Below, piece by piece: positions 1 to 64,000 of a stretch of 64,000 nt of DNA. The first letter of the stretch is position 1, and each line of letters begins with the position of its first letter. Under the pieces are notes generated by a model. The model was not told the origin of the DNA and searched no databases. It saw nothing but the letters and a program-made list of their open reading frames with translations. The DNA is taken from contig CAWJAU010000007.1 in NCBI GenBank assembly GCA_963840945.1, forward strand, positions 21,648 through 85,647, in the 5' to 3' direction. Made by a program: the position numbers and the translations under genes. The DNA comes from an uncultured beta proteobacterium. Lineage in GTDB: Bacteria > Pseudomonadota > Gammaproteobacteria > Burkholderiales > Casimicrobiaceae.

Positions 1-959
1 ACCAACATCGGCACGCCATGGCTTGCGCACGAGTCGCTCGCGGCGCTGCGAGCCGGATGTCGTGTCCTGCACGATCCAGGGCAATGCCGACGGCTCGACC
101 GCCGTCGATTACACCGTGAACTGCGCGACCGGCTATCCGCCGGTCACCGGCGGCGGCTCTCTCGACGCAGCCGGTGAACCACGTCCTGCCCGCATGGGAC
201 ATCGCTTGCGCGTTCCAGGCCGCATTCGCGGTCGTCGCCGCAGTCGATCGGCGGCGGCGGACAGGCGAGGGCGCCGAGCTCAAGCTTGCGCTGTCGGACG
301 TCGCATTCTCGATGCTGTCGCATCTCGGCGTGCATCGCGGAGGCCGAGCTCCTGGGCGAGGAACGGCCGTCGATCGGCAACCACATCTATGGCGCATTCG
401 GCCGCGACTTCGGCACGGCTGATGGCAAGCGCGTGATGGTCGCGGCGATCTCGGCGGGTCAATGGACGTCGCTCGTGCGCGCGTGCGGCGTTGAGCAGCG
501 AGATCGCCGCGCTCGAAGCGTCGATGCAGCGCGACTTTTCACGCGAGGCGGACCGCTACGAGGCGCGCGATGCCATCGCCGCGCTCTTCGAGCCGTGGTT
601 CGCGGCGCGGCCGCTGAGCGAGATCGAGACGACGCTCGACGAGCATCGCGTCTGCTGGGGCTGTACCGACGGCGTGCGCGATCTGATCGCCAACGACCCA
701 CGCGTCGGCGCGCGGCAATCCGGTGTTCGAGCGGATGGAAACGCCGGGTGTGGGCACGCACCTCGCTGCGGGGACACCGGTTCGCGCGACCGGCGCGCCT
801 CCCGGCACGACGGCAGCCGCGCCTTTGCTCGGGCAACACACGGACGAGGTGCTGAGCGAGGTGCTGGGCCTCGACTCGGGCGCGATCGGCAGGCTGCACG
901 ACGAGAACATCGTCGCTGGTCCCGAACGCGATCCGACCGCGCACGGATCAAATACATAG
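1..959 (+). pseudogene. Family III CoA-transferase (CaiB/BaiF-like), 5'-partial, multiply frame-disrupted
   Basis: Homology passes through successive ORF-track frames: 'DVVSCTIQGNADGSTAVDYTVNCATGYPPVTGGG' (23..436), then 'NHVLPAWDIACAFQAAFAVVAAV..LALSDVAFSMLSHLG' (174..422), then 'GNHIYGAFGRDFGTADGKRVMVAAISAGQWTSLVRACG' (286..855), then 'EIAALEASMQRDFSREADRYEARDAIAALFEPWFAARPLSEIETTLDEHRVCWG' (491..1102), then 'FERMETPGVGTHLAAGTPVR..PLLGQHTDEVLSEVLGL' (723..959). That is at least 4-5 frame changes in under 1 kb. Confidence 0.75.
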
Positions 960-968
960 GAGGCCTTC

Positions 969-1094
969 ATGCCCATTCCAAGTTCTCGCCCGCTGGAGGG
1001 CATCAGAGTATTGGACCTGACGGTTGCCCTTTCCGGGCCGTACGCTGCGCTGCTGCTGGGCGGCATGGGCGCAGAAGTGTGGAAGGACCCGTGA
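969..1094 (+). pseudogene. N-terminal 41-codon stub of a second family III CoA-transferase
   Basis: ATG at 969 follows 'ataggagg'. It encodes '[41 protein letters not shown]', the canonical start of CaiB-type transferases, then TGA TAA. The rest of the gene is absent, because the GST gene starts at 1143. Confidence 0.55.
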
Positions 1095-1142
1095 TAACCT
1101 AGGTCCGGCAGGCGCTTCGGTGCTTGGATTTCCTCGGCGGAC

Positions 1143-1904
1143 ATGCTCAAACTCTATACGTTCAACATTTCGCACTTCGCCGAGAAGGCGCGCTGGACGC
1201 TCGACTACGAGGGCATCCCCTACGAGGAGAGGGTGCTGCTGCCGGGGCCGCATCTGCTTGTTACGCGCCGTATCACTCCGCGTACCCATGTGCCAGTGCT
1301 TGAGCACGATGGTCAGTACGTGCAGGGGTCGAGTGCGATCATCGACTACGTTGCTGATCGCCTCGGCGGCAGCAAGCTGACTGCGATCGATCCGACACAG
1401 CGGGCCAAGGCGCTCGAACTCGAGAAGACGCTCGACCAGGTGTTCGGCCGCGGCATGCAACAAGTCCTATATTCGGCGTTCTTGAAGGATCGGGCGACAG
1501 TGATCGATCTGTGGTCGTCCGGCGGTCCGTTCTGGGCACGCGGATTCTATGCCGTCGGATATCCGGTGGTGGCGTCCGCGGTGAAGCGCATGTACAAAAC
1601 CACTGACATTGAAGGTGTAGCCAAGGCCAAACGACGCTTCGTGACGACATTCGACGAACTTGACGTGGTGCTTGCGAAGCAGCCCTACCTCGGCGGCGAC
1701 GCACCGAATCGCTCGGACATCACGTTGGCTGCGCTGTTGGCGCCCGTGTGTCGAGTGCCGGAGCACCGAGTGAAGTGGCCGGCAATGCCCCCGGAGCTTG
1801 CGGACCTCGAAGCGAGCCTCAGCGGTCGACCGACCTGGAATCACGTATTGCGGATGTACCGCGACCACCGCAAGCCTAATCATTCGCACGCGGCCCGCGC
1901 GTAA
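1143..1904 (+). CDS. Glutathione S-transferase family protein
   Basis: Intact 253-aa ORF. It has a thioredoxin-like N-domain ('LYTFNISHFAEKARWTLDYEGIPYEE..VPVLEHDGQYVQGSSAIIDYV') and a helical C-domain ('LGGDAPNRSDITLAALLAP'). Confidence 0.85.
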   Translation: MLKLYTFNISHFAEKARWTLDYEGIPYEERVLLPGPHLLVTRRITPRTHVPVLEHDGQYVQGSSAIIDYVADRLGGSKLTAIDPTQRAKALELEKTLDQVFGRGMQQVLYSAFLKDRATVIDLWSSGGPFWARGFYAVGYPVVASAVKRMYKTTDIEGVAKAKRRFVTTFDELDVVLAKQPYLGGDAPNRSDITLAALLAPVCRVPEHRVKWPAMPPELADLEASLSGRPTWNHVLRMYRDHRKPNHSHAARA

Positions 1905-1912
1905 CCGGACCA

Positions 1913-2482
1913 TTGATGGAGATGTTCGACGCCTCCAGACTCTTCGCAGCTTGCCGCCCGGCATGCAGATACAGTACCCAAAGGGACCCCGTGAAACGAA
2001 ACTCCTCCGTCTATTCTTACTTCGTCCCATTCATGCTTTGGAGCAATCTAGGGACCAAGACTCTTGAGATGATGTTGGCCTCAGCCCAGGTTATCGCCCA
2101 TCGCAGCCGTCGGATGGCATTGGCGGGCCACACGCCAAACGCGCGTGACCGGCGCGAGTTCGCATTGATGGGACAGGAAAAGATTGAAGCGGGCGCGAAG
2201 TCGGCTCAGGCCATGGCGGTACACATGTTGTCCATGAGCCAGCCGTTGGGAGCGTTGGCGTACCGCGATTTCCTCCGCAACTACGCGGCGTTCATGTCGT
2301 TCGCCAGTAGTCGAACGGTCGGCCAGATGATCGCGCGGCAGGCGGCACTTGCGCGGACGCTGGGACAATCCGCGGTCAGCATCGCCGGCGGTTCGAAAAA
2401 CGTCACCAGGCTCGCACATCGCGGATTGAAGCCCATCCACGCCAAGGCCGTCGCGAATGCCAAACGCCTTGGAAAACACTGA
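1913..2482 (+). CDS. Hypothetical protein, possibly phasin-family-like (tentative)
   Basis: 189-aa ORF. The segment 'TLEMMLASAQVIAHRSRRMALAGHTPNARDRREFALMGQEKIEAGAKSAQAMA' resembles, from memory, proteobacterial proteins annotated as phasin family. The start is uncertain, and internal Met codons near 2063 are plausible. Confidence 0.45.
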   Translation: MMEMFDASRLFAACRPACRYSTQRDPVKRNSSVYSYFVPFMLWSNLGTKTLEMMLASAQVIAHRSRRMALAGHTPNARDRREFALMGQEKIEAGAKSAQAMAVHMLSMSQPLGALAYRDFLRNYAAFMSFASSRTVGQMIARQAALARTLGQSAVSIAGGSKNVTRLAHRGLKPIHAKAVANAKRLGKH

Positions 2483-2524
2483 AGGGTCTGAACGGGTTCC
2501 TCTTACCCCGCGTAAAATTGCCTC

Positions 2525-3701
2525 ATGGGTTGGGGAATCGAGAAATCGTTCGCTGTCGCACTGATCGCGTTGTTGGAAGGCTGCGCAGCGATCGAGGGGC
2601 CGACACCCACGCCGGGTTACCGGCCAATCAGCGCGGCGGAGGGGCGTGCTCTGGTCAGCCGCCTGCTGCCAGACGGCGTCAAGGATCGTGCGGGCTGGGC
2701 AACCGATATCTTCGCGGCTTTCGCTGCGCTCGATATCCCACCCACACCCGAGAACATCTGTGCCGCCGTCGCCGTGACGGCGCAGGAGTCGGGGTTTCAG
2801 GTTGACCCGGTGGTACCGGGGCTGGCGAGCATCGCGCGCAAGGAGATCGACAAGCGCCGCGAAAGCGCCGGCATTCCCAGGTTTGCCCTCGACGCCGCGC
2901 TGGCGATTCCCTCGGCCAATGGCAAGAGTTATAGCGAGCGACTGGACACCGCGAAGACCGAACAGCAACTGAGCGACGTGTACGAGGATTTCATCGGCCG
3001 GGTGCCGTTCGGCAAATCGTTGTTGGCCGATCGCAATCCGATTCGTACCGGCGGCCCGATGCAGGTCAGCATAGCGTTCGCCGAGACCTTTGCGGCGGCG
3101 CCTTACCCCTATCCGGTTTCGGGAACGATTCGACAGGAGGTGTTCACCCGCCGCGGCGGCATGTATTTCGGAATCGCCCACCTCCTCGACTATCCGGCCC
3201 CCTACGCGCGGCCGCTCTATCGCTTCGCCGACTTCAACGCGGGCCAGTATGCGAGCCGCAACGCGGCATTCCAGAATGCCGTAACCCAAGTGTCCGGGAT
3301 ACCGCTAAAGCTCGATGGCGATCTTCTCCGTTATGACCATGATCAACCTGCCCGCGAGCCGAGTAGCACGGAACTTGCGACACGTGTGCTGGCGCGTCGC
3401 ATCGACTTGAGCAACGAGGAGATTCGCCGCGATCTCGAACGCGGGAAGGCACAGAGCTTCGAGCAGACGCGGCTTTATGCCCGCGTCTTCGGACTTGCCG
3501 ATCAGCTGATTGGGGAAACCGGCACCGCGCGCGGTACTGCCGCAGATCGCGCTGCACAGCCCGAAAATCACGCGCAACCTCACCACCGACTGGTTCGCCA
3601 ATCGCGTCGAAAGTCGCTACCAGACCTGCCTGCGAGCGCCTTCCTGCCTGACGGTCATGAGGTTTTCCAGCCGGCGCTCCACTCGTCGTTCTCGTCGTTG
3701 A
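2525..3701 (+). pseudogene. DUF1615-family lipoprotein, one frame disruption near 3515
   Basis: Lipobox-like 'ALIALLEGCAAIEG', then 'VTAQESGFQVDP..NPIRTGGPMQVSIAFAE..YRFADFNAGQYASRNAAFQ'. Homology moves from the 2525..4063 frame to the 3510..3701 frame ('[36 protein letters not shown]') at a GGGG/AAA run. Confidence 0.7.
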
Positions 3702-4593
3702 AGAGTTGGGCAATCTGCTTGCGGATCCACTGGTTGCGCGAATCGTTGTGGAACTTGCGGTGCCAGTGCTGCTTCAGGTCGAAACCGGCGATGTCGAACG
3801 GCGGCCTCGCGATCACAAGCTCGGGGGACAAGCGCGAGAAATACAGGGCGAGCGCATGGGGTACCGTGGTGACGAGGTCCGACCGCGCGATGACCATCGG
3901 CAGACTCAGGAAATGCGGTGTCAGCAGCACGATCTTGCGGCGCATCTTCCTGCGTTCGAGGTACCGCTCGAAGATTTCCTGGCTGCGACCTTCCGCCCGC
4001 ACGACCGCGTGCTCCATCGCGAGAAATGTCTCGAGCGTAAGGCGCTTCGCCCGCAGCGGATGACCGGCACGCATCAGGCAGGCGAATTCATGCGTGAACA
4101 GGCGTTGCTGGAAAAACGACTGCCGCACGAGGTCGGGGAAATAGCCGATCGCCAGGTCTATCTCGCCCTTCTCCAGTCCCAGCGCCATCTGATCGGGCGG
4201 CATCGATACCGACTTGATCCCGGCGTTGGGCGCCTGCGAGCGCACATGCTCCAGGATGCGCGGCAGAAACACCATCTCGCCTACGTCCGACAGTGCGAAG
4301 GTGAACGGACGGGTGGTGACGCCGGGATCGAACTGCTCCTCCGCCAGTACCCCTGCCTGCACCTGTGTAACGAGGGGTCGCACGACGGCGACGAGCGCGT
4401 GCGTACGGGGAGTCGGCGTCATCCCGTGCGGTGCGCGTACGAACAACGGATCGTTGAATGTGCCGCGCATTTTTCGCAGCGCCATGCTCACGGCGGGTTG
4501 GCTCATGCCGAGCGCCTGTGCAGCACGGCTGACACTCAACTCGTCGTAGAGAGCGAGCAGGATCGGGAATAAATTGAGATCGACCTGATTCAT
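3655..4593 (-). CDS. LysR-family transcriptional regulator
   Basis: Within ORF 3655..4773. The start is placed at Met 61 (cat at 4591-4593), giving '[43 protein letters not shown]' (wHTH) followed by a LysR substrate-binding domain. Confidence 0.9.
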
Positions 4594-4815
4594 GACGCGG
4601 AAGGTGATATTCGAAATCCTGATACAAAGTATTCGCAACGACGTCTTGAAATCGAATGACATTACACGAATCATGCGTGCGCTTGGCATCGGAAAGACGA
4701 AGAAGGCCGCATCGCAGCGGCGTCCGGCGCCCGAAGGGGTGGGATCCTTGCGCTCAGGAGCGCAGTCATTCAATCAACCGGCCTCGCATGCAAGCTGGCT
4801 GGGAACGGAGGAAAC

Positions 4816-6463
4816 ATGTCGAAGGTAACCTTGTCATCGGGGATGGCGTCGGTCCGGCCGTGCTGGAGTCGCCGTGCCGTAGCGGCCGCGGCGATACTCG
4901 CCGCATCGACGTTTGCGGCCGGCGCAAACGCACAGTCTCCCATCACGACCTGCGATGCCGCTGGCATCGGCTCGGTGCCGTTGTTCGGCGACGGGCCGCC
5001 GGTCACCATCCTTTCGGCGACCCCGGCGGTCACGCCCGCGCCTGCCTCGGTCCCGTACTGCCTGGTCAGGCTACTCGTGCCGACGGCAATCAATATCTGG
5101 GTCGGCCTGCCGAACAACTGGAACGGTCGCTGGCAATCGTTGGGCGGCGGCGGCTACGCGGGATCGGTGTCGGCGCCAACCGAGGCGGTGAATGGCGGTT
5201 ACGCCGGCGCAACGACGGATACCGGACACACGGGCGGCAGCGGCACTTTTGGCTGCGTGAACGACTGCGTGGGCAATAGCGCGAGCAACCCCGGCCAGCC
5301 AAACGTACCGCTGCAGGTCGACTTCGCCGTCCGTTCCGAACACCTGATGGCCTACCTCGGGAAGCAACTCGTGAAGCGGTACTACGGCCGGCCGGTCATA
5401 GCCTCGTATTGGAACGGCTGCTCGACCGGCGGCCGCCAGGGCTTGCGGATTGCGCAAGACTTTCCGTATGACTACGACGGGATCCTGGCAGGCGCGCCAG
5501 CGGTTCACTGGGATCGCTTCCAGGCCGGTCAGATCTGGTATCAAACGGTCATGTACCAGGACAACGGCGGACCTGTTTCGACCGCGAAGCAGCAGCTCGC
5601 TACGACGAGAGCGGTGGCCGCTTGCGATGCGCTCGACGGCGTCGTGGACGGTGTGCTCACCGATCCCAGGCAGTGCCAGTACAGCGCGGCAGCCGATGCA
5701 ACCATTACCAGGGCGTCTTGTGCAGCGACCGACAACACGTGTCTCAGGCCGACCGAGGCGTCGGCAATCGACAAGATGTGGCAGGGGCCGGTGAGCTGCG
5801 CCGGCGGCTCCAGCGGCGCTTGTACCGTGCCTGATGTGGCTACGCGCGATCTGAGCGGTGGCGGCAACAAGCGGCTGTGGTATGGCGACACGCCGGGTAC
5901 CAATTTGGGCGGACTCGCCGGGGCAAACCCGTTCGCGATCGCCGTTGCGCAACCGCGCTACTGGGTCTACTTCGATCCGACCTGGGACTTTCGCACGCTG
6001 AACTACGGGAACTATCTGCAGTTCTTCAGGGACACGGTGGCGCAGGTGGGACCCGATCATGGCGTCCGACAATCCGAACCTCGCGACTTTCCGCGACCAC
6101 GGCGGCAAGATCGTGATGTGGCACGGTTTCGCCGATCAGCTCATCGTGCCTGAGGGAACCATCGACTATTACGATGCCGTCACCGGAAGGCTCGGCGGCG
6201 GCTACGCGCAGACCCAGCAATTCGCGCGATTGTTCATGGCGCCCGGCGTCGGACACTGTGGTGGCGGAAACGGTCCGCAACCCCAAGGGCTGTTCCAAGC
6301 GGTGGTCGACTGGGTCGAGCATAATCGGCCGCCGGAAACGATCCTGGCCTCGCGGACAGTCTCCGGAGTGACGCAGACGCGGCCGTTGTGTCCGTATCCG
6401 GCGCTCGCGCGCTACACCGGCAGCGGAGACCCGGACAACGCCGCAAATTTCGTCTGCCAATAG
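4816..6463 (+). pseudogene. Tannase/feruloyl-esterase family hydrolase, one frame disruption near 6053
   Basis: RBS 'ggagga' before ATG 4816 and a signal peptide. 'YWNGCSTGGRQGL' is the nucleophile elbow GCSxGG. The C-terminal part continues in ORF 6059..6463 ('FRDHGGKIVMWHGFADQLIVP..FMAPGVGHCGGG'). The shift is at a CCC run. Confidence 0.8.
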
Positions 6464-6510
6464 CGCAACCGCAACTCCCAAACGCTCCGCGTCTTTGTCG
6501 CGCTCGATGA

Positions 6511-9052
<2,542 letters not shown>

Positions 9053-9236
9053 GCCCGTCGCACATGCCGACAGACGGTTGGTTTCGCATGGATCTGTGAT
9101 TCTGTTCATGAATGCCGCGAGCTATCGCTGAGGGAAAAGACCTCGACTGCGCGATCGCGACCGCGCACTTGGAGAGCGCCGATCGCGACCGCATCCGCGG
9201 CGCTCGATCGCGCAGACTCGAACGTCGTTCCACAGA

Positions 9237-10426
9237 TCAGGCACCGGTCTCGTACTCCTTGTTCAACTGCTCGAGCCGCTGCGCCAGGTTCACGGTGTCA
9301 CCATAGAGCGTGTAGGTCTGGCGCTCAGCGCCGCCGACGATGCCGGTTGCGACCGACCCGGTAGCGACACCGATGCGCAGGCGAATCGACGGCCCTCGAA
9401 ATCGCGTGCCGAGACGAGCGATAGCAGGTCGCGGGCAGCACTCACGGCGCGTGCCGGATAGTCCTCGATGGGAAGCGGCGCATTGAACGCCGCGATCAGG
9501 GCGTCGCCGACATAGTTGACGACCACGCCACCATGCTTGTCGACGAGGCCCGCTGCCGCACCGAAGAAGCTGTTCAGCAACGCGATGACATCCGAAGGCG
9601 CCAGGGATTCCGAGAGAAGCGTGAATCCCTCGATGTCGGCAAAGAGCACGCTCGCTTCGCGGGTCTGCGGCGCGAGCTGGCCGGAACCAATGAGCTGCTC
9701 GGCGACCTGCGCGGGCACGTAGCGTCCAAAGAGCCGCTGGATCCGGCCCCGCTCCATCTCGACGACGGCATGCGCGCGTACCACAGCGCGCGCCCGGTGG
9801 ACAGCAAGGGCGACGATGGCTGTCACCAATGCAATCTTCACGCTGTCGCTGATGCGAACCGAGATGGGAAGGAAGGCGGGATCGAGAACGACGGACAGAA
9901 AAGCCTCGCGCGACGGGGACGGCGGCAGATCTGCAAAGCTGATGACGTGGTCCATGCCGGCCACGATCCAGGCCGTGGCACCGGCGAGACCGACTATTGA
10001 GCAAAGGCCCGTCCAGAGGACGAGAGCGGGCGATAGTGCCAGGACGGAGATCGCCACGACGACGAAGTAGTAGTCGCCACGGCTGGAGAGAAAGACCAGG
10101 TTCTGAGGTATGTCGCCACCGCTGCTGATCGGTGCGAGAGCAAGTATGGCGCTGAGCACCGCCGCGTCGAAGGCGAACAAGGCGAAGCGCCCGACTGCGC
10201 TCATAGGGACCGCCGACCAACCCGAGTGGCGCGAGGCCGACTGAGCGGCGGCCGCGATCAGCCCCGCTGTGTAGACGTTGTTCGGATAGCCGTAAAGTCC
10301 CAGGTAGAAGAAGGCGATCGAAACGAGGGCGCAGGCCCGGCCGATTACGGCCAGCCGGAACCCCTTGCGTTCCGCGTCAGCGAGCGAAGCCTCGACCGCG
10401 GGCGACTGGGGCTCATCCGTGCGCAT
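9237..10426 (-). pseudogene. Membrane-anchored class III adenylate/guanylate cyclase, one frame disruption near 9395
   Basis: A multi-TM N-terminus is followed by 'SVLFADIEGFTLLSESL..GGVVVNYVGDALIAAFNAP' (9290..11626 frame). It ends in 'IRLRIGVATGSVATGIVGGAERQTYTLYGDTVNLAQRLE' (9237..10220 frame). Confidence 0.8.
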
Positions 10427-10533
10427 CAGATGACGGATATCGAGGCGCCACCAACGTCTTTGGTCGGCGAAGTTGTCGGCATCACACGTTGCATCGTCGC
10501 TTTCTGAGAGGAGCGCTTCTCGGACGTTGGCGA

Positions 10534-11446
10534 TCAACGCCTCTTCGTGGCCTTGGCCGGCACCCGGATCACGTCGATGAACGCCGCGAGTGCAGGGGAT
10601 ACTTGGCGCTGACCTGGGTAATAAAGAAAGAAGCCGGGAAACGGCGGGCACCAGTCGTCGAGTACCCTGGCGAGTGTCCCCGTCCTGGACTAGCGAGTCA
10701 ATCTGGTCCTCGATCAGGTACGCAAGGCCCACACCAGCCAGCGCGGCTTCGATGACGATGCCTTCATCGCCGGAGATGAGTGGCCCTTCCACACCCACCT
10801 CCATGCTGCGGTGTGCTTTCTTGAACTCCCATTTGTAGATCGTGCCGGCCGAGGGCAGCCTGAAATTGATGCAGCGGTGTTGACGGAGGTCATGAGGCGT
10901 TGACGGTGCCGGATGTGCCCTGAAGTATTGCGGAGACCCCACGACGGCCATCCGAAGTGGTCCCGTCACCGGCACGGCCACCACGTCCTTCTCGAGGGAC
11001 TCGCCAAGGCGAATGCCGGCGTCGAACCGCTGCGCGACGATGTTGGTCAGAGCAGCGTCGACGAGGATTTCGACAACGATCTCAGGATAGCTCTGGGTAA
11101 ACCGGTGCAGGATGGGCGCTACGACCATTCGAGCGGCACTCCGGGATGCGGTAATCCGGAGAAGGCCCGAGGGGCGGTCGAGCAAACGCCCCAGATCCTC
11201 GACCGCCCCGGAAATCTCCTCGATCGCGGGACGAAGACGCGCAAGCAGCCTTTCGCCCGCCTCCGTCGTCGAGACGCTTCGGGTGCTTCGCGCGAGCAGC
11301 TTGATGCGCAGCCGCTCCTCGAGCCGACGCAGTGTATGGCTGAGCGCCGACGGCGATACGCCGAGTCGCGCGGCGGCTCGCGTGAAGCTGCGCTCTTCCG
11401 CGACGATGGCGAACGCGGCCAAGCTGCCCCAATCTTCGCGGTCCAT
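10534..11446 (-). pseudogene. LysR-family transcriptional regulator, one frame disruption near 10680
   Basis: 'LAAFAIVAEERSFTRAAARLGVSPSALSHTLRRLEERL' and a substrate-binding domain. After 'LVQDG' the expected C-terminus 'TLARVLDDWCPPFPGFFLYYPGQRQVSPALAAFIDVIR' lies in another frame. The shift is at a GGGG/CCCC run. Confidence 0.8.
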
Positions 11447-11555
11447 TCTTGATAATTCCTCAATACCCCATGCGAATTCTACCTCTTTATCGATGTTATC
11501 CGAGCGCGCATCATTGCCTTCAGGACCAGAGAGCTTCGGCCTTCGACGGGAATAG

Positions 11556-11726
<171 letters not shown>

Positions 11727-11769
11727 TGAACATCGCGAGCGGGCTTGAATCACGCAACGGAGACCAGAA

Positions 11770-12249
11770 ATGATTTCACTGAACGTCAATGGCAACGTTG
11801 TCCAGGCGGACGCCGACGGCGACACGCCGCTGCTCTGGGTGCTGCGCGACTACCTGGACATGACCGGAACGAAGTTCGGCTGCGGCATCGCGTTGTGCGG
11901 CGCGTGCACTGTGCATATCGACGGCAAGCCGGCGCGAAGCTGCGTCACACCGGTGTCCGCCGTCGCCGGCAAGAAAATCGCGACCGTGGAGAAGATCGGC
12001 GAAACCCGCGTCGGCAAGTTGGTCCAGGCGGCGTGGGCCGCTGAGAACGTTCCGCAGTGCGGCTATTGCCAATCCGGCCAAGTGATGGCAGCCACGGCGC
12101 TGCTCGCGGCCATCCCCGCGCCAACCGACGCGGACATCGACGCCGCCATGAGCGGCAACATCTGCCGCTGCGCCACCTACCCTCGCATCCGCGCCGCGAT
12201 CAAGCGCGCCGCGAAGGAAGCAGGAATGAATGCGAAGGAGCAGGCATGA
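11770..12249 (+). CDS. (2Fe-2S)-binding small subunit of a molybdopterin hydroxylase (IorA/aldehyde dehydrogenase small-subunit type)
   Basis: '[16 protein letters not shown]' and '[21 protein letters not shown]' are the two [2Fe-2S] Cys clusters. The ORF is intact at 159 aa. Confidence 0.92.
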
Positions 12250-14426
12250 ACACCATCCTCAACCTGAGCCGCCGCGAGTTCCTCAAGGCGTCGGGCGGCC
12301 TCGCCCTGGGATTTCATCTTCCGCAATCGTTAGCGCAGTCGGGACCGGGAAGAACCGTAAACACCGATCTTGCGAACGCCTTCTCGCCGAACGCCTTTGT
12401 TCGGATCAGCCCGGACAACACGGTCACCGTGATCGTGAAGCACCTCGAGATGGGGCAGGGTACGTACACTGGCCTGCCCACGCTGGTTGCCGAGGAGCTG
12501 GATGCCGACTGGTCGCAGATCCGCGCCGAGGGCGCGCCGGCCGACGCGAAGCGATACAACAATCTCTTCTGGGGCGAGGCGCAGGGCACAGGCGGCAGCA
12601 CCGCGCTCGCCAATTCCTACGAGCAGCTCCGCAAGGCCGGGGCCGCGGCGCGCGCCATGCTGGTTGCCGCGGCCGCCGAGAAGTGGCAGGTGCCGGCATC
12701 GGAGATCAAGGTTTCCAGAGGAACTGTCTCTTCGAAAAACAAAAAAGCGACCTTCGGCGAGCTCGCTGCGGACGCGGGGAAGCAACCCGTGCCGGCCGAC
12801 GTGAAGCTGAAGGACCCGAAGGACTTCGTTCTCATCGGCAAGCCCGCGGCGCGCACCGACGCGCGCGCGAAGTCGAACGGCAGCGCGATCTTCACGCAGG
12901 ACGTGAAGCTTCCCGGCATGCTGACGGCAGTTGTCCTGCATCCGCCGCGCTTCGGCGCGAAGTTGAAGAGCTTCGATGCGGCAAGAGCGAAGCAGATCAA
13001 GGGGGTCGAACAGGTCGTGGCCTTTTCCACTCCGGCGACGAACGGCGTCGCGGTCTTGGCGAAGGACTACTGGACCGCGAAGAGAGGCCGCGATGCGCTT
13101 AGCGCGGAATGGGACGAGTCCGCCGCTTTCCGCCTCGGATCTGCGGAAGTCATGAACGAGTACAAAAGCCTTGCGGCGACGCCGGGCTTGAGCGCGCGCA
13201 AGGAGGGGGACCCCGACGTGGCCCTGAAGGGCGCGGCGAAGACCCTCGAAGCCGCTTACGAATTCCCCTTCCTAGCGCACGCCAGCATGGAGCCCATGAA
13301 CTGCGTCGTGAAGCTCGACGGCGGCGGTTGCGAGATCTGGAACGGCGAGCAGTTCCACACCGTGGACCAGGCGGTGGTGGCGAAGTTTCTGGGTCTGGAC
13401 GCGGGGCAGGTCAGCATCCATCAGCTCTACGCAGGCGGCAGCTTCGGCCGGCGCGCCAACCCCAAGTCCGACTTCGTGCTCGAGGCCGCCGCGATCGCCA
13501 AGGCGACCAACGGTGCCGCGCCGGTGAAGCTCGTCTGGGGACGCGAGGACGACATGCGCGCCGGCTTCTACCGGCCGATGTACTACCACACGCTCAAGGC
13601 GGGCCTCGACACGCAGGGCAACCTCGTTGCCTGGAAGCACGTCATCGTCGGACAGTCGATCCTCACTGGCACCGCCTTCGAACCGATGATGGTGAAGAAC
13701 GGCATCGACGGCACCTCGGTCGAAGGCGCCGCCAACCTGCCCTATGCCATTCCGAACCTCGCGGTGGAGTTGCACACGCCCACGATCGGCGTGCCTGTGC
13801 AGTGGTGGCGCTCGGTCGGCTCGACCCACACCGCCTTTGCCACCGAGTGCTTCCTCGACGAGATCGCGCGCGAGGCGAAGAAGGATCCGTTCGAGTTGCG
13901 CCGCGCGCTGCTGGCCAAGCACCCGCGCCACAAGGCTGCGCTAGAGCTTGCCGCGCAAAAGGCCGGCTGGGGCAAACCGAAGACAGGCGTCAGCCGCGGC
14001 ATCGCCGTGCACGAATCCTTCAACACCATCGTTGCCCAGGTGGTCGAAATTTCCGGAAGAGAATCCTCCCTTAAGCTCGAGAGAGTGATCTGCGCGGTGG
14101 ATTGCGGCGTGGCGGTCAACCCAAACATCATCGCCATGCAGATGGAGTCCGGCATCGGCTTCGGACTGTCCGCCGCCCTCACCGGCGCCATCACCCTGAA
14201 GGAAGGTGTCGTCGAGCAGTCCAACTTCCACGACTACCCCGTGCTGCGCATGAACCAGATGCCGAAGATCGAAGTCTTCATCGTGCCTTCGAAGGAAAAG
14301 CCCACCGGTGTCGGCGAGCCCGGCACGCCCGTGATCGCGCCCGCCCTCGCGAACGCGATCCTGGCGATGCGCGGCAAGCCCATCCGCGCGCTTCCGATGT
14401 CCACGCAAGGAGTTACGTTCGTATGA
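12246..14426 (+). CDS. Molybdopterin-binding large subunit (IorB / xanthine dehydrogenase family)
   Basis: ATGA overlap with the small-subunit gene. Tat-type signal '[15 protein letters not shown]'. It is about 726 aa and collinear with its paralog at 53891..56083 ('GSFGRR', 'WWRSVG..HTAFA.ECF.DE', '[18 protein letters not shown]'). Confidence 0.92.
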
Positions 14427-15001
14427 CGCTGAGCGCACTAACCATCGCACTCGCGGCTTGCACATCGATCGCCGCCTTCAGCGCCGCAACCCACGCGCAG
14501 GATCGCGCGCAGGCGGTGCGCGCGTTCGAAACCGTCCGGGAAGTGCTGCAGCACCCGCGCTGCCAGAACTGTCACATCCCGGGGAACGCGCCGCTTCAAT
14601 ACGACCAGGGCCTGCCGCATGCGATGAATGTCCAGCGCGGCCGCGACGGCTTCGGCACCGTGGGGATGAACTGCAGCGGCTGTCATCAGACTCAGAACCT
14701 TCCCGCCGAGTACGGTCTGCGCGCGCCGCCCGGCGCGCCGAACTGGCACCTGCCGCCCGAGAGCATGAAGATGGTCTTCATCAATTTGCCCTCGGCCGAA
14801 CTGTGCCGCGTGCTCAAGGACCCCAAGCGCAACGGCGGCAAATCCCCCGAACAGCTCGTCAAGCATGTGGCCGAAGACAAGCTCGTGCTCTGGGGTTGGG
14901 AGCCCGGCGGCCAGCGCGCGCCGGTGTCCGTCTCTCACGCGCAATTCGTGGGCGCGTTCAAGGATTGGGTATCGGGCGGCATGCCCTGCCCGGCGCGGTA
15001 G
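14423..15001 (+). CDS. Dihaem c-type cytochrome, putative third subunit of the hydroxylase
   Basis: ATGA overlap with 12246..14426. It has a signal peptide and two CxxCH motifs ('CQNCH', 'CSGCH') in 192 aa. Confidence 0.75.
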   Translation: MTLSALTIALAACTSIAAFSAATHAQDRAQAVRAFETVREVLQHPRCQNCHIPGNAPLQYDQGLPHAMNVQRGRDGFGTVGMNCSGCHQTQNLPAEYGLRAPPGAPNWHLPPESMKMVFINLPSAELCRVLKDPKRNGGKSPEQLVKHVAEDKLVLWGWEPGGQRAPVSVSHAQFVGAFKDWVSGGMPCPAR

Positions 15002-15149
15002 TCAAGCGGTCTTCGTCATGTGGGCCAACGACGAGATCGAAGACGATGCCTTTCTTCGAATCGAAGAGGAATTGGACTGGATCGAGATGGCTCGCGGTCA
15101 AGACGGGCGATAGACTCCGCTCGATGACTCAATCTGAGGGGCAATTCAG

Positions 15150-15881
15150 CTACGCTGCCCGGGTCAGCGGCACGACACGGTGCCGATGCAGGCCGCACTC
15201 CTTGTGCTCCGGTGCCTCCCACCACCAGCGGCCTGAGCGCGCGTCCTCGCCAGGTTGCACCGGACGCGTGCATGGCGCACAACCGATACTCGGATAGCCG
15301 CGATCGTGCAGCGCGTTGTACGGAACGTCGTGAGTGCGGATATAGGTCCAGATGTCGTCGTCAGGCCATTCTGCGAGGGGATTGAATTTCGGCAGCGCGT
15401 GATCCGCATCGAACTCCTCGACTGCCACCGTCCGACGCGTAACTGATTGTTCGCGGCGCAGCCCGGTAATCCACGCGCCCTTGCCGGCAAGCGCGCGGGC
15501 GAGCGGTTCGATCTTGCGGACTGCGCAGCACGCCTTGCGCAATTCCACGCTGGCACGAAACGGATTGACCCCATGCTGGCGCACGTAATTCTGCAGGAGC
15601 AGGCTGTCCGGCGCGTACACGTCGATCGGGAGACCGTAGCGCTGGCGCGTGCGATCGATCAGCGCGTATGTCTCCTCGGGCAGGCGACCGGTGTCGAGCG
15701 TAAAAATGCGAATCGGTAGCGCATGCCGCGCGATCAGGTCGATCAGCACCATGCCTTCGGCGCCAAAGCCCGTGCCGAACACGGCCGGTGCATGACGGGT
15801 AGCGATGTCGCGCAGCAGTAGGACCACCCCGGCGACTTGCCCCTCGATGCCCTCGTCAAAATTCTCGCTCCAGCTGTGCAT
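15150..15881 (-). CDS. cysH: Phosphoadenylyl-sulfate (APS/PAPS) reductase
   Basis: 'TLDTGRLPEETY', 'KACCAVRKIEPL', 'GLRREQS..R', 'GYPSIGCAPCTR' and C-terminal 'ECGLH'. The CC..CxxC cysteines indicate the Fe-S (APS reductase) type. Confidence 0.92.
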   Translation of the reverse strand: MHSWSENFDEGIEGQVAGVVLLLRDIATRHAPAVFGTGFGAEGMVLIDLIARHALPIRIFTLDTGRLPEETYALIDRTRQRYGLPIDVYAPDSLLLQNYVRQHGVNPFRASVELRKACCAVRKIEPLARALAGKGAWITGLRREQSVTRRTVAVEEFDADHALPKFNPLAEWPDDDIWTYIRTHDVPYNALHDRGYPSIGCAPCTRPVQPGEDARSGRWWWEAPEHKECGLHRHRVVPLTRAA

Positions 15882-16122
15882 ACGCGTGCCCGCTTATAAT
15901 CAAAAGCATACACTAACTCGGCACGGTTATAATTGAAAAGAATAACTAGACATGACTAAGGTATTGCCGGCTATAACTTTCGGGGCCGCTGTCGATAATG
16001 TTCACCCCACGACGCGAACGCTGGTGGACGGGTTCATTTGACGGTCGAGGGGGAGTGAAACCGGACAGCCGTGCCATGATTTCGATCTATCGCGAATTTC
16101 CGTTTGACAGTCCCACCCGCTG
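15882..16122. promoter_or_regulatory. AT-rich divergent intergenic region (cysH / DUF3095 gene) with TATAAT-like boxes
   Basis: The stretch at 15893-15975 is sharply AT-richer than its surroundings. 'cTTATAATc' lies at 15893-15901 and 'gTTATAATt' at 15926-15935. T-N11-A-like dyads are typical of LysR/CysB-type operators. There is no experimental support. Confidence 0.35.
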
Positions 16123-17304
16123 ATGACGACGGTCAATTTCTATCACGATCTTCCGGTGCTGGAGTCCTTTGCCCAAGCCATCGAGACCGCCCGGCACGCA
16201 CAGGTGCCAATTGACTGGTGGATCGTCGTCGCCGATGTGATCGGCTCGACGAAGGCGATCGAATCGGGCGCCTACAAGAAGGTCAACACCGTCGGCGTGG
16301 CCTGTATCGCTGCGGTAGTCAACGTGGACCGAAGCGTCGAAATGCCGTTTGTGTTCGGGGGCGATGGCGCGACGTTCGCCGTGCCTGGCAGCTTGCTTGA
16401 GCGCGTCATCCCTGCGCTGCGAGAGGCCCAGCGCTTGTCGCGGGAGAGCTTCGACCTGGCCTTGCGCGTCGGCGTGGTCCAGGTTTCGAGCCTCCTCGAC
16501 AATGGCCTGCCGGTGCGACTGGCGAAGCTTCGCTTGTCACCGAACGTTACACAGCCGACCTTTTCCGGAGAAGGCTGGGAAGAAGCCGAGCGCATGGTCA
16601 AGGATCCGCTGGCCAACGGCGTGCTGCGCGTTCAAGAAGACGAAGGCCCATGCGAGGGCAGCTTCGAGGGTTTCGAATGCCGTTGGCAGGCTGTGCCGAG
16701 CTTCCACGATCACAAACTCGCGCTGTTGGTGGCTGCGGTGTCTGGCGACGCCGACGTGAAGCTGGCCACCTACCGCAAGCTGTCCGACAAGATCGCGAAT
16801 ATCTACGGCGACATCTCCAGCTACCATCCGCTGCGCGCCGAGCACATGCGCCTGTCGTTCAATCCGCGCCAACTCGGCCACGAGTGGCGCGTACGTTCGA
16901 GCCGGCTCAGTCTTTGGGGGCGGGTCAAGTATTTCGCACGGATGGTGTTCCTCAACCTGGCAGGCGTCTACCTGTTCGCACGCAAGATGGACACGAAGGC
17001 CGTGCGCTGGAGTCGCTATACCGACGAGATGGTGGAAAACACGGATTTTCGCAAGTTCGACGGGATGCTACGCATGGTGATGGACGGCAGTGAAGCGCAG
17101 TACCGGGACCTGCGCGAGTACCTCGAGGGGCAGCACCGCGAAGGCCGGCTGGTCTACGGCACGCACAGATCACGCGAAGCACTGTTGACCTGCATCGTGT
17201 TCTCCTACAACGGAAATCACGTGCACTTTGTCGACGGCAGTGACGGTGGGTACGCGATTGCCGCGCGCGGCCTCAAGGCGCAGCTCAAATCGCTCAGAGC
17301 CTGA
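16123..17304 (+). CDS. DUF3095-like protein (nucleotidyl-cyclase-fold N-terminus), tentative family assignment
   Basis: Intact 393-aa ORF. 'WWIVVADVIGSTKAIESGAYKKVNTVGVACIAAVVN..FVFGGDGATFAVP' has the cyclase-like beta-alpha-beta pattern I associate with DUF3095. Confidence 0.65.
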   Translation: MTTVNFYHDLPVLESFAQAIETARHAQVPIDWWIVVADVIGSTKAIESGAYKKVNTVGVACIAAVVNVDRSVEMPFVFGGDGATFAVPGSLLERVIPALREAQRLSRESFDLALRVGVVQVSSLLDNGLPVRLAKLRLSPNVTQPTFSGEGWEEAERMVKDPLANGVLRVQEDEGPCEGSFEGFECRWQAVPSFHDHKLALLVAAVSGDADVKLATYRKLSDKIANIYGDISSYHPLRAEHMRLSFNPRQLGHEWRVRSSRLSLWGRVKYFARMVFLNLAGVYLFARKMDTKAVRWSRYTDEMVENTDFRKFDGMLRMVMDGSEAQYRDLREYLEGQHREGRLVYGTHRSREALLTCIVFSYNGNHVHFVDGSDGGYAIAARGLKAQLKSLRA

Positions 17305-18085
17305 TCCTCGTCACAACCCGAGGAGCTGTGGCAGCGCAGTCCCAATCGGACTCGCGTATCACCGCATCCGCCATGCCATCAAACGGTGTCTCCTCAGCAT
17401 TCAGTATCACGATCCTCGCGCCAGCTGCGCTCGCGATTTCCACTGCGCTTGCGATCGGGTAAACGTGCAGGCTGGTGCCGATTGCAAGAAACAGGTCCGC
17501 TTCCGCCGCAGAACGCAAGGCGCGATCGATCACTTCGGGCACCAACGGCTGCCCAAAGGAAATGGTGGCGCTCTTGAGAATGCCGCCGCATTGGCGGCAT
17601 GGTGGATCGTCCTCGCCGGCGCGAACTCGGTCCAGCGCCTTCTGCATCGGTGCGGTCATCCCGCAAGCCATGCACACAACCTTGCGCACGGTGCCGTGGA
17701 CTTCGATGACCTTGCCCGGCGAGTTGCCCGCCATCTGATGGAGCTCGTCGATGTTCTGCGTGATGAGCACATGCAGCTTGCCGCGCTTCTCCAGCGCCGC
17801 GAGCGCGAGATGCCCGGCGTTCGGTTTAGCGGACCAGGCGGGATGGTCAAGCCGAGCCTTCCAGGACGCCTTGCGCACTTCCGGATCGGACATGTAGTAG
17901 CGGATATTCGAAAGCTTCTCGGCCAGTGGATTTTTCGTCCACACACCCTGCGGTCCGCGGAAATCCGGAATCCCCGATTCGGTCGAGATGCCGGCGCCGG
18001 TGAGCACGACTATCCGCGTCGCATCATCGACCCAGCCTCTTGCTTGATCGATGCTTGCTTTGCTGGCCGGCGGACTGTTTGGCAT
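17294..18085 (-). CDS. NAD-dependent protein deacylase (Sir2/CobB family)
   Basis: 'VVLTGAGISTESGIPDFRGPQGVW', 'ITQNIDELH', 'VHGT', Zn ribbon 'CMACG..CRQCGG', and 'AIGTSLHVYP'. The start is placed at Met 34 of ORF 17294..18184. The ORF start at 18184 would overlap the small ORF upstream. The 3' end overlaps the convergent DUF3095 gene by 11 nt. Confidence 0.88.
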   Translation of the reverse strand: MPNSPPASKASIDQARGWVDDATRIVVLTGAGISTESGIPDFRGPQGVWTKNPLAEKLSNIRYYMSDPEVRKASWKARLDHPAWSAKPNAGHLALAALEKRGKLHVLITQNIDELHQMAGNSPGKVIEVHGTVRKVVCMACGMTAPMQKALDRVRAGEDDPPCRQCGGILKSATISFGQPLVPEVIDRALRSAAEADLFLAIGTSLHVYPIASAVEIASAAGARIVILNAEETPFDGMADAVIRESDWDCAATAPRVVTRIRL

Positions 18086-18138
18086 CTTGGGTTCCTGTGC
18101 GTCGATTGCATTCCCAGTGGGATCGTGCGGCGAATAGT

Positions 18139-18410
18139 TCAGTCCACCAAGTGCCGTGGAAAGTCGAGCATGCTGATCGGCCAAATCAAGGAACCGACCC
18201 TGATTCGTCTGGCGTTCCTCGCGCTTTGCGCCTCGCCGTGCTGATCGAGGCCGCGGTCATGCGGGCCGAGGATTTCGAACCGGGATTCAAGGCGCACGCG
18301 GTGGCCGTGGACAGGGACGTCGCGAGCGTAACACTGGGGCAGCGGTTGAGTGTATCGGGCGTCCCCGGGCTGCTCCATGACCCAGGCATCGCCTTTCATC
18401 GAACCGTCAT
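18139..18410 (-). pseudogene. Small hypothetical protein, diverged tandem paralog of 18489..18839 with a 1-nt gap after codon 4
   Basis: 'ATGACGGTTCGATGAAAGGCGATGCCTGGGTCATGGAGCA' versus the paralog's 'ATGACGGTTCGGTGCGAAGGCGACTCGTGGGTCATGGAGCA'. The reading continues as 'KGDAWVMEQPGDARY..' in ORF 18139..18399. The upstream leader is conserved. Confidence 0.35.
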
Positions 18411-18488
18411 CATGCCCTCACGCCATCGTTGATGACGAATGTATAGGCTGCCCACGTTGCCGGCAGACGACGTTGTGCGGCTCAGGTT

Positions 18489-18839
18489 CTAGCGGCGCTC
18501 GCTACCAACGTTCCGAAGCGACTTGCGAACCCGAACGGGCAACCTGCTCATGATCGGCGGGTTGCGGTATATCCCGTTGGCAACGTCGGCGGCGAACTGC
18601 GCCACCCAGGTTTCGCCGGGGCCGCCCAGGTAGATCCCGCGGTTCCCCGTGACGGTGTTCGTTACCCGGACCGCGTAATGCGATCCCCAGCCCCTGTCGA
18701 GGCCACCAAGCCGCCCGCGACGGACATGCAAGGTGAAGTCCTCATGCCTGAGACCGAGGCGACTGAGCTCGGCCTCGAAGTCTTGCTTTTCACCGACTTG
18801 CTCCATGACCCACGAGTCGCCTTCGCACCGAACCGTCAT
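18489..18839 (-). CDS. Small hypothetical protein (116 aa)
   Basis: 'gagggagcg' RBS, then ATG (cat at 18837-18839). It encodes 'MTVRCEGDSWVMEQVGEKQDFEAELSRLGLRHEDFTLHVRR..YAVRVTNTVTGNRGIYLGGPGETWVAQFAADVANGIY'. I do not recognise a family. Confidence 0.5.
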   Translation of the reverse strand: MTVRCEGDSWVMEQVGEKQDFEAELSRLGLRHEDFTLHVRRGRLGGLDRGWGSHYAVRVTNTVTGNRGIYLGGPGETWVAQFAADVANGIYRNPPIMSRLPVRVRKSLRNVGSERR

Positions 18840-18903
18840 CGCTCCCTCGCGCGTACATCGATACCGAATGTATACGCCGCCCATGTTGCAGGCGTATGAC
18901 GCT

Positions 18904-21157
18904 TCAGGCCCGCCGACTTCTCGACTCGGTGTGCACGCCAGCGAGGTTGCTAAGGCACAACCCGAGCATGACGTTGGTAAGCGGCGCCTTGCGTAGCAGC
19001 GTGATGGTTTCGCGGATGCCGGAAAGCGCGGCGTCGAGGTCGCCAAGCGCCCATGCGATGTCGCCAAGTTGGGCCAGCGTGTAAAGAGCGTAACGCTCGG
19101 CCCCGGCGTTGCGATAAAGCAGCAGTGCTTTCTCCAAATCCGCCCTGGCATTGACCGGATCGCCCGTGAGCGCCTTCAACACGCCGGAATAGTCGAAATA
19201 GTCGCCCAGGGCCTTTGGCAGTCCCGCGTTTTCCAGCAGCGGAAACGCCTCCGCGAGAACCGAGGCGGCGCGATCGAATCGACCCGCGATCGCCTCCTCG
19301 TGCCCGAGACGCGCAAGCGCAAAGCCGAGGTTTCGCGCGTCACCTAACCGACGGTAGAGGTCGCTTGCACGCTCCAATGCCGGCACTGCCCGGTCTGGCG
19401 CAGCGAGCGCCCAATTCAACCCGAGCCAGAGCCACAGCCGCGCCTCATCCGACGCCGGCGTGTCGGCATCGATTTGCGTGGCGGCGGCTTCGAGCCGCCG
19501 GTGACCCTCGCCGTAGAGTGATAGCTCCGTCCAAATCGGCCCGGAGGCACCCGCGAGCGCCACGCCGATGCCCCGATCGCCGCCTGATCCAAGCGCCCAG
19601 TTCAGCGCAGCGCGAACATTGTCGCGCTCAGGTAAGTAGGTGGCGCGCCAATCCGCATCCGGGATGCACAACCAATCGTCGGCCGCCCGGGCGACCCTGT
19701 CGCAAAAAAACTGCGCGTGCCGCCGGTCGATGCGATCGTTCTCCCCGGTCGCGGCGAGCTTCTCCAGAGCGTAGGTCCGGGTGGTTTCGAGCAGCCGGTA
19801 TCGATTCCCCGTGGCGTTCGCCTCGGCGACGACCAGCGACCGGGCGACCAGGTGCGAAATGAGGTCAATCACCGCGAATTCGTCCAATGCTTCGTCGGAA
19901 GCGACGATCGATGCCGCCGCGAGCGTGAATCCACTGGCAAATATTCCGAGCCGATTGAGGACCGCGCGCTCGTGGTGGGCGAGCAATTCGTAGCTCCAAT
20001 CGAGAGTGGCGCGCAGCGTTTGCTGACGCGGAAGTGCGGAGCGACTCCCTCCGGTGAGCAGCTTGAAGCGGTCCTTCAGACGGACGTTGATCTCGTCGAC
20101 CGACAACGAGTGAACGCGCGCGGCAGCCAGTTCCAGCGCCAACGGGATGCCGTCCAGGTGGGTGCAAATGGATGTGATCGCCGGTACCTGGCGCTCGGTC
20201 AACACAAAGCCGGGGTCTTGCAAGCGGACGCGCTCGACGAACATCTGCGCGGCCTCCGAGCGCGCGAGCGACTCCAGATCGCCATCAGGAACGGGGAGGG
20301 ACAATGGCGGCACCGGATAGATTTGTTCGCCGGCAACTTGAAGCTGCTCACGGCTGCTGGCAAGGACGCGGATCTCCGGCGCTGCCACCAACAGCGCGGC
20401 GGCGAGGGCGGCACAGGCATCGATCAGGTGCTCGCAATTGTCGAGCAGCAAAAGCAGGCGCCGGGATTTGAGATGACTGCCGAGCGTTTGCGTAAGGTCG
20501 ATACCGGCCCGTTCCCGAACCCCAAGTACCTGCGCGAGCGCGCTTGGCACCAGCGATGAGTCCGTGATGGACCCGAGCTCGACGAACCATACGCCGTCGG
20601 GATAGGCATCGTGTGTGTCTGCCGCCACCTGAAGAGCGAGGCGGGTCTTGCCGATGCCGCCGACGCCCACCATTGTCAGAAGTCTGCAGCGCGCCAGGAG
20701 TCGCTTGGCCTCGGCGAGTTTCGCGCCCGCGTCCGACAAACGACGAAATCTGCTGCGGGAGGTTGTTGGGCGTCGCTTCGAGCGAACGCAGTGCCGGAAA
20801 ATCCTGTCGCAGTTGCGGGTGGACGAGCTGGTAGACGCGCTCGGGGACCGCCAAGTCCTTGAGGCGCACGCGACCGAGATCACGCAGCGAGCTTGATACC
20901 GGCAGGTGCCCGCGGATGCGATTGACGACGACCTCCGAGAGCAATATCTGCCCGCCGTGGGCTGCGCCCATGACCCGCGCCGCGCGATTGACGGCATCGC
21001 CAAAGTAGTCGTCGTCGCGCCGCTCAACTGCGCCGAGATGCAGCCCGCAGCGCACTCGCAGTTCCAATCCATCCGTATTGTCCGAATCGGCGAGCCCGCA
21101 CTGGATTGCCAAAGCGGCGCCGAGAGCGGCAACCGGGTCATCGAAGGCGGCATACAC
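18904..21157 (-). pseudogene. Cyclase-domain / NB-ARC-like STAND ATPase / TPR protein, lacking its N-terminal ~60 codons, one frame disruption near 20720
   Basis: It begins mid-way through a class III cyclase domain ('VYAAFDDPVAALGAALAIQ..RVRCGLHLGAVE..YFGDAVNRAARV'). Then 'NNLPQQISSFVGRGRE' shifts frame at an AAA run into 'LAEAKRLLARCRLLTMVGVGGIGKTRLALQVA..LLLLDNCEHL' (P-loop NTPase) and C-terminal TPR-like repeats. Weak homology ('FDEMTG') extends upstream to 21179 in a third frame. Confidence 0.8.
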
Positions 21158-21174
21158 GCCGGCCGGTCATCTCG

Positions 21175-24100
21175 TCAAATTGCCCCAACCCCCACCTCGT
21201 ATAACGTATCGGACGCCGCTTGTCGTTGCAGCAGTTCGGCGACTTGCTCGAAGGTCACTGGCTTGCTGACGAGATAGCCCTGCAGTTCGTCGCAACCCAG
21301 CCGCTTCAGCGCCGCGGCTTGCTCTTCGGTTTCCACTCCTTCGGCAACGACGGTCAGCCCCAGCGAGTGCGCGAGCGAGATCATCGTCGTGACCACGGTA
21401 ATGATGCTGCTTTCTTGCGACATCCTGGCGATGAACGTGACGTCTATCTTGAGGACCTGCACCGGCAGCCGCGCGAGGTAACTCAGCGACGAATAACCAG
21501 TGCCGAAATCGTCGATCGCGATCTTGACGCCGAGATCATGGATGGCGCGGAGCTTGCTGACATTGGTCTCGACGTCCTTCATGATCACGCTCTCGGTGAT
21601 CTCGATGTCGAGGGGCGATTCCGTCCGCGAAGGGGATGCGGCGAGCGCGTCCCTGACCAGATCGACAAAGTCGCGCTGCCGCAACTGGACGGCCGATACG
21701 TTGACTGCCACGCGCGGCGCTGCGAGTCCTCGTGCCACCCACCGGGAGTGATCGGCGATCGCGCGGCCGATGGCCCATGCGCCGACCTCCAGGATCATGC
21801 CGGTTTCTTCGAGCAGCGGTACGAATGTCGCCGGGAGCACGAGACCCGCGTACGGATCTTGCCAGCGCAGGAGAGCCTCCACGCCGGTCACCGCGAAATT
21901 GACCGCATCGACCTTCGGCTGGTAATACAGCACCAATTCTTCTCTTTCCAAGGCGCCTCGCAGGCGATTCTCCAGCGCGACCCGCTCGCCGACGCGTTCG
22001 GTCATGTACGGCACGTAGAAGAGAACGCGCTCACCGTCGACTTTCGCGTTCTTGAGCGCCGCCTCGGCGTTGCGGAACAACGCGTCCGCATCGCTGCCAT
22101 CAGCCGGATAGAGCGAGATGCCGAAGCGCGCAGCGATGTGCACTTCACTGTCGGCAAGCCGGAATGGCTGTGCCGTGCAGCGATCGAGATGTGCTTCGAT
22201 CCGTGTGTGCAAGGGATCGATGGCCCGGTCGTGCGGCAATGCGATCACGAAGCGATCCGACCCCAGTCGCGCGACCTGCTCCGGAGTGTCTGCGCAACTG
22301 AGCAGCCGTTTTCCAAACTCGACGAGGAGGAGATCGCCGCTCTCGCGCCCCAGCGCGTCGTTGAAGTTCTTGAAATGATCGAGATCCGCGACGCACAGCG
22401 CGAGAGTTTGTCCCTCGCGCTCCGCCTTGCGCAGCATGGCGGTCAAACGATCATGGAACAGTGACCGGTTGGCGAGGCCCGTCAGTGAATCATAGTAGGC
22501 GAGGAACGTGATCCGCTCTTCTTTCCGGATGTGATCAAGACCGAACGCGATATCGCCGGCGATCTCGTTCAGCAAATCGAGCTCCGCCGCATCGAACGAG
22601 TCCGGTTCGTCCATATACAAGCCCATGACACCGATGGCGCCGCCGTTCGCTAGGAGCGGCAGGAGCGCATACGCACGTATGCCGCGTTCCCGCACTGCTG
22701 CGAGCATCGGAATCTCCACGTCTGCGTGCTCGACATCGTTGACGACGAGAGGCGCCTGTGTGTCCAGGGTCGCGCGCAGGATGCCGTGCGTGGCAAAGAC
22801 ATCGCGCAGCAGGGTCGCATCGAGCTCCGCCAGGAAACCTGCGTCGGCGCCGTGCGAGGCCGCGAGACGCACGCCGGGTCCCGAGCGATCGACGATACCG
22901 ATCCAGGCGCATCGAAATCGGCCCATCACGATCGCCAGGCGGCAGGCCTCGTGGACAAGCTCCTGGTCGTCGCGCACACGCACAATGACCGAGTTGATGC
23001 TGGACAGCAGCGCATGAACGCGGTCGAGGCGCTGGATGCGCTCCGTGTCGAGCTTGCGCCCGGTGATGTCGAAAGCGATGCCTTCCATTCTGGCGGCCCT
23101 GCCATCGGGAGCGGGGTAGGCCCGGCCGCGCACCGCCAGCCAATGGATAGTCCCGTCAGGCCAGATGACGCGGAGCTCGGATTCGTAACTGACGCGATCC
23201 TTCAGCGCGCGGCGCAAAGCGGCGTCCGCAGCGTCGTGGTCAGCGGGGTGCAGCAATTCGAGGAATCGCGCCGGCGAGAACGCCGTCCCCGCCGCAAGCC
23301 CGCAAAGTGCGAGACATGCATCCGAGCATACAAGTCGCCGAGTGGACAGGTCGAGGTGCCAAGTGCCCAAGTGCGCACCGATGATGGCCAGTCGTAACCG
23401 CTCCTCCCCCTCGATCAGCGCAAGCTGTTCTCGGCGCTTGCTGATCACGATCGCTGCGCAGTGCGTCACCAGCGCAATCAGTTCCCGATGAAATTCGGAC
23501 GGGCGGCGCGGTTCGGTGAAATACAGCGCGAACGAGCCGAGGACCTCTTTGTCGGCGTCGAAGATCGGCGTCGACCACGCCGCCCGCAATCCGTGGCGCA
23601 GCGCAATATCGCGGTAGTCGGCCCAGAGCGGATCGCTTGCGATATCTTCGACGATCACAGGTTCGCGCCGAAACATGGCGGTCCCGCACGACCCGGCGCC
23701 CTCGCCGATCGATTCGCCGTCGATCGCGCGACAAAAGGCGACCGGCAGGCTGGGCGCGGCAAGGTGGTGCACATGCGTGCCATCGGCATCCAGCAGCAGG
23801 ATCGAACCGAGCATGCCCGGCGATTGCGCCTCGACGACGCGTAGCAGCGAATCGAGCGACTGCTCGAGCGGAGCGCCCGTGGCCACGAGTTCGTGCACCT
23901 GCGCCTGGCCGGCCACCAACGCTTCGTTGCGCTTCTGATCGGTGATGTCGACGTGCGAGCCCACAATTCGTGCCACCTTGCCGTGCGTTTCAACCTGGGC
24001 GCCCGCCTGTGCGAGGATCCATCGGTAGCTGCCGTCTTTGTGACGGAAGCGGAATTGGACTCGGCATTCATGCGGAGGGCTGTCGATGCATCCGCGCACT

Positions 24101-25302
24101 GTCGCGAGCACACGCTCTCGATCGTCCGGATGGATTCGGTCGTGCCATTCCGAATACGCATCGGAGATTTCATCGTCGCCGTGTCCGATCTGACGCTTCC
24201 ACTCGGGCGAGTAGCGGACGCGGTCCGTCTGGAGGTCCCAGTCGAACAGACCGACATTGCCCGCGCCAACCGCCTGCCGAAGCGAACCGAGCGCGCTGTC
24301 GAGCTCGTCCGTCTTGGCCGCGACGCGCTTGCGCAGCATCCGGTTCCAGATGACGAGCACCAGGTAGAGCACTAACGCGATTGCGGCAACGATTGCAAGG
24401 TAATACAGAAAACGGGTCGCCAATGGAAACTGGATCGGGTTTCCGACCCACTGATTGTCGATGTCCTCGAGCTCGTTCGGCGAGAACTTGTCGAAACCCT
24501 GCTGGATGAATGCGAGGAGCTCCGTGCGGCCCTTCTTGACGGCCCAATGAAACTTTGTCGCGTAGAGCGGTGGCGAAGCGCGAAAGTCATCTGCGAGCTG
24601 CAACTTGTAAAGGTAGTAGCGCGCAGTCATCGAATCCATGCAAAACAGCCGAACCTCGCCCGATCCCGCGGCATTGACCAGGGCCTCGGAACTCGGGTAC
24701 TCGCGCAGCGTGATTCCGCGCTCCGACAGCCAATTGCCGCAGGCGCTTCCACGCTTGGCGCCGATCGTGAAGCCGCGCATGCTCGCAACGTCGCTGATCG
24801 CCGATATGCTGCGATGGAAGTAGACATGCGCCTCGACCGGTGCGTACGGCTGCGAGTACTCGTACAACCCGGCGCGATCGGCGGTGTACGACAGGGTCTC
24901 GATGACGTCATCGATGCCCTGCTGGACCGATTGCTGCGCATCGATCCAGGTTTTCCCCTTGACCTCAGCCGGGATGCCGGTTTTTTCCGACCAGCGGTGC
25001 CACTTGTCGCGGATGATCCCCTTCAACTCGCCGTCGTCGGACGTGAACAGGTAGGGTGGGTAGTCAAAGTCGGTGACGACGGTAATTCGCTCGGGTGGGG
25101 TGAACGCGGCGAACGTAGCGCTGGCAGCCAAAGACCAGACGATCGCAGAAATCGTCGCCAGCAATGGCGCAGCGAGTGGCAGCCAAGCCTGCGGCCACGG
25201 TTCTTCACCGTCCGGGCCGAATGGCTGCGCACCGCACGAGCCCTGGCAGGGAGTTTTCGCGGGGCAGCAAGTCTGGCCCGGTAGCCCCCATCGGCAGAGC
25301 AC
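21175..25302 (-). CDS. Periplasmic-binding-domain / TM / PAS-GAF-PAS-GAF / degenerate GGDEF / EAL signalling protein
   Basis: Intact 1375-aa ORF. It has an SBP_bac_3-like N-domain ('DFDYPPYLFTSDDGELKGIIRD'), a TM segment, and PAS ('FRFRHKDGSYRWI') and GAF regions. 'YYDSLTGLANRSLF' opens a GGDEF domain whose signature reads 'RLGSDRF'. The EAL domain has 'EALLRW', 'DDFGTGYSSL', 'KIDVTFI', 'EGVET' and 'QGYL'. Confidence 0.9.
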   Translation of the reverse strand: MLCRWGLPGQTCCPAKTPCQGSCGAQPFGPDGEEPWPQAWLPLAAPLLATISAIVWSLAASATFAAFTPPERITVVTDFDYPPYLFTSDDGELKGIIRDKWHRWSEKTGIPAEVKGKTWIDAQQSVQQGIDDVIETLSYTADRAGLYEYSQPYAPVEAHVYFHRSISAISDVASMRGFTIGAKRGSACGNWLSERGITLREYPSSEALVNAAGSGEVRLFCMDSMTARYYLYKLQLADDFRASPPLYATKFHWAVKKGRTELLAFIQQGFDKFSPNELEDIDNQWVGNPIQFPLATRFLYYLAIVAAIALVLYLVLVIWNRMLRKRVAAKTDELDSALGSLRQAVGAGNVGLFDWDLQTDRVRYSPEWKRQIGHGDDEISDAYSEWHDRIHPDDRERVLATVRGCIDSPPHECRVQFRFRHKDGSYRWILAQAGAQVETHGKVARIVGSHVDITDQKRNEALVAGQAQVHELVATGAPLEQSLDSLLRVVEAQSPGMLGSILLLDADGTHVHHLAAPSLPVAFCRAIDGESIGEGAGSCGTAMFRREPVIVEDIASDPLWADYRDIALRHGLRAAWSTPIFDADKEVLGSFALYFTEPRRPSEFHRELIALVTHCAAIVISKRREQLALIEGEERLRLAIIGAHLGTWHLDLSTRRLVCSDACLALCGLAAGTAFSPARFLELLHPADHDAADAALRRALKDRVSYESELRVIWPDGTIHWLAVRGRAYPAPDGRAARMEGIAFDITGRKLDTERIQRLDRVHALLSSINSVIVRVRDDQELVHEACRLAIVMGRFRCAWIGIVDRSGPGVRLAASHGADAGFLAELDATLLRDVFATHGILRATLDTQAPLVVNDVEHADVEIPMLAAVRERGIRAYALLPLLANGGAIGVMGLYMDEPDSFDAAELDLLNEIAGDIAFGLDHIRKEERITFLAYYDSLTGLANRSLFHDRLTAMLRKAEREGQTLALCVADLDHFKNFNDALGRESGDLLLVEFGKRLLSCADTPEQVARLGSDRFVIALPHDRAIDPLHTRIEAHLDRCTAQPFRLADSEVHIAARFGISLYPADGSDADALFRNAEAALKNAKVDGERVLFYVPYMTERVGERVALENRLRGALEREELVLYYQPKVDAVNFAVTGVEALLRWQDPYAGLVLPATFVPLLEETGMILEVGAWAIGRAIADHSRWVARGLAAPRVAVNVSAVQLRQRDFVDLVRDALAASPSRTESPLDIEITESVIMKDVETNVSKLRAIHDLGVKIAIDDFGTGYSSLSYLARLPVQVLKIDVTFIARMSQESSIITVVTTMISLAHSLGLTVVAEGVETEEQAAALKRLGCDELQGYLVSKPVTFEQVAELLQRQAASDTLYEVGVGAI

Positions 25303-25505
25303 GCCTCACGTTATTACTATCCTCTCTATTCTTCCTCTCCCGCATCCGAAGATCGCGCTGGATGCTCGATCGTTCCCGGCCCGGTTTTTCAAACAATCGG
25401 AAGCATATACCTGAGCTCGCATGCGCAGCTGTTCGCGGCCCGGTTGCACTCCCTACACATCAATCAACGCTTGCCTTCGGGCAGGCCGTTTTCCTTTTTC
25501 GGCGC

Positions 25506-26825
25506 TCACTTTTCGACGCCCATCACCGCGTCGGGAAGCCAGGTCGCGATCTCAGGGAACGCGGTGATCAGGGCAATGCAAACGATGAGCAGCGCGAAGA
25601 AGGGCAGCGACATCCTCGCAATCGTGTTGCTGTCTCGCCCGGTCATGTTCTGGAGGACGAACAGGTTGAAGCCGACCGGTGGCGTGACCTCCGCGATCTC
25701 GACCAGCAGCACGACGAAAATGCCGAACCAGATCAGGTCAAAGCCCGCCTTCTGGATCATCGGCAGGACGACCGCCGAAGTCAGCACGATCATCGAGATG
25801 CCGTCGAGCGCGGTGCCGAGGATGATGTAGGCCACGCAGAGCACCGCGATCAGCCCGTAGGGCGGCAGGTTGAGCACCGCGACCCATTCCGCGAGCGCGC
25901 GCGGAATGCCGGTGTAAGCCATCGTCATCGACAGGAACTTCGCCCCCGCGAGAATGAACATGATCATGCACGAGACCCGCGTCGCGCTCATCAGGCTGTC
26001 GATGAACGAGCGGCGGTTGAGCGAGCCTCCCGTCCATGCGAGGATGAGGGAACCAAGCACGCCGTACGCCGCGCACTCGGTGGCCGTGGCCCAGCCGGCG
26101 ACGAGCACGACCACGATGAACACGATCAGCAGCATGCACGGGATGAGTTGGCCGGAGCGGCGGAACTTCTCGACGAGCGTCGTGGGCGGCTCCGGTGCCG
26201 GCTGGAGCTCCGGGTGCCGCCAGGCCCACCACGCGATGTAGCCCGAGAACAGCAGCATCAGCAGCAGACCGGGCAGGAAGCCCGCGAGGAAGATCCGGAT
26301 GATCGACGCCTCGGCCGCCACGGCGTAGACCACCATCGTGATCGAGGGCGGGATCAGGATGCCGAGCGTGCCGGCCGTCGCGAGCGATCCCAGCGCGATG
26401 CGCTCGTCGTAGCCGCGTCGCAGAAGCTCCGGCAGCGCGACCTTGGAAATCGTCGCGCAGGTCGCGGCGGAGGACCCCGACACCGAACCGAAGATTCCGC
26501 ATCCGAGGATCGTCGTGTGCATGAGGCGCCCGGGCACGCGATTGAGCCAAGGTGCGAGACCCGTGAACATCTGCTCGGAGAGCCGCGTCCGGAACAGGAT
26601 CTCCCCCATCCAGATGAAAAGCGGCAACGCCGCGAGCTCCCATGAGGCGTTCGCGTTCCAGAACGCCGTGAAGAGATTCTTGGCCGTGACGCCGACGGAC
26701 AACGTGGTGAAGCAGACCATGCCCACGCCGCCGATGATCGCGAGCGTCATTCCGATCCAGACGCCGGCTGCGAGCAGCACGAACATCAGGACCAGCAGGA
26801 CCGCGCCGATTTCGACCAGCGTCAT
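25506..26825 (-). CDS. dctM: TRAP transporter large permease
   Basis: 439-aa polytopic protein starting 'MTLVEIGAVLLVLMFVLLAAGVWIGMTLAI'. It carries typical DctM motifs ('GSVSGSSAATCATI', 'GTLGILIPPS'). Its start overlaps the dctQ stop by 4 nt. Confidence 0.92.
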   Translation of the reverse strand: MTLVEIGAVLLVLMFVLLAAGVWIGMTLAIIGGVGMVCFTTLSVGVTAKNLFTAFWNANASWELAALPLFIWMGEILFRTRLSEQMFTGLAPWLNRVPGRLMHTTILGCGIFGSVSGSSAATCATISKVALPELLRRGYDERIALGSLATAGTLGILIPPSITMVVYAVAAEASIIRIFLAGFLPGLLLMLLFSGYIAWWAWRHPELQPAPEPPTTLVEKFRRSGQLIPCMLLIVFIVVVLVAGWATATECAAYGVLGSLILAWTGGSLNRRSFIDSLMSATRVSCMIMFILAGAKFLSMTMAYTGIPRALAEWVAVLNLPPYGLIAVLCVAYIILGTALDGISMIVLTSAVVLPMIQKAGFDLIWFGIFVVLLVEIAEVTPPVGFNLFVLQNMTGRDSNTIARMSLPFFALLIVCIALITAFPEIATWLPDAVMGVEK

Positions 26826-27277
26826 ACGTCCTCGCTGAAGTCGCCGCGCGCGTGGCGCTCCTCGATCGCGACCTCGTACGCCGGCCGCCCGCCCTTGAGG
26901 ACCGTCACCAGCTCGTCGATCACCGCGACGAGAAGGAGGAACACTCCGAGCACGAAGCTCGACTGCGGAATCCATAGCGGGATGGCGATCATGCCGTTCG
27001 CCATGTCGTGGAAATCCCAGCTTTCGTAGACGAACTGCGCCGCCGCCCAAAGAAGGTAGGCGACGAACGCGGCCGCGATGGTGAGCGCGACGATCTCGAA
27101 GGCCCGGCGGCGGCGGACGTCGAGGTGGTCGATCAACAGTACGACCCGCACGAAGTCGCCGCGCCGGAACGTGTGGGCCATCGCGAGAAAACCCGCCGCC
27201 GCGCAGCACCAGGCGACGATGTCGTCTGACCCGCCGGTCGCCAAGCCAAGAATGCGCATCGCGGAGGCGCCGATCAT
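26822..27277 (-). CDS. dctQ: TRAP transporter small permease, start codon unresolved
   Basis: Coordinates are from the first ATG. However, the first TM helix ('RVVDWLLDAAGWLAAAFIFAIFAV') is encoded in frame upstream, up to about 27352, with no ATG/GTG/TTG before it. No dctP gene precedes it. Confidence 0.75.
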   Translation of the reverse strand: MIGASAMRILGLATGGSDDIVAWCCAAAGFLAMAHTFRRGDFVRVVLLIDHLDVRRRRAFEIVALTIAAAFVAYLLWAAAQFVYESWDFHDMANGMIAIPLWIPQSSFVLGVFLLLVAVIDELVTVLKGGRPAYEVAIEERHARGDFSEDV

Positions 27278-27363
27278 AACGGCGAAGATCGCGAATATGA
27301 ACGCTGCGGCCAGCCAGCCGGCGGCGTCGAGGAGCCAGTCGACGACGCGACCTGGGCTATTTT

Positions 27364-27546
27364 CTAGATGATGGTTCGTGATATCTCCCTGTCGAAGATG
27401 TGGGTCTTGGACATTTTCAGATCCATCATCTCCGGAGTCTGCCCGACGGCGAGCGGGGGCATTCGCTCGGGCTCGTGCTCCCTAAGCCGAGCACTCGCTT
27501 CGACTTCCGTGAAAAGGTAAGTGATGACTGCCGAGTGGCCATCCAC
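27364..27546 (-). pseudogene. Detached N-terminal fragment of a class III cyclase domain (probable 5' end of the 18904..21157 gene)
   Basis: GTG-initiated 60-codon ORF encoding 'DGHSAVITYLFTEVEASARLREHEPERMPPL..KTHIFDREIS'. It follows the 'VTFLFTDIEGSTRLWE..PE.M' pattern that opens cyclase-STAND proteins, with Asp replaced by Glu at the first metal position. Confidence 0.5.
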
Positions 27547-27660
27547 GCCGATGCCTCCAAAAAGGCGCGATTGCGGGCACCTACTCTAACAGGCCCCGTC
27601 AGAGGGTAGTGACGCGGGGCTCGCCACGCGGCGGCGCCGCGAGACCCGTGTCCACCGCGC

Positions 27661-29041
27661 CTAGAGCGCTCCCGCCGCTGCCCGGCTAGCGGCTTCGCGC
27701 CAGCCCACGAAGCGCTCGGGCGGAATGGCCCGGCGACCGGCGACACGCTCAACCGCGAGGCGGATATCCGCGGTGCTGCCGGCCTTGAGGGCGGCGTCCA
27801 CGAAGAGCTGCTCGAGCACGTCCTGCTGGGTGTGGCTGCCGCCGAGTCGGTACATGCCGCCAATGGCCGGGCCGCATCAGGGCGACGGCCTCGGCGTGGC
27901 GCCCGGCGGCGTGGGCGAGCTGGGCCTCGGCGATCGGCAGCACGTAGTCGCGCACGATGGGAGGGACGGTGCCGCGGCCATTGGCGAAGACGCGCATCGC
28001 CTCGACCATGCGCTCCGCAGCGGCGGTGCGGCCGGTGGCGGTCAGCGCCATCAGCCAGTGCGGCAGCGTGAAGGCGGAGACGCAGTCGCCGATCCGCGCC
28101 TCGGCCTTGTCGGCCAGTTCCTCCCAGCGGTTGCCGACATCGACGCCGAGGCGCTGCAGGCGGAAGAGCATGGACGCTGCGTTCTGCACGTCGATGTAGA
28201 CATCCGGCGAGGCGACCGTGAGGGGCGCGGCGAGGTTGCGGAAGCGGCTATCGTAGAGTTCGAGCGCGGCGGCATGGTCGCCGTGCTCGAGCTCGAACAG
28301 GGCGCAGTGCCACCACAGATGGTGCTGCAGATTGTGGCTGCCCTCCCAGTTGGGCGCGAGCATGGTGAGCCACTCGATGCCTTCGCTGCGGCGGCCCTGC
28401 ATCTCCATCACATGGGCCACCGCGTGCGCGGCCCAGAGATCGCCGGGGTCGAGCTCGATGGCGCGGCGCCCGGACGGCTCGGCGCCGAGATAATTCCCGG
28501 CCTCCTCCTGGGCGAAGCAGCGACAGGCGAGGATCGTTGAATAGCCGGGGATGTCCTCCGACCACGCCGGGATCACGCGCTCGACGGAGGCGACCATGTC
28601 CTGCGGGCGGCCGAGCCAGAAATTGACGAAATGGGCGAGACGGAAGGCGACCACATCATGCGGATGGGTGCGCAGGATCGACTCCCACGTTGCGACGGCA
28701 CGATCGAGCTCGCCGTCGGCCCAGGCGGTCAGGGCGGCGATGTGACTGCGCTCGCGCGGGGTCGCGCCCGCGGCAAGCGACTCCGCGGTGCGCGCCGCCT
28801 GAACGGCGAGCGGAACGATGGCCTGCTTGAAGCCGAGCATGGCGAAATAGCCCTGCATGCAATGACCAAGCGCGAAGTCCGGATCGGCTTCCAGCAGGGC
28901 GTTGAGACGGGCGGGCGTATCGGCTCGGTAGGTGAGGTAGCCCGTGACGAGATAGTCGTAGGCAGCGGCCGCCTCGGCGCTGGCGATCGAGACGGGGAGG
29001 CCGCGGGCATCGAGATGCATGGCGTCGTTCCTGGCCGACAT
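27661..29041 (-). pseudogene. TTC38-like tetratricopeptide-repeat protein, one frame disruption near 27870
   Basis: 'LGHCMQGYFAMLGF..THPHDVVAFRLAHFVNFWLG..HHLWWHCALFELEHGD'. The C-terminus continues in ORF 27661..27855 ('MYRLGGSHTQQDVLEQLFVDAALKAG'). Confidence 0.75.
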
Positions 29042-29110
29042 TTCCCGTACCCGACCTAGTCGGGCACCTTGGGGGATGATGATAGTCCCTCGCCGGGTGC
29101 GGATCGCCTA

Positions 29111-30656
29111 TCACGTGCCGCAGAACGTGCGGTAGCAGGCTGTTACGGCGGCTGGCGCCGGCTCGGCGTACAGGGCCAGTCCGGAAGCCTCGTCGTACGG
29201 CTGCCTGAGGGCCTCGAGCAACCGCTCGAACGGTGCGAGGTCGCCCTCATTCGACGCTGCAGCGAGCGCCTCTTCCACGCGGTGATTGCGAGGGATCACC
29301 CAGGGATTGACGCTCCGCATCGCCGCGGCGCGCTCGATGTTGGCCAACGCCGAGCCATGCCCCGCGCGGTCGTCCTCGCTGGCGCAGCGTGCCCGCCAGC
29401 GCGTCAGCCAGGCGTCGGGTGCGGGCGTGCCGAGCGAAGAGCGCGCGCAGCGCGGCTTCGTCACCGGCCGCGGCGTCGGCCAGCCGCCGCCAACCCAGGG
29501 TGAAATCCACCCGCTCGGCATGAAGCAAGGTCAACCAGTCCTCGGCCAGCGCGACATCGGCGCTGTCCTCGTCCGGTTCGCCTCGACGCAGCCCAAGCTT
29601 GGCGCGCTGTCCGCGGAGCAGGTGCCTGCGGTACTGCGCCGGGAACGCAGCAATGACCTCGGTAGCCATAGCTACTGCCTGCTCGGGATCGTCGGACAGC
29701 AGGGGCAGCAGCGTCTCGGCCAGGCGTGCCAGGTTCCAGCTCGCGATGTCGGGCTGGTTGCCGAAGGCGTAGCGTCCCCGGCGGTCGATGGAGCTGAACA
29801 CCGTGGCGGGATCGTAGGCCTCCATGAAGGCGCACGGCCCATAATCGATCGTCTCGCCCGATATCGCCATGTTGTCGGTGTTCATCACGCCATGGATAAA
29901 CCCCACGTTCATCCACTGCGCAACCAGAGCGGCCTGACGCTCGGCCACCCTCTGCAGCAGCGCCAGGAACGGTTGCGGTGCGGTGACGAGTGCGGGATCG
30001 TGCCGAGCGATCGTGTACTCGGCCAGTTTCCGTAGGCTGTCCATGTCACCGCGCGAGGCAAAGAACTCGAAGGTCCCGACTCGAATGTGGCTCGCCGCCA
30101 CGCGTGTCAGCACTGCGCCGGGTAGCTCGTGCTCGCGATAGACCGGCTCCCCGGTCGCTGCGACCGCGAGCGCGCGGGTGGTGGGAATGCCCAGCGCATG
30201 CATGGCCTCGCCGAGCAGCACCTCGCGAAGCATGGGCCCGACGGCGGCCTTGCCGTCGCCCCCGCGGGCGAACGGCGTGCGGCCCGAGCCCTTGAGGGCG
30301 ATGTCGCGGCGGCGTCCCTGCCGGTCGATCACCTCGCCGAGAAGCAACGCGCGGCCATCGCCGAGTTGCGGCGAGAACCCGCCGAACTGGTGGCCTGCAT
30401 AGGCCTGGGCAAGCGGTTCGGCGCCGTCGGGCAGTGTGTTTCCCGCGAATAGCGCTGCCCTCGCGGTGGCATCGAGCGAGGTGAGGTCGAGACCCAGCTC
30501 CTCCGCGAGTGTATCGTTGAGAAAGAGCAGGCGTGGTTCGCGTACGATCGCAGGTCGCTGAGGAACGTAGAACCCCTGGAGTTCGCGAGCGAATGAGTTG
30601 TCGAAGCGGAATGCAGCGGGGGTAGCCATCGGCTCGTATATTGTGGCCATCATCAA
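29111..30656 (-). pseudogene. selO: Protein adenylyltransferase SelO (YdiU/UPF0061), one frame disruption near 29440
   Basis: '[15 protein letters not shown]', '[24 protein letters not shown]', '[14 protein letters not shown]', '[25 protein letters not shown]'. The C-terminus lies in ORF 29111..29521 ('[19 protein letters not shown]'). The true start is possibly Met 10 (30629). Confidence 0.85.
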
Positions 30657-30776
30657 GTTTTCAATATCGCACTACCCAACCTGGGACGTGCCGAGCCAAG
30701 ACGGGGGCGATTGCTGAAGGAAATCATAGTGCGGCGCGGCTGACGAGTCTGGAGAACTTTCAACGAGGAAACGAAC

Positions 30777-31466
30777 ATGAGCGAACTGCGGTATCCAAAC
30801 GAAAGCAGAGAGTATCGCGATGCGCGCGAAGCATTGCTCAAAGACGAACAAGAGCTTATCGACAAAGTAAAATCGGTGGCAGAAAAACGCCGCAATCTTC
30901 CTCCCGGTGGGCAGTTGAAGGAGGACTACGTCTTCCAATGGGCGAACGACGGGAAAGTCGGGAGGAGCGTGAAATTTTCCGAGCTATTTGCCGACAAGAA
31001 CACCCTGCTGCTTTATTCATTCATGTACGGTCCGAACTGGGACAATCCCTGTCCTTCTTGCACGTCGCTGGTCGATGGGTTCGATCGAACCTCGTATCAG
31101 GTGACTCGAGACGCCGCGTTTGTCGCAATTGCCAAAGCCCCGGCTGATCGAATCAATGCGTGGGCCAAGAAGCGTGGATGGTCGCAGATTGCACTGGTTT
31201 CCGGATCGCACTCTGCCTATCAAGCCGACTACAAATGCCAGGGAGACTCCGATGATATGCAATTGCCGGTGATGCATGTATTCAGGAAGCAGGATGGAAG
31301 AATCCTTCATTTCTGGGGAACCGAGCTGTCGGCGAATCATGTCGACACGGTCTGGCCGTATTGGAATCTCATGGACTTTACGCCGGAGGGTCGGCCGGAC
31401 ATCCCCACGCCGCCACAAAATTTCAGGTCCGAATTCTTGGAAAAACACTATCTGAACAAGGAGTAG
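30777..31466 (+). CDS. DUF899 thioredoxin-like family protein
   Basis: 'LLLYSFMYGPNWDNPCPSCTSLVDGFD..AIAKAPADRINAWAKKRGW'. The 229-aa ORF is intact and sits in a visibly lower-GC stretch. Confidence 0.85.
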   Translation: MSELRYPNESREYRDAREALLKDEQELIDKVKSVAEKRRNLPPGGQLKEDYVFQWANDGKVGRSVKFSELFADKNTLLLYSFMYGPNWDNPCPSCTSLVDGFDRTSYQVTRDAAFVAIAKAPADRINAWAKKRGWSQIALVSGSHSAYQADYKCQGDSDDMQLPVMHVFRKQDGRILHFWGTELSANHVDTVWPYWNLMDFTPEGRPDIPTPPQNFRSEFLEKHYLNKE

Positions 31467-31533
31467 TGTGGCGTGCAGGGCAACGCACGGCGGCCGACGA
31501 CACGGCCCAAACATCGCGACCGGAGGATACGCA

Positions 31534-33185
31534 ATGCTCGCAGGCTGCACGCCGTGGCCGGAAGCGGACGCGAAGCGGTACCGCGATCTCGGCTATTGGC
31601 AGCGCATCACGCTGACCGACATGCTGGCGCGGACGATAGGCCGTGCGCCGGACAAGACCGCGCTTGTCCATGGCGGCGAGCGGATCGGTTACCGTGCATT
31701 GGGCGAGACCGTCGATCGGCTCGCGTGCGGCTTCATCGGCGCGGGAATCAGGCCGCTCGACCGCGTCGTCGTCCAGCTTCCGAACATTCCGGAATTCGTG
31801 TACACGTACTTCGCACTGACGAGGATCGGCGCCATTCCGGTCACCGCGCTGCGCGCGCACCGGCACACCGAGGTCGGGCATTTCCTGCGCGCTTCGGGCG
31901 CCGTCGCGTACGTCATCCCAGACGCGATCAAGGGCTTCGATTACCGGGCGATGGCTCAGGAGCTCGTGCCGAAGGCGCCGGCGTTGTGCACGGTTTTCGT
32001 GGTGGGCGAGCCGGCCGGCGGCCAACACTCCTTGTCGAAGCTGCTCGCGACGCCGGCGGACACGGGTACCCTTGCCGAGGGTGCGTCCGGACCCGGCCGA
32101 GGTCACGACGATGCTGCTGTCAGGCGGAACCACGTCGTTGTCGAAGCTCATTCCCCGCACCCATGACGACTACGTGCTGAATGCGCGGCTCTGCGGGGCG
32201 GTCGGCGGGTTCGACGAGAGCACCGTGCTGATGGCGATCCTCCCGCTCGGGCACAACTACAATCTCGCCTCGCCCGGCATGCTGGGCGCGTTCTACTACG
32301 GCGGGACCGTCGTGCTGGCGCCGTCGGGCGAGGCCACCGACGTGTTCGGCCTCGTCGAACGCGAGCGCGTGACGACGATCGCCGCCGTCGTGCCGCTGAT
32401 CTCGGCCTGGCTCGCTTCCGACGTGCCCGACCGCTTCGATCTGTCGTCACTCAAGGTGATCCAGAACGGCGGCGCCCGCCTCGCGCCGGAGCTGCGCAGC
32501 CGCCTGCGCGATCGTTTCGGCTGCACGCCGCAGGAAATCTACGGCACCGCCGAAGGGCTCATCAACATGACGCGGCTCGACGATCCGGATGAGCTGCTGC
32601 TCGAAAGCTCTGGCGCGCCGGTGTGCGTCGATGACGAGATCATCGTCGTGGACGACGACGGCCGCGAGGTCGCCGCCGGCGTTCCCGGCGAACTGCTGAC
32701 GCGCGGCCCCTACACTATCCGCGGCTATTACGACGCGCCGGAAAAGAACCGCGAGGCCTTCACCGAGGATGGCTTTTACCGGATGGGCGACATCGTGCGT
32801 CGCCAGGGGCGCCACGTCTTTACCGAAGGGCGGCGCAAGGACCTGATCAATCGCGGCGGCGAGAAGATCAGCTGCGAGGAGGTCGAGAATCTCATCTACG
32901 CGCATCCGAAAGTCAAGGTGGCGACGCTCGTCGCGATGCCCGATCCGGTTTTCGGTGAAAAGGCGTGCGCGTTCGTCGTGCCCAAGCCCGGCGAAACACT
33001 GGCATTCGACGAGCTGATCGCGTTCCTGCGGCAGCAGAAGATCGCGACCTTCAAGCTGCCCGAGCGCCTTGAGGTCGTCAGCCGAAATGCCGTTGAGCCC
33101 GGTCGGCAAGATCCTTAAGCGGGAGTTGCGCGAGATGATCACCGAAAAGCTGGCGCGCGAGGCCCGCGAGCGAGGGACCGCGTGA
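31534..33185 (+). pseudogene. Aryl-acid AMP/CoA ligase (2,3-dihydroxybenzoate/salicylate-activating, DhbE/EntE-like), two frame disruptions (~32080, ~33080)
   Basis: 'WPEADAKRYRDLGYWQ..', 'LLSGGTTSLSKLIPRTHDDY', 'YGTAEGLI', 'FYRMGDIV..GRRKDLINRGGEKIS'. The tail 'EMPLSPVGKILKRELR' is in a third frame. The stop overlaps the next gene's GTG (GTGA). Confidence 0.85.
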
Positions 33186-34321
33186 ACATCGGCATCGTCG
33201 GCGGCGGCCCCGCCGGACTCTTTTTCGCGTACCTGATGAAGCGGCACGATCCCGGCCACCGCATCCGGATCGTCGAGCGGGATCCGGCGGCCGCGACCTA
33301 CGGCTGGGGCGTGGTGTTCACCGACATCGCGCTCGCGTTCGTCCGTGAGGTCGCGCCCGAGCTTTATGCGGCGATGACGCGCAACCAGGAGGTGCACGAC
33401 GCGATGCGCATCGTGCACCGCGGGCAGGCGATCACGCTCGCCAACAACACGTTCCACCGGATGGCGCGGATCGATCTGCTGCGCACGCTGCGCGAGCATT
33501 GCTCGGCGCTCGGCATCGCGATCGAGTTCGGCCGCAAGGTCGACGACATCGGCGAATTCGACGACTGCGATCTCGTCGTCGCCGCCGACGGCGCGGCCAG
33601 CGCGATCCGCACGCGCTATCGCGAGCACTTCGAGCCCGTGCTCGACGTGCGGCCGAACCTCCTTGCATGGTATGGGACGACCGCCCGCTTCGACCCGCTG
33701 TCGCTCATCTTTCGCGAGAACGATGATGGCCTGCTGATCGCGCACGCGTATCGCTACAGCCGCACGCACAGCACGTTCCTCGTCGAATGCGATCCGCAAA
33801 CATGGCGCGCGGCGGGGCTCGACCGGATGCCGGAAGCGCAGAGCCTCGCCTATTGCGAAGGCGTATTCCGCGACGATCTCGACGGCGGATCGTTGCTGTC
33901 GAACCGGTCCGAGTGGTTCCGTTACGCGATCGTCAGCAACCGACGCTGGTATTGGCGTAACCTCGTCCTGCTCGGCGACGCGCTGCGTACCGGCCATCCC
34001 TCGGTCGGCTCGGGCACGCGGCTCGCAATGCAGGATGCGATCGCGCTGTTCGAGGCGTGCGTCGCGTTCGCCGACGTGCCGGCGCGGCTTGCCGAATTCG
34101 AGCGCCGGCGGAGGCCGGGATCCGACGCACTGCAGAACGCCGCGATCAAGAGTACGCAGTGGTACGAGACGGTCCGCGCGCGTCTCTCGCTCGACCCGGT
34201 ATCGTTCGCCTACGACTACCTGCGTCGCACCGGGCGCGTCGACCATGAGGACGTCCGTGCGCGCGATCCCGCGCTCGCCGCCGCGTACGAGGCCCTGCAT
34301 CCCGAAGGAGTCCCGCCGTGA
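33182..34321 (+). CDS. FAD-dependent aromatic-CoA monooxygenase-like protein (salicylyl-CoA / 2-aminobenzoyl-CoA monooxygenase N-domain type)
   Basis: 'MNIGIVGGGPAGLFFAYLMK', 'DLVVAADGAASAIR', 'LLGDALRTGHPSVGSGTRLAMQDA'. It is 379 aa. No fused or adjacent OYE-type reductase domain is present. Confidence 0.8.
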   Translation: MNIGIVGGGPAGLFFAYLMKRHDPGHRIRIVERDPAAATYGWGVVFTDIALAFVREVAPELYAAMTRNQEVHDAMRIVHRGQAITLANNTFHRMARIDLLRTLREHCSALGIAIEFGRKVDDIGEFDDCDLVVAADGAASAIRTRYREHFEPVLDVRPNLLAWYGTTARFDPLSLIFRENDDGLLIAHAYRYSRTHSTFLVECDPQTWRAAGLDRMPEAQSLAYCEGVFRDDLDGGSLLSNRSEWFRYAIVSNRRWYWRNLVLLGDALRTGHPSVGSGTRLAMQDAIALFEACVAFADVPARLAEFERRRRPGSDALQNAAIKSTQWYETVRARLSLDPVSFAYDYLRRTGRVDHEDVRARDPALAAAYEALHPEGVPP

Positions 34322-34468
34322 ACGACCGCACCGATTTCTCCACCCGCATCGCCGGCGGCCACGTGCGCCGCTTGGGAGGTACTCGACTATCTCGTCCGCG
34401 CCAACCGCGCCCGAGAATGTCTACTACATTAGAATATTGACGCAATCGGCACCACAGGGAGGCGCATC

Positions 34469-34732
34469 GTGCCCGCTTTCGTCGTCGTTCAACTCGCATC
34501 GAACCGTGGCGCCAAGCGGGCGCTGACGCGCCGTGATGTCAAGCGGCTCGCGTCGGAGCACGATGGCGTGTTGATCGTGTCCCCCGTGCGGGATGCCGCC
34601 CGCGACGCCCCCTCTTTGTCGGAAACGATCGCAGTTCCCGACATGGCGTGCGCCCACAAGCTCGCCACGGCCTTGTGCGGCATCGACGGAATCGTAACGG
34701 CGTACGCGAAGCCCGGCGAGGAATTGCCCTAG
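34469..34732 (+). CDS. Small protein homologous to the N-terminal pro-region of the adjacent S8 protease
   Basis: AGGGAGG, 6 nt, then GTG. The 87 aa align end-to-end with protease residues ~22-133 ('PAFVVVQLAS'/'PELVVVMRAQ'; 'IAVPDMACAHKLATALCGIDGIVTAYAKPGEELP'/'VEVPDERVAELRAQLAKSELVEAAFVKPAVELP'). Confidence 0.6.
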   Translation: MPAFVVVQLASNRGAKRALTRRDVKRLASEHDGVLIVSPVRDAARDAPSLSETIAVPDMACAHKLATALCGIDGIVTAYAKPGEELP

Positions 34733-34793
34733 CAGAGGGCATCGTTGACTCCCGCGGTTATCCGCAGGGGCGTCTTGAAGAAAGGAGGTCAGC

Positions 34794-36704
34794 ATGGTAC
34801 GCAAACGCGCGAGCAAGCAGAGTAAGCGAAGCAAACCGGTAGCCGACGCGCCGACGGCGCCACCCGAGCTCGTAGTCGTCATGCGGGCGCAGGCCGCGTT
34901 AAGGGCGTCGGCCGGGCGCTTCAAGTCCGCCGCCGGTGAAAACGTGTCGGATGTCGCGAAGGTACTCGCGCGCCATGGTGCGACCCTGACGCCGATCTTC
35001 GGACCCACGGAAGAGCGCGTCATGGCGCGCCAAGCGGCGCAGAGCATGGCGGCGCAGGCACCGATGGAGGACCTCTCCGTCTTCTACAAGGTCGAGGTTC
35101 CGGACGAACGCGTCGCCGAGTTGCGAGCGCAGCTAGCCAAGAGCGAGCTTGTCGAAGCGGCTTTCGTGAAGCCAGCCGTCGAGTTGCCCAGGATCAACGA
35201 TATGGCCGCGGCGCCGGAAGAGCCCCCTCCGGCAACGCCGGATTTGACCGCCCGGCAGATCTTTCTCAATGCGGCGCCGAGCGGCATCGATGCACGCTGG
35301 GCGTGGACGCAGGCCGGCGGGCGGGGCCGCGACATCCGCATCATCGACATCGAGGGCGCGTGGCGCTTCACGCACGAAGATCTCACGCAAAACCAGGGAG
35401 GCGTCGTTGCCGGAACCACGCTCGCGGGAGTCGACTGGCGCAACCATGGCACCGCCGTCCTCGGCGAGTACAGCGGCGATGTGAACACGGTTGGTGTCGT
35501 CGGCATCTCCGCCGAAGCGATCGCCAGCGCCTGTTCGCACGGCACCATCGGTTCCGCCGCGGCCATCAACCAGGCGGCGTCCCGACTGAGAGCCGGAGAC
35601 ATCATGCTCCTCGAGATGCACCGGCCCGGCCCGCGCTTCAATTTCGCGAGTCGCGCCGATCAGCGCGGCTACATCGCGGTGGAATGGTGGCCCGATGATT
35701 TCGCGGCGATTCTCAACGCCACCAGCCGCGGCATCATCGTCGTGGAAGCCGCGGGCAACGGGGCGGAAAATCTCGACGACGCTCTGTATCAGACCCCCGG
35801 CACAGGCTTCCCCGCCGGCTGGCGCAACTCGTTCCGGCGGACGAATCGAGATTCGGGCGCGCTTGTCGTCGGGGCCGGCGCGCCGCCTCCCGGCACGCAC
35901 GGCCGCGATCACGGACCTGATCGATCACGCCTGGATTTCTCGAACTGGGGCGCGCTCATCGACGCGCAGGGTTGGGGCCGCGAGGTCACGACGTGCGGCT
36001 ACGGCGATCTGCAAGGCGGCACGAACGAAGATCTCTGGTACACCGACACCTTCAGCGGCACCTCGAGCGCATCGCCCATTGTGACTGGCGCCATCGCCTG
36101 CATTCAGGGCATGGCCAAGGCCAGGGGGCGCCCTGTCCTTACTCCGGCGCAAGTGCGCAACTGCCTTCGCTCGACGGGTTCCCCGCAGCAGGATGCGCCA
36201 GGCCGCCCGGCGACCCAGCGCATCGGCAACCGTCCCGATATCCGCGCGTTTGCAACGTGCGCCTTCGGCAAGGGCAAGGAGCTCGCCAAGGAAGTGGCCA
36301 AGGAGTTCAAGGAGGGCAAGGAGGGCAAGGAATTCGTCAAGGAAAAAGAGGGCAAGGAGCTCGTCAAGGACAAGGACACGAAGGAGCTCAAGGACAAGGA
36401 GTTCAAGGAAGGGAAAGACACGAAGGAGTTCAAGGAAGGCAAGGAAATAAAGGAGAAGGACAAGGATCTGGTGGAGGGCAAGCTCTCCGACGGAGTCATC
36501 GGCATCAGGCCAACCGACGCCGGCGCTGGCGACGGTGGCACGCAGCAGCGGCTCGCCGCACTCGAGCAGACGGTGCAGCAGCTCGTGCACTTCATCGGTA
36601 CGGAGCTGCGGCCCGATCTCAGCCGGTCAGCGCTTCAGGGCAGCAGCCAAGCCGCCAAAGACGAGAAGGATCTGAAGGACGCCGAGAAGCTGTCGGAGGG
36701 CTGA
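34794..36704 (+). CDS. S8 (subtilisin-like) serine peptidase with N-terminal pro-region and C-terminal Lys/Glu-rich repeat tail
   Basis: AAGGAGG RBS. Catalytic motifs are 'IRIIDIEGAW' (Asp), 'WRNHGTAVLGE' (His), 'VEAAGNGAENLD' (oxyanion Asn) and 'FSGTSSASPIVTG' (Ser). The tail reads 'GKGKELAKEVAKEFKEGKEGKEFVKEKEGKELVKDKDTKELKDKEFKEGKDTKEFKEGKEIKEKDKDLVEGK'. Confidence 0.9.
   Translation: MVRKRASKQSKRSKPVADAPTAPPELVVVMRAQAALRASAGRFKSAAGENVSDVAKVLARHGATLTPIFGPTEERVMARQAAQSMAAQAPMEDLSVFYKVEVPDERVAELRAQLAKSELVEAAFVKPAVELPRINDMAAAPEEPPPATPDLTARQIFLNAAPSGIDARWAWTQAGGRGRDIRIIDIEGAWRFTHEDLTQNQGGVVAGTTLAGVDWRNHGTAVLGEYSGDVNTVGVVGISAEAIASACSHGTIGSAAAINQAASRLRAGDIMLLEMHRPGPRFNFASRADQRGYIAVEWWPDDFAAILNATSRGIIVVEAAGNGAENLDDALYQTPGTGFPAGWRNSFRRTNRDSGALVVGAGAPPPGTHGRDHGPDRSRLDFSNWGALIDAQGWGREVTTCGYGDLQGGTNEDLWYTDTFSGTSSASPIVTGAIACIQGMAKARGRPVLTPAQVRNCLRSTGSPQQDAPGRPATQRIGNRPDIRAFATCAFGKGKELAKEVAKEFKEGKEGKEFVKEKEGKELVKDKDTKELKDKEFKEGKDTKEFKEGKEIKEKDKDLVEGKLSDGVIGIRPTDAGAGDGGTQQRLAALEQTVQQLVHFIGTELRPDLSRSALQGSSQAAKDEKDLKDAEKLSEG
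36267..36482 (+). repeat. Imperfect in-frame tandem repeats (AAGGAG-rich) encoding the KE[FL]K[ED]GK tail of the S8 protease
   Basis: Reiterated 'aaggag(t/c)tcaagga(a/g)ggcaag' units. More than ten AAGGAG/AAGGAA hexamers occur in about 215 nt. Confidence 0.8.
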
Positions 36705-36758
36705 AATAGCGAAGGATATCGCGCCTGTCGAGCGGGACCTTCGCTCCAAACCAAAGCG

Positions 36759-37487
36759 ATGATTGTCATCCTGTGCCATCCCGGCGATGCAGCAGCGGTT
36801 TGGCTGGGCGACGCGATGCAGTATCTCCGTGTCGGCGATCTCGAGGTGGTCGCCGTCGAGCAGCTCGTGTTCAGCCGGCAGATCGTCTATCGCCTGAGTG
36901 ACGCCGGCGACTCGGGCAGCATCGAGCTTGCCGATGGACGGATATTGCGTCCGGACGCGATCACCGGCCTCGTCAACCGAGTCCGCTACGTACCGACTCA
37001 GCACTTCGCGCGGGCGCAATCGACGGACCGCGCCTACGCTGAAGCCGAGCTGAGTGCGTTCCTGCTCGCATGGATCAATGGCGTCGCCGGCCGAGTCATC
37101 AATCCACCGCTGCCCTTCGCCCTCGGCGGCGGGACGTTCCCGATGCCGACCGTCGTGCATCTGGCCGCGATGGCCGGCTTGCCGACCCAGCCTTGGCGCG
37201 CCAGTGCGGCCGGTGACGACGACTCGAGACTTCCGATGTCACCGACGCACGCGGTGCTGACTTTCGACGGTCGGCTGTTCGGGCCTCTCCTGCCGCGACA
37301 TTTGCAGGAGGGCTGCCGCCGGCTCGCGCTCCTGCTGGGCGCGCCCCTTCTGCAAGTTGAGCTGCACCAATCGTCCGAGCGCGGTTGGCAGTTCGTCAAC
37401 GCGTCTGGCGCAGTGGATTTCCGCATCGGGGGCAACCTGCTGGCGAGAGACCTCGCTCGAGCGTTGGCCAGGAGCGTAGCCGCATGA
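36759..37487 (+). CDS. Degenerate ATP-grasp-like protein (lacks central nucleotide-binding segment), paralog of the downstream gene
   Basis: 242 aa. 'MIVILCHPGD..', 'LADGRILRPDAITGLVNRVRY' and 'GRVINPP' parallel 'MILLAGIADE..', 'LDGEAVPLSAITAMYLRL' and 'GRVLNRP' of the next gene. C-terminal 'LALLLGAPLLQVELHQSSERGWQFVNAS' parallels 'LAGRLKLPLAGIDLRRTPDGRYVCFEVNPS'. There is no equivalent of 'VIYKSVSG..FQRHV'. Confidence 0.6.
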   Translation: MIVILCHPGDAAAVWLGDAMQYLRVGDLEVVAVEQLVFSRQIVYRLSDAGDSGSIELADGRILRPDAITGLVNRVRYVPTQHFARAQSTDRAYAEAELSAFLLAWINGVAGRVINPPLPFALGGGTFPMPTVVHLAAMAGLPTQPWRASAAGDDDSRLPMSPTHAVLTFDGRLFGPLLPRHLQEGCRRLALLLGAPLLQVELHQSSERGWQFVNASGAVDFRIGGNLLARDLARALARSVAA

Positions 37488-38437
37488 TTCTCCTGGCCGG
37501 GATCGCGGACGAAAGCCCGCTCGCCCTCGTCACCGCGGCGCTCGAAGCAAGCGGCGCGGACCATCGCGTGCTGGATCAGCGACGCGTGGCCGCTGCGAAT
37601 CTCACGCTCGAGATCGCCGACGCGGCCGCCGGCGGCGCGATTGGCGGGACGCTCACTCTCGACGGCGAGGCTGTCCCGCTAAGTGCGATCACCGCGATGT
37701 ATCTGCGGCTGATGAATGACGAGTTCCTGCCCGGCATGGCCGGGCTGCCGCCGCACTGCACCGAGCGCACCCGCTGCAGCCGCTTCCACGAGCTCCTGTT
37801 GCGATTTGCCGATATCGCTCCGGGACGTGTGCTCAATCGGCCCGTCGACTCCGGGTCAAATCACTCGAAGCCCTTTCAGGCGCAGGCGATCCGTGCCGCG
37901 GGCTTCGACATCCCGGAGACCCTGATCACCAACGATTCGCAGTCGGCGCGCGAGTTCATCGAGCGCGCCTGGTCGGAAGGCGGCGGCGTGATCTACAAAT
38001 CGGTGAGCGGCGTTCGCTCCATCGTGCGGCGCGTCGAACAGCAGGATTTGCAACGACTTAATCGGATCCGCTGGTGCCCAACCCAGTTCCAGCGTCACGT
38101 CGCAGGTACGGACATCCGTGTGCATGTCGTGGGGGATATCGCGCTGGCGGCGGCGATCGTCAGCGACGCCACTGACTACCGCTACGCGGCGCGGGACACC
38201 GGCGTTGAACCGGAGATTGTCGCGTGTGCGCTCGACGCGGACGTCCGCGCGCTGTGCATCGGACTCGCGGGGCGCCTCAAGCTTCCGCTTGCCGGCATCG
38301 ACTTGAGGCGCACGCCTGATGGCCGCTATGTGTGTTTCGAGGTGAACCCCAGCCCTGCGTTCAGCTTCTACGAGCGGCGCGCCGGGCTGCCCATCGCCAA
38401 TTGTATTGCCCGCTATTTGGCCGGCGAGGTGCACTGA
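37484..38437 (+). CDS. ATP-grasp ligase of the MvdD/MdnC (graspetide maturase) type
   Basis: ATGA overlap with the previous gene. 'HSKPFQAQAIRAAGFDIPETLITND', 'VIYKSVSGVRS', 'CPTQFQRHVAGTDIRVHVVGD', 'DYRYA', 'AGIDLRRTPDGRYVCFEVNPSPAFSFYE..GLPIANCIARYL'. The motif order matches MdnC as I recall it. Confidence 0.78.
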   Translation: MILLAGIADESPLALVTAALEASGADHRVLDQRRVAAANLTLEIADAAAGGAIGGTLTLDGEAVPLSAITAMYLRLMNDEFLPGMAGLPPHCTERTRCSRFHELLLRFADIAPGRVLNRPVDSGSNHSKPFQAQAIRAAGFDIPETLITNDSQSAREFIERAWSEGGGVIYKSVSGVRSIVRRVEQQDLQRLNRIRWCPTQFQRHVAGTDIRVHVVGDIALAAAIVSDATDYRYAARDTGVEPEIVACALDADVRALCIGLAGRLKLPLAGIDLRRTPDGRYVCFEVNPSPAFSFYERRAGLPIANCIARYLAGEVH

Positions 38438-38603
38438 GCGCGCGTCGTTCGGAAAAACCTGACACCGAACTCGCGAAAGGCAGTTTCGACAAAATGGCGA
38501 GAGGCTTCGTGTTTGCTTGCGAGTATCTTTGGTGCGAGAATTCTCAATTCGCTCGGCGCGTTCGCGTCGGTACGCCATGACAATATCCGGAGGTCCTGAT
38601 CCC

Positions 38604-39745
38604 ATGCGCTCCTTAGCCTGCATTGTCACGTTTCTGCTGGGCCTCGCGGCGCCGCCGCTGCTGGCGCAGCCCCAGCCCATCAAGATTGCCGGCTTGGTCG
38701 AGCTGTCCGGTCCGGGGCGACGTCGGGCACCAACTTCAACGACGGCGTCAAGCTCGCGGCGAAGGAGATCAATGCCGCGGGCGGCATTCTGGGCCGCCGC
38801 GTCGAATTCAGCTCGTCGGATACGCAGTCGCAGCCGCAGGTGGCGAAGGCGCTGGCGGTGAAGGCCATCGACGACGGCGTGTACGTGGTGATGGGACCGG
38901 TGTTTTCGGGCTCGATCCTGGTCAGCATGGCGGAGACGCGCCGGGCGGAGATTCCGAACTTCACCGGCGGCGAAGCCACTGCCATCACCCAGCAGGGCAA
39001 TCCTTACATCTTTCGCACGTCGTTCACGCAGGCCAACGCCATGCCCAAGGTGGCGCGCTATTTCAAGGACAACCTGAAGGCGAAGACGGTGGCCGTGATC
39101 TGGGTGAACAATGACTTTGGCAAGGGCGGGCGCGACGCCTTCGTGAAGGCGATCGAGGCGCAGGGCATCAAGGTCGTGGCGGACATCTCGACCGATCAGG
39201 GCCAGCTCGACTTCTCGGGTGCGGTGCTCAAGGCGAAGCAGGCGAACGCCGACGCGCTATTCGTCTACAGCAACGAAGAGGAGTCGGCGCGGGCGTTGCG
39301 CGAGTTGCGCAAGCAGGGCTACGACAAGCCGATCGTGGGCGAGACGGTGCTCACCAGCCAGAAGGTGATCGAGCTGGCGGGCGAGGCGGCCAATGGCGCC
39401 GTCGCGCACGTCGGCCTCACTGCGGATGCACCCAATCCCGCCATCACGGCCTTCGCGGCGAAATTCCAGAAGGAATACAACTACAAGCCGGACCACAACG
39501 GCCTGAAGGGCTACACGGCGATGTACGTGGTCAAGGCGGTCACCGAGAAGATCGGCAAGGTCGATCCCAAGGCCTTCGCCAACGCCATGCACGGCATCAA
39601 GCTGTCGGCCAAGGAGTATCCCGGGATCCTGATGGACGTGAGCTTCGACAAGAACGGGGACCTCGATCGCGAGAGCTTCATGACCCGTGCGGCGAACGGC
39701 AAACAAGAGGTGATCGCCGTGTTGCCGGCCGTGTCGGCCCCGTAA
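38604..39745 (+). pseudogene. LivK-like ABC periplasmic binding protein, orphan, one frame disruption near 38715
   Basis: 'MRSLACIVTFLLGLAAPPLLAQPQPIKIAGLVELSGPG' (38517 frame), then 'TSGTNFNDGVKLAAKEINAAGGILGRRVEF..VVMGPVFSGSI' (38840 frame). The shift is at a GGGG run. An alternative start is at 38577. Confidence 0.8.
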
Positions 39746-39761
39746 CCTCCGACCGCCGCTC

Positions 39762-40604
39762 TTGGATCAGCCTCACGCCTTCGGCATCGCCGGCCTGCTG
39801 GGATGGCCGGTGGCGCATTCGCGCTCGCCGGTCATCCATAACCATTGGCTCGCGCAACACGGCATTCCCGGGCGTTATATGCTGTTTCCTGTGCCGCCGG
39901 AAAAGCTGGAAGCGGCAGTAAGCGGCATCGCGGCGCTGGGCCTGCGCGGCTGTAACGTCACCACGCCGCACAAGCAGGCGATCTTCCCGCTGCTGGATCG
40001 GGTCGACGACCTCGCGCGAAGGATCGGGGCAGTCAACACCGTCGTCGTCGAGAACGATGGGACGCTCACCGGCTTCAACAACGATGGCAACGGTTTCATC
40101 CAGAGCCTGCGCGACGCCGACCCCGGATGGGGTCCCGGCAGCGGCCCCGTATTGGTGCTGGGTGCGGGTGGGGCGGCGCGTGCTGTGGTAGCGAGCCTCG
40201 CAGCCCAGGGTGCAAAGGAAATCCGCCTCGCCAACCGCACGCTCGACAAGACACGGGAAATCGCCGATGCCGTGGGTCCGGAGGTGAAGGTGGTGCCATG
40301 GGATGAGCGCGCGGACGCGCTCGATGGTGTCGCGCTGCTCGCCAACGCTACCAGCCTCGGCACGGCCGGCAAGCCGGCGCTCGATATGCCACTGGATCGC
40401 CTGCCCGACAGCGCGCTCGTCGGCGACCTCATCTACATCCCGCCCGAAACGCCGCTGCTGGCCGCCGCACGCATGCGTGGGAACACCACCGTCAACGGCC
40501 TCGGTTTGCTGCTCAATCAGGCGCGCCCTGCTTTCAAAGCTTGGTTCGGCGTGATGCCGGAGATCACGCCTGCTCTGAGACAGGCCATCGCCGCCACGTT
40601 CTAG
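39762..40604 (+). CDS. aroE: Shikimate dehydrogenase
   Basis: 'HSRSPVIHNHW', 'GCNVTTPHKQ', 'GAVNTVV', 'GFNNDGNGF', 'LVLGAGGAARA'. The start codon is TTG at 39762. Confidence 0.88.
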   Translation: MDQPHAFGIAGLLGWPVAHSRSPVIHNHWLAQHGIPGRYMLFPVPPEKLEAAVSGIAALGLRGCNVTTPHKQAIFPLLDRVDDLARRIGAVNTVVVENDGTLTGFNNDGNGFIQSLRDADPGWGPGSGPVLVLGAGGAARAVVASLAAQGAKEIRLANRTLDKTREIADAVGPEVKVVPWDERADALDGVALLANATSLGTAGKPALDMPLDRLPDSALVGDLIYIPPETPLLAAARMRGNTTVNGLGLLLNQARPAFKAWFGVMPEITPALRQAIAATF

Positions 40605-40629
40605 CGTCAGGCTGCCAGGCGCTCGCACG

Positions 40630-41467
40630 ATGGATATCCGGATCTTCGAAGAGCCGAAGGTCGACTGCCATGTGCACGTGCTCGATCCGGAGCGCTTCCC
40701 CTACAGCGCGAATACGCATTACCGTCCGACGGGTCAGGAGATGGGAACGCCGGCGCAGCTTGCGCAGGTGATGGACGCCTACGGCACGAGCTACGCGCTG
40801 CTGGTCGGGCCGAACTCCGGCTATGGCCTCGACAATTCCTGCATGCTCGACACACTCGCGCGAGGCAACGGCCGCTACAAGGGTGTCGCGGTGGTCGGGA
40901 ACGACATAGCCATCGAAGACTTGCAAAGGCTCAAGGGGATGGGCGTCCTCGGCGTGGCGTGGAACGTCACGCACTACGGCGTCGACCACTACCGCGATGC
41001 TCGGCCGCTCCTGGAGAAGCTCGTGGCGCTCGACATGTTCGTCAACATCCAGGTCGAGGGGGACCAGCTCGTGCCGATGATGCCGCTTCTCGCCAACTCC
41101 GGCGTGCGCGTGCTGGTCGATCATTGTGGGCGCCCGACGATCGATGCCGGCCTCGACCAGCCCGGCTTTCGTGCGCTGCTCGAATTGGGCTCGACGAGGC
41201 GCGCCTTCGTCAAGCTCTCCGGGCTCGTCAAGTTCTCGCGCGAGCCGTCGCCGCATCAGGACGCGTGGCCGTTCGTGCACGCGCTGGTCGAGGCATTCAC
41301 TCTCGAGCATTGCCTGTGGGCGTCGGATTGGCCGTACCTTCGGGCGCCGGCGCGCGTCGATTACGGCGTAACGCTTAACTTCGTGCAAACGGTATTTCCC
41401 GATCCGTCCGAGCGGCGCAAAGCTTCTGTGGGACACGGCGCGTGAACTGCTGGGTTTCGGGCCGTGA
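40630..41467 (+). pseudogene. Amidohydrolase-2 family hydrolase (LigI/2-pyrone-4,6-dicarboxylate-lactonase-like), C-terminal frame disruption near 41420
   Basis: 'VDCHVHVLDP', 'VLVDHCGRP', 'KLSGL', 'LWASDWPY'. The expected tail 'KLLWDTARELLGFGP*' is in the +1 frame after an AAA run. Confidence 0.8.
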
Positions 41468-41524
41468 GTATGCCGCGACGAGATGCCGGCCCAGCGGCAG
41501 GTCAGCGTGCGTGAACGGGCTGGG

Positions 41525-41830
41525 TCAGGAAGCGCGCCGCTGACACTGGTAGAGCGGGCTCTTCGACACTGCAGCGGCCCCCTGCCGTCCCTCTAGCATC
41601 AGCCGAAGGCCCGGGATCTCGCTGGTGATGTTTCCGCGTCGCCCTCGAACTTGGCGAGCCGGAACCGGCGGGCGCAGGCACCGCACCACGGTGTCCATCA
41701 CGTCGGCGATGATGTCGTGTGCGTGGTCGAGCTCGACGCCGGCAAGAAAGCTGGTGCAGCCGGAGATGTCAGCGATCACGAAACAGGCGGACTCGGTTTC
41801 CGGGAAGCATCCCAGCCGTCCCTCCCAGGT
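41525..41830 (-). pseudogene. DUF2652-like (cyclase-fold) remnant
   Basis: 'ACFVIADISGCTSFLAGVELDHAHDIIADVMDTVV' matches the DUF2652 opening pattern (..IADISGYT.F....ELEH..). 'FRLAKFEGDA' follows in a shifted frame. There is no credible start, and the body is truncated against the neighbouring gene. Confidence 0.45.
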
Positions 41831-41990
41831 GGAAGTTGTGCCACATTCACGGTCAGGCAGCACGCGCCGGAAGTACGTCCCGAGGCAAGCGCTACATCGG
41901 CGTCGGCGCAGTTGCGTGGACCCTGAGACCGGACCTGCCAGCGGGGCCGCACTACTCGCGTCTGGACAGTAGACATGGGGAAGACTAGTC

Positions 41991-42788
41991 ATGGACGGCA
42001 CGTTCACGGCCTCACTGGAGCGCGCACGGCAAGCAGCACGAGCGGTTGCGAGTTCCGGGCAACGCTACGAACAGTTCGCGCAATTGGTCCGGGAGACTTA
42101 CCCGTGGCGCTTTGAAAGGCTATCGCCGGCCGCTCTCGAACGGGATTACCTGCGGGTAGTGGATCATCATTTGGAGCATCTGATCCCGCGAGTGGCTCGT
42201 TACATTGGCCCCGATGTGCGCCGGGTCGTGGACTTTGGCTGCGGTTCCGGAGGGTCAGCCATTGCTCTCGCTTTGGTGTACCCCAATGTGACTTGCATTG
42301 GTACGGACATCGACCCCAGCGAGGTGACAATGGCGCGGGAACGCGCCAGTCTTTACGGTGTCGCCGATCGCTGCGAGTTCCACTTTGTTTCCCCCGGGCA
42401 ACCGCTACCAATTCAGAGCGACTCGTTCGACTTCTGCCAATGCTCCTCGGTCCTGGAGTATGTGGTCGATATGGAGGCGAGGCAATTCTGTGTCCGTGAG
42501 ATGGCGCGTTTGCTGCGTCCGAACGGCCTATTGTTCTGTTCGGTGCCCAACCGGCTATACCCGGTTGAAATCCATACCCGCAAATGGGGATGGAACTACT
42601 TCCCCAAACTCTTGCATGCGCAAATCGTGGACTCCACGGCGTGGGAGGTGAAGCGCTTGGCTCGTCCGTCGATATTGCGTTTGCATCGAACTCCTCTGAT
42701 CGAGCTTTTCCGCCCCTGGTCGAATTTTTGCTTGCGCCGCGAAGGCGGCGGTGTACTCCGAGCTCAATCCGTGACCGCCAGATACTGA
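41991..42788 (+). CDS. Class I SAM-dependent methyltransferase
   Basis: Motif I 'VVDFGCGSGGSAIAL', then 'GTDIDP' and 'LRPNGLLF'. The 265-aa ORF is intact and lower in GC than its flanks. Confidence 0.8.
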   Translation: MDGTFTASLERARQAARAVASSGQRYEQFAQLVRETYPWRFERLSPAALERDYLRVVDHHLEHLIPRVARYIGPDVRRVVDFGCGSGGSAIALALVYPNVTCIGTDIDPSEVTMARERASLYGVADRCEFHFVSPGQPLPIQSDSFDFCQCSSVLEYVVDMEARQFCVREMARLLRPNGLLFCSVPNRLYPVEIHTRKWGWNYFPKLLHAQIVDSTAWEVKRLARPSILRLHRTPLIELFRPWSNFCLRREGGGVLRAQSVTARY

Positions 42789-44452
42789 TGGATCAACGCC
42801 ACGACCGCGGCGCCTTCTCCGATGGCGCCGCCGACCCGTTTCACGGATCCTGAGCGCACGTCGCCGACCGCGAATACTCCGGGCACGCTCGACGCCAGTG
42901 GTGCAGGCGATCCCGCCGACGCAAAGGGACCGCACGCACGACCGGTGAGGATGAAGCCTTGCGGATCGCGCGCTACACCGCATCCTTCGAGCCAACCAGT
43001 TTCCGGGTCGGCGCCTACGAACAGAAAAACGTGGCGTATCGGTCGCCGCTCCTCGAGATTTTCCTTGTGGTGGCGCCAGGTGACGGCCTCGAGGTGCGCA
43101 CCCGGCGGGCCGTGCAGTTGCGCCAATTGCGTATGGGTACGCAGCTCGATGTTCGGCGTCGCATTGATGCGATCGATCAGGTAATGGGACATGGTTGCGG
43201 CGAGGCCAGAGCTTCGCACGAGCATGTGCACCCTGGAGACAGACTCGGACAGGAAGACTGCCGCCTGGCCGGCGGAGTTGCCGCCGCCAACCAAGGCGAC
43301 TTCGGTCCCGGTGCACATGCTCGCTTCAAGCGCCGAGGCCCAATACCAGACGCCGCGGCCCTCGAACTCCGCGAGACGCGGCACGTCGGGCCGTCGATAC
43401 TGCGCGCCGCTGGCAATGACGACGACGCGGGAGCGCAGCTTTCGGCCGTCGGTGAGCATCAGAGAAAGCTCGCCGCGCGGGCCCGCCTTCGCGCAGTCGA
43501 GCGCGCGGCCTGCGTGGGGATCAGGATCTCCGCGCCGAATTTCTGTGCCTGCACAAAGGCGCGACCGGCGAGCGCCTGCCCCGAGATCCCGGTCGGAAAG
43601 CCGAGGTAATTCTCGATGCGCGCGCTGGCGCCTGCCTGTCCGCCGAAGGATCGGCAGTCGAGCACGACGACGCGCAGGCCTTCGGAGGCCGCGTACACGG
43701 CCGTGGCCAACCCTGCCGGTCCGGCACCGACGACGATCACGTCGACAAGCTCGTTCCGCGGTCGCGTGTCGAGCATGCCGAGGCAGCGTCCCAGTTGCTC
43801 TTCAGTGGGGTCGACCAATCACGGAGCCGTTGGGGCAGGCCACCAGAACCTGGCCCATGGTCGCTCCGTGTTGCTCGAACATCGCAGCCGCGGCGGCATC
43901 GTGTTCGGCATCGACGACGTGATGAGGGTAGGTGTTTCTCTTCAGGAAGGTCTGCAGTCGCAGCACGTCGGGGGAGTCCGGCTGACCGATCAACACGGGT
44001 CCAGCCCCCGATTCGATCAGGCCCACCCTGCGCAATATCAGCGCGCGCACGATTCGCTCACCGAGATCCGCCTCGGCGATGATCAGCGCGCGCAATTTTT
44101 GCGGCGGCACGAGCAGCGCCTCGACGTCTTCCTCAGCGTGCCATCCACCAGCCGCGGCGCTCCGGAAAGCTGAGCAACCTCCCCGAGGAAGTGGCCGGGA
44201 CCTTCCTTCGCGATGGGCACGACGCGCCCCAGGCCGTCACGCAGGCTGACGGCCACGGTCCCCTTCAGCACCACGAACATTCCGGTGGCGGGCTCGCCCG
44301 CGGTGAACAGGCGCTCGCCCCGCTCGTAACGCCGCACTTCGCCGAAGCGGCGGATGCGCGCGATGTCCGCGTCGGTGAGTTGCGGGAACACCTGATCGCG
44401 CCGGCCGGCAAGCGCCGCAGGCAGGTTTTCGCTCCAGCTCGGCGGTGTTCAT
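42764..44452 (-). pseudogene. Cyclic-nucleotide-binding-domain / thioredoxin-reductase-like FAD oxidoreductase, about 4 frame disruptions
   Basis: 'MNTAELER' shifts at an A4 run (~44427) into 'NLPAALAGRRDQVFPQLTDADIARIRRFGEV..GEPATGMFVVLKGTV' (cNMP-binding). Then come ORFs 43802..44110, 43459..43818 ('[21 protein letters not shown]') and 42764..43459 ('VALVGGGNSAGQAAVFL', 'VFAVGDVRSGSVKRV'). Confidence 0.85.
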
Positions 44453-44504
44453 AAGCGACCGCTCTTGAAACTTGCGGCTTTGGAATCCATGTTAGGGTTC
44501 ACCG

Positions 44505-45626
44505 ATGAAATCCCTGGGCGGAAAACCGTACGGATTGCGGCTCGAACGCATGCGCTCTTCGCCCTTGTGGGCCGGAGACGGGTTTCGCAATATTCATCCG
44601 GTGTTGCCGGGATTGCGGGACGCCGGCGCCGCGCCTCTGTCGTTGTCGGAATTTCTGTGTGGCGGCGAGCGACGCGTTCCACGCAGCCCACTGCCTTCTC
44701 GCGATCCGCGCGAAGTTTGGGCGAAGGGACCCCGTAGCGGCTTGCGTGCGACCTGGCTCGGTCACTCGACCGTCCTGATCGAAATCGACGGCTATCGCGT
44801 GCTGACGGATCCGGTGTGGGGTCCGCGAGCTTCGCCATCACGGCTGGTGGGCCCCAAGCGATTCCAGCCAGTGCCCGTGGCACTGCGGGCCCTGCCACCC
44901 GTCGACGTCGTGATCCTGTCGCATGACCACTACGATCACCTCGACTATCCGACGATCCGCGAGCTCGCGAAGCTCGACGTTCCATTCGTCACCTCGCTCG
45001 GAGTCGGGGCGCATCTCGAGGCTTGGGACGTGCCAAAGTCTCGCGTCGTCGAGCTTGATTGGTGGGAGTCGTATGCACTACCGAATGGTGAATTATCCAT
45101 CACCGCGGGCCCGTCACAACACTTTTCCGGTCGAGGGCTACACGACCGCAACGCCACACTCTGGTCATCGATGATCATTCGCTCCCCGCGGCACTCGGTG
45201 TTTTTCAGTGGCGACACCGGCCTGACGACCGAGTACGCGACGATCCGCGAGCGCCTTGGCCCGTTCGATCTCGTCATGCTCGAGGTGGGCGCCCATCATC
45301 CATCGTGGGGTGACATTCACCTTGGGCCCGTCAATGCGCTCGAAGCGCTGAGACTATTGGGCGGAGGTCCATTGCTTCCGGTGCATTGGGGTACCTTCGC
45401 GTTGGCGATGCACGACTGGGATCAGCCAGCCGAAGTGCTGCTGACGCTCGGTCCGAAGAAAGGCGCGCAACTCCTGATGCCCCGGCTTGGCGAGCCGATT
45501 GAACCTGAAGACGGGCATCAACTTGCGCCATGGTGGAGGGAAGCGACTGCACGACCGTCCCGTAAACGATCCGTGCTCCCGCCGGCCATAACCGTGCCCA
45601 AATCCGTGGCATGGCCGCTCGACTGA
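44505..45626 (+). CDS. MBL-fold metallo-hydrolase (NAPE-PLD-like)
   Basis: 'VILSHDHYDHLD', 'FFSGDTG', 'LPVHWGTF'. The 373-aa ORF is intact. Confidence 0.85.
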   Translation: MKSLGGKPYGLRLERMRSSPLWAGDGFRNIHPVLPGLRDAGAAPLSLSEFLCGGERRVPRSPLPSRDPREVWAKGPRSGLRATWLGHSTVLIEIDGYRVLTDPVWGPRASPSRLVGPKRFQPVPVALRALPPVDVVILSHDHYDHLDYPTIRELAKLDVPFVTSLGVGAHLEAWDVPKSRVVELDWWESYALPNGELSITAGPSQHFSGRGLHDRNATLWSSMIIRSPRHSVFFSGDTGLTTEYATIRERLGPFDLVMLEVGAHHPSWGDIHLGPVNALEALRLLGGGPLLPVHWGTFALAMHDWDQPAEVLLTLGPKKGAQLLMPRLGEPIEPEDGHQLAPWWREATARPSRKRSVLPPAITVPKSVAWPLD

Positions 45627-45644
45627 AGAAGTTCGGTCCGCGTT

Positions 45645-46460
45645 TTAGGCGATTGCCTGACGTCGCAATGACCAGGTCGCGATGATCCGGTGCAGGGCGT
45701 CCAATCCCTCGGTCAGAGCAGCGGGCCCGGGTTGCAGGATGAGGGGAGACTTGATCTCGTGCAGCTCGCCATCGCGCACGGCAGGCACGGCATGCCAGGC
45801 GTTACGAGCCGCTACACGCTCGGGACGAAACTTCTTGCCGCACCACGAGCCGATGATGATGTCGGGAGCGCGGGCCACGACGGCGAGCGGGTCCGCAATG
45901 ATGCGGTCGCGACCGAGACTGGCTTGCGCACGCTCGGGAAAGATATCGTCGCCGCCGGCGATGGCCATCAGTTCGCTGACCCACCGGATGGCCGAGATCT
46001 GCGGCTCGTCCCATTCCTCGAAATAAACCTTGGGGCGCCGCGGCAGGCGTGCGGCGGCTTCTGCTACCTGATCGATGTGGACTTGCAAGCTGTCGGCATA
46101 GGTCTTGGCCTGCGTATTCGCACCCACCATGGCGCCCAGGCGGCGCACATAACCCAGGATCGCATCCACGGAGCGGTGGTTGCTGATCCAGACCTCGATG
46201 CCGTGCTTGATCAACGCCTGGGCGATGTCGGCCTGCAGGTCGGAGAAGCCGATCGCCAGATCGGGTTTCAGCGCGAGGATCGCGTCAATCTTGGCGCTGG
46301 TGAAAGCTGAGATACGCGGCTTTTCCCGCCGGGCACGTGGCGGACGCACGGTGAAGCCCGAGATGCCGACGATGCGCCGCTCTTCGCCGAGTGCGTAGAG
46401 CACCTCGGTGGACTCCTCCGTCAGGCACACGATGCGTTCAGGGAAGGCGGCTGCGGCCAT
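45645..46460 (-). CDS. Class 8 periplasmic binding protein (BtuF/cobalamin- or siderophore-binding type)
   Basis: 'RIVCLTEESTEVLYALGEERRIVGISGF', 'LKPDLAIGFSD', 'PKVYFEEWDEP', 'APDIIIGSWCG'. The start is placed at Met 29 of ORF 45645..46544. Confidence 0.78.
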   Translation of the reverse strand: MAAAAFPERIVCLTEESTEVLYALGEERRIVGISGFTVRPPRARREKPRISAFTSAKIDAILALKPDLAIGFSDLQADIAQALIKHGIEVWISNHRSVDAILGYVRRLGAMVGANTQAKTYADSLQVHIDQVAEAAARLPRRPKVYFEEWDEPQISAIRWVSELMAIAGGDDIFPERAQASLGRDRIIADPLAVVARAPDIIIGSWCGKKFRPERVAARNAWHAVPAVRDGELHEIKSPLILQPGPAALTEGLDALHRIIATWSLRRQAIA

Positions 46461-46822
46461 GGCTCGCGTTCTTGAAAACCCGTAGTGTGAGCTAACGCAC
46501 AGACATGCCCGAAAATCCCGGTGCGTGTATCTTGCGTGCTTCAATCCTTGGTTCGGAATGCGGCGGAGAGGGATGTCCCAGGACTCGCGGAGATGACTTC
46601 ACAGAATCGCATTAATTGATTAGTCGTCGCGGAGTAACCATACATGATCCCAATGCCGATCGGCGACGGCTGTCGATCGGCCGGGCTCTCATACCGCCAT
46701 GTAATCCGCCGGTCGGCTTGTTTTGAAGTTGCCGCTATGTTCGCTATCGCACAGATTGCGTCGCCCGGGTTGATGTATAGTACAAATAGCGCGTCCGATT
46801 GTGACGCGTTACCCGCTAGGGG

Positions 46823-47695
46823 ATGACCTGCGGGCTGGCCTTGCGAGACGGGGGAAACATGAAACCCGCTGCAGATCGATCGTACTGTCCCCGTCTCTCG
46901 GAAGCCAGGCATCTCCTGCCGCTTCTACGAGGCTACCTCCTTGGGGCAGCTCCCGGTCCGCTTGCGACTCCTATTGACCTGGTGCCTATTGTCGAAGATG
47001 GGTTGTTCGGCTACGAGCTGATACCTCACCGCGACATGAATGTTTACCCGATCATTGGGCGCAATGCGCAAGGCGAACCTGTATTGCGCAATAATTTGTA
47101 TGGTGCGGGCACCTCCAATTCCTTGCATCTGGTGGCGGTCGACGGCGCCGTGAATTTCCCGAGCCGGCGCGCAGCGCGCTCCGGTATCCAACGACGTGAC
47201 ACTCTGTATCCCAATTGGCTCGCCGCTGCCGAGTCCGCTTGGGCGCACCTTCTTACCCTGTGTGCGGACCTGCCCCGACAGACCCCGATCCTGCGCGAGA
47301 ACACGCACCGGTGGCTCGATAGGGCTCTTGCGGTTGCTCATTCGCAGCTGGATGTCTGGGACCCGTTCATCGAGTTTCTCGGCCTGCCCAACGAAGCGCA
47401 ACTGGGCTTTGTGTTAACTGGTGCCGACGGCGAACATGGGACGCTGATCTTTCAGCAGCCCGATACGTGGGCGCTTCGTTGGATCGCACCGGGGGTGGTC
47501 GTCAATAGATCATGGTCCGCGGCGATGCGGGACACGGATGCGGCAAACGACCGGGCAGATGGTTATCGCCGTTCGGCCGATCGTCGTGCGCGTTGCCGCC
47601 GTGCGACCGATCGCGGCAGTTCGCGGGAGCCTTGGGCGGGGAAGGACAGGCGCCAAGCTCGCGGACGGCGCGCGATCGATCAGGATGCCCTGTAG
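46823..47695 (+). CDS. Hypothetical protein (boundaries doubtful)
   Basis: This is the only long ORF in the interval, and I do not recognise a family. The first ~50 codons overlap a structured, lower-GC leader. The last ~60 codons are Arg-rich and look out of frame. An in-frame GTG at 46982 is an alternative start. Confidence 0.3.
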   Translation: MTCGLALRDGGNMKPAADRSYCPRLSEARHLLPLLRGYLLGAAPGPLATPIDLVPIVEDGLFGYELIPHRDMNVYPIIGRNAQGEPVLRNNLYGAGTSNSLHLVAVDGAVNFPSRRAARSGIQRRDTLYPNWLAAAESAWAHLLTLCADLPRQTPILRENTHRWLDRALAVAHSQLDVWDPFIEFLGLPNEAQLGFVLTGADGEHGTLIFQQPDTWALRWIAPGVVVNRSWSAAMRDTDAANDRADGYRRSADRRARCRRATDRGSSREPWAGKDRRQARGRRAIDQDAL

Positions 47696-47759
47696 CATTT
47701 GGGCTTCACCGCCGTCGATGCGGTCGGTATCTACCGTACTCGTCGCGGAACAGGGGCCA

Positions 47760-48755
47760 CTAGACGGCTGACTGCGTGCGCAAATCCGCGAGGATTGCCT
47801 CCATTACGTGCGCGGTCCTTGCCGCCGATTCGCCGGTGCTCGGGCACTTTCCGCTCCCGTTGAGCTCGTCGACAATGGTCTGGATCAACGGTTGGTGGAC
47901 GTGGTCCGGATCTGCGACAGGAAGCTCCTCCATGACGTCGCCGCGGAAGATCCGGATTGGGACCGGCTGCGTCGTGGAAAAGCGGATACGTCCCTTGGCT
48001 CCCACGATCTCGTTGTATTCCTCATCGAAGTCCGCGGTATAGCACCACACGCCGCTTCCAAACACGCCTGAGGCAAACCGGTACGTTGCGGTCACGATGT
48101 CTTCCGGTCGGTAGGCTCCAGCCTGATTCCCGGCAAATGCGCGTACCTCGGCGACCGGCCCGAACATGAAGTCCAGAAAATCGAATGTGTGACAGGCGCC
48201 CTCGAAGAAGAGGCCGCCGCCGGATAATGCGGGATTGACCCGCCAGGGAACCGCGCCGGCGGCAAATTGATCGACGCCGGGGAGGCGCTGAAGCTGGCGC
48301 GACGTGACCATGCGGACCTCGCCAACGGCGTCGGCGGCGATGAGGTCGCGTACGGCGAGAAACCGTGGGAGCGCGCGCCGGTAATAGCCGACCCACAGCG
48401 GGACCCCCGCCGCGCGGCAGGCGGCAATCATGTCGAGGCATTCGGCGTGATTCATTCCCATTGGCTTTTCGACGTACACGGGCTTTCCCGCCGCCGCGCA
48501 GCGCAGGGTGTAGTCGCAGTGGCTGTCGGTCAGCGTGGCGATGTAGATGGCGTCGATGTCGGGTGCGCGAATGATCGCGTCGGCGTCGTCGTGCCAGCGC
48601 GCCACGCCATGTCGGCGCGCGTAATCGGCCGCCAACGCGCCGTTGCGGCGCATGACGGCGACCAATTCGGAGTGTGCGGCCTTCCCGAATCCCGGACCGC
48701 TCTTCCGTTCGGTCACGTCGCCGCAACCGATCATTCCCCAGCGCACCGTCTTCAT
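47760..48755 (-). CDS. Gfo/Idh/MocA family oxidoreductase
   Basis: 'MKTVRWGMIGCGDVTERK', 'VYVEKPM'. The start is placed at Met 54 of ORF 47760..48914. Confidence 0.85.
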   Translation of the reverse strand: MKTVRWGMIGCGDVTERKSGPGFGKAAHSELVAVMRRNGALAADYARRHGVARWHDDADAIIRAPDIDAIYIATLTDSHCDYTLRCAAAGKPVYVEKPMGMNHAECLDMIAACRAAGVPLWVGYYRRALPRFLAVRDLIAADAVGEVRMVTSRQLQRLPGVDQFAAGAVPWRVNPALSGGGLFFEGACHTFDFLDFMFGPVAEVRAFAGNQAGAYRPEDIVTATYRFASGVFGSGVWCYTADFDEEYNEIVGAKGRIRFSTTQPVPIRIFRGDVMEELPVADPDHVHQPLIQTIVDELNGSGKCPSTGESAARTAHVMEAILADLRTQSAV

Positions 48756-48923
48756 GATCAACGGGAGGACCGCGGGCGATCGTGCCGCCCCACTGGTCGC
48801 ATGCGAGCAAGTAGACACATGAGTATCATCATAACGCGGACACCTTCGAGGCGCTCGCTCCGCTGCAATTGGGTTCCGAAGCGACTTCCGCCATGTCAAT
48901 GCGGGAATTTCCAAAGGTATTCG

Positions 48924-49319
48924 ATGAGCGAAATCCAGTTCATGATGATTCCGGGCGCGCCCGCGCCGGTCGCGCCGTTCTCACACGCCGTCGAAGTCGA
49001 CGGATGGGTATTCCTCACGGGGCAGATGCCCACCGATCCGAACGACGATGATGCGCCGCTTCCCGCGGGTATCGAGGCTCAGACCCGCCGGGTGATCGAC
49101 AACCTTGTCCTGGTGCTGGACGGCGTGGGCCTCCGACTCGAGCACGTGGTGGCGGCGCGCGCCTTCCTGACCCATTTCGAGCGCGACTACGCACCGATGA
49201 ACGAGATCTATCGTTCCTACTTCCCCGACAATCGCTTGCCCGCACGGACATGTGTCGGCGTGACGGGGCTCGCGCGCCATGCGCTCGTCGAGATCGACCT
49301 CATCGCGCGCAGGCCTTAG
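48924..49319 (+). CDS. RidA/YjgF family reactive-intermediate deaminase
   Basis: 'APFSHAVEVDGWVFLTGQ', 'EAQTRRVIDNL', 'PARTCVGVTGLARHALVEIDLIA'. Confidence 0.88.
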   Translation: MSEIQFMMIPGAPAPVAPFSHAVEVDGWVFLTGQMPTDPNDDDAPLPAGIEAQTRRVIDNLVLVLDGVGLRLEHVVAARAFLTHFERDYAPMNEIYRSYFPDNRLPARTCVGVTGLARHALVEIDLIARRP

Positions 49320-49487
49320 TCGACATTCGGAGAACCAGGCAACGGCGGCGGACTCCGCGGCACGTCGTCCGTCTTCCGCCGGATCGGCGATTCCGACCAG
49401 GTCGACCCCTGGCTGCTTCAGCGCGCGATCGACGTGCGATCGGCCGATCAATCCGGCGCCGATCAGGGCAATGGGTATCCTCTTCAT
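49320..49487 (-). pseudogene. Gfo/Idh/MocA oxidoreductase, N-terminal stub (~55 codons)
   Basis: 'MKRIPIALIGAGLIGRSHVDRALKQPGVDLVGIADP' is the Rossmann start. Homology stops where the convergent RidA gene ends. The rest of ORF 48981..49487 is antisense to RidA. Confidence 0.5.
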
Positions 49488-49616
49488 GGCGGGCTTTCGG
49501 CCGTTGGCGGGCGATGCCGCACAATATCAAAGACCTTGCTAAACTGTGCGGTCATTCTGCGCGCGCATCCGTGCGCCCCGCACAGCAGCTTTCTCGACTT
49601 CTTCCGGGATCAATCC

Positions 49617-50861
49617 ATGTCCAGCCAAGACTACGCACCGAAAAGGAAGATTGCTTCCTTTTATCCGCCGCAACGCCACTTGATGGGACCGGGCCCCTCG
49701 GAAATTCACCCGCGGGTGTTTTCGGCGATGGGCAAGCCGACCATCGGCTACCTCGACCCGGTGTTCGTGGAAATGATGGAGGAGCTGAAGGAATTGCTGC
49801 GCTACGCCTTCCAGACCCATAACGCGCTGACCTTCCCGGTCTCCGGCCCCGGTTCGGTGGGGATGGAGATGTGCTTCGTCAACATGATCGATCCCGGCGA
49901 CAAAGTGATCGTTTGCCGAAACGGCGTGTTCGGCGGCCGCATGATCGAGAACGTCCAGCGGTGCGGCGGCGTCGCCGTCGTCGTGGAGGACCGATGGGGC
50001 ACGCCGGTGGATCCGCAAAAGGTCGAGGACGCGCTCAAGGCCAACGCGGACGCCAAGATCCTCGCCTTCGTGCACGCCGAGACCTCGACCGGCGTGCAAT
50101 CCGACGCGAAGATCCTCGCTGCTCTCGCCCGGAAACACGGCGCGCTCACCATCATGGACGCGGTCACCTCGCTCGGCGGCACGCCGGTCATGACCGACGA
50201 GTGGGGCATCGACGCCGTCTATTCCGCGAGCCAGAAGTGCCTGTCCTGCACGCCGGGACTGTCGCCGATCAGCTTCAGCGACCGCGTGGTCGAAATGGTG
50301 AAGAACCGGAAGGAAAAGGTGCACAGCTGGTTCCTGGACATGAACCTTCTGCTCGGGTACTGGGGTGCGACCAACCGCACGTATCACCACACCGCGCCGA
50401 CCAATTCGCTGTACGCCCTGCACGAAGCACTCTTGATGCTTCGCGAGGAGGGCCTGGAAAATGCATGGGCGCGCCATCAACGCAATCACAAGGCGCTCAA
50501 GGCCGGCCTGCAGACGTTGGGAATGAACTTCCTTGTCGAAGAACCCCACCGGCTGCCGCAGATGAACGCGGTGACCGTCGTGCCGGGAGTGGACGAAAAG
50601 GAAGTGCGCCGTCGGCTGCTGCTGGATTACAACCTTGAAATCGGGGCGGGTCTGGGCGACCTCGCCGGCAAGATCTGGCGCTTCGGCATCATGGGTTACT
50701 CGTGCAAGATGGAGAACGTGATGCTCTCGCTGTGCGCGCTGGAAACGGTGTTCGCGGATCTGGGAATCAAGGTGGAGTTCGGCGCCGCCGAGGCTGCGGC
50801 TTACCACGCCTATGCAGCCCTTCCGAACCGAGTTCAGTCGGTGCGCGCCGTCGCCGCCTGA
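49617..50861 (+). CDS. Class V aminotransferase (serine/alanine-glyoxylate aminotransferase type)
   Basis: 'LMGPGPSEIHPRV', 'HAETSTGV', 'DAVTSLGG', and the PLP-lysine motif 'SASQKCLS'. The start is at ATG 49617 within ORF 49434..50861. Confidence 0.9.
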   Translation: MSSQDYAPKRKIASFYPPQRHLMGPGPSEIHPRVFSAMGKPTIGYLDPVFVEMMEELKELLRYAFQTHNALTFPVSGPGSVGMEMCFVNMIDPGDKVIVCRNGVFGGRMIENVQRCGGVAVVVEDRWGTPVDPQKVEDALKANADAKILAFVHAETSTGVQSDAKILAALARKHGALTIMDAVTSLGGTPVMTDEWGIDAVYSASQKCLSCTPGLSPISFSDRVVEMVKNRKEKVHSWFLDMNLLLGYWGATNRTYHHTAPTNSLYALHEALLMLREEGLENAWARHQRNHKALKAGLQTLGMNFLVEEPHRLPQMNAVTVVPGVDEKEVRRRLLLDYNLEIGAGLGDLAGKIWRFGIMGYSCKMENVMLSLCALETVFADLGIKVEFGAAEAAAYHAYAALPNRVQSVRAVAA

Positions 50862-50915
50862 CGCCGCCAGCTACAGCTGCGAACCCATTCGGTGACCGCC
50901 TATCCCCCGCGCTGG

Positions 50916-50978
50916 GTACAATCGACAAAATTGTACGGAACCGTACAAACTTGCATCGGTTCATGCACTTGCCATAAT
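50916..50978 (+). promoter_or_regulatory. Candidate operator (GTACAAT-N7-ATTGTAC plus a third GTACAA) and sigma70-like promoter TTGCAT-16-CATAAT
   Basis: The inverted repeat is at 50916-50922 and 50930-50936, with an extra half-site at 50943-50948. TTGCAT lies at 50951-50956 and CATAAT at 50973-50978, about 30 nt before GTG 51010. Confidence 0.3.
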
Positions 50979-51009
50979 CCGCTTCCCAAGTCTTGTTCTG
51001 GAGCAAATC

Positions 51010-51273
51010 GTGCAAGACACTTGGAAATTGCGTTTAGGCGCGCAGCCGTACCCCGATGTCCAGAGATGGGTCCGAATGGCGGCGCCTTTGACCGATGAGC
51101 AATTTGACCGCTTGAAGCGGTGCGCCGATGGCAATACCCTGCGGTTCGAGTCGTCGGCGATCGTTGCCGCGCTCGTCGCCGGCGGCTATGCCAAAGAAGG
51201 CGTCGCCAGGGTGGTGACCGTGACACCCAAGGGTTATCGGTATCTAAAGATGCATTCGAATCCAGAGGGCTAG
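51010..51273 (+). CDS. Small hypothetical protein (87 aa)
   Basis: GTG-initiated ORF downstream of the promoter-like element. Its composition is protein-like ('LTDEQFDRLKRCADGNTLRFESSAIVAALVAGGYAKEGVARVVTVTPKGYRYL'). I do not recognise a family. Confidence 0.45.
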   Translation: MQDTWKLRLGAQPYPDVQRWVRMAAPLTDEQFDRLKRCADGNTLRFESSAIVAALVAGGYAKEGVARVVTVTPKGYRYLKMHSNPEG

Positions 51274-51360
51274 CGTTGGCCGTTTTGAGGGACCGACGTT
51301 GGAAGAAAAGTGCGGGTCGCGCTGATCCGCATTGGCTGCCGTCCCGCCCGAAATCGGGCG

Positions 51361-52206
51361 CTACGCCTCGACGGTCTTGCGCACACCTTGTGCGCGACGG
51401 CGTGGCGCGCTTCCGAGATGCTCCCGATACAGGTCTTTGAAGCCTCCGTAGCAGGGACACGAAGTTGCTTCTAGTCCGACCCGATCCAGGACCGTCAGCT
51501 CGCCGTGTCGGTGTCGGATCAAGCACTTCGCCTGAAGGCGACCCGAGGCTTCGGTCACGCCTGCACGCCTGACGCCCAGCATGTAGGCGAGGAATTGGTG
51601 GGTCAGTCGGAAAGTGTTGCTATGGGCTCGATCCTGGGTCATCAAGAGCCAGCGCGCCATGCGCGCATCGAGTTGGTGAAACCTGTTGCAAGCGGCGGAT
51701 TGGGCGAGCTGTGCGGTCAGTACGTAAAGATATCGGTTGAGCGTGTGCCTGAACGGCAAGCTGTTCTTGGCGAGGCGAACGAACCGCGCAGCGCTCATTC
51801 GCAACGCCCGGCCGCTGCCCTGGACCAGACCGGTCAGCGGAGACGCCTTTACGTCAAGCAGCAAGGTTATGCCGAACATTCCTTCGTCGCCGACCATTCC
51901 CACTTCGAGGCTCTCGCTCATCCCCTCAGGCGTGATGAGCGAAATATAGCAATCGACGGGAAAGTAGACGTGGCGAATGTGCTCCCCTGGCTTGGACACC
52001 CATTCGCCCACTGCCAGCTCAACAGGTTCACACGCGCGAACCGCGTCTTCGCGGTCGTTCGCCGGCAACAACCGGATAAGGGCGTTGGCCGGTAAGTCTC
52101 GCTCACCGAGCTTCGACACTGGATCACCTTGCAGGACGTTGGAAAATTCCAACAGTCGGCACAAGGTGCAAACCCGATGACGAGTGGGGGAACCGAGCTT
52201 CCCCAC
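51361..52206 (-). CDS. Crp/Fnr family transcriptional regulator
   Basis: cNMP-binding-like barrel ('GEHIRHVYFPVDCYISL..MVGDEGMFG') and a C-terminal HTH ('THQFLAYMLGVRRAGVTEASGRLQ'). The start is uncertain, and an in-frame GTG near 52119 would give about 252 aa. Confidence 0.8.
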   Translation of the reverse strand: MGKLGSPTRHRVCTLCRLLEFSNVLQGDPVSKLGERDLPANALIRLLPANDREDAVRACEPVELAVGEWVSKPGEHIRHVYFPVDCYISLITPEGMSESLEVGMVGDEGMFGITLLLDVKASPLTGLVQGSGRALRMSAARFVRLAKNSLPFRHTLNRYLYVLTAQLAQSAACNRFHQLDARMARWLLMTQDRAHSNTFRLTHQFLAYMLGVRRAGVTEASGRLQAKCLIRHRHGELTVLDRVGLEATSCPCYGGFKDLYREHLGSAPRRRAQGVRKTVEA

Positions 52207-52329
52207 TATACGCGCATTGCTCCTGATAGCTCTTTTTGTACGCTATCGTACATTTGCTGCACGGCGCCAAAGCTACAATTTGCGCTTCACCCCGCTCGGG
52301 TCCTGCATCGCCAAGTATCGTTGTGGCCG

Positions 52330-53244
52330 ATGACCATCGATCTCGAAGCACGAATTGCAGCGCTGCCATGCTGGCGCGGCAAGGTGAGGCTCGAGCCGCT
52401 GCACGGAGGGCTCTCGAACACGGCGTTCGTCGTCGAGGACGGGAGCGGGCGCTATGTGGCGCGTTGCGGCGGCGATATTCCGGCGCATCACGTCTGCCGC
52501 GATCGGGAGCGGGCAGCCAGTGTCGCCGCGCATGCGGCGGGCCTGTCGCCCGAGTTGGTCTATGCGGAGCCGGGCGTCATGGTCATCCGGCATATCGACG
52601 GCAGGACCTTGGCGGAAGCCGACCTGCGGACGAACATCGAGCGCATCGTCGGGATCCTTGCGACGTGTCACCGCGAGCTCCCGCGCCATTTTACAGGTCC
52701 GGCGAACACGTTCTGGGTCTTTCACGTCATCCGCGACTACGCGCGGACGCTGGACACCGCCGGAGGCGACAACGATCCCGAGCTGGCGCGTTACCTGGTG
52801 CTCCTCGACACGCTCGAGGCCTTGCAGGCGCCGCTGCCCATCGTTTTCGGCCACCACGACCTCCTCGCCGGCAACTTCCTTGACGACGGCAAGCGGCTCT
52901 GGCTGATCGACTGGGAGTACGGTGGCTTCGGCACCGCGATGTTCGATCTCGCGAACCTCGCGGCAAATGGCAACTTCTCGCCCATCGATGACGGCCGTTT
53001 ACTCGAAACCTATTTCCGGCAATCCGTGCGCGATGAGATCCAGCGCTCGTTCGACTCAATGAAGGTGGCAAGCGCGTTGCGCGAGGCGGCGTGGGCGATG
53101 GTTTCCGCGATTCACCTGGCCGTGCCCGGCGTGGACTATCGGGCGCACGCCACGGACTACCTCGCTCGCACCGAGGCCGCACTGGCGCAGTTTGTCGAAA
53201 GGCACGGCAGCTTGGCCGCCGCCGCACGGCCGCGAGGCGGGTAG
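52330..53244 (+). CDS. Choline/ethanolamine-kinase-like phosphotransferase (APH fold)
   Basis: '[12 protein letters not shown]', the Brenner-type motif '[12 protein letters not shown]', and '[10 protein letters not shown]'. Confidence 0.8.
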
Positions 53245-53390
53245 GGGGAGGGAACGTCAGTCCCATCATCCTACGTGGAGTCACCGGAAAATGGACCGTT
53301 CGCCGGCCGCGAGGTTGCATATCCCCGTCACCGTCACCGAAAACTTACTACAATCCGGTTTTGGCCGTGCTTCCGACTTGGAGGATCGCT

Positions 53391-53894
53391 ATGGCAAGCT
53401 TGAACGTCAACGGCGAAGTGCGAAGCTTCGATGTCGAACCGGACACACCACTGCTGTGGGTGCTGCGCGAGCAGCTCGGGCTGACCGGAACCAAGTACGG
53501 CTGCGGCGTTGCGCAATGCGGCGCTTGCACGGTCCACATCGATGGCGTGCCGACGCGCACTTGCGTGCGCCCGGCCTCGACCGTCAAGGTCACCGAGAAG
53601 ATCGTCACCATCGAGGGCCTGTCCCCGGGCGGCTCGCACCCGGTGCAAAAGGCGTGGGTCGCGCTCGACGTGCCGCAATGCGGCTTCTGTCAGAGCGGCA
53701 TGATCATGGCGGCCGCGGCCTTGCTGAAAACCAAGCCCAATCCCACCGACGCCGATATCGACGAGGCAATCACCAACATCTGTCGTTGCGGTACCTACAA
53801 CCGAGTACGCGCGGCCATCAAGGCCGCGGCAAAGGGGGGAGAAACGAAGAGCGCCGGTCTGTCCATTCAGCATAGCGATGGGAGCACGACATGA
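53391..53894 (+). CDS. (2Fe-2S)-binding small subunit, second copy
   Basis: '[16 protein letters not shown]', '[21 protein letters not shown]'. It is a paralog of 11770..12249. Confidence 0.92.
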
Positions 53895-56083
53895 CGACCA
53901 ACCTCTCTCGGCGCCGGTTTCTCGGGACGTCGGCCGCAGCCGCCGGCACGCTGGTGGTTGGATTCCACATACCGTTTACCGGCGAGGCTTTGGCGCAAAG
54001 CACGTCGACTGCGGCGCCCGGCGCCGCAACGCCCGAGATCAACGCCTGGGTTGTCGTGAAACCCGACGACACCGTCGTGATTCGCATCGCGCGCTCCGAG
54101 ATGGGTCAGGGATCGTTAACCGGCCTTGCCCAACTCGTCGCCGAGGAACTGGACTGCAACTGGTCCAAGGTGACGACCGAGTACCCGACGCCCGGTGAGA
54201 ATCTTGCGCGCAATCGCGTCTGGGGCAATTTCTCGACCGGCGGCAGCCGCGGCATACGCGATTCGCAAGAATACGTGCGCAAGGGTGGCGCGACCGCTCG
54301 AATGATGCTGGTGCAGGCGGCCGCGGACTCGTGGAAGGTCCCCGTTGCCGAATGTGTTGCCGCCGACAGCGTGATCACGCATACGCCTTCCGGGCGCAGC
54401 ACGACGTACGGCAAGGTCGCTGCCGCGGCGGCGAAGGTCACGCCGCCAACCGACGTAACGCTCAAGAATCCGAAAGACTGGAAGGTCGCCGGAAAGCGGC
54501 TGGCACGGCTCGATACGGCGGGCAAGGTGACCGGCGCGCAAATCTACGGGATGGATTTGAAGCTGCCCGGAATGCTCAATGCCGCAATCAAGGACTGCCC
54601 GGTCTTCGGCGGCAAGGTCAAGAGCGTGGATACCGCGGCGGTGCTGAAACGTCCGGGGGTCAAGAAGGTGGTACGCGTCGGCGACTCCGCGGTCGCGGTG
54701 GTGGCCGATACCTGGTGGCACGCGAAGAGCGCACTCGATGCACTGCCGATCGAGTGGGACCATGGCCCGAACGCGACGGCATCGAGCGCCAAATTCGCCG
54801 AAGTGATGAAGGCGGGACTCGAGGCCAAGGAAGCGGCGGTGGGCAATCAGGTCGGCGATGCACGCGCGGCCATCGCGGCCGCGGGGCGCAAGATCGAGGC
54901 GGTCTACTCCTATCCGCACCAGAACCACGCGACGATGGAGACCATGAACGCGACGGCGCGCTGGACGCCCGAGCGCTGCGAGGTCTGGACTCCGACGCAG
55001 AACGGCGAGGCCGCGCTTGCCGCGACGTCCGAGGCGGCCGAGTTGCCACTCGCGAAATGCGATGTCTACAAGTTGCACCTGGGTGGAGGGTTCGGCCGCC
55101 GCGGCGCCGTCCACGACTGGGTGCGCCAAGCGGTTGCGATCGCCAAGGATATGCCTGGCACACCGATCAAGCTCATCTGGTCGCGCGAGGAAGACATGCT
55201 GCATGGCTGCTACCACCCGGTCACGCAGTGCAAGTTGACAGCCGGTCTGGATGCCCAAGGCAACGTGACCGCGCTGCACATGCGGATTTCGGGCCAGTCG
55301 ATCAGTGCCGGGGTCTTTCCGGCGAACATCAAGGACGGCAAGGATCCGGTTGTGTTCCAGGGCCTCAACCCGCCGGGACCTGAAGCCTCGATCGGCTACA
55401 CGTTTCCGGCGTTGCTGATCGATCATGCGATGCGCAATCCGTCCGTTCCGCCCGGATTCTGGCGCGGCGTGAATCTGAACCAGAACACGATCTATCTCGA
55501 GTGCTTCATCGATGAACTGGCGCACGCGACCGGGCAGGATCCCCTCGCGTTCCGGCGCAAGCTGATGGCCAACCATCCGAAGCACCTTGCCGTGCTCAAT
55601 GCCGCGGCCGAGCGCGGCGGCTGGGGCACGCCTGCGCCGAAGGGCATTTATCGCGGTCTCGCCCAGACGATGGGATTCGGCAGCTATGTCGCCGCGTGCG
55701 CCGAGGTTTCGGTGAGCGACAACGGCGTTCTCAAGATCCACCGCATCGTTGCGGCGACGGATCCGGGTCACGCGGTCAACCCGCAGCAGATCGAGGCGCA
55801 GGTCGAGGGCTCGTTCGCATACGGACTGTCGGCGGCGCTCTACGGGGAATGCACGGTCAAAGACGGGCGCATCGAGCAGGAAAACTTTCACACCTATCGC
55901 GTCCTGCGGATGGACGAGATGCCGCCGGTCGAAACGATTGTCATGCCATCGGGCGGCTTCTGGGGCGGCGTCGGCGAGCCGACGATCGCTGTCGCGGCGC
56001 CTGCGGTGCTGAACGCAATCTTCGCCGCCACCGGCAAACGCATTCGCGATCTGCCGCTCAAGAATCACAGCCTCAAGGCGTAG
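53891..56083 (+). CDS. Molybdopterin-binding large subunit, second copy
   Basis: ATGA overlap. Tat signal '[19 protein letters not shown]'. It is 730 aa and collinear with 12246..14426. No cytochrome gene follows. Confidence 0.92.
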
Positions 56084-56092
56084 ACGCAGCGA

Positions 56093-56131
56093 GGCGGGAG
56101 CCGCGACTAAGGTTCAGCCGCGAGCTCCCGC
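56093..56131. terminator. GC-rich hairpin between convergent genes (possible bidirectional terminator)
   Basis: GGCGGGAGC (56093-56101) pairs with GCTCCCGCC (56123-56131), and the stem can be extended by CGCG/CGCG with one bulge. There is no U-tract. Confidence 0.35.
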
Positions 56132-56146
56132 CTGCCATTGAACTAC

Positions 56147-56971
56147 CTACCAGCGGCGATAGACGTCCGCCGATCCGTACTGCGGAGACCACACTTGCCG
56201 GGCGGAAGCGATCCCCGCCGTCAGCGGGCCGCCGAGTTGCGGATACTCACCCGGTCCAAGAACGCGGCAGTCACCACGGAACGCCATGTCCGTGCAGAAC
56301 AACCAGTTGCCCGATTCGACGCGAACGGACGTCGCGCGGTGCGTCGGATTGGTAAAATTCGCCCAATCGAGGTCGTTGGCCAGGCCGCGATCCACGGCGA
56401 CCCACGCGCCGCCGAAGTTCGGATCTTCGTACAGATAGGCGCGGCCTGTAGGCGGAACCGTCGTAACCACCGACGACGTCACCACGGGAGTCTCCACGCG
56501 CGGGTTCACGACGATCGGCGGCGGATTGACCACCACGGGCTGCGTCGACCCCACGCTGGGCGGATTGACCACGATCTGTGGCAGATTGACGACGACCGGC
56601 GGTTGCGGGCTCATGGTCACCGGCAGCGGGTCTGCGTATCCGATCTGACGCGCCGAAGCCACACGTCCATTCAAGCTGACGCTCATGCTCGGGTAGCTAC
56701 CGGGCAACAACTCCGTGCAACGTCCGCGGAAGTAGGCTTGCGTGCAAACTTCCCACTTGCCATCCGTGACAACGAGCGAGGATGCCGTATCTTCCAGTCC
56801 TTGCCTTGCAACGGTGTCGATGCGTTCATTCGCTACGACGGAGGGGCCGCGGAAATCCGGCCGTTCGTACAGCGTGATCTGTCCGCCCCACGCGCTCGTC
56901 ACCGCGAGCGCGAGGGCAGTGGGTACAATCCATTTCGAATGTCTGACCGAATGTCTGACGCTCATCCTCAA
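56147..56971 (-). CDS. Secreted beta/gamma-crystallin-domain protein with Pro/Val-rich linker
   Basis: It has a signal peptide and two crystallin-type domains ('ITLYERPDFRGPS..', 'AYLYEDPNFGGAWV..'). They are joined by 'PPVVVNLPQIVVNPPSVGSTQPVVVNPPPIVVNP'. Confidence 0.8.
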   Translation of the reverse strand: MRMSVRHSVRHSKWIVPTALALAVTSAWGGQITLYERPDFRGPSVVANERIDTVARQGLEDTASSLVVTDGKWEVCTQAYFRGRCTELLPGSYPSMSVSLNGRVASARQIGYADPLPVTMSPQPPVVVNLPQIVVNPPSVGSTQPVVVNPPPIVVNPRVETPVVTSSVVTTVPPTGRAYLYEDPNFGGAWVAVDRGLANDLDWANFTNPTHRATSVRVESGNWLFCTDMAFRGDCRVLGPGEYPQLGGPLTAGIASARQVWSPQYGSADVYRRW

Positions 56972-57011
56972 CCTCCTATCGAAAACACGACTCGCTCAAC
57001 CGGTTTGACAG

Positions 57012-57509
57012 CTACGTCTTGCCGGTATAGATGGCCCATGCCAGCGCAAATTCGTCAGGGTTGAGCTTCTCGTCCTTGTCCCTGTCCGCTTCCGAGAACG
57101 CGCGGTCGAATCCATCGAGCTTCGACGCTTCCTCCTTGGTGACGTGTCCAAGGCGGGAAGCCCCCAGCTTCTCGAAGGCCGAAGGCGCCGTTTCGGACTT
57201 GCTCGGAATCGCCGCCGGCATTTGAATCGGAGAGCTCGAAGAACCGGAGTTTGCCAGCGGTGCGGGTGTGGCGGACTGCGGCGCGGGTGTGGCGGACTGC
57301 GGTGCGGGTGTGGCGGACTGCGGTGCGGGTGTGGCGGACTGCGGTGCGGGTACCGACCGCGGTGCGGGTGGAGCGGCCTGCGGTGCGGGTGGAGCGGCCT
57401 GCGCCGCCGGTGTGGCGGACTGCGTTTGTGCAAAGACCGACCCGGCCACCGTCAAGCAACCTGCGACCGTAGCGACGAGCATCCTGCGCTTTTGATCTGA
57501 ACCAAGCAT
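57012..57509 (-). CDS. Secreted EF-hand protein with QSATPAP heptad repeats
   Basis: The start is placed at 'MLGSDQKRRMLVATVAGCLTVAGSVFAQ'. The repeats read 'PQSATPAPQSATPAPQSATPAPQSATPAP'. The canonical EF loop is 'DRDKDEKLNPDEF'. Confidence 0.75.
   Translation of the reverse strand: MLGSDQKRRMLVATVAGCLTVAGSVFAQTQSATPAAQAAPPAPQAAPPAPRSVPAPQSATPAPQSATPAPQSATPAPQSATPAPLANSGSSSSPIQMPAAIPSKSETAPSAFEKLGASRLGHVTKEEASKLDGFDRAFSEADRDKDEKLNPDEFALAWAIYTGKT
57259..57423. repeat. 21-bp tandem repeat, about 8 copies (GGTGCGGGTGTGGCGGACTGC)
   Basis: Three identical copies (57259, 57301, 57322) and a fourth (57280) differing at one position (GGC for GGT). Then come one 18-nt variant, two GGTGCGGGTGGAGCGGCCTGC copies and one further variant. 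The repeats are in frame within the EF-hand gene. Confidence 0.85.
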
Positions 57510-57751
57510 TTGTACCTCCATTACGTTTTTTGCCAGAAACGAAACCGGCATGCAACGTTTCCGCGCAAGACGTTAACGCCTTCGGCGCGAGCCAGTAACA
57601 ATTCGACCGCAGGCGTGGGTCCTCGTTGCAGGCGCAGCGGTAGGACTGGCGCGGTTGTTCCTGTCTGTTCTGTCCTACACACAAGGCCCCTATGAGTGGC
57701 GTATGCTCGCGCGTATCTCGTGATCGTGCGGACCTCCCTTTCTGAGCGCGT

Positions 57752-58990
57752 GTGACCCGTCCCTCGTCATCGATCGACGAATCCGTTTTCGCCCACCGAT
57801 CGTTTGCCTGCCTGTGGTTCGCGCGGGTGGCGACGATCATGGCGTACCAGATGCTGACGGTTGCGGTCGGGTGGCAAGTCTATGCGTTGACCGGCAGCGC
57901 TCTCGACCTCGGTCTGGTCGGGCTGGTGCAGTTCTTGCCGGCGTTCGCGCTGGTGCTGGTGGTCGGGCACATCGCCGATCGTTTCGATCGCCGCCACGTC
58001 CTGCGGGTGTGCCAGCTCGTCGCGATCGTGGCCGTGGCGACACTCGCCACAGGAAGTGTGATGGGCTGGATCACGGAGCATCTCATCTTCGCCTTGGTAT
58101 TCGTCGTCGGCTGCGCCCGCGCGTTCGAGATGCCGACGATGCAGGCGCTGTTGCCAGCGCTGGTGCCGCTGCAATTGCTGCCGCGCGCGGTTGCTTCCAG
58201 CGCATCGGCGTCGCAGACTGCCATCATTTTCGGTCCGGCCGTCGGCGGCCTGCTGTATGTCGCCGGGCCCGCATGGACCTACGCCGCGTGCGGCGCGGCT
58301 TACCTCGTCGCCGTGACGCTGCTTGGCATGATCCGGTACGAGCGGCCGCTGACGCCCCGCGCACCGGTGACGCTCGCCTCGGTCTTCGCGGGGCTGTCGT
58401 TCATCCGGCGCCGCCAGGCGTTGCTCGGGGCGATCACGCTCGATATGGTCGCCGTATTGCTGGGCGGGGCGACGGCGTTGCTGCCGATCTACGCGAAAGA
58501 GGTTTTCGGAACCGGCCCCTGGGGGCTTGGCCTTCTGCGCTCGGCCCCGGCGCTCGGGGCGCTGACAATGGCGGTGTACCTTGCACGCCATCCGTTGCAG
58601 CGGCATGCTGGACGCACGATGTTCATCGCAGTCGCGGTCTTCGGTGTGGCTACGGTCGCCTTCGGCCTGTCGCGCTGGTTGCCGTTGTCGTTGCTGTTCC
58701 TGGTGATACTCGGTGCCGCCGATATGATCAGCGTCGTCGTCCGCTCGTCGTTGATTCAACTCTCGACGCCCGACCACATGCGCGGTCGCGTCGGCGCCGT
58801 CAACGCGATGTTCATCGGCACGTCCAACCAGCTGGGCGAGTTCGAATCAGGCGTGACCGCCGCCTGGTTTGGCGCAGTGGCCTCAGTGGTGCTGGGCGGC
58901 ATCGGTACGCTGCTCGCCGTCGCGATTGCGGTCCGCGCGTTTCCGCAGCTGGCGAAGATCGATCGCCTGGACACGATTCGTCCGCCCTAG
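57752..58990 (+). CDS. MFS transporter (EntS/enterobactin-exporter-like)
   Basis: 412 aa with about 12 predicted TM segments. 'FACLWFARVATIMAYQMLTVAVGWQVY', 'GHIADRFDRR'. Confidence 0.88.
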   Translation: MTRPSSSIDESVFAHRSFACLWFARVATIMAYQMLTVAVGWQVYALTGSALDLGLVGLVQFLPAFALVLVVGHIADRFDRRHVLRVCQLVAIVAVATLATGSVMGWITEHLIFALVFVVGCARAFEMPTMQALLPALVPLQLLPRAVASSASASQTAIIFGPAVGGLLYVAGPAWTYAACGAAYLVAVTLLGMIRYERPLTPRAPVTLASVFAGLSFIRRRQALLGAITLDMVAVLLGGATALLPIYAKEVFGTGPWGLGLLRSAPALGALTMAVYLARHPLQRHAGRTMFIAVAVFGVATVAFGLSRWLPLSLLFLVILGAADMISVVVRSSLIQLSTPDHMRGRVGAVNAMFIGTSNQLGEFESGVTAAWFGAVASVVLGGIGTLLAVAIAVRAFPQLAKIDRLDTIRPP

Positions 58991-59042
58991 AGTGGCCGTC
59001 CTTGGTTACTGCACCCCTGATCGCCGCTGTCACGGAAGGGTA

Positions 59043-60620
59043 ATGAGCGTGAATGTCAGTCTCGTCTTGAGCCAAGCCGCCGCACGATGGCCGTGCCGCG
59101 TCGCCGTGGCCGATCTCGATGCTCCGGAGGGCCGGCGCCAATTCACGTATCGCGAGCTCGATGCCGCCGTCAAGTGCACCGCGGCGGGACTGCGCGCGCT
59201 CGGCTTGCGCGACGGCGACCGCGTTGCCATGCTCCTGTCGAACTCATGGGAATTCGTGCACGTGTTCCTGGCAGTCACTGCCGCCGGATGTGTCGCGGTC
59301 CCACTCAACACGCGAGTGTTGCCGGACGAGCATGCGCACATGGTGGCCGATTGCGGAGCTCGACTGCTCGTGGCCGACGGCGCGTTGCTCGAGCGGCGCG
59401 AAGCGGTCGCAGCACTCCCCGATCTCGGTACCGTAGTCGTGCGAGCCACGGGCCCGCTCGGGCCCGGCCTGCGCACCTTCGAGAGCCTCGCGTCCGGAAG
59501 TGCGCTGGAGCCAACCGCAAGCGCGCCCTCCGATCTCGCGTCGATCTTCTATACGAGCGGCACCACGGGAAAGCCCAAGGGCGTGATGCTGAGCCATCGG
59601 GCATGGATGTCGATATCGGACTACGCGTGCCAATACTTGAAGTATGGTGACGACGAAGTGACGGTTCATCTGGCTCCTCTTACCCACGGGTCGGGCTTCC
59701 TGCTGCTGCCCACCATGGCCACGGGAGGGACGGCGGTCCTATGCGCCAGATTCGACCCTTCGTGCGCGCTCGCCTTGTTTTCGCGGGAAGGCGTGACCAA
59801 CGGCTTTTTCGTGCCGTCGATGATCCGGATGCTCCTGGATTCGATAGGAACCGGCCGCGTGGACGCGCCGTCGCTTCGCAGCCTGTATTACGCCGGTTCG
59901 CCGATCGATCCCGACACGCTGCGCGCAGCGTTGCGCCTGTTCGGTCCGGTGCTGATCCAGTCGTTCGGGCAAGCGGAAATACCGATGTTCCTGACGGTGC
60001 TCGATCATCAGGAGCATGACCGGATCGCGAAGGGCGAAACGCCCCATCTCATCCGGTCCGCCGGGCGGCGGGTCGAGGGCGCCGAGGTCAAGATCGTGGA
60101 CGATGACGATCGTGACTTGCCGGTTGGCGAGGTGGGTGAGATCGTTGCGCGGGGACGACACATGATGAATGGCTACTGGAATCGACCCGACGCCACGGCC
60201 GACACGCTGCGCAACGGATGGGTTCATACGGGCGACGTCGGTCGCTTCGACGACGCGGGGTACCTGTACATCGTCGATCGCAAGAAGGACATGATCATCA
60301 GCGGCGGCTCGAACGTCTATGCGCGCGAAGTCGAGGAGGCGTTGCTCGCGATGGACGCCATACGGGAGGTCGCGGTCATCGGGTTGCCGCATCCGAAATG
60401 GGGCGAGATGGTGACCGCCGTGCTCGTCAGCCGCACTGGCGAGCCTGTCGATGATGCCGCTATGGAGGCATTCTGCCGGTCGTCCCTTGCCCATTACCGG
60501 CGACCCAAGCGCTTCATCTGGATCGACGAGCTACCGCGCAATCCCTACGGCAAGGTACTGAAGCGCGACTTGAGAGCACGTTTCGCCGCCGGCGCCGGAG
60601 AAGTCCAGGATATCCCCTGA
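59043..60620 (+). CDS. AMP-dependent acyl-CoA synthetase/ligase
   Basis: 'IFYTSGTTGKPKGVMLSH', 'FGQAE', 'WVHTGDVGRFDDAGYLYIVDRKKDMIISGGSNVY', 'PRNPYGKVLKRDL'. The start is at ATG 59043 within ORF 58869..60620. Confidence 0.9.
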   Translation: MSVNVSLVLSQAAARWPCRVAVADLDAPEGRRQFTYRELDAAVKCTAAGLRALGLRDGDRVAMLLSNSWEFVHVFLAVTAAGCVAVPLNTRVLPDEHAHMVADCGARLLVADGALLERREAVAALPDLGTVVVRATGPLGPGLRTFESLASGSALEPTASAPSDLASIFYTSGTTGKPKGVMLSHRAWMSISDYACQYLKYGDDEVTVHLAPLTHGSGFLLLPTMATGGTAVLCARFDPSCALALFSREGVTNGFFVPSMIRMLLDSIGTGRVDAPSLRSLYYAGSPIDPDTLRAALRLFGPVLIQSFGQAEIPMFLTVLDHQEHDRIAKGETPHLIRSAGRRVEGAEVKIVDDDDRDLPVGEVGEIVARGRHMMNGYWNRPDATADTLRNGWVHTGDVGRFDDAGYLYIVDRKKDMIISGGSNVYAREVEEALLAMDAIREVAVIGLPHPKWGEMVTAVLVSRTGEPVDDAAMEAFCRSSLAHYRRPKRFIWIDELPRNPYGKVLKRDLRARFAAGAGEVQDIP

Positions 60621-60637
60621 CTTTCGCGCCAAGGCGA

Positions 60638-61589
60638 TCAACTCTTGGGCGGCTCAACGTCACGGCATACTCCCGCCACCCCCAGCGGGCACTCGAGCGC
60701 CACCCGGTCCCACGCGGAAGTCACGGCAGCGGCCTCGTAGGTGCTCCTCAGGAAGTCAAGCAGCGCAGCATCGGGATCCCTGGCGGAGCGCACCGCCTCG
60801 TAGGGCAGCAGGAATTCTCCAATGTCAGCGTTGTAGAAGGCGGCGTCCGGGTCGTACTTTCTGCTTTGCAAACTCGGGCGACGAAGGGTAGGCGTAGGAG
60901 TAGAACGATGCGTCCACTCCGCGACCGCCGGGCCAGAATCCCGCGCTGCTCACCTCGTGGGAGTAGCTTTCCTGCATGATCTTGGCAGCAACGCCCGGCA
61001 CCTTGCCGCTGAAGATCGGCGCGCGACGCCCGGAGAATCGTGTCACCGCGAGATCGAAGCTGCCCCAGAAGAAATGCACGGGGCTGCACTTGCCCAGGAA
61101 GCCGGTCCGAAACTGCTTGAACACCCGATCCGCCTGGACCAACGCGCGCCAGAATCGATGGGCATATTCCGCGTCATAGGAGGCGTGTTCGTGGTCGGCC
61201 GTGAACCGGATGGCGCCGTCGATCTCACAGGGAAAATCGTTGATCTCGACGGAAATGCCGAGTTTGCGCAGCGCCGCCATCAGGCGGTCGTGGAAGTCGG
61301 CAACCGACTGGGGGCGCAAAGCAAGCTCTGCGCCGGTTCCGCCCGTGGTTTGAATGTTCAGCACATGTTCGACAAAATCGAACTGGATTTCGAACCCGCC
61401 GCCCTGGTAGGGAATGATGGAAGTCGTGAGACCTCGTGCGTTCACGTACAGAACGGCATGCCAGCTGTGGTTCAACCAGGGGGTGTGCGCAAGTCGCACC
61501 TTGCCAACGATCTGCGTCCACAAATGCAGCGTGGCGCAGGTGTCGCGCCACTGCGCGAGAGGCAGGGCGGGCCACGCCTCGTTCGACAT
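60638..61589 (-). pseudogene. DUF5996 family protein, one frame disruption near 60860
   Basis: 'WRDTCATLHLWTQIVGKVRLAHTPWLNHSWHAVLYVNARGLTTS'. The C-terminus continues in ORF 60638..60871 ('AAFYNADIGEFLLPYEAVRSARDPDAALLDFLRSTYEAAA'). Confidence 0.75.
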
Positions 61590-61669
61590 CTATAGACCTC
61601 GACGGGGATGATCAAGTGCAATGGTTGTGCGATAGTTTACGCTCGTGACGACTCGCAAGGAGAAGAGCG

Positions 61670-61939
61670 ATGCCAGCTGGTTGCACTCATCTCGATTCCG
61701 TAGTGACGGATCGCCCGAACACCAAGGGCTGCGAGGAATGCCTGAAGGTCGGCGACACCTGGGTGCACCTGCGCTTGTGCCGCCGATGCGGGCACGTCGG
61801 ATGCTGCGACGATTCGAAGAACAAGCACGCCACGAAGCATTTCCGCGCGACGCGGCACCCGATCATCACTTCGCTCGAGCCCGGCGAGGGCTGGAGCTGG
61901 TGCTACCTCGACGAGATCGCCATGGAGCTCGATGCTTGA
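61670..61939 (+). CDS. UBP-type zinc-finger protein
   Basis: 'CEECLKVGDTWVHLRLCRRCGHVGCCDDSKNKHATKHFRATRHP'. Confidence 0.8.
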   Translation: MPAGCTHLDSVVTDRPNTKGCEECLKVGDTWVHLRLCRRCGHVGCCDDSKNKHATKHFRATRHPIITSLEPGEGWSWCYLDEIAMELDA

Positions 61940-61957
61940 AGGGGAGGTACGCCGCCG

Positions 61958-62497
61958 TCACTGAATCACCTCGTCCGCGCGCAGCAGCAGAATCTGCGGA
62001 ATCGTCAGGCCGAGCGCCTTGGCCGACTTGAGATTGATCACGAGCATTGAACCGCGTCGGCTGCTCGATGGAAGGCTCGCCCGGCTTGGCGCCCTATCAA
62101 GATCGGCGGTCGATGTAGCGCGCGGACGAGGTCGCGCGTAATCGTCGCGCGCTGATCGCAAAGGCGACTTCGTCGCCTGCGTGAGAGCGCGAGTGGCGGG
62201 CACCGTTTGGACGAGAATCAGGTCGGGAGCCTCGGCGACGAGGTCACTTGCCAACGACGGCAGGCGGGTGTTGTCGCCGCCCGTTATTCGCGGCTCGAGC
62301 AAGAGGATGTCCCGACCGTCGGTCCAACCTAGCTTTTCCAGCTCAGGTCGCAGAAAGCAGAGAAACCTCGATGTCGGCGCGGGGAAGCCGGAGAGAAAAC
62401 CGATACGACGCGGCGTTGCCTGGCCCTGGGCCCACGGGTGCGGGGACAGCCCGAGCAGAATGCCGCCGGTTGTGGCAACGAAGGTCCGACGGTCCAT
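61958..62497 (-). pseudogene. ABC-transporter substrate-binding protein (PF04392-like), internally deleted and frame-disrupted
   Basis: The N-terminus is 'MDRRTFVATTGGILLG..RRIGFLSGF..LGWTDGRDILLL..PDLILVQTVPATRALTQATKS'. The C-terminal 'AKPGE.SIEQPTRF..LVINLKSAKALGLTIPQILLLRADEVIQ' is present. The central ~150 residues expected for this family are missing, and 'YIDRRS**GAKPG' shows a further indel. Confidence 0.6.
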
Positions 62498-63055
62498 TCG
62501 CCCATGGTACGCCTTCCGGCAGGCCTCAGCGTCCCGGGCTGGAGAGTCGATGGGGCAGCGAACCCTGGAAGCGCCTTCCCCTACAGGGATTGTCGGCATT
62601 GCCCTACATCTTCCCGGCGCTTCCCTATAAGTTGACGAGATGAGATCTCGCCGGGCAGGTGGCCGGTAATGACCCTTGCATTGAACGCGGTGAGGCGGGC
62701 CTATCGAATTTACATCGTTGAGGATTCGGCTATTCATGCGACTGTTGGTCGAGATGTTGGGCGGTATCTCCGGCGCCGTAATTGTCGGACATTCGGGTCA
62801 CGCCGAGCAGCGCACAGAAAACGCGCGACGCCTGTGCCGCTATCGAAGAGGGCGTGACTGGCATTGAGGTCGATCCTGCAGATTTCCGTGGCTGCCGGCG
62901 GCGGGCCCATTCCGGCCGATGTAAAGAAGCAACTGGATGCCACGTGAAGTGAACACGCTATTCACTGGGTAGTCCTTGCCTGGCGTTCCACACTTGTCTT
63001 GACCGCGGGAGTTGCGGTACCGTGTTTTCGCGTTCTCCAACGAGGAGCGGCGAAA

Positions 63056-63652
63056 ATGCCCGATCAAAGCCCTGCGCATCCCAACATCGCGTCCGTGGAG
63101 CAGCGGGTTGCGGCAGTCGAGGCCGCATTCGACGAGCGCGGCCTGGCGCCCGGCGAAGTCATCGCGGAGTTCCAGCACACCGTCGATGAGCAATGGGTTC
63201 CACAAAACGGCGCGCGCGTCGTCGCCAAGGCGTGGACCGATCCGGAGTTTCGCCGGCGCCTGCTCGCGAACGGCCGCGACGCTGTTGCCGAGTTGGGATT
63301 CACGCTGCCGCGCCATCACCGGCATCTCGTGGTGCTCGAGAACACCCCGACGGTTCAGAACGTCATCTGCTGCACGCTCTGTTCCTGCACGGCCTTCACA
63401 ATCATTGGCCTGCCGCCGGACTGGTACAAGGATCTGGAGTATCGCTCGCGGATCGTGCGGCAGTCGCGGACGGTCCTTCGGGAAATGGGCCTCGACCTGC
63501 CGCCGGAGGTTGAGATCCGCGTCTGGGATACCACCGCCGACACCCGCTATATGGTGTTGCCGGTACAGCCACCCGAAACCATCGGATGGCCCGAAGAAAA
63601 GCTGGCGCAGATCGTCACGCGGGATTCGATGATCGGCGTTGCGCGCCTGTAG
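63056..63652 (+). CDS. nthA: Nitrile hydratase alpha subunit, cobalt type
   Basis: The metal-site signature 'CTLCSC' has Thr, which marks the Co type. It is flanked by 'NTPTVQNVICCTLCSCTAFTIIGLPPDWYK' and 'RVWDTTADTRYMVLP'. Confidence 0.9.
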   Translation: MPDQSPAHPNIASVEQRVAAVEAAFDERGLAPGEVIAEFQHTVDEQWVPQNGARVVAKAWTDPEFRRRLLANGRDAVAELGFTLPRHHRHLVVLENTPTVQNVICCTLCSCTAFTIIGLPPDWYKDLEYRSRIVRQSRTVLREMGLDLPPEVEIRVWDTTADTRYMVLPVQPPETIGWPEEKLAQIVTRDSMIGVARL

Positions 63653-63662
63653 GAGAACCCAA

Positions 63663-64000
63663 ATGGATGGCATTCATGACCTCGGCGGCAAGCAGGGATT
63701 CGGCGTGGTTCGGTATTTGCCGGACGCCAAGGCCTTTCATGCGCCCTGGGAGGTGCGCGTCAACGCCCTGTATGCCTTGGCGGTCAAGCGCGGCATCTTC
63801 AACATGGATGAATACCGTCACGCGATCGAGCGCATGGAGCCGCGCCATTATCTGACGGCGAGCTACTACGAGCGGTCCCTCACCAGCCTCGCCACGCTTT
63901 GCGTCGAGAAGGGCATCTTGTCCCTCGAGGAGCTGGAGCAGCGTGCCGATGGACAATTCCCTCTCGCCGCGCCGAGCGCACCAGGACGGACGAACGTCGG
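63663..64000 (+). CDS. nthB: Nitrile hydratase beta subunit (3'-partial at window edge)
   Basis: 'MDGIHDLGGKQGFG..FHAPWEVRVNALYALAVKRGIFNMDEYRHAIERMEP..YYERSL' is the typical NHase beta N-terminus. Confidence 0.88.
   Translation, partial: MDGIHDLGGKQGFGVVRYLPDAKAFHAPWEVRVNALYALAVKRGIFNMDEYRHAIERMEPRHYLTASYYERSLTSLATLCVEKGILSLEELEQRADGQFPLAAPSAPGRTNV

Follow-up and report, generated by a model that had tools for sequence, protein, structure and literature searches.

A mobile four-gene cassette with a graspetide-type ATP-grasp ligase, its truncated paralogue and a portable Lys/Glu-rich tail: a candidate protein-level modification system

The branch 8 loci of ATP-grasp enzymes consist of an ATP-grasp protein, a truncated inactive ATP-grasp protein and peptidases of unrelated families, with no precursor found (Makarova et al. 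2022, Biol Direct 17:7, PMC8939145). The graspetide macrocyclase PsnB is an asymmetric dimer with trans-subunit Arg contacts, in which Arg72, Arg213 and the D(F/W)R loop have been shown to be essential, Arg213 recognising the ring-forming acid (10.1101/2021.03.09.434688). The 22-kDa precursor CorA carries five repeated KxxxD motifs that are converted to Lys-Asp isopeptides, and some graspetide synthetases need a partner protein that co-occurs with them (Carter et al. 2026, PMC13097080). MyxF makes (KxxE)n lactams, and MyxD2 is inactive alone (PMC12848669). In its gene content, the locus type described below fits branch 8 as characterized in PMC8939145. The first-pass annotation of this DNA was aware of no described graspetide-type system with a protease-fused substrate; the locus type had in fact been reported as branch 8, although the precursors were not found there.

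We analyzed a stretch of 64,000 nucleotides (the window), which contains four co-directional genes, g1 to g4 (Table 1). Their open reading frames, coordinates and identities were all borne out, and so were the translation signals noted earlier: the Shine-Dalgarno sequence AGGGAGG is located at 34456-34462, 6 nt 5' of the GTG of g1, the first gene of the operon; AAAGGAGG precedes the ATG of g2; and the stop of g3 overlaps the start of g4 as ATGA at 37484-37487, through which g4 is translationally coupled to g3. Comparison with a beta-proteobacterial MAG (L001) by blastn gave 85.9% identity over exactly the interval listed for the whole cassette, with unrelated flanks; the four genes were also found to be syntenic in other genomes, where the flanks are likewise unrelated. 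The four-gene cassette is mobile, and no terminal repeats were found at its edges. Of the neighboring genes, which had been described as decayed, the AMP-binding one on the upstream side is broken across two frames and the binding-protein one on the downstream side is apparently frameshifted, but assembly errors may account for both. None of the four proteins matched the PADLOC models of anti-phage defence (E up to 1).

Table 1. Features of the cassette, in positions of the window
Feature	Positions	Strand	Extent	Description
Whole cassette	34454-38448	+		block of DNA homology common to other genomes
g1	34469-34732	+	GTG start, 87 aa	free-standing pro-region copy, ending ...AYAKPGEELP
g2	34794-36704	+	636 aa	S8 subtilase; pro-region at the N-terminus, tail module at the C-terminus
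g2 pro-region	34866-35189	+	residues ~25-132, ending FVKPAVELP	homologous to g1
g2 tail, part 1	36267-36476	+	residues 492-561, ~70-aa (K-[E/D]-x)n repeat	proposed cross-linking core
g2 tail, part 2	36540-36638	+	residues 583-615, TQQRLAALEQTVQQLVHFIGTELRPDLSRSAL	amphipathic helix and motif; proposed g3/g4 docking element
g2 tail, part 3	36651-36701	+	extreme C-terminal AAKDEKDLKDAEKLSEG	K/D motif; may be a second core, placed after the leader as is canonical
g3	36759-37487	+	242 aa	truncated ATP-grasp paralogue
g4	37484-38437	+	ATG, 317 aa	complete graspetide-type ATP-grasp ligase

The proposed grouping of g4 with RiPP macrocyclases, rather than with RimK or GshB, was confirmed by two types of searches. 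In NCBIfam, the score was 110 bits for TIGR04187 (110.1; E 1e-31), 83 for MvdD, 78 for MvdC and 61 for rimK_fam (60.9), and the best PDB match was PsnB (E 7e-26), compared to 3e-14 for MdnB/C and 4e-7 for RimK; Pfam detected only a RimK-like ATP-grasp domain (E 4e-10). It should be noted that these scores are below the NCBIfam cut-offs, i.e., 110.1 vs 350 for TIGR04187, 83 vs 475 and 78 vs 425 for the other two maturase families, and 60.9 vs 143.4 bits for TIGR00768 (RimK). Because g4 falls below the curated cut-offs of the named maturase families, it represents a distinct, unnamed subfamily; the same shortfall (110 vs 350) was counted against the graspetide-type view. Residues R75, R212, D231-Y232-R233, E286 and N288 do not vary among 40 homologues, and R75, R212 and D231-Y232-R233 align to PsnB Arg72, Arg213 and DFR233-235 (the PsnB chain numbering is offset by 20 in this alignment). 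The pre-ATP-grasp N-domain of macrocyclases is also present, aligned from PsnB residue 2. From these sequence features, we infer that g4 is a catalytic ATP-grasp macrocyclase.

The g3 protein had been described as matching the N- and C-terminal parts of g4 without the central segment, and a profile alignment agrees: the two are colinear at both ends (hhalign probability 70%, E 4e-5), and the central ~85 residues of g4 are unmatched. The missing part comprises the central ATP-binding domain, and the Glu of the Mg-binding ExN is deleted as well; g3 is therefore classed as a pseudoenzyme, and we propose that it is a non-catalytic partner subunit. There was no Pfam match for g3, and its AlphaFold model (pLDDT 88.8) was used in the fold search that had been suggested for this protein. 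Foldseek placed graspetide macrocyclases first (PruB at 3e-10, then AMdnB, MdnB/C, CdnC and PsnB), compared to only ~1e-4 for LysX and RimK. R74, which corresponds approximately to PsnB Arg72, is invariant, and the g3 family is confined to 131 clusters, all of the cassette type.

The identification of g2 as an S8 protease with intact Asp/His/Asn/Ser motifs holds, with a Pfam Peptidase_S8 match (PF00082, E 9e-10) of 38.8 bits vs a gathering score of 21.8, and with D185, H218, the oxyanion N322 and S424 invariant in 45 homologues. One protein is 100% identical to g2 (P0311), and a 99%-identical relative is named 'S8 family peptidase [Casimicrobiaceae bacterium]'. No signal peptide is evident in g2, and the full-length AF2 model has low confidence overall (mean pLDDT 58). 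The repeat of the C-terminal tail, encoded by DNA with periodic repeats of 9/18/27 nt at 36271-36482, is predicted to be disordered (pLDDT 25-31) and, therefore, accessible; in an alignment of 45 orthologues, many of its lysines and glutamates show complete or at least 90% conservation. In the second part of the tail, R586, E591, H599, F600, I601, R606, P607 and D608 are invariant (45 homologues), and in the third, conservation reaches at least 90% at K622, K625, D626, K628, D629 and E631 (45 homologues). The terminal K/D motif recurs in many, not all, enzyme-fused tails; the C-terminal ends are highly variable across the family, and the segment that follows the HFI...RPDL motif is too variable for a universal core. 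Family-wide, the tail repeats contain K 27.5%, E 20.8% and D 8.1%, with an acid at K+1 at 2.1x and at K+4 at 1.5x the expectation, and with KK adjacency at 0.02x; these repeats are ordered and are not generic low complexity. Threonine, which had been listed among the key residues of the tail, is rare (2.3%); Lys-Glu/Asp amide links are more plausible than esters.

We compared ~100 related loci from five phyla. The g3 gene is directly upstream of g4 in 73 of the 74 loci that have room for it; where the upstream DNA is long enough to tell (70 loci), 69 carry the tail motif. The tail-motif HMM matched 71 of 11,600 ORFs, and every one of these (71/71) is the ORF immediately 5' of g3. The motif occurs in 63 unique tails on unrelated N-terminal domains, namely S8, astacin (6e-51), tyrosinase (3e-36), Kelch and NAL1-like serine protease, or in free-standing form; it is also found on a domain in a phage-tail-like cluster of Amycolatopsis and Kutzneria (Baseplate_J, beta-helix, GH25). 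Many loci without any peptidase (free-standing K/E-repeat proteins, tyrosinase and Kelch fusions) keep g3-g4 and the tail. An exception is a single locus (L100), in which a g4 homologue lies beside a tail-less tyrosinase, with no g3. No transporter, leader peptidase or small precursor-like ORF is conserved across the related loci; in place of a small precursor, a large protein ends in a K/E/D-rich repeat with the conserved motif downstream of it. The invariant third component is the tail, not protease activity. The suggestion of a protease-linked system describes the present locus, in which the tail is on an S8 protease; however, the protease is non-essential to the system, and the tail is also carried by astacin, tyrosinase or Kelch proteins, or stands alone.

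Subtilases are known to have free-standing propeptide-like inhibitors. The first gene had been interpreted as a separately encoded copy of the protease pro-region; raw BLAST gives only a weak match (39 aa, E 0.058), and the profile-profile comparison of g1 residues 15-87 with g2 residues 45-132 corroborates the homology (hhalign probability 98.2%, E 4e-14). Both proteins share the end 'AYxKPxxELP'. In the AF2 model, the g2 pro-region has the elements E25-30, H52-60, E64-67, H74-83, E97-101, H104-115 and E120-126, i.e., beta-alpha-beta-(alpha)-beta-alpha-beta, which is compatible with a fold of the beta-alpha-beta-beta-alpha-beta type at moderate model confidence (pLDDT 65-84). There was no match of g1 to Pfam or NCBIfam, and Inhibitor_I9 was undetected in g1 and g2 by Pfam (E up to 1; g2 gives PF00082 only). 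The g1 HMM matched 22 loci, all of the S8 type, as well as the S8 ORFs themselves, and g1 is absent from every non-S8 locus that retains g3-g4. We suggest that g1 belongs with the protease, not with the ATP-grasp chemistry, and that it is probably a trans-acting propeptide-like inhibitor or folding chaperone of the S8 domain.

Since the tail is found on many unrelated proteins wherever the enzyme pair occurs, it is the probable missing substrate of this orphan enzyme group. Judged by comparative genomics, it is most likely the tail, rather than the protease or g1, that is the partner of g3-g4, as a substrate of Lys-Glu/Asp cross-linking. On balance, and by a modest preference, we consider the cassette to be a protein-level graspetide-type modification system, the conserved core of which is the tail module with g3 and g4. 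The tail comprises a (K-[E/D]-x)n repeat, predicted to be disordered, a short amphipathic helix that runs into HFIxxxLRPDLxxGAL and, in many cases, a terminal KDxKDxEK. The putative catalytic subunit is g4, the ATP-grasp macrocyclase; g3 most likely takes the place of one subunit of the usual homodimer and may aid substrate binding, with the helix/HFI...RPDL element docking on g3/g4. Glu/Asp side chains would be activated by g4 with ATP and joined to Lys epsilon-amines in the repeats and/or in the terminal K/D motif, and the expected products are isopeptide (omega-amide) staples within one tail or between tails. In its full form, the proposal is tentative: a portable 'graspetide tag', (K-[E/D]-x)n with the HFIxxxLRPDL docking helix, might be present in at least five phyla and stapled on full-length enzymes via Lys-Glu/Asp isopeptides by a live/dead ATP-grasp heterodimer. 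The proteins so stapled would be S8, S1-like and astacin proteases, tyrosinase, Kelch proteins and proteins associated with phage-tail-like clusters. Several observations were counted against the tail as a substrate: the docking-like motif is C-terminal to the repeats, whereas characterised graspetides have the leader before the core; the tyrosinase next to the g4 homologue of locus L100 has no tail, and g3 is missing there; and with neither a signal peptide nor an exporter, the cross-linked tail would sit on a cytoplasmic protease.

Co-occurrence alone does not separate binding from modification; a tail that g3/g4 bind as a regulator, a scaffold or an assembly tag would fit it too, which also counts against the substrate view. 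The tail could serve in binding, targeting or assembly: by holding on to the HFI...RPDL helix, g3/g4 would regulate or sequester the attached enzyme, oligomerise it or load it, and g4 would act on a different substrate (a small molecule or another protein). Like sorting or cargo-loading tags, the tail is portable over unrelated cargo-like enzymes, its amphipathic helix is heptad-like, and it occurs inside the phage-tail-like structural cluster of Amycolatopsis and Kutzneria. However, all catalytic residues of peptide macrocyclases are retained in g4, among them the Arg for recognition of a ring-forming acid; the repeats are packed with exactly the residues that such enzymes join as donors and acceptors, in an ordered pattern that avoids KK; and the loci share no conserved gene for another substrate. 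We regard this explanation as rather unlikely. An activity of the RimK type appears improbable to a greater degree. RimK extends an acidic C-terminus, that of ribosomal protein S6, and g4 might similarly extend the tail, at its C-terminus or on side chains, with free amino acids (e.g., poly-Glu); g2 does end in an acidic/Lys motif, and both the sole Pfam domain of g4 and its scores under the trusted cut-offs of maturase families would agree with this. Conversely, g4 is far closer to macrocyclases in the HMM and PDB searches, it has their N-domain from PsnB residue 2 and conserves the D(F/W)R and Arg213 features, and the variability of the tail ends over the family is not what such an activity would suggest.

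For branches 7 and 8, it has been put forward that linked peptidases cut proteins encoded elsewhere and that the ATP-grasp enzymes cyclise the resulting peptides, on the grounds that unrelated peptidase families recur and that no gene for a small precursor could be identified (PMC8939145); the tail would then be incidental. The loci studied here also have no conserved small precursor-like ORF, yet many of them keep g3-g4 and the tail without a peptidase, and it is the tail that is invariant, so that we consider this proposal very improbable for the present family. The first-pass annotation had named two candidate substrates, the tail of the protease and the C-terminus of g1 ('VTAYAKPGEELP'); comparative genomics strongly favors the former. 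In the latter case, the g1 end would be a microviridin-like core, cyclised by g3/g4 into a tight S8 inhibitor. The precedent is that of microviridins, serine-protease inhibitors made by paired ATP-grasp ligases (PMC12848669), and the g1 tail contains T, K, E and E in the first protein of the operon. However, all non-S8 loci with g3-g4 are devoid of g1, and among 18 aligned homologues the C-terminal Thr is replaced by E/A/G/D/S and the Lys by Q or R, with variation at the Glu positions as well. Because the conserved AYxKPxxELP also ends the internal pro-region of the protease, its conservation is explained by protease binding. We view g1 as a precursor as the most improbable of these explanations, and the tail as substrate remains our preferred reading.

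Compared to known systems, RimK shares with g4 the ATP-grasp superfamily and the Pfam domain, and it modifies the tail of a full-length protein, as g4 would; the similarity is, however, far weaker (4e-7 vs 7e-26; 61 vs 110 bits), and RimK adds free Glu to the alpha-carboxyl end and has no dead-paralogue partner. The MdnB/MdnC and Myx ligases resemble the present system in the paired ATP-grasp genes and, for the proposed chemistry, in Lys-Glu lactams, and the g3 model matches the MdnB/MdnC folds; in contrast, both microviridin ligases are complete enzymes, and microviridins have the leader PFFARFL, the core TxKxPSDxEE and products that are small protease inhibitors. What relates g1 to the MEROPS I9-type propeptides and inhibitors is its homology to the pro-region of the neighboring S8 protease, with which it shares a C-terminal motif and a predicted fold compatible with the beta-alpha-beta type; the difference is that Pfam Inhibitor_I9 is undetected in g1 and g2, and inhibition or chaperoning is here a suggested function.

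PsnB of the plesiocin system (group 2 graspetide, PDB 7drm) is the best solved-structure relative of g4 (aligned residues 2-308), with Arg72, Arg213 and the D(F/W)R loop conserved in g4 and with repeated cores in its precursor. PsnB, however, is a homodimer whose substrate is a small precursor with the leader at its N-terminus, and it forms Thr-Glu esters. Here the partner is a dead paralogue; the putative core, rich in Lys/Glu/Asp and nearly devoid of Thr, precedes the conserved motif and is attached to full-size enzymes. With CorA/CorB, the cassette shares a TIGR04187-type synthetase, and its candidate substrate and putative partner subunit would parallel the unusually large precursor with repeated motifs and the partner dependence of those systems; the partners in those systems are not ATP-grasp paralogues, and the CorA precursor is not enzyme-fused. 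PF00082 (S8) is absent from the co-occurrence table of all 43 groups in PMC13097080, and group 30 of that study (astacin and YscW, 15% Baseplate_J) may be of the sister 'branch 7' type.

The closest counterpart is branch 8, and the ~100 loci studied here agree with its description: a graspetide-type ATP-grasp enzyme beside a truncated dead one, unrelated peptidases and no small precursor. The two also differ. The truncated protein was said to keep 'the two N-terminal domains' (PMC8939145), whereas g3 keeps the N- and C-terminal parts and loses the central domain; no precursor was predicted there, whereas here the K/E-repeat with HFI...RPDL is the invariant third component; and this module is located on the peptidases themselves, on non-peptidases, or alone. 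If our interpretation is correct, the orphan branch 8, and perhaps also its sister branch 7, would have its 'missing precursors' in these tails, and the system would represent an enzyme-installed, ATP-driven isopeptide cross-linking of whole proteins.

Four co-directional ORFs were called at the coordinates proposed in the first-pass annotation, with the Shine-Dalgarno signals and ATGA overlap described there also in place. DNA similarity to L001, a second beta-proteobacterial MAG, spans positions 34454-38448 and ends at those edges, so the cassette is a discrete four-gene unit. The AT-rich patch before g1 contains no consensus promoter and lies outside the block conserved with L001; no promoter or terminator consensus was found in the cassette scan, and no convincing terminal repeats were found at the cassette edges. 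Since PADLOC returned no match for any of the four genes, the idea of a defence system is without support.

Features of the cassette and its flanks (window positions)
Feature	Position	Strand	Remarks
AMP-binding gene, 5' of cassette	31468-33118		split over two overlapping frames, which cover 3-129 and 157-384 of the Pfam profile
g1, pro-region copy	34469-34732	+	GTG start, 87 aa
g2, S8 protease	34794-36704	+	636 aa
K-acid-x repeats in g2 (example)	36267-36476		period strictly 3 residues
Second C-terminal motif of g2	36651-36701		residues 620-636; A-K-x-x-K-D-x-K-D-x-E-K-L-x-E
g3, truncated ATP-grasp	36759-37487	+	242 aa
g4, complete ATP-grasp	37484-38437	+	ATG start, 317 aa
Periplasmic binding-protein gene, 3' of cassette	38517-39745		signal peptide and N-terminus in ORF 38517-38861, body in 38840-39745, different frames

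The split flanking genes may be true pseudogenes, or the frames may have been broken by indel errors in a long-read MAG assembly. In contig L003 (5288-8004, from a second assembly, ERZ25039547), the same cassette is broken into many small ORFs, a pattern typical of assembly indel errors, and it is intact in the twin contig L002 (5296-8004); therefore, genes that look decayed in MAG contigs of this kind call for cautious interpretation. The metagenome contig L023 carries further segments, ~78-79% identical to window positions 45680-46454 and 47778-49318, in another order and orientation, and probably represents a related organism that is rearranged around the cassette.

Among the NCBIfam models, g4 was ranked highest by TIGR04187 (110 bits), followed by MvdD (83), MvdC (78) and RimK (61), with all scores under the trusted cut-offs. 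Of the solved structures, that of PsnB, the macrocyclase of plesiocin, lies closest (E 7e-26, nearly end-to-end alignment); MdnB/MdnC, PruB, AMdnB and CdnC come next, and RimK reaches just 4e-7. In PsnB, Arg213 brings the carboxylate destined for ring formation to ATP, and this residue is a hallmark of graspetide macrocyclases, together with Arg72 and the D(F/W)R loop (10.1101/2021.03.09.434688). In g4, the residues aligned to these elements are R212, R75 and D231-Y232-R233, respectively; they and the metal site E286-x-N288 are invariant among 40 homologues. By these scores and residues, g4 groups with the RiPP maturases, as proposed in the first-pass annotation, and not with RimK or GshB. It is a complete ATP-grasp enzyme and is predicted to be the active ligase of the cassette. 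No near relative of g4 was found on PLSDB plasmids, where all matches have at most 36% identity.

Raw BLAST was too weak for the relationships within the cassette, being marginal for both g3 versus g4 (E 0.021) and g1 versus g2 (E 0.058), and profiles and structure were needed. No match to g3 was found in Pfam, NCBIfam or PDB sequences, profile search included. In profile alignment, g3 is colinear with both ends of g4, skipping the central ~85 residues, and it has lost the metal-binding Glu. The AlphaFold model of g3 (pLDDT 88.8) matches PruB, AMdnB, MdnB, MdnC, CdnC and PsnB at 1e-10 to 1e-6, compared to ~1e-4 for LysX and RimK. Since the central domain and the metal-site Glu are missing and the fold is macrocyclase-like, g3 is a domain-deleted macrocyclase paralogue and is predicted to be catalytically dead. 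An invariant R74 is found at the position of PsnB Arg72. The g3 family is small (131 clusters), and every member is cassette-type.

The full four-gene unit recurs in beta-proteobacterial, Acidobacteriota, Bauldia and Tepidamorphaceae MAGs, in unrelated contexts, and in a repABC-plasmid context beside an IS element and a resolvase; the four genes are therefore syntenic in other genomes as well. Among cultured bacteria, Rhizobium leguminosarum (locus of WP_222413301.1) and Ensifer also have homologues. When genomes were scanned with the g3 profile, g3-g4 pairs without any S8 gene were detected in Amycolatopsis, Kutzneria, Hyalangium and Bryobacteraceae; in those loci, the ORF directly 5' of g3 ends in the module seen in the g2 tail, K/E/D repeats followed by '...FIxxxxRPxVGxxAL'. 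The distribution of the g3-g4 pair thus extends far beyond that of the protease. Searching metagenomes with the g4 profile revealed more than 571 relatives, and 80 loci from among these were added, for a total of 101 surveyed loci. Of the 74 loci with room for it, 73 have g3 directly 5' of g4; of the 70 that reach at least 1.3 kb upstream, 69 carry the tail motif. The HMM of the tail motif matched 71 of 11,600 six-frame ORFs, each immediately 5' of g3.

The heads of the tail-bearing ORFs include S8 subtilase, astacin (E 6e-51), tyrosinase (3e-36), a Kelch propeller, a NAL1-like serine protease and an uncharacterised domain of ~170 aa; other tails have no head and are free-standing K/E-repeat proteins of ~150-300 aa. 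All-versus-all clustering of neighbourhood ORFs revealed no transporter or leader peptidase as a fourth conserved gene, only antisense shadows and lineage-specific synteny. Because the heads vary, g1 is limited to S8 loci and no fourth gene is conserved, the conserved system consists of the tail, g3 and g4, to which S8 with g1 is one of several interchangeable heads.

Two genomic settings should be mentioned. In L002/L004/L005 (9032-16000), the neighbours of one cassette copy are a DDE-transposase IS, a resolvase gene, a toxin-antitoxin pair of PIN/MazE type and replication/partition genes of the repABC type; this neighbourhood places the copy on a plasmid or mobile region, a setting consistent with horizontal spread of the cassette. 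In L011 (1-14402, Amycolatopsis vancoresmycina), L012-L017 and L020 (Kutzneria buriramensis), the trio is found inside a conserved phage-tail-like block. The block starts with Baseplate_J and a protein of 756 aa; the tail-module protein follows, in the expected fibre-gene slot, then g3 and g4, and it closes with a right-handed beta-helix protein and GH25 lysozyme. This suggests that in these actinomycetes the proposed cross-linking module is tied to a tailocin, eCIS or prophage structure.

The consensus of 63 unique tails is (K-[E/D]-x)n ... (E/Q)RLaaLExxVxxLxHFIxxxLRPDLsxGALxxEPD. The repeats of these tails contain 27.5% K, 20.8% E, 8.1% D and 2.3% T; an acid follows Lys in excess of expectation at +1 (2.1x) and +4 (1.5x), and K-K spacings of 3 and 6 residues are enriched. 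Conversely, adjacent KK is near-forbidden, with 10 observed cases, or 0.02x chance (~50 times more expected), which could result from an enzyme register or from a structural constraint. This avoidance of KK sets the tail repeats apart from generic charged low-complexity sequence. Among 45 S8 orthologues of 60-93% identity, conservation is complete or reaches at least 90% at many single K and E positions of the repeats, and likewise at R586, E591, H599, F600, I601, R606, P607, D608 and K622/K625/D626/K628/D629/E631. The AlphaFold model of g2 shows disordered repeats and a helix at residues 582-605; it should be noted that the full-length model (mean pLDDT 58) was used for secondary structure and disorder alone. 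The second motif, at the extreme C-terminus, also occurs in many tails of L031-L094 and in P0256, P0258 and P0285; it sits downstream of HFI...RPDL and ends most enzyme-fused tails, but not most free-standing ones. A phmmer search with the 61-aa tail end yielded 70 representatives at E<=1e-3, from a query too short for a census; the matches were again C-terminal, mostly on K/E-repeat proteins.

Pfam assigns g2 to the S8 subtilases, with D185/H218/N322/S424 invariant among 45 homologues and no signal peptide evident from the sequence; the databases hold one 100%-identical S8 protein and one 99%-identical protein from a Casimicrobiaceae bacterium, and the window probably derives from a MAG of that family. 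Homology between the g1 protein and residues 45-132 of g2 is supported by hhalign (probability 98.2%, E 4e-14), AYxKPxxELP ends both g1 and the g2 pro-region, and the g1 HMM also matches S8 ORFs themselves. The N-terminal region of g2 is predicted, in the same model, as beta-alpha-beta-(alpha)-beta-alpha-beta, a topology compatible with a subtilase propeptide; the Pfam I9 propeptide/inhibitor profile was undetected in g1 and in the g2 pro-region. ORFs resembling g1 were found in S8-type loci only (22 loci), 5' of the S8 gene wherever room allows. The possibility that g1 is a core peptide, raised in the first-pass annotation, was considered and rejected. The reading of the genes and the tail given there largely stands, whereas the proposed Thr esters and complete novelty were over-optimistic.

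The evidence points to the conserved Lys/Glu-repeat tail of neighbouring proteins as the likely substrate, read by a live/dead ATP-grasp pair. In the proposed mechanism, g4 would be the catalyst, and g3 would most plausibly take the place of the second subunit in the macrocyclase dimer. The helix/HFI...RPDL element would be the likely docking site, and omega-amides would be formed with ATP, most likely in the repeats, which are saturated with Lys and acids, and/or in the terminal K/D motif. The g1 protein would act in trans on the S8 head, probably inhibiting or chaperoning it as a propeptide does. One weak point is that the repeat sits upstream of the conserved HFI...RPDL motif, not downstream; HFI...RPDL followed by the terminal K/D motif could represent the canonical leader-then-core arrangement. 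Another is L100, the sole exception among 74 loci, which is without both the tail and g3, perhaps through decay or because it belongs to another subtype; there (3772-5798, 41% GC contig), a g4 homologue of 44% identity accompanies a tyrosinase-like ORF. No export signal or transporter is present in the cassette system.

The known role of graspetide ATP-grasp ligases is to make small cyclic peptides. If confirmed, the proposed mechanism would extend RiPP-type side-chain cross-linking to full-size proteins, would yield an isopeptide-stapling tag that is genetically encoded, driven by ATP and of obvious use in protein engineering, would explain the odd C-terminus common to proteases, tyrosinase and phage-tail-like cluster proteins, and would reveal a natural obligate pseudoenzyme subunit in the graspetide ATP-grasp family. 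Experiments are practical because homologues exist in the cultured Rhizobium leguminosarum, Ensifer and Amycolatopsis.

Other graspetide synthetases depend on partner proteins or are inactive alone (PMC13097080; PMC12848669), and precedents for Lys-acid lactams in repeats are the 22-kDa CorA, with KxxxD (PMC13097080), and the myxomiditides, with (KxxE)n (PMC12848669). Makarova et al. 2022 described two ATP-grasp branches that are linked to peptidases of unrelated families and for which no precursor was detected; in their proposal, the peptidases would release substrates from proteins whose genes lie elsewhere (PMC8939145). By its description, the present cassette fits branch 8. The substrates of the peptidase-linked branches were left open by that census, and the tail offers a specific, testable candidate answer. 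Among the 43 graspetide groups listed by Carter et al. 2026 (PMC13097080), S8 (PF00082) is absent from the co-occurrence table, and none of the predicted precursors covered by the search carries the tail motif, a negative that holds for those precursors. As presented in Fig. S7 and Table S4 of that paper, group 30 (Streptomyces; astacin 98.5%, YscW 80%, Baseplate_J 15%) resembles Makarova branch 7 (astacin and YscW). Judging from size and YscW frequency, the RODEO-predicted group 30 precursor looks like the YscW-like small protein beside the astacin, a position analogous to that of g1 next to S8. In L092, an astacin bearing a K/E tail is found with g3-g4; given this locus, the true substrate in group 30 and branch 7 may be a tail on the peptidase. 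The gene association was known already, whereas the portable, protein-fused tail as a third, invariant component appears to be new, and its identification would answer the question left by those papers.
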